From Calcarisporiella thermophila CBS 279.70 (taxonomy: Eukaryota > Fungi > Calcarisporiellomycota), in contig NW_027192192.1 in assembly GCF_041956535.1 (NCBI RefSeq), positions 685,796 to 749,795 on the forward strand: a DNA stretch of 64,000 nucleotides. Reading direction: 5' to 3'. Within the stretch, counting starts at the first letter, position 1; the number at the start of each line of letters is the position of its first letter. Position numbers and translations under genes: made by a program. The notes under the pieces were generated by a model. That model did not search any database. It was not told the DNA's origin and saw only the letters and a program-made list of their open reading frames with translations. Below are positions 1 through 64,000 of the stretch, one piece after another.

Positions 1-140
1 ATAATAAATTTAATGGTCTTTTGATTGTCAATCTGTCATGACGGAGAATCACGTCACAAGCAAGCCGCTTCCATATTCCCTATAAAATCCGCATCGACCA
101 ACCAGGATATTATTACTGGACAGCCCTATCGAATCCCGAA

Positions 141-1219
141 ATGACAGAAAGCCAGATCCCGGATGCCTCTTCCCCAGACAACTTGGCGGTATATGTGGAG
201 CACCTTAATTTCGATTTTGGAGGTCCTGCTATCCTCCAGGATGTAAACCTCGCTCTCCCCCGAGGATCACGTTGTTTGCTTGTCGGTGCTAATGGGGCGG
301 GCAAAACAACGCTACTACGTATCCTGGCAGGTAAACGGATGGTGAAATCTACCGTCAAAGTTCTCGGCACGGGATCCTTTTCCAACCCGCCACCTGTAAT
401 TATTGCTAAATCTCGAATGCAGGCACTCTTCTAATTATTATTGCATTAGATGGGGGTAACCTACCTAGGCACCGAATGGGCGTCCAATCCCGTGACTCGC
501 AGTGACATTCGGGTAGATCATCTTATCCGCAGTATCGGTGGTGATCGCTATCCCGAGCGCCGTGATCTTCTCGTTAGTATCTTGGATGTCGATGAGACCT
601 GGCATATGCATGAAGTTTCTGACGGCGAACGCCGCCGAGTTCAACTCGTACTTGGTCTATTGAAACCATGGGATTTGCTGCTTCTCGATGAAGTGACGGT
701 CGATTTGGATGTACTAGTGCGCGCCGAATTTCTGCAGTTCTTGAAGCGTGAGACAGAGGAACGGAATGCGACCATTGTGAGTATGGGTGTATAGGGTGCG
801 GATTTTACCTCTTTCTTATAGATCAATCTGTACGTGGTTAGGTATATGCAACACATATTTTCGACGGCATCGGCGAATGGCCAACGCACTTTGTGCGGAT
901 GGTAAAGGGCACTGTAGTGCAGACTCATGAAATAACCAATTTCCCCGAGTTTGATGCATTCCGAGAATATCATCAGAAGCATCGTATTGCCGACTCTCCA
1001 CTGATGGCGATGTGTTTAACTTGGCTCAAACAGGTACGTTTAGTGCAGTTAGAATAATTTGAAGGGCTCTTTCTAATACAAGCGACATAGGATCGGGCGT
1101 TGCTTCGACGCGAGAAACTAAAGAACAAGGACGAACACAAACCGACACGATGGGAGGAATTGAGCGAGGATATGAAGACGTTCGGCGATCGCTATTATAA
1201 TTACTGGAAGAACTACTAG
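141..1219 (+). CDS. CAF16: Single-domain ABC ATPase, CCR4-associated factor 16 (Caf16)-like; 4 exons
   Basis: Walker [10 protein letters not shown], signature-like SDGERRR, Walker [13 protein letters not shown] and YATHIFDG switch; no TM domain. GT-AG introns near 396-449, 777-841 and 1034-1090; stop TAG at 1217-1219. Confidence 0.85.
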
Positions 1220-1438
1220 ACCCTTAGAGAATGTAGATAGAACTCCACTTGGCTGTTTTATTTTTATTACAATAAAAAGCATAGAAATATACATTATATT
1301 TAAACGCATAAGATTCGTCTGAATGAAAAATAAAAAGATATATTTTCTAATAAATTAACGGAAAAAACACAGGCATTTCATAACCAAACGAAGAGTAAAG
1401 AAAGAATATAACAAAACGCGTCTTTGTTTTTTATCAAA

Positions 1439-3249
<1,811 letters not shown>

Positions 3250-3579
3250 TGTTCCAAAAGCGAAAGATGCTTTTATGAGGATGGTCTAATGCAAAAAAAC
3301 TCGTGGTTTTTGGACCTATTTAAAGCCATTGTTCAAAGCCACGAGAGAGGCGGACGAAGGTCCGATCCGACCCCACGAAAGTAGAACTATTGAATATTCA
3401 CTTTTTCCGAATCTGTTATTTGCCACGTTTACATATTCATCGGTCGAGAGGTGCCATAAAATATTAAATGAGAGCACGCTCGCTTCTGTTTCTTGTATTT
3501 AAAAGGTCTATCTTTTTGTTTTGTTTTCGAATTGTCAAGTTATGTGAATGGTGTTATTGCCTTCTAAAACAATAAAAGG

Positions 3580-5465
3580 CTAGTTCATCGAGATGAATTG
3601 GGGAATATCGAGTCAAAGCCATCATCATCTGCTGCAGCCACCTGCCTAATCTTTGTTCCAACTTCCCATTGATATACTGCGAAAATCCATTTACAACGCG
3701 TGGTCCAATCCAGCAGTTCAGCAGAAAAATCTTTCATTCGAAGCCCAAATGCTTTTTGAAGATACAGTTGAAAAGATAAAGGGGTAAAAAGAAAGGATGG
3801 ATTGCATCATTCAGTGAAAAAAAAAATTACAGAACATGAAGGGAAATGCGATTAAATGAATGGAAATCATTAAGATATATGAGGAAAAAAAAGATTAGAA
3901 TGTTTCGAAAGCCATTTTACGATTCGTCTTTTGATATAGTATTAATGAATGAAGCAAGCGATTCTAGCTCTAGCGAAGGAAGAACGTCGCCCAAGAAATC
4001 TTTATCTTTGTTTTCTGAGGGCGACTCAACTGGGGCGTTAGCACTAGGCTCCTCTATATGGGTAGATGGCCCAGGATGTAGTGTTGGTGCTTGAGCTTGT
4101 GCGGTGGGATTTTCTTTCTCATTTTCACACTCGTCTTCTTCCTCTTTCTTCCAAGTAGGTCGCAATGGCGCGGAGAAGATCGAAGATATCCGTGCTTTGA
4201 GACTTCGCTTTTTGGACTTGATGTATTTCTCGTAGAGGCTAGAGTCATCTCCACAAAAGTCGGCACGGGTCCAAGGAGAGGCGCTGGAAGAGCATGAAGG
4301 GCGTCGGGAAGCAATCACTTGGGGATCAAGAAAGCCGAATGCATCTTGAGATGGGCGAGACTCGTATGAAGACCTAGCTTCAATCGAGACTGAATAGTCT
4401 TGAGATGGCCTAGGATCCAGAGATGGACGAGGAGATTCGCTAGCTGTAGGGGCATGAGAGGGGGCAAAATTTTCGCTAATACGGTATGAAGGTGAAGTGG
4501 AAGAGATGGACACAGAGGCAGAGTCTGGTGAATAAAGTTGGCGGCCTTGTGAATCTTTTGGATCTAAATTATCATATTATTAAGTGCCGATGATTTTAAT
4601 AAAAAAAAACAATATCCATACAGTGAAGGCGATGAAACGCGGTAGGTGCGCTGACCGGATGGCATGCTACCCACTCGGCTAATCCTGTGCGATACTGTTT
4701 CATTTCGCTCAGGGCAAACGAATAAACGGCAATGCGTTCTTGTTGCGACAAATTCTCGATATCCTTTCGCCGTACAAGCACGGGTACATCTGCATCGGGC
4801 CATCCTTTGATATAACTTTTCAAATCTTGTTGCGCCTGGAGTCTTTCGGGTGGGCTCTGAACGGTAATTGACCGGGCTGTCAAGGGCGAGCGAACGCTAT
4901 CCTCTGGCGCCCTACCATTTCCATCGACGGAGCCCCTCCGGGGGCATTCATTCAAATTAAGGATCTGACACTTCGATTGCACGGTCTTCCAGGTTGTGGG
5001 GGAGTGACGTTTGCACGATAGGCTGTCAATAGATAAATTCTCGGATGCCGAAACTCGCTCAGTTTGATTTGTGCAGTTGGAACAAGAGCAATCATCTTCT
5101 ACAGCTTCTACATATTTTCTAGCAAAAGATCTAATACATTGAGATTAGTTATTATGTTTTCTTATCTCAGTGAGCTCATAATTTCTTCAATTTACTGCAT
5201 ATCCCTATTCCCGTCTTCCAACGATGGATTATAAATCGCAGTTCTAGGCATCCCGTTTTCAAAAAGGCGCGCAATCTAAACGTCTTTAATCCTGAGTGCC
5301 TAGATCACTAGACAATTATGATTCTATTGAAATAGTGAAAAGCAAATAGGAGAGAAGTACCTTAGAACTCCACTTGAGTAATTCTGATGACACCTGGGAA
5401 AATGAGAATATGCCTTAAATAGGTAATAAATGGTCAATCCGTCATTTACTGCACAGAATTCCCAT
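3580..5465 (-). CDS. Hypothetical Ser-rich multi-exon protein; both ends uncertain
   Basis: Minus-strand ORFs 4596-4982 and 3917-4513 flanked by plausible GT/AG sites; no family motif recognised. Confidence 0.4.
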
Positions 5466-5812
5466 CTGTAAGAAGGTTATGCAGTGATGGTTTGGGGGTA
5501 TTCGTAGAGAACGGTTGGCGCACTTAGCAGGGAGAATGGGGAGAAAAACGCGGCTAAGGAACAGGAAGATGAATGTCGAGATTATGGGAAGAAAAATAAG
5601 GTTGGCGAGTGAAAAAAAGGTCGACCGTTTTTCCCTTTCATGGGACGAATTAAGAAGCCGCAAGATGCAGTATGGGGTAATAAGTACGCAATAATATTCA
5701 ATACTTCGACATAACATGGTAAAAATTAAAAGATAGTTGTGATATACAATTAATAAGATATACATTCGCGCTATCCCTTTCTACGTGCGTCTCGCAGGCC
5801 TCCCTCCGCCGG

Positions 5813-6859
5813 TCAATGCTTCTCGCTTCCCCGCAGCTGCGATAGGTGGTGCTGCAGATTCACTGCTTGCTCATGGGTCATCTAACAAAGAGTGGGCTTT
5901 GGACATAAATTTCTCATTTAAAGACAAACAATTCACGTGCATACCTGCTGGTAATACGCAGGATCGATCGGCTGTCCCTGTTAACAATTGGCTTAAAGGA
6001 TGAGCTTAAACATGCTAACCCCTCTCTTATAGAAAAGTCCTTACTTGATAATAAGCAGGAGGATGGGCACAATAAGCAAGCATATCGGGGGTCTATCGAG
6101 AGTTAATAAAACTGCATCAGAGAAGAAAACGACATCCTAATGGCGTTGTTGATGGTTACGGGAACTTCGGCTTTCTGTGCCGTCGATTTTGCGCTGGCTA
6201 GCGCCTCTTCGCGAGGGACAATGTCAATGAGAAAGTCGAACACATCACTTTTGGTTGTGGCAGCTGCAATATCACTATGAGATATTCACATCAAACAAAG
6301 TATCCTATGGAAAATATACATGGTGCCCTTAATACCTTCGCTGTAGAGTGCGGCGCTTACTCTCCTCAGCGTGAATCCTAACGATAATCATCGCATAAAT
6401 GAATACTCTCCAGTAAATTAGATCATTCTTACCATGCGCGCATTGTCAGTTCACTTATAAATATCTCACAACCTTTCTCGAATATAAGCAGGGTCTACAA
6501 TCCGAAAAATTAGGAAAAATGAAGCTATTTGTCCACTCGATCATGTTTACCTCAGCGCTGATCATCTGAAATTAAAGATACAAGAAAACACTCATCAGCA
6601 ACACTAAAACCACTCACAAGATAAAGGTAGCATGAAAAAAAGCGCTTGCCTTAACATCTTCGGTCTTCATAACGCGCTTTATCCTAGCAAGTGGTAGAAC
6701 ATGGTTTTTGAAGTCATGTTCGTTGTGTTGGATCGTGCTGACCTGGTATTTCCAAAACTTCTCTGAATCAAATATTAGGCTACTCCCATGCTGTAGTATC
6801 ATTTCGCTGCCGTCGGGATTGCGCATTTCTTGTGTCAAGTTCTTGTTCGAGCCGGTCAT
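5813..6859 (-). CDS. HAP5: CCAAT-binding complex subunit C (NF-YC/Hap5/HapE), with several micro-exons
   Basis: Spliced histone fold [64 protein letters not shown]. Short 3' exons (TPDMLAY..YYQ, GQPIDPAYYQQ, MTHEQ..SEKH*) end at TGA 5813-5815. Confidence 0.92.
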
Positions 6860-6964
6860 TAGATGGAGAATTCAACGAATAATATTGAATGTGGAGGAAA
6901 AAGTCACAATACAATTTAATTTTTTTGCCGTCGTGGAAATTCTAGATTTTCCTTCCTCTTTGGT
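6860..6964. promoter_or_regulatory. Compact bidirectional promoter between HAP5 and the SIRT4-like gene
   Basis: Divergent ATGs about 105 bp apart. Confidence 0.65.
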
Positions 6965-8162
6965 ATGTTTTGCTCGTCAATAATACGAGGAGAGCTTCGG
7001 TTATCCGCCATCATCACCCCCACTCTACAAACATCACCCGTTCCCTTACAATCACTTAGGCCGCTTTCGGCCGTAATTGAAGAAGTAGCGGAATTCGTGA
7101 GAACAGCGAATGGAAACCTACTCGCTCTCACTGGGGCTGGTTTGCATGCACACTAAATAGTATTTTAATCACTTAACTTGAGAAGTAATTCTGCCTTTGT
7201 ATATCCTCTAGGTGTAAGCACCGATTCAGGTATTCCAGATTATAGAGGAGAAAATGGAGTATACACGCGCAATCCTAGCTACAAGCCAATATTCTTCCAC
7301 GAGGTTCGTATAAATTAATGTTTCAACTCTATGTATTTTGGCCTAAATCTACCTTTTATTTCAGTTTATGAAACATCATTCGTTTCGCCAAAGATACTGG
7401 GCACGAGGCTTTTTGGGTTACAAACCGTAAGACTTTTGTATTTTTTTTTATGTCAAGTATTCTCACTTTATGTTATTATAAAGTGCAAATATGGCAATAC
7501 CCAATTCCACCCATTACGCATTGGCATCGCTCGGGAAACATGGCTTTATTCAGAGCATTATAACACAAAATGTAGATCAACTGCATCAACGAGCCGAAGG
7601 GTTAAAGAGCTCAACCGTATTAGAGCTCCATGGAACACTGCATCAAGTGTTATGTATGAGCTGTGGGCATACAACCCACCGAGAGGAATTCAATGAACTA
7701 TTACGATCCTTAAATCCTGCGTGGGACAAGTATCACCAAGAGATGTTGTTGAAAGGCGAGGAGCCTCGAATGCGACCCGATGGCGATCACGAGCTCCCCC
7801 AAGAACTTGATTATGCTACTTTTTCCTACCCCAGTTGTGAGCGCTGCCATACTGGAATTTTGAAGCCGGCAGTCGTCTTTTTTGGAGAGAATATCCCTGA
7901 GAAGATAAAGCAGATCGCAGTGGAGAGAGTAAAGCAATGTAGTTCTCTTCTAGTAATTGGCTCCAGCTTAGCGACCTATTCAGCACTGCGTCTTGTGAAG
8001 TTAGCAAAACAGCTTGGTCGTCCGATTGGCATTCTCAACTTTGGGCCTACTCGGGGTGATGATCTTGCTGAATACCGTTGGATAGGAATGAGTGGCGAGA
8101 TACTCCCAAAAGTTGATAAATTATTGATGGAACAAAAAAATCTGACCAGTTATAAATCTTAA
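6965..8162 (+). CDS. NAD-dependent sirtuin, class II (SIRT4-like); 4 exons
   Basis: LTGAGVSTDSGIPDYRG, ITQNVDQLH, ELHG, two CxxC zinc ligands, SIRT4-type RPDGD loop, LKPAVVFFGENIP and GSSL. Confidence 0.92.
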
Positions 8163-9077
8163 TTTATTATTTAATTTGCTTGCGTATTTTGTAATAGATT
8201 CTATTTTTTGATGTACACAGTAGCATTATATAGAAAAAACTTAGAACACGGGTGTCTTTTTTAAGTCCTATTTTCTAATAGTGGAAGGTCACGAAGAGAG
8301 AATGTGGCCGGGAAATCTCGGACTAATATTCAGTAAAACTACTGAATCCTTTTATAATTTTGGACCGAGAAACGAAAGATCGGTCTAGGATATCTTGACC
8401 TATGATGTCGACCAATACACACGATATTATAACATGGTCAAGTAAACTTGACCCACGTTTTCTATGGTCTGTGCATAGAGGTCGATCCCAAGATAAGATT
8501 TTGGCGCCCTATAAATAACCCCTTACCGGATTGCTTAACCCCACATCGGAGTAGAAGCAGATTTGTGTGAAGTTTACTAGTTTCTATTTTCCATAGAAGT
8601 TGGGGCAATGTCGATAGGGCATGTAGAGCGAGTTAAATGATGGTTTCGAACTTTTCGAGATTAGATATTTGAGAATCCATTATCGGGAATCCTCCCGCGT
8701 CGCTTGTTGAATTGATTTGCCGAGGCTCATGCCCTGACGTTAGCTCTGTGACTGGGGGACGGCAAGCCGTTATTGTACGAGGAATGACCGAGCTTGAACG
8801 AGTGCATGCACGCCTCGGTGGTATTGGATAGCTTGGAGGTTGTGCCCATTCTTACTTACTTTCTCTTAAGTTCCCAATTAGGGATGTCTGATCTGCCACT
8901 TTCTTAGACGGGAATTTTATAAACTCAGGGTATAGATTCCAAGCCACGAGAAAGTGATGTAAGCAGATTGCTCCTCTTAACAGGCGTCCCAGAGGATTTC
9001 CCCATAATTTTATTTTTTCGCCACATACGTGATCGCAATTCCTTGGATTACTCATTTTGCTTTTCAGTCCAAAAAAA

Positions 9078-11511
9078 ATGACGAAGCGAGTCATTCTCGA
9101 GGGGAACGAGTACACTGCGACAATAGATGGAGAAGCTGCCGCGAATAAGGTGAAATCACGCCTGGGAGCCGCGACAAACAAGGTGGGTGAGGCATATGAA
9201 TATGCAAAGAGCGTCGTACACCATGCCTACACCCAAAATGCGGAGCGCGCCCAAGAGAGTTGGGCGAGTGTGACGCAAGATGCAAATCGAGCGTTTTCCC
9301 CTCAGCAAAAAATGGCAGAATTTCGAACCACTGCTCACCATCTCGCACAGGATATCGCTGATAAAGCTCAGCAAGGTGCCAATTCCGTTAAAGACGCGAC
9401 AGACACGGCCAACCTCCAGAGTGAGCACATAATTGATAGGGTGAAAAACTATTTTGCGAGCATGTGGCAAAGTACTCGTGACAATGTCCAAGCGGCGGAG
9501 GAAAATGTGGCAGAGAGAGCAGAATCAGTACGCGACGCGATGTTCCATAAAGCCGCGAAAGGCGCAGATAAGGCGAGAGAAGCTGGTCCCAATATTATTG
9601 GACAATTTAAGAATGCGAAGGATTCTATTTCTCACCAGTTAGAGAAAAGCAAGGATGAGAGTCAGTCGGCATTCCATGAATACTACAACCAAGTGCGTAG
9701 GAAATTCAATGAGGCTGATGAATCCTACTGGGCGGCCGTGAGAAAGCTGGAAGAGGCAAAGGGGCGAGGTGCGGTACAAGATAATTCTTATTATTGGTTT
9801 GGTCAACGTCCAAGGTACGAAACGCGCTATGAGCAGGCGGTGGAAAAGGCAAAGCAGGTGCGTGATAAAGCGTCGAAGGAGCTAAATTCTGCGTGGGAGG
9901 CCGTTAAAGATAAGTTCGGCATCAGCCTGGAGAAACCCTTCGGAAAGGGGACTTTTCCGCCCGAACGAAATTACTGGTTCTATGACAGTGAATACGACGA
10001 GTCCTTAACCGGTGGTCCTCACGGTCTCCAGGAGAACGCAGAGTATTTGGCGCATCAAGCGTCCATTGCTGTAGGGAATTGGGTGCAAAATTTCCGCCGC
10101 GATATGGACCATACCCTGAAGGAAGGACATGAGCACTGGGTTCGCACGACTAGCAAACTTCACACCAAATTTGTTGACATATCCGATCGCCTAGAGGCCG
10201 ACTGGAAGGCGGTGCGCGACCAAACAAGCCATGGCCCAATCACCCAGCTCCGTGAAATTGACTGGGTTGCGCGCGACACAGGCAACCAGCTTCGAGGACT
10301 CACGCGAGAGGCGGGCTCGCGATTCGACAAAACTGCACGCTCACTCTCATCGCAATGGAAGAAGGCCGTGAAGCACGCTGGTGATAAGCGCAACGAATAT
10401 CAAAAATATTACGAAAACATGGTCGAGGATGCACGAAAGCAGTACTACAAAAGCATCGAAAATTCGCACAATGCATGGGAGCAGGCCATCGGTGAGGCAC
10501 GCAACCACTACGCAGAGGTGGTTCGCTTAATCGAGGAATATAGCAAGCTGCCTAAGGAGGATGCTGCGAAGAGCAAGAAGGAGGTCGAGTCGAAAGTGAA
10601 AGCGGCGCTTGCCGCGGCCAGGAAGGCGGAACACGAGGCGCACAAGAAGGCACAGAAGGACGTCTCACTCGTAGGGAAACAACTTGGTGTGCTCTGGGAT
10701 AACGTTACCCGTCAGGTAAACCTTTCGTCGAGTGCGCTGATGGGCAAGGCCTCCGATGGCCTGGATAAGATGATTGAGCTGGGCCAGCGTGCGTATGACC
10801 GGATTCCTGGCGTCCCGACGATCACCGGCCTGCCTGGAGGATTGACGGAGCAACCGCAGGCTCCTCTGGTATCGATGATTTATGGGCCATTGCTCGCTCT
10901 GTGGTTTGTACTCTTGGCTCGTCGCGTGTGGATCCAACGCAAGAAGACCGGAGTGTGGTACGGCGATGGAACCTATGAGACGGCGAAATCTCTGAATGAG
11001 GTGACGGATGGAGGTGAGTTAAGATGGATGTCCACCAAGGGCGGACCCATTTCTCATTCCTTTTATCACTTTCTTAGTCCGCCCCACCGAGGTGCTTACT
11101 ACGGCGACCACCCGCAAGCGGACCCGCAAGGTGAACGCTGCAGATGAAATTACCCACGCACAGGACGATCGCCATGTCTCCCCTCAGCAGCCAACGCCGG
11201 ACTACTCTGGCCTTACGCGCGCCATCTCCGAGCTCTCCCACTTCGCTACAACCGTTCCGTTTACTCTGCTTCTCCTTTTGGCCCTTGAAGTGAATGGGGC
11301 GGCCCGCCCAATAGTGCACGTTCTCTATCTAGGACTAATCACGTCCCAAGTGTTCCTCTCCCAGGATTTGGGAACCCTCTTTGGGTTCTCGTGGGCAACT
11401 CGGCGGGACGTGGGTGCATACATGCAGTGGATCGTCACCGGCATTGCTGCGGTGTGCTGTTTCCTGGTGACAAACTATGGCAGCACATTACTCGGAAAAC
11501 TTCACATTTAA
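9078..11511 (+). CDS. Large LEA/apolipoprotein-like helical protein fused to a C-terminal degenerate MAPEG-like membrane domain
   Basis: About 590 aa of A/K/E/Q-rich helical sequence, then LLALWFVLLARRVWIQRKKTGVWYGDG..LTRAISELSHFATTVPFTLLLLLALEVNG. Intron 11014-11077 joins the two ORFs in frame. Confidence 0.75.
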
Positions 11512-12042
11512 TAAGTACAAACGTCTCCTCCGATCGAGTATAGTCTAAAATGTGAATAGCCTTTTTTGATATAAGCCGTTATTTTTTTTTGTTTGCTTGT
11601 TCGTTTGTTTGTTCCTCCCCATTTCCTCCTTTTTCCCCGTTTCTCCCATGTGATATTTCTCCAGAATTACTCTGCAAGCTTTGCTTTTCACTTACTTTCC
11701 GTTTCCTTTCTCTGTTCAGTGCTTTTTTTCCCCTTCTGTTTGTCTTTGTTGGAATATAAGTTTATTAATTTATCTTTGTGGTAAAACGACGCAGTTAGGA
11801 AATTTCAGAATAATATCAATCGTAACTCGCCACGTTTCTCTATATATAATAAGAAATAAATTTATATTCAGTGAATATATGAATAGTAATAGATGAGAAG
11901 AGAAAGAAGACAAGATGAAAAAAAAACAGTACCAATCACAATAACAATGCAGTGAAAATAATAATAATAGTAGTAGGAGGAGGGGAGGAGGAGGCATAAT
12001 CATCATCATCATTGTCACCATTACCAGAGAACCAAACCAAAC

Positions 12043-16479
<4,437 letters not shown>

Positions 16480-17391
16480 CTCTTGAAATTCCAAAATGCT
16501 ACAATAAGAGAAAAGAGAGCAGGGCATTAATCGGGGGTGGATCGATATGGACACAGAAGAGCCAGTCGTAACCACGGCATCAGGATGCCCAAAATGAAAA
16601 GGCATTAAGATTGGCTACTCACCTGTATATTAAATATTGTTCAATCTAATTATTTTTCAGTGAGAAATGTAATCTCCACCCATGCAATGAAAAGAGGAAT
16701 TAAACTAACTAGCTGTTCCGCTATGCTCTTCTAGCTCGCTTTGAACAAGAGAACAAAACGAAGAGAGCAGAAGAAAGCTATGAAAATTGTAAATAATAAG
16801 AAATGGGAAAGGGGGAAAGGGTATGAGAGTTAAAAAAAAAACTAGCTAAATTAATGGTGTGCAGAAGATGTTATGTTCAGCATGGCCTGACCCGCAAACC
16901 AGAAGACCCGATGAGAGAATAATGACCAAAACAAGGTTGTTTAGGAGCTTCCCTTCCCTTAGCGTAGATAGGTGCAGGCCTTTCAAAACGTTAATGAGGA
17001 AATATCCCTGTATCGACGGATATTGGCCTGATAGTTGGGCTCAAATCAATAAAAGGGAGGGTCTGTCCTCTGGTTCGAGTGAGAAAGGCTCAGCGGCTTG
17101 AAGGTCACCATCGATTTTGGGAGCACTCATCACCCTTATCCTGTTCTGACTCGATCGGCCCAATTTGAGGACAAATGCGTGAATCATCAACAACTTAATC
17201 CTCCCTTGGAATTAGACCAATGGCTGGACACACAGTGGCTATCCCAGGCCTGGGAATCTGAGCTGCGTTCCCTTTTCATGCGAGCACCGAAATGACCAGT
17301 TTTCAATCACGAACTAGGAATCCGCAGAATATAAAGCCGGTGGCAATTGCACAGTTTCCCCTATCTGACCGTAGCTTTTTCTACTAACACC

Positions 17392-18503
17392 ATGGGATTA
17401 GATTTGTATTTCGTTGAAGCTTTCCTAAGGCATCAAGAGGATGGAGAAGATGGTGTGCCATTCTCGGGCAACCCTGCGGCCGTGGTCCTTCTGGAGTCAG
17501 AGCTTCCAGAGGAGAAAATGCAGAGCATTGCGGGTAAATTCTTCCCACTCGAATTCCAACATTTTAAATAGAACCTCTAAGTGCATTTGGGATTTATTAG
17601 CGGAACTGAATCAACCGATGACTGCATTCATCCGCCCCTTGGATAATTCCGAGGGATTCGAGAAGGCAACGCAATTTTCGATGAGGTGGTTTAATTCGAG
17701 TATGGAGATTAGCATATGCGGTCATGTAAGTATACTCGATGCAATCCGTTTACTTTCTTTTTTCGGCCTAATGTATATAAGTTTCCTATAGGCTACTCTA
17801 GCCTCTACGCACACTCTTCTCAATATCATCAAGAATCCAGCCAATGCAATCACGTTCAAAACCAAAACAGCACAGCTTATTGGCGAGCGCTACGCGAACA
17901 ACCGCGTCACAATCACACTTCCGATGTATACCCCATTGCCCCTCTCCAGCTCTCTCTCGCAATCTACCCGCCCTATCCTTCTCTCTCTGCTTGGTTCTAG
18001 CATCACGGCGCAATTGGAGGATACTGCCGAGTTTGCTATTGGAAATAATGGGATGTTGATTGTGTGCTTGCAAACGGAAGGGAAGGATATAAAGGCACTG
18101 GAGCCAGATTTCCAAGCTATGAAGGAGATCTTGCTAGGCTTGAAACAGGAGGGACCCGTGGAACCATTTGGAGTCCTGGCTACGTGTGCAGGCGAGGGTG
18201 AGATCGACTATTTCTGTCGCGTGTTTGAGCCCGTAGGAGGGCACGACGAGGACCCCGTGACGGTAAGGCCGGCAGCCCATTTGGCGTATGGGGTCGATGC
18301 TAACCGACTCTCCTATCCTCCCTCTACAGGGCTCTGCAAACGCGCTGCTGGTCAATTTCTGGGCCAACAAACTTGGCAAAAAGCGCCTTCGGGCGCGCCA
18401 GCTGAGTCAGCGCACGGGCGATCTTGAGCTCGAGATAGTGGGCGATCGCGTTCGCATCTCGGGGATGGCCCGGGAATTCCTTCGCGGCAAGCTGAATGTT
18501 TAG
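17392..18503 (+). CDS. PhzF/PBLD (DAP-epimerase fold) family protein; 4 exons
   Basis: VEAF..FSGNPAAVV, MQSIAAELN, MRWF..EISICGHATLA and EDPVTGSANA; TATA-like TATAAA near 17330. Confidence 0.88.
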
Positions 18504-19157
18504 TGCGCTCGAACTTGGGCCTCCGTTAGGCTTAGTGGCGGCTCGCGTCATTGATTGGAAATCGCCCGTTTTCGATTGTTATCCATTTATTATTGCGACT
18601 TTGTCCACCCAACAAAGCCCGATCGATCTTCTGTTTTTAGAGAAAGTTTGTAAGCCAACAGAGTTCTGCGGAAGGTTGAATCCGCAACATTAAAGCGTTA
18701 TTAACATAACCATGGCACAAAGATGAAACATATCTGAAGACATATTCAAGCAATAGTATATACAGAGGGTGGAAGGAATTCCACGGCCAATTAAACCTGG
18801 CGATTCTCGTTATGTTTATCGTCAACAACCGTGCAGCAATTCGGAGACTGGTCCACCAGTTTTAGAATTTTTTTACGAATTTTTAACTGTTGAACAAGAC
18901 AAGAAATTAAATTTCTGGATTTTGTTCTCGCTCCTCTTTTTTCGGAAGCTTTTGCTATCATCTCTCCAGTTTTTTTCCCTCCCTTGCTCTTCTTCGCCTT
19001 ATTTCTCCATCTCCTCCATTGTGTATCTTCATTCTTGGTCCGGCGCAGGCTCGCACTTCTTTTTCACTCTCTCTCTCTCCTTCCCATTCCTCGTGGTGAC
19101 TCACTAAGCCCTTTTCATCTCTCTCCATCTTAATTTATTAATATCCAATAAACAACC

Positions 19158-20691
19158 ATGGGTTGCTGTATGAGCACTGAAGACACGGAGGGCCGCCGCC
19201 GCAATGAGGAAATCGAAAATCAGCTCAAGCGTGATCGCATGCAGATGCGAAACGAAGTGAAGCTGCTTCTCCTCGGTAGGTTGGCTGCTGTTTTGTTTAC
19301 ATCTGCCGAGATGAGTCCAGGTCTTACTTTCATCTTGTTTGCTTTTCAAACTCTAGGTGCGGGAGAATCCGGCAAGTCCACCATTCTGAAACAGATGAAG
19401 CTGATTCACGACGGTGGGTACTCGAACGACGAGCGTGAATCGTTCAAGGAAATCATTTTCTCCAACACGGTGCAGGTAAAGTGTCGCCACTCGGCGGCAA
19501 CAGCCCATCTCTTACTATTTGGTAGACGATGTCACTAATCCGTTATCTATGACCTTTTTCCGTCTTAGTCAATGCGGGTCATTCTCGAGGCCATGGAAAC
19601 CATGGGTATTTCGCTTGCTTCAGACATCAGCAAACATCACGCTGGGGTCATCCTCGGGATGCCTACGCAAATCGAGAGCGATCAGCTGCCCGCAGAGGTT
19701 GGGGTTGCCATCCGCGAACTATGGCGGGACGAGGGTGTACAGGCGTGTTTCCGCCGCAGCCGCGAATATCAATTGAACGACTCGGCCAAATACTACTTCG
19801 ACGCCATTGATCGTATCTCTGCCCCGAACTATTTCCCCACCGACCAGGATGTGCTGCGCTCGCGTGTAAAAACAACAGGCATCACCGAGACCACGTTCCA
19901 CATTGGCGACCTCACCTACCGCATGTTCGACGTAGGAGGACAGCGGTCGGAGCGAAAGAAGTGGATTCACTGCTTCGAGAATGTCACCGCCATCATCTTC
20001 CTTGTCGCCATCTCCGAATACGACCAAGTGCTGCGCGAGGATGAGTCCGTCAACCGGATGCAAGAGGCGCTGACCCTGTTCGACTCCATCTGCAACTCTA
20101 GGTAATGAGTGAACGGCGAAAATCACGAGCCTACGGCTTTATTTAACCCCCATCTTTCCTGCGTATAGGTGGTTTGTCAACACCAGCATCATTCTTTTCC
20201 TCAACAAGATCGATTTATTTAAGGAGAAGCTGCCCGTCTCTCCCCTCGGCAAATACTTCCCAGACTACCAAGGCGGCAACGATTACGACGCAGCTTGCGA
20301 GTACCTTCTTGACCGCTTCGTTTCTCTGAATCAATCAGATACGAAGCAGGTGAGTTCATTCCCATGGCGAGGGTTTTTTTTTTTGTATCTTACTGACGCC
20401 GGGAATCCGCCCTTGTTTTCTTCTAGGTGTACACTCACTTTACTTGCGCTACAGACACTCAGCAGGTATGCTCACAATTTATCATCTTTAATATTATGCA
20501 ACGATCCTGATTCCTCCCCCTCCTCCTCTCTTCCCTCTGGGGCACCACTTACTTTAGGTCCGTTTCGTCATGAGTGCATGCAATGATATTATTATCCAAA
20601 ATAATCTTAAGAGGCAAGTATAGGCTGTCACTTTCCAGTCTCTTTCCACGAAACTGACCCTCCTCTTTTCTATAGCTGCGGCCTGTTGTAA
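19158..20691 (+). CDS. Heterotrimeric G-protein alpha subunit, fungal class I (GNA-1/FadA type)
   Basis: MGCCMS lipidation motif, [43 protein letters not shown] and C-terminal CGLL after a GC-AG intron. Confidence 0.96.
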
Positions 20692-21568
20692 TGGACGCGT
20701 GTTTCTTAACAAAAAACTACCTTCATGTTATGGAGGTTTCTCTCTTACATTTTTTTTATACTCTAGTACCATTTGTTCCTTATTATTACTATTATTTGCT
20801 CTTTATATAAATGTGAACGCGATTAATCTCTGCTTTGCCAGATCTCATACATGTTTTTTTTTTCTCACTCTTTACCTTGAGCACCACAATCTTTTTTTTT
20901 TCTTCACTCCTACTTTTCCTGCAGTCACTGGTCATTTTTTAGCCCCCCATAATTATCTTGTGTTATCTCTTCATTTTTTTTTTCTTCTTCTAAAGCTAAA
21001 GAGAGATCGAATTGCATTTTTTCTTAATCCTTTGGTTTTTGTTATGGTCTAGTATATTGATCACATCGATATCTTGCTGTAGGAGGGCATTTTTTTCCTA
21101 TTCGTATTTTCTTATGAATTCTAGTCTAATCCACTCTCTTCACTATTTTCTTCCTTTCGCAATGGGTTAAATTTTTTTTACTCGCCTTTGGGGAAAAGAC
21201 GTCCCAGGGTGCCAAACAAAACAAAACCAACGGCTTATCATGGTCGTAAGAATCGAAGGATCAAGGTTCTATATCGATCTCTGGCGGGCATCCACCCAGA
21301 TCCTCTGCCCCGTGCCAAAACTTCGGCTGGATTCCGTTCAACATGAACTCACAGTTTATTAGGATGTGGAGGGTGATTTCACCAAGCCGAAAATTTTATC
21401 ACGCACCCCATGCAGCCGGCGATCCAGCCATTTTTTCTCAGACGTACAAAAAAATTTTCGATAGTCCCGCGACAATAACACGGTCCCTTTTTTCCTCTCC
21501 GGCCCTTTTCCTCCCCAACCCTCTACTCGCTCCCATCTCCATCACCACTCGACATCCCCCAATCCACT

Positions 21569-22311
21569 ATGCCCTCCAAGCGCAAGTCCGAGGAATCGAG
21601 CGAGCCCGTCCGTCGTTCTGCTCGCGTCGCCTCTCGTCCTGCACAACCTACCCCCTCGGACCATCCCCCCATACCCAAGAAGAAAAAGACGGAGCCAAAG
21701 GACGCCGCCTCCAAAGAGAAACCCGTGAAGAAGGAGAACAACAAGGTTGAGAAAGAAAAAAAGAAGGAGGTGCAGGAGAAAGATGCCAAGCAGGAGAAGG
21801 AAATTAAGGAGGAGGTTGAAACGAAACCAAAGGTAGCGAATTCAGTGAAGAAATTTTCTGTCCTAGTAGAGCGCTGGTAAGTAGAGATGCCTTTACTTGA
21901 GCCCTGACGTTGTTTCGCTAATTTCTTTTTTCTTCGCTCAAAGCTCTTCTTGCACCTCTTATAAGAATCAGGCGGACCGAGTTATCAAGGCAAGTCCTCC
22001 CTATCCGAAGACGGATTACATACACCAGGAGTCGTAACCCATATTGCTTATAGGCCATCAAGGAAGTCTACCCTAATGCCGAGTGTCAATCCGTTGCAAA
22101 GCCAAGGTCCAAGTGTTTCGAGATCTATGTCAAGGATGGCGATAAAGGTAGAAAAGTGAGCGGTCCCCCTGGCTGAGACATGGTAGTAACCAGTTTGATT
22201 TCATTTTTACTAGACACGCAGGTGTGGAGTGGTAAGGATAAAGGGCCTCCCCGCAAGCTCAAATTCCCGGACAATGAGAAGGTGATTCAACTGGTGTCGG
22301 CCGAGCTCTGA
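21569..22311 (+). CDS. Selenoprotein H (Rdx family) homolog with CxxC instead of CxxU and a Lys/Glu-rich N-terminus; 4 exons
   Basis: Spliced VLVERCSSCTSYKNQADRVIKAIKEVYP..KPRSKCFEI..VWSGKDKGPPRKLKFP; the KGPPRKLKFP motif matches vertebrate SELENOH. Confidence 0.88.
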
Positions 22312-22458
22312 CACGGATTCCGCTGAGGCATGTTAATCTAATATGTGGGATGTTATATGTACTATCTATCCAGTGCAAGAATTTATTGTTATTGTGTGAT
22401 CTATTTCCTTTCGAGTGTGGCTTTAATGAATATGTGTTTCTCTGGGGCGAAGGAGGGG

Positions 22459-22482
22459 GGAGGAGGAGGAGGAGGAGGAGGA
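22459..22482 (+). repeat. (GGA)8 microsatellite
   Basis: Eight perfect GGA units read directly. Confidence 0.95.
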
Positions 22483-24002
22483 GGGAATCCTCTTTGCCCA
22501 CGAGAGCATCCGAACTGGAACTGCTAGGTATGCCTCTTTATGGAGAGGAGAGTTAGAGAATCATGTTAATTGTTCTTAATTACTGACTGCGCAAGTGAAA
22601 TCCATCTGGTATGCTCTGCTGCCTCTCGAACCACTCTTGTTACTCTAGCGTGAGTTGAACCGATGGGTCTCTTGATCTATCTTACATTTCCCATGCCCTC
22701 GCTGGGTAAAGCGAATACATTCTCCACTGGACAGGAGCTCTCTTACTAGCCCACTACTAACGTTGCTGCATCCTCGCCATGAATGGAATTTCATCCAATA
22801 CGTGCTTCACAATTCTAGTTAATCGGCTATCTTTAGGATTACTCCGTAGTGGGTTACCTTGGTTCAATTGCGACCAAGTCAGCCGAAGGAAAGAAGGGGA
22901 GCCGGATAGCCCAGGTCAAGAGAATGAATATCTATCAAGAGATACTTGCATTCATTCCTTTGAGCGAGCCATTTTGTCTTCACGAACGCATTAATGGTCT
23001 TGATGTGAGAGGTTACAGACAGATTTCCATACAATCGTTTTTTTTTTAATAATGAAACTAAGGCCGAGAGAGTGTGAAGCTCCACAATCCAAAAATGTTC
23101 CCACCAGGTCCACTTGCTTTGGCATTCTCGGAAATTCTTGGTTATGCAGGGAAGAACTTTGGTTTGGGACAATTTAATTATTTATGCTCGTCAGCCCGCC
23201 TAAATGGAAGGAGGAGCTATAGGGCAGGATTATTAATCATGAATGCGGAGAGAGAAGATGCCGCCCAATGCCAGCTGGTGTTCGATTAGAGCGAACGCAG
23301 CTTGCACTAGGCGAGAGAACCCATGGCCGAAGCCAGGGCCGGCAAGAATCCTCGCAAGCGGCTCTGTGGTTTGGACTCGAGCCCACCGTTGCTTAACTAG
23401 TAAGAAGGTAGGCTCGGATCGAGAACCGTGGGGGGCTTTATATAAGCAAGAGGCGAGCGCAGCAAGGGGCCCGCCCGAGCATAGGGCGGGCGAAATTTCC
23501 CGCTGCAACAGCGCGCCGCCATCGAGGCCCATCGGGCGGGGCATCGAGGCGAGGCGCCAATCTGCCCAGCGGCTCTCTTGACAGGTTTTATTTGGAATGC
23601 AATAAGCCTGTGCAGGCCGCGTCTTGCACCACTCTTCTCGAAGGTATCGCCACAGGGAGCCCGACACCCGTATCCCCACGATTGGGCGGAGCCGCCTGGG
23701 TCACGTTTCCCTCACGCTTTGGCGAGTGGGCCGAGTCTTCTTGCCAGACAAGGCCAGGCCTGCTTGGCATAGCAATCTTCTCGAAGCATTCTAGTATTTT
23801 TAGCGGGTGAGTTTGCTAGAGGCCCGCAAACCGAAAATGAGTTTGAGCCATCTCGCGCCAACTCGCTGACAAATGAGCCCGCGCGCGCCGACAATGCCGC
23901 ACGCGATCGTGAGCGGCAGTGCGAGGGGCAGGCGGCGCGGTGGTGGGGGAGGGGCAGCGAGGAGCAGGGCCCGGCGGGTGGCGAGGCGCGAGGGAGGGAA
24001 GC

Positions 24003-24031
24003 GCGGGCGGGCGGGCGGGCGGGCGGGCGGG
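24003..24031 (+). repeat. (GCGG)7 tandem GC-box repeat / putative G-quadruplex upstream of the APSES gene
   Basis: Seven GGG runs separated by single C, about 370 bp upstream of ATG 24398. Confidence 0.9.
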
Positions 24032-24397
24032 TTGGATTGGAGAGTGGGCTTCAGGCCCAGCGAGTGACTCCTCACAACCTTATCCTGCAATGCACTGGGT
24101 TTAGGGCGATATGTCTAGTATTTAACCGGATTCTGTTTTCGTCATTTGGAGAGCCAAGTTATGCTTTCTGGAGTCACATGGCCCCCGCTCGTCAAAGGAA
24201 CACCGAAACCGCCGGCAGCCGCAAACCTTAATTTTGGCGCGAAACCCAGCAATATAAATATGAAAGCAAAAGGTTCATTCCCATTTCCTGGTTTTGTTTG
24301 TCATCATTTCTTTCTTCCCCCATCCCCCATCCCCATCCCCATCTTCCCCCTCTCGCCCTCCGCTCTCCCCAAAATCTACTAGCATATCGCTGCTAAG

Positions 24398-25633
24398 ATG
24401 CTCGAGCCGCTCCCGACTGATAACCCTCGGTACCGGCCCTATCCGCCGACCGTTGCCACCACTCGCGTCCAGACCGCAAAATACAGCACTTCCCTCGACC
24501 TGCGCGGCTACATTCCTGGTAAATAAATAGGCCCCCATTGATCTATTGCTAGCCCACATGATTAAATTCCTCCCCCCTCTCCCCTTTCGTTTGATCGTCT
24601 AGTCTACGAATACACAATCAACGACCAGCTTATCATGTGGGACCGCGAAACCGGCGAGATCCACTTCACGGGGATCTGGAAGGCCCTCGGGAACTCCAAA
24701 GCGGAGATCATCAAAATGATTGACACAAACCCGGAGCTGCCTGTGAAGCGCATTCGCGGGGGGTTTCTCCGCATCCAGGGCACGTGGATCCCCTACGATT
24801 ATGCGCAGCTGCTTGCCCGGCGCACTTGCTACAGAATACGGGAGGAGCTGGTGCCGATTTTCGGGCCTAGCTTCCCAGACACCTGCTTGCGTCCCGACCA
24901 GCCCGGGTATGGGTGCTTGGTGCTCAACCCACACGCCGGGGGCACGAAGAGGAGCAGGCGAAGAGAGGGGAAGGAGATGGTGCGAACCGACAGCGGGACA
25001 AGCATCCGCGAGCCCATCAGCGAAGAGGTGGTGATGGAGGAGGAGGTGCTGGGGTGGGGCCGGGCACGCCCCGTCGCCTTTCGGCCGGAGGCTGCCTCTC
25101 CTCGCACCCCAACCCTCCGCACCTCCTCGTCCCCGCTGGCCAAGAGCGAATCGCCGCTTAGTCATCGAAGCCCTCGTGGGATGGACTTCCTCCTCAACGG
25201 GGACGACGACATGGAGGAGAGCAGCGAGCGGTGGAGGCCGCAGCGCTCCTACTCCTCCAGCGTGTGCGACATCCGCCCCTCCAGCTTCCCGGTCGCTCAG
25301 AGCCGCAGCCTTGACGGCACCAGCGGCGGCGGATGGCACGCTCTCCCCCCATCGCGTCCCTCCTCCACGCCCACTCGGACCCACCTCCCTCCCCCCATCA
25401 CCTTTATTCCCAAAAACCACCTGATGAACGTAGCCAACCCCACCGCCTCCTCCGAACCAAATCCATACCACCCCCCCTCCCACGACACAATAGAGGCGAT
25501 GATGGCCTCTCTGCTGCTGCAACGCCTCTCCCAGGATGACGGAAGACGCCCATTCCGGCCGTGGCACGAGACCCGGCTTCCGCGCACCGTGGTGATGGAG
25601 GATCAAGAGTTTGCCGTGGTGTGGAAAGAGTAA
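24398..25633 (+). CDS. APSES/KilA-N domain transcription factor (Xbp1-like); 2 exons
   Basis: GYIPVYEYTINDQLIMWDRETGEIHFTGIWKALG..KRIRGGFLRIQGTWIPYDYA..LVPIFGPSFP; intron ~24519-24602. Confidence 0.88.
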
Positions 25634-26226
25634 GCGTCGCCGGCACACACAGTATATATATCCACTCAGTAAATACCTATCGTTATTCCACCTCCTCATC
25701 AAGTATCATTATCTTTGTGAATTTCATTCTGTAGACGCTTTTCCCACTTCGTTTTTTTTTTTCTATTTTTCCTCTTCTTCTTTTTCTCTCTCTCTTCTTT
25801 CTTTTTCATCTTGATATTTGTGCTTTTATGTCCTTCGATATTTGTTCATTATTGTTAAAATTAATGTATATAAGTGTAGTTCTCCCTCACCACTACTGCC
25901 ATCGACTCATATCAAATGATCCAGGGTCCACCTTTTTGAGGGTTTGTTTTTGCGTATGTGTAAAAGATAAAAAAAATCCCGCTCCGTCATTTGTATTCGA
26001 ACGCAGTGATGTGTGGTTTGTTTTAAAAGCAGGGTAGAGTTTGAGTTGGGGGTGATCCCAACAAATGCTCTGCAGAAATCGCTAACGGATATTTTTTATT
26101 TACAAGGTGGAGGAGGAGTGAAAAATGCATAGTCAAATAGGACAAAATAAAAACAAAGCGCACTACAGCTATAAACAAGAGAGTAAGGAGAGCAAGGGCG
26201 GCAAAGGGGATAGCTTGGGAGAGAGG

Positions 26227-27702
26227 CTAGCTGGGTGATGGGTTCGGATACAAGAGGTATCGCCAGGGAACCACCGAGGCCACCACCCTTCGCCGTAGAT
26301 AGAACCGCTTCTTGCGCAGCTGCTCCACAACAGCTAGGGCCTGTTCCACGCCGCCTTTCGCACGATAAGCCCGCAGGATGGCCACCGTCACCCTTGGGGA
26401 AAACACTCGGTACACCGCCGAGCGGGAGAGTTGGCTCTCGAGGACCCGGGCCATCCACCCATCCAACCGCGCCGTGTCGTTTCTCTGGGCAAACCACAGG
26501 AGGATCCGGCGGGCCCATTGCTCCTCGAGCGGGAGCCCCCGATCTAGAAGCCGCGTTAGCCCCGCGTCGACCACTGCCGGATCGGTGTGCGCAAGAAATC
26601 CTTTGGCAAGTTGAGCGAGCATCTCTGGGCTCGGAGCAACCTGCATCTCCTCCACCACCTGTTCCGCGCCCTTCAAGTCGCCGTGTGAGAGATGGGCCTT
26701 CAGCAGGGTGGTGTAGGTTATCACATCAGGTAACACGGGCGCTCTCCCGTGGCTCTCCTCCCCGGCATCGGCCCTGCTCTCAAATCGTGCCATTGTCTCT
26801 TTCGCTCCGACGAGATCGCCCTTCTCCGCATATGCATTCAGCAGCCCATTCAGCATCCGAGTGTTCAACCGATCCTCCACCTCCTCCGAGATTGCTCGTG
26901 CTGTTTCGGGATCACCCCCCCGCCCAAACCCATAAATAAGCGTCCCACACACCACATCATCAACATGCAGCCCATCCTCCCGCATTTCATAAAACACGCG
27001 TTGCGCGAGCTGCATGTCGCGGGCGCGGGCACAAGCATGCAGGAGCGCACCATAAGTGCGCTTGCTCCGATTGATGTTCAGCTGATGCATGTGCCGGTAG
27101 AGGTTCCATGCATTGGTCAGATCGCCCCGGCGCGCAAGCATATTTAGAACCATGTTGTAAACTCGGGTGGCCCGCCAGCCGATCTGTTCCAAATCTCGGC
27201 ACATCCTCAGTGCGGCCTCGGCATCGCCCTCGCGTGCCAATCCCTGTACAATCCGCGCATACATCGTTTTCCGGGCAAGGATGTCTCGAGAAGTCAACGT
27301 GGATTGGATGCTCAGGTAAACATTGTATGCATCCACCGGCTTGTCCTTCAGCAAAGCGCCCATGAGCCGCTGAGCGGTCGTTTGGCAAGGTGTCCCCCCC
27401 TTCTGCAACAAAAGGCTGTGCCATCGTCGCCCTTCTCTCACCCGGTTGTGTTTCAGCAGCGACCCGATGATAGAGCTGTAGATGGAGGGGGTCGGGACAT
27501 GCCCGGTGTTATGTAGGGCACAGATCGTATTGGCCGCTTGCTCGTAGTTCTTGAGTTTGACGTGGTGTGAAAGGGCTCGAAGCAGTGTGCATTGATCAGG
27601 GGGGGTGGGTTTCACGAGCATGTGAAGCACACGCAAGCGGACCATGGTTGGAGGGCGGTGAGGCTTAATGCTCCGAGCCGCTAGATCTCGGAGCATTTGC
27701 AT
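26227..27702 (-). CDS. Pentatricopeptide repeat (PPR) protein, probably mitochondrial; intronless
   Basis: Tandem ~35-aa motifs (RVYNMVLNMLARRGDLTNAWNLYRHM, RTYGALLHACARARD, PDVITYTTLLKAH) and an Arg-rich N-terminus. Confidence 0.9.
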   Translation of the reverse strand: MQMLRDLAARSIKPHRPPTMVRLRVLHMLVKPTPPDQCTLLRALSHHVKLKNYEQAANTICALHNTGHVPTPSIYSSIIGSLLKHNRVREGRRWHSLLLQKGGTPCQTTAQRLMGALLKDKPVDAYNVYLSIQSTLTSRDILARKTMYARIVQGLAREGDAEAALRMCRDLEQIGWRATRVYNMVLNMLARRGDLTNAWNLYRHMHQLNINRSKRTYGALLHACARARDMQLAQRVFYEMREDGLHVDDVVCGTLIYGFGRGGDPETARAISEEVEDRLNTRMLNGLLNAYAEKGDLVGAKETMARFESRADAGEESHGRAPVLPDVITYTTLLKAHLSHGDLKGAEQVVEEMQVAPSPEMLAQLAKGFLAHTDPAVVDAGLTRLLDRGLPLEEQWARRILLWFAQRNDTARLDGWMARVLESQLSRSAVYRVFSPRVTVAILRAYRAKGGVEQALAVVEQLRKKRFYLRRRVVASVVPWRYLLYPNPSPS

Positions 27703-27960
27703 GGTTCACGTATTGATCAAAGAGGGATGCAATGGGTATTTTTATTAGTTTCGTATAGAAGAATGAGTAGGCAAAACTCCGCGCCACTCCTGCTCTGCTT
27801 GTTGACACTATGTGACTGTAGAAGTGGACGATTTGTTGAGTGAGCCAAATTTCATCGAGTACGAAAAATACAAGGCAAGAGCAAGAAACACCTCACACCT
27901 CCCCCCTCCCCCTTCATGGCAGCCCCTCAGCTCTTCTATATATTAAATCTATTTTTATCT

Positions 27961-29180
27961 TTAAATATTCCGTTTGATCTCCTTCCCACTCTCCAGATAT
28001 TCCTCTATATATCGCTTCACTGAACTGACCACCCCCTCCACATTCGACTCACGTCCGTAGCAGTCCACGAACTTTCCGTCAGGCCCCATCAAGTAAAAGA
28101 AGATGGAGTGGTCCACGAGATAGTCCTCGCCTTCCTCGAGATCCTTGGGAGTGGAGAAATAGACTCGGTATGCTTTTGCGGCCTTGGCGACCGCCTCATA
28201 CGACCCCGTAAGCCCAATAAGGTCGGGATGGAAATCTAGGCAGGAGAGGACAACCCAATATCAGAAGTCATATATGAAATGGAGACGGGTTATTTCAGCC
28301 TACCTTGGACATATTCTTTCACGACCTCGACGGTATCTCGCTTCGGATCGCAGGAAATGAAGATGGGAGTGATAACATTGCCCAACTTGGGATCGCCGTC
28401 TAAGTGAGAAAATCAACCGGGCAAAATGAGTCACTATAACATCCAAAGGGCCAAGTAGATTCTCTAGGAAGTCTTACTTATTTTGGTCACGGCCTCTGAC
28501 ATTTTGTCTAGCTCCTCAGGGCAAATGTCGGGACAGTGCGTAAATCCAAAGTACACTAGCAGGAAGCGGCCAAGAAAGTCTCGGTCTGTGACAGTACGCC
28601 CATTGTGGTCAATGAGTTCAAATGGCCCTCCAACCTTCGGCTTTCCCACCGACTTGGTTTGCTTTGCCTCCTCAAGACCTAAGATTAACGATTGGTTGGT
28701 CTCGTAACGGAAGGGCAATATACTGAACACTTACGCATTTTATGTAATCTTTCTTTTTCATTTTTGAAATACACCATCAACCCAACGCCAGTGGTTACAA
28801 AGAGAGCCAAAGCTTTCCATGTGAAGGGCTATTATATATATAAATTAAAAGCAAAAAAAAAAAAGAAGGTGCAATTTGATATTTAAATAAATCGATTTGT
28901 AAGCATCCAATGTACACCTTCATTATAATATGACAGCAACTTACACCAACGGCCGCTCGCTCTCTAATGGCACTCGTGGTTTTAACCTTTTTCTGCTCCT
29001 GCCACGGGGCCTGCGAGTAGCGACGCGAAAATTGAACAAGCTGCGTTCTCTGGGGCTTGATCTATAGAGAATAGGAGGTAGGATGTCGTTAATTATAACA
29101 GCAAGCTGCAACGATCAGTGTATGAACTAGAGACGTGCCTGATTAAGGCGAGATTTCAGCGCTGTAAATCGGCCCAACAT
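27961..29180 (-). CDS. SCO1: SCO1/SCO2 copper chaperone for cytochrome c oxidase
   Basis: GKPKVGGPFELIDHNG, YFGFTHCPDICPEELDKM, DYLVDHSIFFYLMGPDG and a presequence-like MLGRFTALKSRL. Confidence 0.95.
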
Positions 29181-29402
29181 CTTTATTCTAGTATGGGATG
29201 ACTAGGGCCAGTCCTCGAGTCTCACCTTGTATTTTCTCTGTGACTTGCCGTGACTGCATTTTGCTTCAATGAGCGAGATCATCTTTGATCAATTTTCCAC
29301 ATATGATTATCTCGAGAGATAAAATGGCTATTTTCAATTGAATCTTCTCGCTTCTTTCTCTCTCTACATTAAACCATAGGAAATCATTTCTCTTTTAGCA
29401 TA
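29181..29402. promoter_or_regulatory. Bidirectional promoter between SCO1 and LYS12
   Basis: Divergent ATGs about 222 bp apart. Confidence 0.65.
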
Positions 29403-30795
<1,393 letters not shown>

Positions 30796-31245
30796 TTTTA
30801 TTTAGAATGATAGAGCCAAATAAAAAGTCTTTTCGCCCTAGGGGGAGAGGGTGTCTACTCCGCATTTCCACCCTAAGTTCTAAATTCCAAAATTCCCATT
30901 CCCTCTCGCTGCTCAAATTGGAACGAGAAAGCTGCAGTCCCAAGGAAATCAAAGCCACCCATAGTCGAGGGTAGGCAAATCTCGTCGCTTTTGCACAATA
31001 AACAAAAAAAATAAAACACCAACGAAAGAGCGCCTTTATCATTTCCTTCTCTCTTTTTTTCTGTTCCGTTGGGCATCTGTACTCCTCCTTCACGAAGGAA
31101 CTAATTTTACGTAAGTTGCATGCCGCCGATTCACTCCGCGTTGAGGCGTGGGATCGCCATCCGCGATGGGCCTAATCCCGTTCTCATCTAACATTCCATA
31201 TTGACCTGTAAACATAATCTAGAATCGAAAAGAAAACCACAGAAA

Positions 31246-31820
31246 ATGACCCCTGAGAAACTCGCCAAGCTCCAGTCCCAGGTGCGCCTCGGTGGCAAGG
31301 GTACTCCCCGCCGCAAGGTCAAGAAGGTTCACAAGGCCACTGGCACCGACGACAAGAAATTGCAGGGTGTTCTCAACAAGCTTGGTGTGCAGACCATTCC
31401 TCAGATCGAGGAAGTGAACATGTTCAAGGAAGACGGAAACGTCATTCACTTTAGCGTGCCCAAGGGTAAATATTTGCTGGCGAATTTTTGGAATTGTCTG
31501 TGAGGGCTCTCCTCCTTAGGCATATTTTCTGACTACTTGTATTGTGCGTAGTCCAAGCGGCCATTAGTGCTAACACCTTCGCCATCTATGGCCAAGGTGA
31601 GGAGAAGGAGCTCACCGAGCTTGTCCCCGGAATCCTGAACCAGCTTGGCCCCGACTCGCTGGCAAGCCTGCGCAAATTGGCTGAGGCATACCAGAGCGCA
31701 CAAGCCGCCGCTGGTCAGAAGGGTGAGGATGATGTGCCCGAGCTGGTGGAGAACTTTGAAGCTGCGATGAAGGTTGAGGAGGAGAAGGAGAAGAGCGGTG
31801 AGCAGGAGAAGAGCGAATAA
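31246..31820 (+). CDS. EGD1: Nascent polypeptide-associated complex beta subunit (BTF3)
   Basis: [42 protein letters not shown] and [11 protein letters not shown]; probable 5'UTR intron 31110-31222. Confidence 0.95.
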
Positions 31821-32101
31821 GGGGAACTGGGATTTTTTTGTATTGGATTGTAAAGTGACGAAAAAAAAAAGATTCCATGGATGGAATATGGCATCTTATT
31901 GTTTTTGATCAATGGATTTTTTTTTTCTCTCCCCTAAAAAATACTCGGGTGTCTTTGTTTTAGTGGATAAGACTTTCTATTATTACTATTATTGCTTTTT
32001 TACAATCGCGCCTCTCCCTGTTTTCTCGGCCAAGTTCTTCCCCCATAAGACAAAAAACGGGAGAAAACAACTCTCGACGAGGAGGGGAAAAATCGAACAG
32101 T

Positions 32102-32750
32102 CTAGCCATATCTATACATCAGGTTGTTGGCTTGGTACTCCTCAAATCCGAATGGTCTGTAGAGTCCCTGCGCATCGCCGGTGAACAGGAGCCATCTCAT
32201 TTTTTTGTTGTGCAAGTTTGGGTGCCGGAACATCGCCGCCACGATCCATTTTCCCAGGCCTTTTCCTCGCTCGCGTTCTAGCACAAAAATGTCACTTAAA
32301 TAGGCGAACGTAGCGTAATCAGTGATCAGTCTTCCGTATCCGCAAAAGACGTCTCCGCCTGGTTGCCGCTTAAGAATAGAGAAGGTTAGCGAATTCTGCC
32401 CTCCCTCAAGAATATTCTCGGGAGTGCGCGTATCCTTCCAATAAGCTTCGTGAAGGAGATATTGGGTTACGACCTTGAAGTCGATCGACCGCTTATCTGT
32501 CGTAATATAATAGCCGTCGGGGCGGTGAAATTCGTAACTCGGAATGGCGTAGAAGGGCGGAGAAGGGTCCTTGAGAACGGGAATGAGTGAGGGATCGTCG
32601 GAATGCTTGAGAGAAGAAGGGATGGTTGCGCTATCCTATAGGAGCCCGATAAATAGACAATTTACTTTAGGTTAATACCTGGTCGAGTTGTGTATCCTCG
32701 AGAAGGTTTACTGGTTTTAGCTCGGAATGGGCGCATTCTTCATTTGTCAT
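32102..32750 (-). CDS. GNAT-family N-acetyltransferase; 2 exons
   Basis: Read on the minus strand: YYITTDKRSIDF..AYW..GYGRLITDYATFAYLSDIFVLERERGKGLGKW..FTGDAQGLYRPFGF (motif A RGKGLG). Confidence 0.88.
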
Positions 32751-33219
32751 GGCTAAGAATGAACTACAAAAAATAAGTTATATGCACTTCACACCCAATT
32801 TTTTTTTTCTCGCTTCAATTTTATGCTACTTCATGAGTGTCTTATTCGTCATATTTGCTCATCCTTTCTCAGCATATATGAAAAAGGAGAAAAATCATTT
32901 ATAGTGTCCTTTTGTAGCTAAAGACAAAAAAAGAGGGAGCAACATGCTAAATAGTGGCTAGAAAGAGATTACAATCCATAAGGAAGCATGAAAAAAAGTG
33001 GAGTGGCAGTGAGCATATTATGCGAAGAGCAGAAGAAAGGCTAGTAGAGCAAGTCATTAAAGTGTAAATGTGGATAGAAATATAAAAGCGCATTATCTAA
33101 ATGTGGATAAGTACTATGTCTTGGTAGATAATGTGGATGTTCTCGATTCTCGAGATAAAACATCCTATAGTGGAATATATACAAAACATTAAATGGCAAA
33201 TAGATTCCAGATATTACGA

Positions 33220-34512
33220 TTACGAGCAGATGCTCTCGATCCGCATGGGATTGAACCCGGCACGCCTTGCAGGAGGCGTCTTTGGCTCATCCGCACAATG
33301 CCACTCGGCGACGCTAGCCAACACCGCTAGGCCCGGCTGGGAACACGATGCAGGGGGACGGGGGGGCGGGGTATTGCACCTCCTGGGCGACGATTGCGGC
33401 GTGTGGGGGGGCTCGCTGGACGTGTCGGATGCCCATGAGTTACGCCGTGAAGCGTCCGGCGTTTCCGGGGGAGAAAGGATGACGCTGACGGGGGACAGTG
33501 CGTCGAACTCTCTGCTTCTGGTGCGAGAGGTGGGAGGCGACGGAAGACTGGGCAGGTTGATGGGTGGAAGTTTGGGGCCGCGAGCATCGTGGCTGGAGGG
33601 CTTGGTGTATGGCTCGTGGCGGATCGTGGGCCGGAAGACGGGATTGGAGAGCGGGGGGAGCATCATCGGGCTCTTGTCTCCGCCACCAAGCCTCGGCTCC
33701 TGCTGTTGCTGCTGCTGCTGCTGCTGCTTCTTTACAAGAGTGTGCATGCGCGAGCGCCTTCCGGGGACTGCTTTCCCAAGTTGTGAGTTGATCATCCGGC
33801 GCTTACGACGCTGCATCGCAGTGTTATACGCATTCTTGAGCATGTTGTCGCTTCTACCAGGCATAAGGCGTGCCATCTCCGCCCACTTGCTGCCCATCTG
33901 GGCATAGAGGCGGAAGATGAGTTGTTCCTCTTCGGGCGTGAGGGGAGACTTGTCGAGCGAGGGGTCGAGATGGTTATGCCAGCGCTCGCGGCATTGCTTT
34001 CCAGTGCGAGAACCGAGGCGTGAAGCGATCAACACCCACTTCTCAGGGCCGAGCTCCTTAACAAGCTCGATCAACCGCTGGTCCTCCTAGAGCCGATGGA
34101 ATGTTAGCGACATGTTGCCTAGGTCACCAAGCATGGAAAAGAGGGTTCCCCTTTAGTTACCTCTGCTGTCCAAGGGCCTTTGACAACGGCATTGGGCTTG
34201 GACAGATGCCGCCAGCGCATCATGCACTCGTCCTTGTCGCGAGAGCCATCAGGGAAGCAGTACTCGGCAATCTTCTTCCAGGCCTTGCCGTTGAATTTTT
34301 GCACGGCCTGGCGCAACAGCTCATCCTACAATGGCAAGGGCAAATCCGACTAGAGATTAGGGTAACACGGCAATGGATCGATGTGCATCGGGTATAAGAA
34401 CCTCGCGGTCCGTCCAGTCGTTGCAGTCGATCGAGGAGGAGGAGGGGGAGGGGCTACGTGCGGGGTCATCGTTTCGCCACTGGGCCACATTAGAGAATGA
34501 GTATTTGGACAT
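33220..34512 (-). CDS. Three-repeat (R1R2R3) Myb transcription factor with poly-Q tract; 3 exons
   Basis: WTDREDELLRQAV..WKKIA..CMMRW; KGPWTAEEDQRLIELV..RTGKQCRERWHNHLDP; LTPEEEQLI..WAEMARLMPGRSDNMLKNAYN. CAG run near 33701-33728. Confidence 0.92.
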
Positions 34513-36482
34513 TGCTGATTAGAGTGGAGTGATGGAGTGTGAATTAGATGGCGTGGAGTATAATATAATGTACTACAATATAAAGCTATTAACTATACTA
34601 AAGATATATATTTTTTTATATGTCGAATATAAAAAATTAAGGTATTAGGATATTAACTGAGTCGATGCGACTCAATACAAGGATTAGAGTCGTAATAATA
34701 AGCTTGCTACTATGATGGGAATGTGTGGAGGAGGGGAGGGAAGTCCTGAAGACGCTCCCCTTTATATACCACATACTTCGTGTCGATCGTGTGGTCGGTC
34801 CTCTTGGTAGATTTTCTTCGACGTGCACAAGGATTTCTCGCCTGAACCTCGCTAAGGAAGGCCGCTCGTCCAATCTCCAGGCGGTGTCTGCCTCTCATCA
34901 AGTGCTCAGGCGCGAAGGGGGAAAAAAGGTATGTTTGAGAAGCAAGCGTGCAAGGACCCTTCTTTTTCTACTTCATCTCAATTTTGGAAATGGATAATCC
35001 CCATTCCTCAATCAAAAGCAGCGCTGATCCGAATAATCCACAGGTCACATTTCTGCGCGAGCATGTCTCTCTTCCCCTCCTTATGGCCATATTAGCCCTT
35101 GCAAGATCCCTTTGCCTTTTCACGCTACAAGCATAATGATCGTCCGTCCCCCATCCGCACCCCTCCCCCCTACCCCCACACCCGCACTCTTCTAGGACAA
35201 AGTGGCTCGTATTCGGTTGGAGGTGGTCCTATATTGCTCTTTGAGCTGGATTCACTGGAAAACACGACGTGTGTATCTCTACAGAGGACATTGAAAGCGA
35301 AAGAAGCATTTACCAAGTTGCCAAGCGATCCTTTCATCCTCATGTCTTTTTCTTATCTTGCTTTGTCTCCTTTCCTCCCCCTCCTCGTCATGGGCGATCG
35401 TCAATATATCTATAATTGCAGATTCAAGGGAATCGCGTATGAGGGGAGCGTGCACGGAGACTGAAGAGCATACAACCATCTGGAATAAGGAATATAGACC
35501 CAAAATGATGATGCACATACAAAGGCAAAAAAGAGGATGAATTGACAACCTTTGCTATGGTGCCTAACCACTGTCCCTCCTCCCGCGTTGCCAGAGAGTG
35601 GCCCAATGGCAACGAATATTACCATAGAAGGAGGGATGACGCAGGGAGGAGGGGAGTGGGATCTGGCTATAGAGTTAAAGGTTTGCAGATGACGAAATAA
35701 GAGATCAGCTCTGCTTCACCCCTTGCTGTGCTGTCGTCATCGATCGACTCGGAAAATTATCATAATAAACTTTCGATCACATGCGTCGGACTGAAAAAAG
35801 CAACCCTGCCTATAGGCATCACTAGGTGTTTGTGCACCTAGAGTAGAGGCGTTGTTGCCGCTTAGAACATGGTTTGCCTCTCCACACCCCCGGTACGCCG
35901 AGGGACGAGGGTGCAAGCCTAATAACACGACATATTCGGTGCGCATTTTAGACCAAGATAAACGGGGAAAGAAGGCAGTGGGAGCCTCTAGACCCGAAGG
36001 TATGGAATGGTATGCCAGTGCTAACCTCATTCCCTGGAGAAATGGCTCCCACGAGGGGAAATCTACGCTCACAACCCGCCCATCGCCCCCGCATGGAAGC
36101 GTCATCCTGCAATTAACAGATGCATCCAGGGGTGGGCTAGGTCGGCTTTGGTAGTAATTAAATCGGAAGAGAGAAGAAATTGGGAGAAGTCTCGAATTGA
36201 TGATGTGGTGGGGGGGGGACGCGGCCCCTCCAACTGAAGCCTCTCGCATGCCCTCTCCTTGCCGGCCCAATAATGTTCCAGGTCAATTGTGTGGCCATTG
36301 AAACAGGTGCGGAGTATGCCGCGCATTACCTTAAGCTAATCTTAACTCCAAAGGTTGAAAATTTCCATTGCGCCCTACGCGTTCGATCTCCGTAGATGTG
36401 GCTTGGCCCTTTTTCCCAGAATCCCAAACTTCTATCTTGATCTCGAGAAACTAACCTCCTCCCCATTTCATCACGGTCAAAG

Positions 36483-37352
36483 ATGGCATTCAGGTCGGTA
36501 CACGGTCCATCGCTAACGTTTGCTCAAGATGGGATGATAGTTACTGATGATTGAATTGGGTAGATTTTCGGACGTGATTGGCTTAAAAACGGCCATGGTG
36601 CTGTTTAGCATGAGCTTCTTGCTAGGAGTAATGTTCCTTTTCTTTCGGAGGTTTTCTCTTGTAATGCAGGGCTAATTAGGTACACCATTGTTTACAGTGC
36701 TTTTATTCGGATTGGAGTGTGGACTATTGGATCCTGTGGGCGCCCACGGTCACCAAAGAGGCCATTGCTTCCGCACAGGTGAGAAATAAATTCATTGGCT
36801 CTCCTCCCGAATAATGCATTGAATTCTTTGCTATTTTCGAGACTTATTACACCGGATTTTACAACGCACCCAAGGTCCATCGGCTTATCATCCTCGTGGA
36901 TGTCGTCATCGGCGTCATCGGCCTGTCGCTTGGTTTGGTGGAGGGACTTGAATCCAACTATCTCTTTGATGGAGCGTGTATGGCTCTCTTCTTGTTTGCT
37001 ATTGCCGCACACACCACCTCAGTTATACCGGGTAATTACCCTCGAGTGAGCTGGGTGAAGCAGGAGATTCAGCACGTTACTGATGTATATTCTTTTGCCT
37101 TTCATCCTCCTAGGAGTTGAAGTCGTAGCGAAAGCCACATCGTCCAATGAGGATGTAATTCAATCTCTCCGGCTCATTGCGGCGGCGCATGCAATGATGG
37201 CCATTGCGTGCACTGGAATCGTGTTCCTTCAGATCGGACACTATGTAGGGACAAAAAGCGCGGCTGCTGAAGCCGCTGCTGAGGAAAAGGCGCGTGCCGC
37301 CTCCTCAGCATCAGCCTCACCCTCGGGGAAAAAGAAGAGAAAGGACGAGTAA
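36483..37352 (+). CDS. SHR3: ER membrane packaging chaperone for amino-acid permeases (Shr3 family)
   Basis: Spliced TAMVLFSMSFLLGCFYSDWSVDYWILW..NYLFDGACMALF..IAAAHAMMAIACTGIVFLQIG; four TM segments and a basic KKKRKDE tail. Confidence 0.8.
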
Positions 37353-37670
37353 ATCTTTGCAAGATATATTGAAAGAGAACTTTATTTTTCAACCTTGAAA
37401 TTCCGTTTTTTTTTTTCTCTCTCTTTTTTTTTTACCCCCAGCTGATCTCCCCTCTCCCTCTAACATCGTCAGCTGCTTAAACCTATTTTCTATCTCGCCC
37501 GTCTCGCACAGGACCTTTAAGTCTGATATTTCTCTTGCTATTGTGTTTGTTAATTCCTCCGTTTTACAGCTTCGAGAGCAACGAAGTCGAGGATGAAGAA
37601 GTTTCTATTTATTTTTTTCTTTTCTATGTTGTTCTAAAATTTTTATTTTTATCATTAATAAAAAAAATGG

Positions 37671-38319
37671 TTATTTTACAAATATATGATAGAGCAAAAA
37701 GGTGGTGAAGAGACTCATGATGGCCGGTGCGAGATTGAGCTGCACGATGAAGTAGATCCATAGAGTCGCCAGTCCGGGACATTTCTCCATTTCACCAAGC
37801 GTCGGTGTACGTTTGATCGTGTAGAGGAGCGAGCTCCCACAAAACATCGCCGCCAGGGTCATAAGAAATTGCATCCAGGGGCGCGCCTTGAGCTTATTGG
37901 TAAAAAATATGATGACGCCCAACACTGTTGAAGCAGGTTGCATAAGTTAACCGACCTCAAGGGATGGGGGGAGGATTAACAAGCGGGAGCTACTCACTTG
38001 GAGCGACTTTGATCGTTTTCATGGCAACGCCACTTAATGTCCATACTTCGTCAAATTGCTGCTGCACCAGGATGTCCATGATTCCGTAAAGAAAACCAAA
38101 TGGAATGACCAACATTACTGCCTGCCACACTAGTGCCTGGGTGCTCTGCTCCTCGTCGTCATCATCACTCACTGAGTGAATTTTGGGCGAGGGATTAGGA
38201 ATTTTGCTGAGGAGACCCGATTCGCTGATGATGCGCCATTTCTCTTCATCGGGAATATCATCTACCTCGCCGGCCTTTTTTCTTCGGCGACGCGCTTCTT
38301 GGCTGGGTGAGGGTGCCAT
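37671..38319 (-). CDS. Conserved fungal-type multi-pass membrane protein of unknown function; 2 exons
   Basis: DIPDEEKWRIISESGLL N-terminus, then hydrophobic segments (IPFGFLYGIMDILVQQQF, CPGLATLWIYFIVQL). Confidence 0.7.
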
Positions 38320-39246
38320 CGTAAAGGTAGAACCCTGCAATTTAACGCGAGATGAAATTCATATAAAATAAAAAAAGTAGTCACGCTATACGCAGACCCC
38401 GAACCTAACCTACGCGACTTCATCCGGCCCGATCAGGTCAGGAGTGAGTCGGCTCTATTCCAAAGCAGAGCCAAATGGAAAATAGAGTCGACAAAAGAGG
38501 GATTGCATCTAGGCACAAAATCGGATTCCAAAGCACAGAGTAGATCGGGCACTGGGCTAAACTTCTCCAGTGGAAGTGAGGACTTGTCTGCCGCCCTGCA
38601 GCCTTGGAGTCGCTCGCTGTAGTAGGCGTTCTTGGGGGGCCTCTCCTCGCCTTTCCTCCTAAGGTCATTCGGGAGGGAGACGATAGGAAGAGAATCACCC
38701 AGCGCGCCTAAAAGGAGGAGGTCCTAAAAATAGGCCTTTCCATGGCTTCCATTTGCTTCTACCAAGAAATGGTAATTCACGTGGAACGTATTGTTAAAAA
38801 ACAAAGAGCCAGACACCGAAGCTCCAGCTCGATGGGCCATCGTCATGGGAGAGGTGTTGGACTTTTTTTAGATCCTCTGTTCAATAATTCTTGGAAGTTT
38901 CGGTAAAATCGATTGCCAATGAGTAAGGCGCCAAGGTTTCCTTCGCGATTATGATTTCACCTTAATTCTCTTTGGAAACGGACGGCAATTTGCTCGAAGG
39001 ATAGTGTTTCATCTTATCAGCTCTTCTCCACCAGTAACCGCGCACTTCTTCCCTAAGGGAATGATTCAGCAGTCGAGAGGTTTTTGAAAAAGAATTGTCC
39101 GTCTGTTTTGGCAAATGTTCTATTTGCTTTCCCTCCCCTTCCCCCCTATATAAAAACGGGCACACGCTCCCCCCTTTGTGATTTCCCATCTGCTCTTGTA
39201 TTTCTAACAGCTGAATTCCATCGGATAGACTTATTCTACATACGCT

Positions 39247-39892
39247 ATGAAATCTTATCTTGCCTTCCTTGTCCTTGCTCTCTCTGCATTGAGTGTAACA
39301 GCCCGTGAGTGTCCCTGTTCCGAACCCGAGATCTATGCAGCTCTCGGGATTATGCCCAACGAGCCCCTGAACTAACGCCAATTTTGTTTTGCCTGAAATA
39401 GAGACCGACGATGCTTCTCGCGCTCAGGAGCTGTTTAACTGCATCAGTAGCTGCCAAAGAGGTAGCGAAGAGGCCATCTCTTGCTACGGAAATTGTATAA
39501 GACAATTCGACCCCTCTGCCCGCGTCTCAGCCGCTGACTCCGGCACCGTCACCAGCGGCGCTACTGCGTCAGCAACTGATGCAGCATCCACCTCCGCGTC
39601 CGGGAGCGCCGCAGTCTCGTCTACTCCAACTGTACAAGCGTCCTCCTCCGCCTCCTCCGCCGCCGCCTCAAGCCTCCCTCCTCTGGCCAGCTCCGTTTCC
39701 TCCATTGCTTCTTCCGTGGCCTCCTCCATCCTGAGCGCATCCGGAACGGTGGCACCCTCTGTCTCCTCGGTCCGGCCATCAGGCACCACGGCAGCCAGCT
39801 CGCCTCCCCCTAATTCAGGGGCCGGAGCGGTGAAGGTAGGCGGAGGTGCTATGGTGGCCGCTGCTGCCCTGGGTGCTATGGCCCTACTCTGA
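39247..39892 (+). CDS. Small secreted, probably GPI-anchored Ser/Ala/Thr-rich surface protein with a CX3C-X9-CX3C motif
   Basis: Signal peptide MKSYLAFLVLALSALSVTA, intron ~39305-39401, four Cys, S/T stalk, NSGA omega-like site and hydrophobic tail; TATATAAA near 39147. Confidence 0.85.
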
Positions 39893-40313
39893 GTATGCTA
39901 GAGTGATCTAACCAATGGATCCATTTCATCCGCGCCCCTTCTTTTATCCACTTTTCTAATATAGTGCATTTTTTTTATATAATAATATTTTGTGTAGTTA
40001 TGATTCATGTCCAAGCAACAATCAACAAGATACAACTGTTTTCTCTTCCCCCACCTCCCCCCCTTATTCCATCAAAACCCCTTCCTCTCCAAAATGGGAA
40101 CGAGCTTCCCAGCAAAAAGTAAATAAAAATTTCATTTAGTTTAATTTAATAAAATTGGTAGGCTACTATTAATAAAAGACGACCATCGTCGAACAATAAC
40201 AATACAAAATAATGGAAGAAAGGGATGAATTAGCTATATTGAATATAAAAAAAAGTCAAAGTAGACCTTGGTCCAATATGCAAGCTTGTGGAGCAGGCGT
40301 GCCGGGCCTATTC

Positions 40314-43300
40314 TCACCGCGGGCAGACGCCGATTTGGTTGCCCACCCGGATCAAGGTCTCCATCGGCATTCTAGTCCGCTCCAGCAGATCGGCGTCGAA
40401 TTTGATAGCGCCCTTCTTGAAGATGGTGACGATGGTGCTTCCGCCGAACGCAAAGTAGCCGACCTCGTCGGTGCGCTTGATCTCACTGCCGGGCTTCGCG
40501 GTAATGATCACGGAGCCCACCATCATGGCCCCAATGCACGCCATGGCCACTTTACCGAAGGTGGGCGAGTCGATAGTGCCGATGGCGCGCGTGTTCTCCC
40601 CGTACACGTCGAGGGTGGAGCGGATGGCCATCGGATTGACGGTGTAGTAGTTGCCCTCGATGCGGCGGAAGGAGCTGATGGTGCCGTCGACGGGCGAGTG
40701 GAACCGGTGGTAGTCCTGCGGTGCGAGCCGGAAGATGACTAGCGAGCCGCCCTCGAACTCCTTGGCCATCTCCTCGTCGCCCAGCAGGCGCGCCACGCTG
40801 AACTCCATGCCTTTGATCCAGACGCGGGTGGCGTCGTCGATGGTCTCGAAGCACACCATGCGGCTGTCGGCCGCGCTGACAGCGACGCGGGGGTCGTCGG
40901 GGGAGTCGCACGGGCGTGCGTCGGGCTTCAGCTTGCGGTAGAAGAATTCGTTGAAGTTCTTGAACGATTCCAGCGGCTCGAGGATCTCGGTGGTGTCCAG
41001 GTTGTGGAAGCGGATGAAGTGCGGAATCTCGGCCGCCGACTTGGGGTCGTTGTACTTGACGCCCTGCTTGATGGAGAGACTCTTGAGGAGTTTGCGCGCC
41101 GTCCTGGACTCCACCCCCGTCTTCATCCCCTTGTAGAGGAGACGCATCCCGAAGCGGACGTAGATGGCCATCTTCTCCTCCACCAAGTGGCCCGTCGCGC
41201 GGTCCTGCACGATGATATTGGCGTTGTTCCCGCCGATTTTGTAGTTGCCAAATCCGAGGCGGCTGACCGTCTTCACGAGCCACTTGCGTTGAGCCTGGGC
41301 CTCGGTGACGAAGTTGCCCTACGAAATCATACGAGGAGCGGGAAAGGGGAGAAATCAGCGCCCTTCCCATAACCTAAGACATTCCTCCGCCTCCACTTAC
41401 CATGATAAACCGGTCCGCAGCCTTGACCCAGTCGTTACTCGAGCAAATGGCAATATGGGTAATGATGTCCAGCTCGGAGCCCTCGTTGATCCGAGGCTTT
41501 TGGCACACGGGGCACTCCTTCACGCGCACCACCCGCTCCACCTCGCTCTCAAGCTCCTCCTCGTTCTCCACCAACTCTTCGTCCCCGGGCGAGACGTTCC
41601 CCGTGTCCTCGGATGGAGGCGGGAGATCCCTCGCATTCTTCACGAGCTGTTCCTCGAGACACTCCACCACTTGGTCAAAGGTTAGCTCCGCATTGGGATC
41701 CTGCGAGTCGAGCCCGTACCGTGCAAAGAACTGGTCGACGGTGTCCGAATGCAGGGTCGAGCCCAGCGAGTCAAGCATCGCAATCAGCTCGGTGCGGTTC
41801 ATGACCCCGTTTTCGTCCGTGTCGTAGCTGCGCGTCAGGGCAAGCCAGAAGTGGCGGCGGATTTCGGAGTAGGTCAGAAACCGCGCGCGAAACGTGAGGG
41901 TGGGCTTGCACCGATCCTTGTACTTTTCCTTCAAAAGGTTCAAGGGAACTATCGAATAACAAGAACCAAAGCCATAGTATGGTCACCTTGTTGATCTTTT
42001 CGTCAAACACAACCGCAAAACTTGGAGTCAATCTTACCCGTCTTCCAGTCCAGTTGGGACTCGATTCCCTTGGCGGGCTCGACGCCGTTGGGGTGCCTAT
42101 CCCGCCCAAGCTCAATGATCTCATGGACCTTCATGTCTTTATACGCGATGAAGTCATTGCCGGAAATTTTGTCCCAGTCGTAGAGGGAGAAGCGCACGGT
42201 ATAGTTGAGCTCCGACTCGCGGACATGAAAGTAGAGGCTCTCTTTCCACACCGGATTAAGGCTATGGCTGATCACACGGGTGCGGAAGGTGCGCTGCCCG
42301 ATGGAGGCGATCACGAACGGATCCATGTCGAAGGACGTTTTCGTTGCTGGGGACCAAAACAGTTCACATTATTCAAACGTCAGGTTCGAAGAGGTGCAAG
42401 CAAATGCTTTACCATTTTTGATGGGCGGCAGATCGGATGCGGAGGTGATTTCTAAGAACATGGTTCCATACTTTCCGTCGCCGAAGGTGCCCAGGTCGAC
42501 CGTGCTATCCTCAGAGGACTGAGGCGACCTCTTTCCCGAGGCCTTGTCCACGTCATTGTTTGAGATGGAATCGACAGGAGTGCTCTTTCCGGATTCGAGG
42601 CTAAGGGTTTCCGTCTTCTGGAGCAAACCCTCCCATAGTTTCCCCATCTCTTCGGGACTCACCTCATTGTAGACATCGATAAGGCCGAATTTGAGGAGGA
42701 TTTCACCGGTAACGTTCTGGCTCTTTTTCCTGCTCACCACGGGGAACCATCTCGGCTACACACACATAAAAGGGTTAGCGGCCCCATCAGCAGATTATCC
42801 CCCACTGCTCTGCCAGCTCTCACTAGCTAACGCGCAAGTAGATTAATTACCTCATTCTCTTTGTCTTCGAATGATGGATGCGCCACGTCCAACGTTTTCT
42901 CCCACGGAACAAACACTTCGCCTGACTCAGTGAAAATGAAGTACGTCCAGAGGATCAGAAAAAGAGGAGTGGGAAAATCCACAAGCAAGCAAAGAAGCCT
43001 TACCCATATAATCACGCCCAAATCGATCTTTATCCCAAATAGTGAATTGAATGCCACCCTGTAGCTGCTTCGAATTCAGTTTGATATCGAACACATCCTC
43101 CCATTCTGGATTCAGTGTCTTGTAGAGGACCTGCGTTTGATGCAGCGTCTTTTCAATCTGAACGACCACGTACGGATCTGAGAATCCATTCTGCCAATCG
43201 ACCGAGGGAGGAAGACGGGTCAACGCGTTGTAGAAAATAGAAAAATACAATGGCGGGCAAATCGCTCACCTTATCCTTGGCTACCAGATTACGACCGCGA

Positions 43301-43329
43301 ACGACCGCAATACGAAGGGTTAAACTCAT
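40314..43329 (-). CDS. PSD2: Phosphatidylserine decarboxylase 2 (two C2 domains, EF-hand-like region, PSD domain)
   Basis: C2 motifs (SDPYVVV..KTLNPEW; DPFVIASIG..SLNPVW), FKNFNEFFYRKLKP, FRLAPQDYHRFH and autocleavage motif FGGST. Confidence 0.95.
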
Positions 43330-44026
43330 GGTGACGGTGGGGAGGGGAGGGAGGAGGGGAAGACGATGTAGGCTGAGAAAATACTGGAGCTCTATGTCGA
43401 GCAACAAAAAGCGAGTCAAGAAACGAGGAAATCAAGGCCGATCTGTACTGGATTTTATTTAAGGTATTAAGCCGGGCTTAGCGGAAGATCATATGCTTAA
43501 AAGAGAAAAAAGCCCACGAATGCCCCGGAAGAAAAATAGTCATAGACCGCATTCCATCATGTTCGCGCTCTCCCGAAGCCCCTCCCACCCTTTTTTCCGC
43601 CGCCCTCCCCCCATCCCCCAACCCGGGCGAGCCTGCGGCAAAAGTGCATCCAATCTGGCCTAAGCCCTCTAAGTTTCAATGGAGCCTATTGCCAAATCCA
43701 GACGTTTTCTCTTTCTCGAAATTCGCCCGCCACGACCGGGCTTGGCAACTTTGTAACCGCGGCGATAGGGGTTCTGAGTAGAGCAGTAACAGGAATAAAA
43801 AAGGAGATTTCAGACGATGAAATTTACCAAAACTTTATTAGGTTGTGAAGCTATACAATGCTTCCCGGCAAATGGGAAGTGGGGGAGGAAGGGGGAGGGT
43901 GGGAAATCAATGAGTAAAATAAAAATCCAAGCAAAACAATAGACAAGAAAATGGAGGCGATATTAGTATAAATTAATTAGATAAACAAACGATATAGAAA
44001 AGTCCCATGTCAGCATTGTCCCAGAG

Positions 44027-45451
44027 TTATGAGAGCACCCTCTCGAGGGATAAAGACATCAGCCCCACTCCGGCACTACCCCCTATAGCTGCCAGCGCCC
44101 TCTCACGTCGCACGCTCCTGAAGTAGATCTCCAGCAGTCTCGCCCGAGAGAAGGGGCAATCCGCATCATACAGAAATGGATACCGCTCGTAGAATTCGTC
44201 GCTGGCGTACCATGAGGTTGCGACGAGGGGATCGCCGCATGCGTAACAGTGGTAGGCCATCATCTCAAACAGCTCGTCCTCGTCATAGGCGCCTTCGTAC
44301 AAGAGTAAGCGGTCACGCCAGGTCGCACATGCAATAGAGTCGAATTTCCTGCCCGACTTGACGCGTAGCTGAAGAGGAGTGGGGATGAAAACCTCGGGCG
44401 GATCGGGCAGCTGGCATTGCGCGTTTAAGAGGTCGAAGACCTCGGTCGGTGTGAGATGGATCCCGGGCACGCGGCCAATGCCGCGGTGATAGAGGCAAGT
44501 GTCATGGGGGGTCGGTTGAGGGTCTGCGGTATCGGATTCGATGGATTCCCGGTTGGCAAACACGTCCGAATCGGCCCTGCTGCGCTGGTAAGGGGAGCTT
44601 TGTAGATCGCTCCCCACGCTGGAGCCCCTCGCCTCCTCTCTGGGCATGTGTACTGGGCGGGCACAAGGAGACCAGCTATCCTGTTTTAATTCGGACGAAG
44701 CCGCCTCGTCCGCCGTCTCTCTGGGCGTAAAATTGGACGGCGAAGACGCGGAGGATTGCAGCTCATCCAGGAGGCTCAAGGGAGAGAGCTCCGGAGGCGC
44801 CAAGTGCATGCTATTGTCGAAACTTTTTGTGAGGCTATCGCCCAGCGGATCAGCGGAGGGCGCCTGACTCCGGCTCTGCAATGCCGAGCTCGGGGACTGT
44901 GAAGCAGAAGTCGAGGAGTTGGAAGCGGGGGCATGGCGGAAATGGTCGCGCTCGTCGCTTGGGTACCCTGGCGGCCTGTCAAATGGCTCTGGTGAATGTT
45001 CGAAGATGCTGGAGACGGTGTAGGTTGGATCGATGGAGTTCAACCCGCGCCACACAAATGCAAAGTACTCCGAGGGGGAAACCGGCGAGTTTCTAACGTT
45101 CTTTCGAAAGGGTTCATCCAGCTCTGTCAAGGGGATCCCATGGGCCACCAACACCTTTTGGGCGGCCATGGCGAGCTGATGCAAAAAGAGCCCCTCGATC
45201 CGAAGGTCCAGGACGTGATCGCAAAAATACTCCAATCTGGCATTGAGGGCATCGATGTGCTGGCGGAGTTCGTCGTTCTTCTCCTCCAGCTCCCGCAACT
45301 TTCCGTCCCTTGCATCGCGGTTTAATCGCTGCTCCTGACGTAATCGCTCCTTCCGGCGGTATTTGGCAGCGGGATTCGGCTTTCGGCCAGGCTTCATGCG
45401 CTGGCCGCTCTTCAACATGTGTGAAGAGTAGACTATGAATTCATTTTCCAT
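44027..45451 (-). CDS. bZIP-like transcription factor with a C-terminal DUF3425-like domain; intronless, start uncertain (ORF open to 45691)
   Basis: KPGRKP plus basic region plus Leu heptads; C-terminal PTPLQL..WRDRLL..GDPLVATSWYASDEFYERYPFL. Confidence 0.72.
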   Translation of the reverse strand: MENEFIVYSSHMLKSGQRMKPGRKPNPAAKYRRKERLRQEQRLNRDARDGKLRELEEKNDELRQHIDALNARLEYFCDHVLDLRIEGLFLHQLAMAAQKVLVAHGIPLTELDEPFRKNVRNSPVSPSEYFAFVWRGLNSIDPTYTVSSIFEHSPEPFDRPPGYPSDERDHFRHAPASNSSTSASQSPSSALQSRSQAPSADPLGDSLTKSFDNSMHLAPPELSPLSLLDELQSSASSPSNFTPRETADEAASSELKQDSWSPCARPVHMPREEARGSSVGSDLQSSPYQRSRADSDVFANRESIESDTADPQPTPHDTCLYHRGIGRVPGIHLTPTEVFDLLNAQCQLPDPPEVFIPTPLQLRVKSGRKFDSIACATWRDRLLLYEGAYDEDELFEMMAYHCYACGDPLVATSWYASDEFYERYPFLYDADCPFSRARLLEIYFRSVRRERALAAIGGSAGVGLMSLSLERVLS

Positions 45452-45950
45452 ATTAGTTCCGGTGATTAATGATAGATGGGGTCGGGAAACCGCGCTCAGG
45501 ATCCGGTGTTTAATAGGACAAGAGCAGCTTGGCAGAACCACTTGCGTGACTGCTCTAGCCGATGGAGCAAACAGAGCACCAACCACCGTTTTCATTGGTG
45601 GGATGGGGGACAGCAGGCATAAAGGGGAGCCGCTTTGATTGCAGCTTGTTCTGCCCAGCCTATCCTCCGATTTGCACTCATTCCAGCTCATGGATTTTCT
45701 AGAATGCGCATCCTCTCCCTTTCCTCTGACCCAATGCTGTGAGCCACGTCATGTTACCTGCAATGAAGGTGTGTACCACCCGAATTCCCGGAAAGGAAGG
45801 GGGAATTCTTAGTAGCAAGATTGAATTAACGGCATTTCTTCGAGAATGTTTATTTAGATAGATCGTTATAAAGGAGAAAATCGTGTTTCCTGAAAAAAAA
45901 AAGAACATTTCCGCGGATGGGTGGCGTATTAAGGCGAAGATGCATTTAGT

Positions 45951-47725
45951 CTACATAGCCTCCTCCTCTTGGTCAAACCCAGGCTGTCCCCCCTCGCCCT
46001 CCTCCAAGTACACCTCCTCCCCCCCCTCCACCTCCCCCTCGTACTCCTCTTCTGCGGATGCGTCCTGGTATTGCTGGTACTCCGAGACGAGGTCGTTCAT
46101 GTTCGACTCGGACTCGGTGAATTCCTAGAATGCACAATATAAAAGACCCAATCGGTTAGGACGGAATAAGAATCCGATTCGGGCGCCCCCCTACCATCTC
46201 GTCCATGCCTTCGCCCGTGTACCAGTGCAAGAAGGCCTTGCGTCGGAACATGGCGGTGAACTGTTCGTGGACCCGCCGGAACAGCTCCTGGATGGCGGTG
46301 GAATTGCCGACAAAGGTGCCGGCCATCGGCAGGCCCACCGGCGGGATGTTGCAGTGCACGGTCTGAACGCTGTTGGGGATCCACTCCACGAAATAGCTGG
46401 CGTTTTTGGTCTGGACGTTCAGCATGTGCTCCTCCACCTCCTTGGTGGACATTTCGCCGCGGAAGACGGCGGCACACGTGAGATAGCGGCCGTGGCGCGG
46501 GTCGGAGGCCGCCATCATGTTCTTGGCGTCGAACATCTGCTGGGTCAGCTCGGGAACGGAGACGCTGCGGTACTCGCTGTGGGCCGCGGCGGTGAGGGGC
46601 GCAAAGCCCACCATGAAAAAGTGGAGCCGCGGGAAGGGCACCATGTTGACGCACAGCTTGCGGAGGTCAGCGTTGAGTTGGCCCGGGAAGCGGAGCGAGG
46701 TGGACACCCCCGACATGACGTTCGAGACCAGGTTGTTGAGGTCGGCGTAGGAGGGGTTGGCAAGCTTCAGGGTGCGGAAGCAGATGTCGTAGAGGGCCTC
46801 GTTGTCGATGCAGAAGGTGGCGTCGCAGTGCTCGACCAGCTGGTCCACCGAGAGCACGGCGTTGTAGGGCTCGACGACGGTGTCGGAGACCTTGGGGGAG
46901 GGCACGACGGAAAAGGTGCAGAGCATGCGATCGGGATACTCCTCTTTGATCTTCGAGAGCAGCAGCGACCCCAGCCCGGATCCCGTCCCGCCCCCCAGCG
47001 AGTGGCACACCTGGAATCCGGTCAGGCAATCGGTCTGCTCCGCCTCCCGCCGCAGCACATCGAGGATGTTCTCGACGAGCTCGGCCCCCTCCGTGTAATA
47101 CCCCTTGGCCCAGTTGTTGCCGGCGCCGGACTGCCCGTACACGAAGTTGTCGGGGCGGAAGAGCCTGCCAAAAGCGCCGGCACGAATCGAATCCATGGTG
47201 CCTGGAGGACAGGGACGAATTCAGTATGCCCCCTACTGCGTGAGGAGAACACAGCCGAAATGCGCAATGGAGAGAAAGAGAGGGCTCACCTGGTTCGAGA
47301 TCCACAAGAACCGCGCGAGGCACATATCGCCCTCCCGCCACCTCGTGGTAGTAGACATTGGCGCGCTCTATCTGCGAAGCGTCCTTGCCAGAATAACATC
47401 CCGTCTCGTCTATCCCATGCTCTTGGCATATCACCTCCCAGAACCGGTGTCCGATCTAGGGGGTGTAAGGGGGGGGAACACAGGTTAAACAAGGCTACAC
47501 GGGAACGAAACAGAGGGCTCCCGTCTCTCTTCCTATCCAGAGAGCTGGGCGGCTCGAATGCATTTACCTGATTACCACATTGCCCTTTATATTTTCAGGG
47601 GGGAAGGAAGAGGGGGAAAAAAATTCCATAGAAGCATGAAATCGGTAAGCGTGCGTCTCAAAGGCGCGCATTGAATTCTGGACATGTCTCCACCTACCAG
47701 TTTGAACATGAATGATTTCCCTCAT
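45951..47725 (-). CDS. TUB2: Beta-tubulin, divergent paralog; 5 exons including a 17-nt exon
   Basis: [69 protein letters not shown] and an acidic tail. Confidence 0.97.
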
Positions 47726-48139
47726 GGTATTTTCGAATGCGAATCGCAAAGAAAAATGAAAATAGATGTAATGCCAGAGCTGAATTCTTGTCACTTTTTA
47801 AATATGAAACGCGACGGGCGACCATGTTGAATATGCAAGCGAAACGCGGATGATTTCCCTCCCCCAAATTTCCCTTAATATGGTCATAGTCTATCCTTTT
47901 ACCAAACGGTTTCAGTCGTTTCTACACAAACCAAATCTTTTTCTAGGTTGGTACCGCCCCCCTGCCGCCCTGGCCAGTCCATCTTCTTTGGGTGTCTGAA
48001 TCGATGCTTAGTATTTGTAGGAAATAGGAAGGCGAACCCAAAATTTAATAAAAACTATATTTCCTTCATAGGCCCCGGGCGGGGAAGAGCTAGTTTAGAT
48101 TATTCCTGATTTTATCACAGCAGAGTATGTGTGGAATGC

Positions 48140-48440
48140 TAGTTTATTAGATGGGAAGGAAACAAGAGATCATGACATTGTTAAGGAACCGAGATTAGGG
48201 CACCCGCCGGATGTCCTAATGCAGGAGAGAAGTTAGCCTTGATTCGCGATCAAACCAAAGACAGAGGTCATAAAACAATAAGGATCAGTGGTGTTGTGTT
48301 GCGTATAATAAGTTTCTCTTTCATGAAGCAATCAGACAGCTCCAATAGAATCATCATCAAATCCCTAATAAAATTATACAAAAGAAAGGAAAAGGGCGTG
48401 AGACTTACCGGAGGTCTAGAGAAGAGGATCCGCGAGAGGA
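48140..48440 (-). ncRNA. Putative non-coding snoRNA host transcript with a 193-nt intron (48216-48408); ends approximate
   Basis: Donor G|GTAAGT at 48408, branch GCTAAC at 48232-48237, acceptor TAG at 48216 and AATAAA at 48143-48148; no credible spliced ORF. Confidence 0.7.
48282..48364 (-). ncRNA. Box C/D snoRNA (intronic), predicted guide for 18S rRNA 2'-O-methylation
   Basis: Minus strand reads GGAU-uug-AUGAUGA (box C)..CUAUUGGAGCUG-U-CUGA (guide + D')..AUGAAAG (C'-like)..CUGA-UCC (box D + terminal stem). The guide is complementary to conserved 18S CAGCUCCAAUAG. Confidence 0.88.
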
Positions 48441-48699
48441 GATTTAAAATACCATGTTCAATGTAAATAAAGTGCAAAAGCGAAAAAAAAAAAGAATTAC
48501 AAGAGATGTGCAAACAAGAGAGGGTTGGGGGGGGGGGGAGGGATTATTTATCCTAGTGGCTTTGTGTGCAAAATCCAACGCGAAAATTAACGCGTCGAAT
48601 TATGGGATATCCAGCCGCCTTCAACAGTGCTTCCAAGGGACGGAAAACATACAACCCCGAATGTGTGTAGGTTTCCCAGCCCAAAAGCGTCCCTTCCGC

Positions 48700-49762
48700 T
48701 CAATGGGTCGAAGCGGGCGGGCGCCACTCGCCCTCTATCCCAGCATCCTTCGGCCCGGTCGACAGCGGTCGTCGTTTTAGACGTGCCAGCACCTGTGCTG
48801 CCACATTCTTATACGTCCCCTTGTTACTTTTCTCGAGGATGCTCTTTTCTTGCCGAAGGGCGTCCTTTGCGGCTAGTCCCGCATCCTGCTCTAACAGCGG
48901 AGCATAGATCCTATTGAATTCTTTGAAGAGCAGGTTCAAGATATTCTGGCGAATGGTTCGGGCGGTGTGGGCGTTGATGTCTGGGGGAACCAGGGGAGGT
49001 TCGGAGGGAGCTGGGGCGGCGGGGGTATGAGCAACGCGGCGATGGGTGGGCGGGAGGAGGTCGGGTTTGGGCAGAGGCGTGTCCTTTTTTTGAGGAACAA
49101 ACTCCGGCTCCTAGCGTTCAACAGAGCAGGTCAAGTTAAAGCGGGGGTGTTTTTTCACAAGAAAGGCCAGGTGGGCATCGAGATTACCTCCTGGTGATAG
49201 GCAACTCGTTTCTGAGCGGGAGGTAAAATGTCCTGGATTTTTGGGGACACTCTCGGGGCGGCGATGGGAATGCTATTGGGCGGTGGTTGCGAGCTCTGTG
49301 GCCGGGGCGTTGGCGCGCTCGGATCGCTGCTCTCTTTGGGCTTTTTGGACATGGGGGCTAGAGGAGATGGATGAATCATTTTGGTGAGTTCCGAAAGAGG
49401 GGGAGGAGCATCCATCGATGCAATACCATCCACGGCTCGCTTTGGGAGAGCAGGCTGAGCTGGCTTTGCGTTCTCCGCCTGTTTTTCCGCGGCCTGGGTG
49501 CGCTGTCGTTTCGCGGCATGCTGCTGGATGGTCTGCCTCTCATGGGTCTCCGGGGCTACTGGGATGGAGAGCGATGGCATTAGTGGGGCAGATCGAGGAG
49601 GATGCATGGCCATCCATTCTGAGGGAGCGGGTTCATACAAGCCTTCTTCCGGGTCACGAGGGTGGGCAGCTCATGGGAAAAGAGGCACCATTGATCGCGC
49701 CCGCATCGATCTTTTCCGTAAGGGCACGGCAGGCCCTTGAAGAGGCCTGTCGCCGCAAACAT
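48700..49762 (-). CDS. Protein resembling the N-terminal half of Rex3/REXO1 RNA exonucleases (CCCH finger + helical domain), no nuclease domain; 3 exons
   Basis: MFAATGLFKGLPCP..C..CLFSH; spliced ..HTARTIRQNILNLLFKEFNRIY..ALRQEKSI..YKNVAAQVLARLKRR; stop at 48700. Confidence 0.65.
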
Positions 49763-51561
49763 GTTTGTTTGGGTGTGGAGGGGTTTGGGGGGGCCGTTTG
49801 GGGATTAGATCAGAATCGGAAGGGCTGGCCAAAGCCACTGTTTTCTCCACATTTCCACCCTTGAAATCGGCGGTGGCAGCCAAGGAGACATGCACCGAGA
49901 TTGATGAAAGCCGGTGTGGATCAGCATGACAGATGCGCGCCATGAGTGGTCCGACTGGGTGAGATGCTGAGGGATGGAGCAAGCTTGGCCAATGGCCACA
50001 AGCCTCCACGTCTCTCTCCTGCGCCGCGGCTCGATGCCTCTCACAGAAACCTTAGCCCGGGCCTTCAGAGTCTAGAATGCCTCGAAATTCCATAACCATA
50101 GGGTCCATGAAGGCACAATAAGCTTGAGTTTGCTTCAGGTGCGTTGCATGACAAACAGCGCAGCAGCCGCCCCTCGCCGCACTGGTGGCATGAATGGGCC
50201 TCCTCCTAGGCACAGCGGCATGGCGAACTCTATGACGAGGGAGGGCGCAAGCCGGCGTTCCGGCCGGGAATGTGCAGGGTTAACCCGTCCCACCGGCTGG
50301 TGTGTGGAGCCGGGCGAAATTAGCTTTCATAGCGGGCGGGCGAAAAGAGTTCTGCAAATAGGGTTAGGGCTTTATGCTTCGGTTCAGGCGGAGGGGGGGG
50401 GGGGGGTTTCTCAGAGAAGCAAAGCCCGGCTCCGGTTTCCATGCATCTTTATTGCGGTTGACGATTGTGTGCGGCTTTAATATACTCGTCAATACAAAGC
50501 ACGGGAGGGATTTAAGGTGCCGCGGAGTCCGGGCTGACCACAGGGAGGAGTGCTCAGGGTCAAAGCCAGAGTGATCAAGTAGGTTCGGAAGGGCGGTGGT
50601 GGGGAACAGGGTTTGCCAACTTAATAGCGGCCGGTGTCCCGCGCTGGCCTGGAGATCAGCCTGCCTGCCGCCGGCTTGGGGGGGGGGGGGATCTGGTTTG
50701 CCCTGCAGCGAGCTTGTCGAGCCCACGCGCGCGGCCGGGATGCGGCTGCCGCGCTCTCCTCGGGGCCTTGAACGCAGGCGCGTGAGTGGTCGGGCTGGAT
50801 TATTAATTAATTGCAGCAGAAAGGGCCTCAGGCGTGATCCGAAACCGGTGGGGGATTACATGGCAGGCGGCCTCCTTGGATCCGCCGTTGGCTGGGCGGC
50901 AGGGGACGGAGCGCAAACGAATCGGGCGGGCCATTGCACGGGCAGAGCCCAAGACACGGCGGCGAGACAAATGGGGGGGCGAGCAGAATTCAGGAGGAGT
51001 TTGATTTGGCAAACTCAATTGGTCGTGCCACTCCGATTCCCCCCTCCCCTGTGCTGCTGGGCCGAGAACTTCCCGAGCATCGATGGGTTGATCAGTGTTG
51101 ATAACGGGCTCGGCGGGGGCAACAGGGGCATGCGGAGAACAACCGGGCCTCCAGCACGGCAACCGGGTGGACACGAGGACGCGCATGCTCCCATCGGCTG
51201 TGTGCAACGCTTTGTTTTTGCAGGCCTCGCGCAAGCCGGCCGCTGGGCCCAAATAACAAATAAACAGCCCTGCTGGCACGAGTCGAACACGGTTGGGCCC
51301 ATTACGTAGGGGAAGGGAGACAAAAAGGAAAAAAGTTCAGAGTTTCGGGATCTGGTGTAGAGCCTCCGTCCACAACGGAATATTGCTTGCCAGCCACCCG
51401 CAAGCTTTTTTTCTCTATTTTATTTTATATTTTTCCCCTCCCCCTCCCCCTCGCTCCCTTGCGATTGCGCCCCTTTCTCTTGCTTTTTTCCTCCACCGCT
51501 AAGCTCCCCGCCCACTCTAGCCCCCCTCCGCCCCCCCCCCTCTCCGGCCTTTGCGGTAACC

Positions 51562-53124
51562 ATGCCCCCAACCCATCCCTCCCTCCACCAGAAGATATCG
51601 CGGGTGTGCGATGCATGCAAGATGAAGAAGCGCCATTGCAACGGCCAGCTCCCATGCAGCCACTGCAGCCCCAAAGAGTGCTCCTACGCTGCGGCCCCCC
51701 CCGGCAATTTCTTGGCTGCCGAGGCGACCCGCGGCGAGCGGCGAAGATTGTACAGCGGCAGCGCATGCGAGACGTAAGTTCCCCAATTCCCCCTTGACAC
51801 ATGTCTCCTGTCCCTTGTTCGGGCTCCCCCCCCCATTGATTCTTTGCTCTGCTTGTTTGCCCACAAAGGTGCCGCCGGCGGAAGACCAAATGCGACGGCA
51901 ATCAGCCATGTGGATTCTGCGCCATGAATGACTACGAGTGCATCAACAACTCAACCCGGCGCGGGCGGCGAGGAGCCAATCCGCCATCCGTCCCCGCCAC
52001 CTCCACCGCCATGTCATCCTCCCCAATCCCGAAAATGTCGCCCCTCAGCCAACACCCGAGCAAAGCGGCCTCCTTCTCCAGTATGTCGCAGCCGCCGCAG
52101 CCCTCCTCGCTCCCATCCCCAGCCGTCCCCTCGCCCCTGCAACCACAATCCCACCCCATCGCCTCCCCGCCCTCCTCCCAGACTTCACAGGCTCCGCTGC
52201 CCATGGCCTCGCCCCACCCCGCCCCTCCCCACGCCCCCATGCAGCAGCAGCAGCAGCAGCAGCCTTCCCAGCAGCTCTCGCAGCCGCAGCCCCCGATGCA
52301 GCCGGCGGCTGGCGATGCCCGTTCCAACTCCCTCGAGGCGCTAGATGTCCGGTTGAAGCGGATCGAGTATTTAATAGGGCAGTTCCTGCAGCCAATGCTG
52401 ACCCGGGTCATGGAGTCCAGCTCCGTCAACGGCCACCAGCAGGACCTGGCCCTCGCCCTGGACGTCATGCGGAACATCTCCGCGGACGCCAAGGCCCCCC
52501 CCTCCACCGGTAACGACGGAGTGGCTTGTTTTCCCCGACGCGCTTCTAACCCGCGCTCTTTCTCCTCTTTTCCCCCCTCCTCTAGCAATGCCCTCCTCTT
52601 CAACCTTCTACGCCGCACCCTCCCCTGCAGTCGCCGCCCCCCGGCCCCCATTTCCCGTTGCATCTCCAAACCCAGCGATACCTATCAATACCACAGCCTC
52701 GTCCTCCCCCTACTATTCCCCTGCCGTGCCCCCCTCGTCTGCACCCTCGGGCCCCTCGCCCCTCTTCACCGCCTCCAGCGGGCTCGAGGAGAGGAAGCTG
52801 TTTGCGGCGAAACCAAAGGAACTCGGGTTCATGAGCGAGACTGGTACCTTTCCCCACTTTCCCCCCCTCTGTCGCCTGGTTTTAACCTGAGACACCGTTT
52901 CACTTTGACTCCCCTTTCTAGATCAATTGTCGAAAAACACCTTCATCCGGTCCCTCGGCCCCCTGCCCCCGCCCCTGCCGTCCAACGCGATGCCGAATCC
53001 TCCCCCCGCCCCCCGCCCCCCCGATGTTGGGACGGCTCGGCTCGGACATAATATGCTTATTTTGCCTCATTTCATATTGTTATTTATTCCTTCAATTTTT
53101 TTTTCCCCCTTTATATATAAGTAA
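51562..53124 (+). CDS. Transcription factor with two tandem Zn(II)2Cys6 clusters and a Q/P-rich region; 3' end uncertain
   Basis: CDACKMKKRHCNGQLPCSHCSPKEC and, across intron ~51774-51868, CETCRRRKTKCDGNQPCGFCAMNDYEC; coiled coil LEALDVRLKRIEYLI. Confidence 0.88.
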
Positions 53125-53450
53125 TATATATAATCTCAACATTATCTTCTGTCTGCTTCCTCTTCCTCCTCCGCCTCCACCTCCTTTTTTCCCCCCCCTC
53201 ATAGTTTTTTATTTTTTTTTTATTTCCTATTTTTCTTCACATCTCGACCCCTCTCCCCTTTTTTAACAATAAAATGTAAAGAATTAGCATGTCGAACCAG
53301 GAACTCCGCCAGAACCGTTCCATCTGACTCACCCTGGAGAAGTTGCGAGTCACACTATTGACTCTTTTCGCCACCATTTGCTTTCTTTGAGAGTTTTTTT
53401 TTCAATAGAGTGAAGAGCGTTCGCCGCCCTTCGAGGTTTGACATCTCTTC

Positions 53451-56400
53451 ATGCCCCCTAAAGCCAAATCAAAATCCACCCCCAGACGCACATCTAGACG
53501 TACTGCATCTTCCGCATCGGCTTCACATACCCAAACTGAGGGTTCCACTGAGCCAAGTCTCAGCCCGGCTTCTCCTCGCCACGTCTCTCATACGACAAAG
53601 CATGCCATACCAAAGGACAACGAGCCGAATGGGGGCGATGGGCCTCTTGCTGGGACAAGAGCTCGGAGGAAACGGGATGCTCACGACACGGAGCCGATAA
53701 AGTCAAAAAGAAGGAATCCTCGAAACGATGAGGATATAAAGTTAGAGAGCGGGGCAGGGGAAGACGCGGAGATGGATGCCAGCAGCGACTATCATTGGGC
53801 CCAGGAGGAATATGGAGAAGAAGAGGTGGCGGAGGAGGCGGAGGGAGAGGAAGAGGAAGAGGGAGAGGGAGAGGAAGAGGAAGAGGAAGAGGAGGAAGAG
53901 CAAGAGGAGGCGCATCCGGCTCTGAAGACATTGGAGATCACATTCAGTGCACCCGAGGTTCAGCTGTTCAAGTAGGTGGCCCCCATTAATGTGGAGATCC
54001 GTGGATGTAATCATGTTTATTTCATGGCATTTAGGCAGAAGGGCATTACTAAAATGGATCGCATGATAAGAATGAACCTCCACAAGACGCATCTCCTCTG
54101 CTTACTGGCGCATGGGGCCATTCGCAATCGCTGGATCAATGAGGACGAGATTCAGGTATGGTTATTGGCCTTCTTTCCCAATCCCTTCCCCCTCCCTCCC
54201 TCTCTCTTTTCTTTTTGCCGATATTTCCTGCCCACCTGTCTAACATCCATGCCTCCGCTAACAGGCTATGGCCATCTCGGTCGTGCCGCCCAATATCGTG
54301 GAGGCGTTTAAACTTAAGCGGGCCAAGTTTGAACACGCTAAAGGCGCGGCCTTTTTGGAGGCGCTGCGGTCCCTTGCCGCCTGGTGGCACACTTTTTTTA
54401 CGGCTACTCACCTCGGGATCCGGTCTTACGATTACAAAGTGTTCGACATCCACGGCGATGTCCACGGGGCGATTCTCTCCGACTGCGTACCGTCGCCTCA
54501 AGCATTGGTGGAAGCCTTGGTTCGACAAGAGGGCTCGTGGGACTCTTGCGCACAACTCTTTACTGCGGTGGCGCGAGGACTGGGGCTGGAGGCCAGGCTG
54601 GTTCTCAGCTTGCAAGCGGTGAGTTGGCGCTACGGGGGAAAGGGCGCCGGGGGCAATGGGGGCGGCGGAAAAAAGTCCGCGACTCGGAAGAAGACAGGTG
54701 GTAGCGCCACGCCGGCGGAAGAGAAACAGAGGAGTAGCAAGGCGACCAAAAAAAGCGAGGCCAGCAGCAATAACGCGACAAGTGACGGCGGCGGGGACAG
54801 CGACTATCGCGAAACCCCTCGCCTCTCCTCGGCCTCTTTTCGTGCCCCTAAACGCCGCAAACCCAGCGCCAATGCCTCCCCGCCCTCCTCCTCCTCTTCC
54901 TCCTCCTTCACCTCAATCGCAAAGAACCTTCCGCCCGTGATGTGGTGCGAAGTCTACTCCAAACATGAGGAGCGCTGGGTGCCGGTCGATCCCGTGCGCG
55001 GCCTCGTCGCCCAGCCAAAGGCCATGGATCCGCCTGCAAACTGCGTGGAAAACGGGCTGGCGTACGCGGTGGCGTTTGAGAGCGAGGGGTATGCCAGAGA
55101 TGTCACCCGGCGATACGCGTCGCAATGGGGGGCGCGCACGATGCGCAACCGACTGCCCGAGAAGGAGGGGGATGCGTGGTGGCGAGAGGTCATGAGGGGG
55201 TTTGAGAAGCCATACAAGTTGCCGAGGGATGCGGTGGAAGAGGCCGAGCTCCAGGAGGAGGAGGTGAAGGAGGCCATGCCCGGAACGCTGGACGGGTTTA
55301 GGAACCACCCTCTGTACGTGCTGGAGTCGCAGCTGAAGAAGTTCGAGATCGTGAAGCCAAGCGCAGTGGTTCTGGGGGAATTCCGAGGGAAAAAGATCTA
55401 CTCTCGGTCTGAAGTCTATGTGGTAAGGCATGGATTGAAGATGGCCGTGCCCCTTTTAGTTTGGCTAACCACTCATATTCTTCTCCTCTCCATTCTCCTA
55501 GCTCCATACGGCTGAAACATGGATGAAGGAGGCCAAAGTGATTCGCGAGGGCGAGCAGCCGCTCAAATTTGTCAAGGCGCGAGCCGCCACTCTGAGCAAG
55601 AAGCGTGCGCAGGAAATGGCGCTTATGACCGGCGACTCCGCGCAAATCCAAGTGGGGCTGTATGCAGAATGGCAAGTGGAGGATTTCAAGCCTCCCATCA
55701 TCATCGATGTAGGTTGCATTATCTTGCATATTTTATTGACGTCTGCAGAGTTTCTTGGCAGGAAAAAAAAAAATTGCCGTCGTCATGGCTTTCTGTGATT
55801 ACCTGACCCCACCAGAGTATTGACTGATGGATTGTTTTTTTTTTTTGGTTCCTAGGGAAAAATACCCAAGAACTCCTATGGCAATATCTACCTGTTTAAG
55901 CCCTCTATGCTTCCGATTGGCGCCGCTCATATCCCTTACAGTGGCACGGGCAAGATAGCCAAGAAACTAGGGGTGGACTACGCGGAGGCGGTGGTCGATT
56001 TCGATTTCAGACAGCGGCGATGTCTCCCCGTCACGAGGGGCATTGTCGTCGCGGAGGAGCATTATGATTTGGTGCTGGAAGCGTTCATGAACCACACCGA
56101 TTACAAGAATCAAGTCGAAGCCGACAAACGCGAAAAAGCCATCCTCGGGCGATGGCGCAAACTCGTGCAGGCGCTGCAGGTCTCGCACCGATTAAAGGCG
56201 GAGTATGGCGCCCACTCGGAGGAGCATCGGGAGATGGAGGATTTTGGAGAGAGCCAGCTGATGCAGGGTGGGTTCATTCTTGACGAGGACGATGGAGTGG
56301 GGCGCGAGATTGCGGGGAGAGCGGAGGAGGCGGAGGCGGGAGGAGAGGACCAGGACGGGGACGAGGACGAGGACGAAGGGGCCAGTCAATTGCGCAGAGA

Positions 56401-56575
56401 CAGTGATGGGGAGGGCGGAGAAAACATGAAGGAGGAGGGGGAGAGTGGCGGAGCACAGAGCTCGGGCAAACATGGGAGCAGCAGACCTAGACGCATCACG
56501 GCGGACACCGAGGATGAGGACAGCAGTGAAGACGAGCGCGCGAGTCAATATTTGAGCGATAGTGACGATGAATAG
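53451..56575 (+). CDS. RAD4: DNA damage recognition protein Rad4/XPC
   Basis: LHKTHLLCLLAHGAIRNRW, AQLFTAVARGLG, WCEVY..WVPVDP, RDVTRRY, FRNHPLYVLE, PKNSYGNI and LGVDYAEAVVDFDF. Confidence 0.95.
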
Positions 56576-56959
56576 GGTGCTCCCCACCACGCTCTCTTGC
56601 ATAATGCATGTTGTAGCTCTATACTTTATGTTGTGAGGAGGGGATTTGTGTATTGTTTTATCCTTGCCGTTGTTGTTTAACGCTTCTCCATCATGGCTTT
56701 GGCCTGTAATTATACACGTGTATGTTACCATGAGGCATTTATGACGCTTTGTTCGTGGCAACGTGTTTGACTCACGATTTGTAAAATCGAGATTGATCCC
56801 CCGCACCTTCCCAGCCTTGCGAGGCGAGGTAGTGTGGGGTCTACCTCGATTTGGCCGGATAAAGGTTCATTCAACCCTATTCACCCCTACTTAAAGTGCC
56901 CCAAGGATAAGGTCTGCCCAAGGTGCGAAGCACATAGGATAGCCACCATTTTGGGCAAT

Positions 56960-58393
56960 ATGTCTCTACATGTTACGGTCATTGGTGCCGGCGTCGTCGG
57001 ACTGACTACTGCCATTCTCTTGCTGCACCATGGACATCGCGTCACTTTGGTCTCGAGGGAATTCCCAGGAACCTTGAGCATAAAATACACCTCCCCCTGG
57101 GCCGGTACATTCCTCCTTATGTTTAAGCCATGGCCCAGGATAAAGCATTCTCCTAACTCTTGGACATGTGTCATTCTTGACAGGTGCTCATTACAGATCG
57201 CTTGCCGGGAACAATGACAGCCGGATGCAGAGTAAATTACCTTTTCCCCATTGCTTCGAGAGGGTGTACCAACTAATCGACACCAGAATGGGAATTGATT
57301 TCGTACAGGACGTTTGTGGAGTTGTCGAAGACGGCGCCCGACGCGGGCGTTTGGTTAATGCCTGGCGTGGATCTCTATGATACCCCTCCCCGCAAACCGT
57401 TTTGGTACGAACGGGAAATACCAGGGGTAAGTAGGATTCCGAGTTGACCAAAGCTCCACAGGTAGGCCCTAACCATAGCTTTCTCTTTGTTCTCGCGCTG
57501 CATCACTTCCTTGTCTCCCCGCTGGCCCCCTGCAATAGTACCAGGTCCTCGCAAGGGAAGAGCTTCCAGAAGGGGTCGCGTTTGGCCACACCTACGATTC
57601 CCTCTCCATCAACACCTCCAAGTATCTTGCCTTCCTATTGAAACTCTTCACGACGAAGGGCGGTGCGACACGTCGCTTGGAAATTGGCCATCTGTCGGAG
57701 GCGGTGGAGGAGCATACCGACGTCGTGGTGAACTGCACGGGCCTGGGTGCCAAAACGCTGGGGGGGGTAAGCGACTCGAACGTGTTCCCTATTCGTGGGC
57801 AGACTGTGATTGTGAAGTCGCCGCACCCAGTCGCAAAGACCATCACGAGGATCGGGGAGCATTTCACTTATGTGATCCCTCGGGACAATGGAGAGGTGGT
57901 GCTGGGGGGGACGCACCAAGCCCATGACGAGTTGCGTAGAGCATAGGCTTCCTTGTTTGGTTGTGTTTGGAGCAGACGGCTCAACCATCTATTTCTCCTG
58001 TAGGACGGCGACTCCCGTTCAAAGCACCACCGACGCCATTCTCCGCCGCGTGGTTGAGATCTGTCCTGAGCTACGCCCGCTCGAGAAAATCCAGATCGTG
58101 CGCGAGGCGGTCGGGCTGCGTCCCGGCCGGACCGGGGGGACCCGCCTGGATGCGGAGTGGATGAGTAAAGTGCCTCTTTGAGCTGCCTCCATTTGGCTAA
58201 AGAAGTCTTATCCCATGCACATGCTTGTATAGACGCGAGGGGAAGCAAGGACGTCCTGCTGGTGCATAACTACGGGCATGGTGGCGGAGGCTACCAGACG
58301 AGTTGGGGCACGGCCGCTGAAGCGGTGGAGATCATAGCCCGTGAGATGAGCATCCGAAAGGGTCTCCTCGGGGGGGTTTTATCGAAACTTTGA
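56960..58393 (+). CDS. DAO1: Peroxisomal D-amino-acid oxidase / D-aspartate oxidase; 6 exons
   Basis: VIGAGVVGLTTA, YTSPWAGA, VVNCTGLGA, PIRGQT, GLRPGR, HNYGHGGGGYQTSWG and C-terminal PTS1 SKL. Confidence 0.93.
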
Positions 58394-58939
58394 GAGCTGT
58401 GCCGAGCGAGGGGGGGTCGAGTGCCGCGAATATGGGGCTCGACCAGAGTATCTATCCACTATCAGTGTTGTGTTTTATGAAATCTTCCTCTTCCTCTTTG
58501 AATCTATGTATTTACATGGGCGATTTCTGATCCCCCATTGATTATCAGGGCCAAATTTCATGGCTCCTCAGAAATACAGACTCCACGGCTAGATGGGCCC
58601 CCCACTGATGAAATTATCCTGAATCCAAACATGACTGGTGATCGGAGACATCATCCTCCGTCAAATATGACACATGGAACGAAACCCCCCAGGAAGACCA
58701 GTCACAATCATCTCTCGATAGATGCACGTGAGAGATAATCACCATCAAATAGATAATTTGGGTGGAAGATTATATCTATCAAAGCATCTAAAATCTAGAA
58801 ATGTTTCATATTAAAAAGCTCCCTGCACCCGCACAATTTTCTCTCTTCTCTTCACTTCGAAATTCATCGGAACATTTCCCTCCCCCCCCTCCCCTCCACC
58901 TCCATCACTCTACTATTTCGTACGAATTTCTAGACTAGT

Positions 58940-60325
58940 ATGCCACAAGCTAACGGACAGAACGGACATCGCGACGCTCTCGACTTTGTGTCGCCGTATG
59001 CGTCCAAGGAGCCGAACAGCAATGTCGGGAGTTTCAAAATCATAGAGTCGACATTAAGAGGTCAGCATTAGCCCTCCCCCCCCCCCTCTCGCTGCCTGCT
59101 GTTCTCTGCTGGCACGCACCCATATGTTGGCCACCGAAATTCTAACTCCACCCTCTTTCTCTTCCATTCTGTAGAGGGCGAGCAGTTCGCCAATGCATTT
59201 TTTGACACCAAGAAGAAGATCGAGATCGCCAAGGCGCTCGATGAGTTTGGAGTCGATTACATCGAGCTCACCTCGCCGGCGGCCTCGGAACAGTCCCGAC
59301 AGGACTGCGTTGCTATTGCCAACCTCGGCCTCAAAGCCAAGATCCTCACCCACATTCGATGCCACATGGACGACGCTCGGCTCGCCCTTGAAACCGGCGT
59401 CGACGGCGTCGACGTGGTCATGGGCACCTCGTCCTTCCTGCGCGAGTTCTCCCACGGGAAGGATATGCGCTACATCATGGACAAGGCGGCGGAGGTGATC
59501 AAGTTCATCAAGGAGACCAACCCGAAGGTGGAGGTGCGATTCTCGACGGAGGACTCCTTCCGTAGCGACCTGGTCGACCTCCTGAGCGTCTACAAGCATG
59601 TGGATGGCCTGGGTGTGAACCGAGTCGGGATTGCCGACACCGTCGGGTGTGCGAACCCGCGGCAGGTGTTCGAGCTGGTCAAAACGTTGAGGAGCGTGGT
59701 GTCGTGCGACATCGAGTGCCACTTCCACAACGACACGGGCTGTGCCATCGCCAACGCGTACGCCGCATTGGAGGCGGGGGCCACCCACATCGACACCTCG
59801 GTACTGGGGATCGGGGAGCGCAACGGCATCACCCCTCTTGGCGGGCTTATGGCCCGCATGTATGTGGCGGACAAGCCGTATGTCACGAACAAATACCGCC
59901 TCCCGCTTCTCCGCGAAATCGAGAACCTGGTGGCCGACTCCGTCGAGATCACCATCCCGTTCAACAACTACATCACCGGCTACTGTGCGTTCACCCACAA
60001 GGCCGGCATCCACGCCAAGGCCATCCTCAACAACCCCTCCACCTACGAGATCCTGAAGCCCGAGGACTTTGGGATGACTCGCTACGTGAACATTGGGTCC
60101 CGGCTCACCGGGTGGAACGCGGTGAAGAGCAGGGTGGAGCAGCTGGGCTTATCCCTCACGGACGAGGAGGTGAAGAAGGTGACGGCGAAGATCAAGGAGC
60201 TGGCCGACATCCGACCGCAGAGCCTTGACGATGTCGATGGGTTACTGAGGAAGTACCACGATGCGAAGATCGATGGAGACCACGCCACCATGACAAGCTT
60301 GGTGACAGCAGCCGCGGCAAATTAG
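58940..60325 (+). CDS. LYS20: Homocitrate synthase (first step of the alpha-aminoadipate lysine pathway); 2 exons
   Basis: [57 protein letters not shown] and HKAGIHAKA. Confidence 0.96.
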
Positions 60326-60780
60326 ACGCCGACACCAGCCAAAAATGAAAAATACAATGGCGAAAGCTATTTAGGGCGGCTAGACCCTATACCTCTTATT
60401 TTCTACTTTATCATTATCATTATTCTTTCTCCTTTTCATTTCTTTCCCCACTCTTTGTAATTAAAGGAAAAAAAAACGTCTTTATCTGTTTTCACTCTCG
60501 TGTTTTGTTCATTTCGTTTTCTAGATTGCTCTTTTGCCGTTTCTCTTATTGTACAAATTTGGCTCATGTATTGTTACCGTCAAGGCCGAAGAGTGGATGG
60601 AAAGAAATAATCTTTGTTCTAGTAGTGGCACGACCTGTATTGGGAAACCGGGGCGAGGCCCAGCAAAACGGATGAAACCTACTCTCTACCTTCACTGGAG
60701 GTAGTTCAAAACCTAACCGAAAGAAAGACTGAAAAAAAAAAAAATCGAAAATACAAATTTCCCCTTAGATATTGCCATCA

Positions 60781-61829
60781 TCATTCTTCTTTTGCCGCCG
60801 CCACGCTGCCCTCGGTCGAGATTCCGCGCTGGCTAGTGATCTGGTTCATCTTGGCAGACAATTCGGTTGCGCTCTCCTTGGCCGCATCCGAAACCCTGCG
60901 GATGTTTTCGTGCAGCACCTTTTGCCCCCGGGCCAAGTTCTGGTCCACCATCTCCTTGTTTTCGACATAGATGCGGGGGAGTGTGAAGCCGAGTAGGGCG
61001 CACGTGGCCAGGATGACTCTGGTCGGGAAGACGTAGGAAATATTCCAGAGGAGGAAGAGGATGCCTAGCCACTGTCAGTGGAAGTAGAGGGGGGGGAGGG
61101 GGAATGAGAGGGGATGAGGCAAGGGGGATGGCGCGGCTCTTAATCTCGATAATACCTTGAAGCTGCGCACGGTGTCCTCGATAAGCACTATTTTCAGCGT
61201 CTCTTGGAGGAAAACGTTGATCACGTCCACACAGAGGGAAACGTACTTGGAGACCCGGGATTGGTCAAGCTCGAGATTCCGCTTATTCCGGAGATTGCTA
61301 GCATGGAATAGAGGGAGTCAATCCTTTGAGACCGCTAGCTCAGATTACAAGGCGTGTTTTCTTACTCTAATGGGTTCACGTCTCCGTACAGTTTCTTGTA
61401 CACGGTTACATAGCAGAGGTTCAGCCCAGTCAGGCAAAACCCAATAAGAAAGATCAGGCCAAGGGGAGAGAAGCGACCTGAGAGGTAGAGAAGGGCGAGG
61501 AATCCGCTCAGAACCCCACCGCTCTCAGCCGGGTGCTCCCACATCACTAGGCGCCGAACACGCTGCTGTGCCAAAGTAATTCCTCGGTTGTGCATGTCTA
61601 AGCAATGTAATTGCAATGGAATAAGTGAGCATTAGAGAGGGGAGAGGAGTGGCATGATTAACCAACTTGAGGCCGAGGAAAGTTCACCGTCGTCACCAGA
61701 GGGTAGTGGCGTCTCCTTGGCCAGCCGCTCCGCTTCTCCGAGTTCGCGCTCGCGATCGCCCTCGGTTTTTACCGATGTTTTCTCCTGTGAATTCGGTTGG
61801 GAAGCGACATTGACCTCGGGGTGTTCCAT
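60781..61829 (-). CDS. Reticulon-domain ER-shaping protein
   Basis: LVMWEHPAESGGVL hydrophobic hairpin and a second hairpin ending GFTLPRIYVENKEMVD; stop after AAAKEE. Confidence 0.75.
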
Positions 61830-62621
61830 GGCGAATTTTAGTTTTTGGAATTTGAGCAAAGAAAAGAAAATGCGGCGAAAGGGAAGAGTAGGAGGTTTCA
61901 GAGGGAAAATGGAAGCTGTGGAGGTTATATAATGACCGAGACTTTATGAGGGCGAATTGGAAAATAACCCGTACATTTTGCCACCATCCGCATTCGTATT
62001 TGTTGATCGCATGTCCTCCCGTGATGAAAATAGGCAAAAGTGGGCCAAAAATAAACTTCGCGCCCTATCATTTCCTTGGCTATTCCTTCGTCTTCCTGTT
62101 TATTGTACTTTATAATTTTTTTCTCCTCCCGCTTCCTTTGTTACCTACTCACTAACAAGTCTGATTCCATGAAGAGAGCACCACTGAGCTGTGTATTGCG
62201 CTCTAATGGATAAACAAGTTGGCATCAAGTTTCCGGTTCGCTGGAAGTGTGGAGTTGTTTCACTCCTCATTTTTGCTACGCTTCTAGATCCGGAAAGAAA
62301 GGAAAAAACGAGCTGTGGAGAGTGCGCCGGCATGAAATTATTGATGACTGATTAGTCTTTATTGCGAATTATATATATACAACATATTGAAAGGAGAAAT
62401 ATGAAGGAGAAAAAAAAACTTAGAGCAGGCTCACCACGTCCCATTCAAGGCGGAAAAGAAAGAGGCAAATTACGAAGAATAGGGAATGGCTGACCGTCAC
62501 TGAGCTGAAGAGAAAAAGCAAGAGGAATATCCGTCGTTTAAGAATAAGTAGAGCGGGGGTGGAAGTTTAAGGAAATCATATAATCGATATAGCACTCCCC
62601 TCCTCTCCATTAACCACAAAT

Positions 62622-63206
62622 TTAATCGGTAGAACTACACCCTCTACACCCACAATGAACACACTCTATCACTCTTCCCTCCTCCAGCTTATTTTTCGGC
62701 ACTCTGCAGATGCAGGTTGTGCCAAAGTTGGTGTCCTTAGCCTGGATGCACCGCAAGCAGCATAGTTTCTCGAAGCCGGGCTATATATACAAAAAAAAAG
62801 TTAAATGGAAATAGGTCTGATGTCGAGTTATTTACCGGCTCACCTTTTTCCACTTGGCGATCAGATTTGCATCAGCGTAGCCGTTTTTCAGCAGCCAATC
62901 GTAAAGTTCGCGAGTGATTGCTTTGCGCTTATAGAAAAGATCATAGACATAGCGAGATTTCTGATGATGCAGACGAAAAATAGGCCACAGTGCTTCCACT
63001 TTTCGCTTGCCTTCGTGGGGTTCATTTTCGGCTAAAGACAAAGAAGTAAAAATCAGAGAAACATTGGAGACACCTCTAGAAAAAGAGAGAGAGAAAAAAA
63101 AAGACCTACCATCACGCATCTTTTTTTCAAATTCCAGAAACATAGGCTCTATCTCATCAAAGCCCTCTGGCGGCTTCTTGTTGCGCAGATGTCGGATTTT
63201 GGGCAT
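62622..63206 (-). CDS. BUD31: Pre-mRNA splicing factor Bud31/G10; 3 exons
   Basis: [54 protein letters not shown] and [13 protein letters not shown]. Confidence 0.97.

Positions 63207-64000
<794 letters not shown>

Follow-up and report, generated by a model that had tools for sequence, protein, structure and literature searches.

Calcarisporiella thermophila is an early-diverging fungus, which is placed in a phylum of its own, Calcarisporiellomycota, outside Dikarya. In the 64-kb stretch of its genome that was analysed in this work (referred to below as the window), a Rex3-like gene, the putative host gene of a small nucleolar RNA (snoRNA) and a gene for beta-tubulin are arranged in tandem on the minus strand. 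The putative host consists of two short exons separated by a predicted spliceosomal intron, and within this intron there very probably lies a box C/D snoRNA, which carries a guide sequence for 18S rRNA upstream of its D' box. The coordinates of all of these features are listed in Table 1. An earlier note on this DNA had described a minus-strand intron of 193 nt with the signals GTAAGT, GCTAAC and TAG, and inside it a box C, a D' box, a C'-like box, a box D and a terminal stem GGAU/AUCC, and every one of these elements was found again at the positions given for it.

Table 1. Features of the snoRNA locus and its putative host transcript, in the numbering of the window.
Feature	Positions	Strand	Basis or remark
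Putative host exon 1	48409..48505	minus	5' end estimated from the TATA-like ATAAATAA at 48551-48544
Spliceosomal intron (predicted)	48216..48408 (193 nt)	minus	5' splice site GTAAGT at 48408-48403, read from the sequence
Box C/D snoRNA (probable) of about 83-86 nt, corresponding to N. crassa CD30	about 48281..48366	minus	Boxes and match to profile R1
Box C, AUGAUGA, overlapping UGAUGAUGA	48351..48357	minus	Sequence reading
D' guide CUAUUGGAGCUG	48337..48348	minus	12 Watson-Crick pairs with own 18S 586-597
Box D', CUGA	48332..48335	minus	Sequence reading
Degenerate box C', UGAAAGA, 8 nt past D'	48317..48323	minus	Sequence reading
Extra base-pairing element (putative)	48301..48314	minus	Complementarity to 18S and conservation
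Box D, CUGA, 28 nt past C'	48285..48288	minus	Sequence reading
Intron branch motif GCTAAC	48237-48232 (branch A 48233)	minus	Read from the sequence
Intron 3' splice site TAG	48218-48216	minus	Read from the sequence
Putative host exon 2	48130..48215	minus	AATAAA at 48148-48143; 3' end estimated

The RNA encoded within the intron shows the features by which box C/D snoRNAs are recognized, viz. an RUGAUGA box near its 5' end, a CUGA box near its 3' end and a short terminal stem, together with an antisense element of at least 10 nt right upstream of D or D', whose target is at the fifth pair. RNAs of this class are generally stable, about 70-120 nt in length and bound by Snu13, Nop56, Nop58 and fibrillarin. 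The terminal stem is made up of 4 bp (GGAU/AUCC) and it includes the last A of box D, an alternative to this stem being AGGG/UCCU with one G-U pair. The spacer between box C and box D' is 15 nt long, and its last 13 nt are CUAUUGGAGCUGU. In the homologs of this RNA that are described below, box D' is either CUGA, CUGU or CUGG, and the place aligned with C' is occupied by UGAUGA, UGACGA, UGAGGA, UGAAGA or UGAAAAGA (alignment A1). The UGAUGA which is invariant in this alignment is so by construction, as it formed a part of the pattern that was used for retrieving the homologs.

When the 64-kb window was scanned for the combined occurrence of a box C, a box D, a terminal stem and an rRNA complement of at least 11 nt next to D or D', the snoRNA was the single locus found, and no locus of this kind was seen in 100 shuffles preserving the local composition. 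The search of the whole window against Rfam 15 revealed nothing at the gathering thresholds, and the same result was obtained for 20 representative homolog loci. With permissive thresholds, weak matches at the class level only (SNORD11, 19.7 bits, and snR61, 17.3 bits) were observed in the region 47800-48900. Rfam had been named in the earlier note as the place where a family already known for the target site could come to light; no such family was recovered for the snoRNA, for which the matches were at the level of the class and below threshold.

The guide CUAUUGGAGCUG is a perfect 12-bp complement to positions 586-597 of the 18S rRNA of this same genome, the rDNA of which was located by pattern on contig C53 (18S at C53:9718-11524). 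One unpaired U, at position 48336, stands between the guide and box D'. Counting upstream from D', the fifth nucleotide is thus G48340, which pairs with C589 of the 18S rRNA; with this one unpaired U before D', the D'+5 rule therefore picks C589 in the numbering of this organism. The next-best matches of the D' guide in the rRNA are of 10-11 bp, and they contain G-U pairs or mismatches. The register that had been proposed earlier, in which the guide selects the C in CCAG[C]UCC of 18S, is in this way borne out by the genome's own rDNA. Based on the sequence register and on the yeast numbering, we take C589 to be the position of C587 in S. cerevisiae. Methylation is predicted for this cytidine, which sits in the 3' strand of helix 18, right after the equivalent of the 530-loop. 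In the literature that was consulted, no organism was found for which 2'-O-methylation of this cytidine has been proven by experiment; for the 18S rRNA of Chaetomium thermophilum, 33 Nm sites have been mapped by RiboMethSeq (PMC12723226).

Two other observations were made on the rDNA contig (G000:C53). A gene for 5S rRNA (62.6 bits) is present on the minus strand at L003:8771-8889, in the spacer between the rDNA units, so that this fungus has its 5S rRNA gene linked to the rDNA repeat, on the opposite strand. In addition, 8740 N are contained in the contig, and one full copy of the LSU alone is readable in it (L002:101-3592).

The 12 nt before box D, AACACAACACCA, have no convincing target in the rRNA, the best match being one of 8 bp to the 25S rRNA, which was rejected as the target of a D guide. 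This spacer varies among the homologs, and its lack of conservation argues against any conserved D target. Upstream of the spacer lies the sequence UAUACGC (48307-48301), which is the exact complement of 18S 597-603 (GCGUAUA), viz. of the segment which adjoins the guide duplex on its 3' side and has one base (G597) in common with it. Additionally, AACUU (48314-48310) can pair with AAGUU at 18S 607-611. The tetranucleotide ACGC, mostly in the form of UACGC, is present 3-15 nt upstream of box D in 36 of the 45 distinct homologs, and the sequences flanking it vary. For the pairing of the C'-to-D region with the downstream segment of 18S rRNA, the mean energy in the homologs was -14.5 kcal/mol, as compared to -7.3 kcal/mol for shuffles, and a value of -13.6 kcal/mol (z -2.8) was obtained for the window. 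UAUACGC is separated from box D by 12 nt of spacer that lack both complementarity and conservation, and hence this element cannot itself direct methylation. Van Nues et al. (2011) have described conserved elements in snoRNAs which pair with the rRNA beside the methylation site and raise methylation up to five-fold in yeast, and this extra base-pairing sometimes overlaps the guide duplex by 1-2 nt (PMC3116282). UAUACGC matches these elements; it is well supported as an accessory pairing element that would provide 'extra base-pairing' for the D' guide, and it may have a stimulating role.

Homologs of this snoRNA were identified by scanning metagenome contigs for an exact pattern consisting of box C, 1-9 nt, the guide core UAUUGGAGCUGU and CUG. 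This box C/guide/D' pattern matched 56 environmental loci, which represent 45 distinct sequences belonging to several sequence groups, and most of these loci run on into C', UACGC and box D, all of which lie outside the retrieval pattern. One subgroup of the homologs, in which D' is CUGU, an internal hairpin is present and C' is a perfect UGAUGA, has the architecture of the N. crassa snoRNA CD30. A profile (R1) was built from 31 of the environmental homologs with the window left out, and its sole match in the window is at 48284-48360 (model positions 7-81), with a score of 37.5 bits and an E value of 8.4e-11. In the 28-Mb genome as a whole, the snoRNA locus was the single strong match to this profile, the next ones scoring about 18 bits. 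Since it was the window that supplied the retrieval pattern, there is partial circularity in the guide half of this match; its 3' half is independent, as C', UACGC and D are outside that pattern. The similarity within the family thus extends beyond the guide, and the span matched by R1 takes in C', UACGC and box D. With respect to synteny, no match to tubulin or to the Rex3-like gene was found in any of the 56 environmental loci.

Among the individual environmental loci, the homolog at L039:1766-1855 (+) is, by eye, the closest to the window snoRNA, and both have the box C flank GAUGAUUUCUAU, a D' box that is followed by UUUCUUCA, and AAAUUUUAUACGCAACA. At L054:5863-6374 (+), and also in L027, three tandem copies of a GC-rich variant are located about 240 nt apart. 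In this variant the D' guide is unchanged and the 3' half is a differing one (UUCAACGCUGU followed by CUGA), with one copy being without a recognisable box D. The tandem copies have the appearance of a eukaryotic snoRNA cluster, which would be polycistronic or repeated.

Turning to the intron, box D and the branch A are 52 nt apart in the window, in accordance with the distance of about 50 nt to the branch point which had been estimated previously. In the homologs, the branch was called as the first CTRAY motif that is then followed by YAG, and among the 34 entries where such a call could be made (the window included, with its 52 nt), a branch-like motif is present 44-63 nt past box D in 26. 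Further, in many homologs a consensus 5' splice site is seen 32-63 nt upstream of box C. Thus the window contains splice signals as well as the 52-nt spacing, and this spacing recurs among the homologs, although the splicing itself is a prediction. The recurring intronic layout supports a production of the snoRNA that would be coupled to splicing, though CD30 of N. crassa is annotated as intergenic.

When the putative exons are read separately, the sole ATG of exon 1 (at 48455) opens a frame of 3 codons (48455-48444), and exon 2 has ATG frames of 2 codons and 8 codons. Downstream, the ATG of beta-tubulin is at 47724, and this gene has a TATTTAAAAA of its own at about 47803-47794, i.e. approximately 70-80 nt upstream of the ATG; due to this box, the tubulin gene appears to have a promoter separate from that of the snoRNA host. 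The first intron of this beta-tubulin paralog begins at about 47696 on the minus strand, and an exact-sequence look-up of the beta-tubulin protein gave no record; the tubulin exon next to the snoRNA locus shows 100% identity to a C. thermophila protein. In view of the exons with frames of only 3, 2 and 8 codons, and of the TATA box belonging to tubulin itself, the host looks like a separate short non-coding transcript, and a dedicated non-coding host transcript is therefore plausible as a reading of this sequence. A run of 14 C on the minus strand (G on the plus strand) occupies 48524-48538, past the TATA-like motif and ahead of the putative host start, and the motifs ACGCGT and TTTCGCG are found at about 48565-48595.

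The earlier note had further claimed that the guide points to a possibly unreported 18S methylation site and to a modification that is lineage-specific, and neither of these claims can be upheld. For the snoRNA CD30 of N. crassa, 84 nt in length, Liu et al. (2009) list a D' guide whose match to the target 18S-Cm584 is 12/0 (PMC2780460 Table 1). Cloning from cDNA and a northern blot both revealed this RNA ('C, N' in that table), it is listed as intergenic ('IR', GenBank EU780954), and its target 18S-Cm584 is a prediction made in that work (PMC2780460). Its sequence is UGAUGA-UCUUUU-UAUUGGAGCUGU-CUGU..UGAUGA-CAAACUUUUACAUCGC..CUGA (PMC2780460 supplement), and the guide core UAUUGGAGCUGU as well as its fixed register are identical in the window and in CD30, as expected for members of one family. 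The snR77 row of the same table equates U575 of N. crassa with U578 of yeast, an offset of 3 (Table 1, PMC2780460), and accordingly C584 of N. crassa corresponds to the position of C587 in S. cerevisiae. With 18S-Cm584 in print since 2009 together with a guide for it in N. crassa, the site is neither unreported nor lineage-specific; its prediction had already been made for a guide of identical core and register, and the guide is found in N. crassa as well as in the 56 environmental contigs. The statement in the note that no known yeast or human site is at this position has proved correct, as Table 1 of that work has '-' for counterparts of CD30 in S. cerevisiae and human, and also in S. pombe and Arabidopsis (PMC2780460).

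Judged by its sequence, the window snoRNA adds a member to the CD30 family, in a phylum for which we found no published record of this family. A full-text search of the literature with the guide sequence led only to papers on 18S PCR primers, and a paper on the small RNAs of Trichophyton rubrum has no entry matching the snoRNA. Judging by the naming scheme of Liu et al., CD30 is presumably the family CD_30 of Canzler et al. 2018. In the accessible part of the text of that paper on the fungal snoRNAome, the label 'CD30' is absent (PMC5824354).

Based on these results, we consider it highly probable that the window RNA is a single-copy, intron-encoded box C/D snoRNA and the counterpart of N. crassa CD30. 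The sequences display its motifs, its complementarity to the genome's own rRNA, its membership in the family and, among the homologs, an intronic layout and two pairing elements that are conserved. Its expression, splicing, methylating activity and the stimulation of the latter by the extra pairing are what these features lead us to infer, and they would take the following course. A short transcript lacking a meaningful reading frame would undergo splicing, the 193-nt lariat would be debranched, and exonucleases would trim it down to a snoRNP formed on the C/D kink-turn; an assembly coupled to splicing would agree with the spacing of 52 nt between box D and the branch point. The D' guide would then form a 12-bp duplex with 18S 586-597, and fibrillarin (Nop1) at the C'/D' side would methylate the 2'-OH of C589 (presumably the S. 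cerevisiae C587 position). At the same time, UAUACGC, situated in what is usually the D-guide region, would pair with seven bases of 18S rRNA 3' of the guide duplex and stabilise the docking. As this element is 12 nt from box D, it would act as a docking aid and not as a second guide for methylation.

Other explanations for these observations also need to be considered. If the snoRNA is real and its biogenesis is different, then it could derive from an intron in the 3' UTR of the Rex3-like gene, which is upstream, or in the 5' UTR of beta-tubulin, where either UTR would be a long one, or from an independent transcript that is not spliced. The arrangement of the three genes in tandem on the minus strand is compatible with such an origin, and so is the listing of N. 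crassa CD30 as intergenic (PMC2780460). However, GTAAGT, GCTAAC and TAG follow one another in the correct order and the 52-nt spacing recurs in most homologs, while the two short exons have a TATA-like motif upstream and AATAAA downstream, and tubulin has a TATA box of its own about 70-80 nt before its ATG; we therefore view a different biogenesis as unlikely, although it carries more weight than any of the other alternatives. It is considerably less probable that the RNA serves mainly as a chaperone for the folding or processing of the helix 18 region and leaves little or no methyl group there. The two elements together cover about 19 nt of continuous 18S rRNA, the C' box is degenerate, and in the literature that we found methylation at the C589 position is not demonstrated, all of which would agree with a chaperone. 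However, the register is fixed in all homologs (one unpaired U, and 11-12 bp right before D'), and a guide register that is so strictly fixed is a signature of selection on the D'+5 geometry, beyond mere pairing. Likewise, C' boxes with insertions have been documented, and in yeast divergence of the C' box is compatible with activity (PMC3116282).

That the guide directs a previously unreported 18S methylation peculiar to the lineage of this organism is very improbable in light of the identical guide and of 18S-Cm584 published for N. crassa in 2009, where the identical register argues against a mismatch of numbering, and of the occurrence of the guide in 56 environmental contigs from several distinct sequence groups. 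What could be cited for it is the lack of a known homolog in S. cerevisiae, S. pombe, Arabidopsis or human (PMC2780460) and of a matching Rfam family. Lastly, each of the boxes is short and the Rfam scores are below threshold, as would also be the case if short motifs had come together by chance, and without function, in an AT-rich intron. However, no such assembly was seen in the 100 shuffles, a profile made from other organisms matches the locus with an E value of 8.4e-11, and the 3' half is conserved though it lies outside the retrieval pattern, and hence a chance origin has hardly any credibility.

A further question concerns the origin of the accessory element. The G of AAUAG in 18S rRNA is the human Gm644, for which SNORD54 is the guide. 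The heptamer UAUACGC of the window pairs with the identical 18S bases (GCGUAUA) as does U54, or SNORD54 (Rfam snoU54, RF01277, clan CL00008); however, 12 nt separate the heptamer from box D in the window, and the two RNAs have unrelated 5' halves. In U54, the D guide UAUACGCUAUU is right upstream of box D and the G of AAUAG is at D+5. This arrangement is absent in the window, where the heptamer, due to its distance of 12 nt from box D, cannot place the G of AAUAG at D+5, and the Rfam model of snoU54 has no match in the window at E values up to 10. In the environmental loci L006, L019, L032 and L035, the element is present in guide register as GUAUACGCUAUU followed by CUGA, which would put the G of AAUAG at D+5, and this sequence recurs as the 3' half of the snoU54 consensus (at 19.7 bits and E 0.075, which is below threshold). 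The RNA at L006:3188-3264(-), identical in sequence in the other three loci, belongs to short CD30-type snoRNAs with a core of about 64 nt. RNAs of this type are putative double guides, in which the targets of D' (the C587 position) and of D (the U54 site) would overlap on one stretch of rRNA.

In the genome of C. thermophila, no separate U54-like gene was found by searches with the pattern and with RF01277. The matches to the U54 pattern were rejected for want of a box C, and two among them appear to be in coding sequence; the RF01277 matches in the genome were below the cut-off and were likewise rejected, bacterial control genomes having also given matches below the cut-off. Two identical 15-mers, ATACGCTGTTTCTGA, are located 2.2 kb apart on the minus strand (L067 and L068; G000:C23:573757-573771 and 575941-575955). 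They were rejected as snoRNAs, as they are apparently coding sequence, by eye possibly the signature region of an ABC transporter.

It is conceivable, but in our judgement doubtful, that the CD30-type snoRNA is a fungal descendant of an ancient U54 guide, in most lineages of which the D guide was turned into a helper; as the target in the rRNA dictates the sequence, homology with U54 and convergence upon it are inseparable. If such a descent has taken place, then the L006-type members would still be double guides, with D' for the C587 position and D for the G595 position (the U54 site). In most lineages, Calcarisporiella included, the D guide would have lost its function through insertions that separate UAUACGC from box D, and it would have been kept as accessory pairing for the D' guide, as the outcome of a 'guide-to-helper' conversion. 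Given that the family is also present in Calcarisporiellomycota, the guide for the C587 position would then be older than the divergence between Dikarya and the zygomycete-grade lineages.

The results presented here provide a sound annotation of a probable snoRNA at a spot of the genome where the search for RNA families finds nothing, and they indicate that a CD30-type guide for the cytidine right 3' of the 530-loop equivalent of 18S rRNA exists outside Dikarya. On account of its guide being present there, the predicted modification is probably an old one that is widespread among fungi, and not a local invention. As methylation at this position has seemingly never been demonstrated, the family marks a concrete and testable rRNA site near the decoding region. 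The second pairing element, which is strongly conserved, offers what may be a clean natural example of extra base-pairing and, in some homologs, a possible case of a methylation guide becoming a helper element. The understanding of snoRNAs in general is unchanged by this work, and its value lies in annotation and comparison.

Among other known systems, the snoRNA snR77 / SNORD65 (HBII-135) guides the methylation of 18S Um578 in yeast and Um627 in human, 9 nt upstream of the target of the window RNA. It resembles the latter in having a D' guide and in being intronic in N. crassa (Nc CD24, PMC2780460); however, its guide and its nucleotide are different ones, and its sequence is unrelated to that of the window RNA. 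The snoRNAs of yeast and human with extra base-pairing (snR75, snR76, snR70, U24 and others; PMC3116282) are similar to the window RNA in that a conserved complement to rRNA, which is not a guide, pairs beside the methylation duplex, and the overlap of the window element with the duplex by one base falls within the 1-2 nt described for them (PMC3116282). These are, however, other snoRNAs with other targets, and stimulation in the CD30 family is suggested by analogy with them. The closest relationship is with CD30 of N. crassa, with which the window RNA was compared by eye only. The two RNAs are of similar length (84 nt in CD30 and about 83-86 nt in the window), and they share the core UAUUGGAGCUGU of the D' guide, a single unpaired U in front of D' and a 12-bp match, as well as an element of the AAACUU...ACGC type past C', while neither has a conserved D guide. 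In contrast, CD30 has CUGU as its D' box, a hairpin between D' and C' and a perfect C' box (UGAUGA), whereas the window RNA has CUGA, no hairpin and a degenerate C' box, and in CD30 the accessory motif has diverged to ACAUCGC and is accompanied by a U-rich spacer. The N. crassa RNA is further annotated as intergenic and the window copy is intronic, and their hosts belong to Ascomycota and Calcarisporiellomycota, respectively; however, the predicted target cytidine, viz. C584 in N. crassa and C589 in C. thermophila, both corresponding to what we take to be the yeast C587 position, is common to both.
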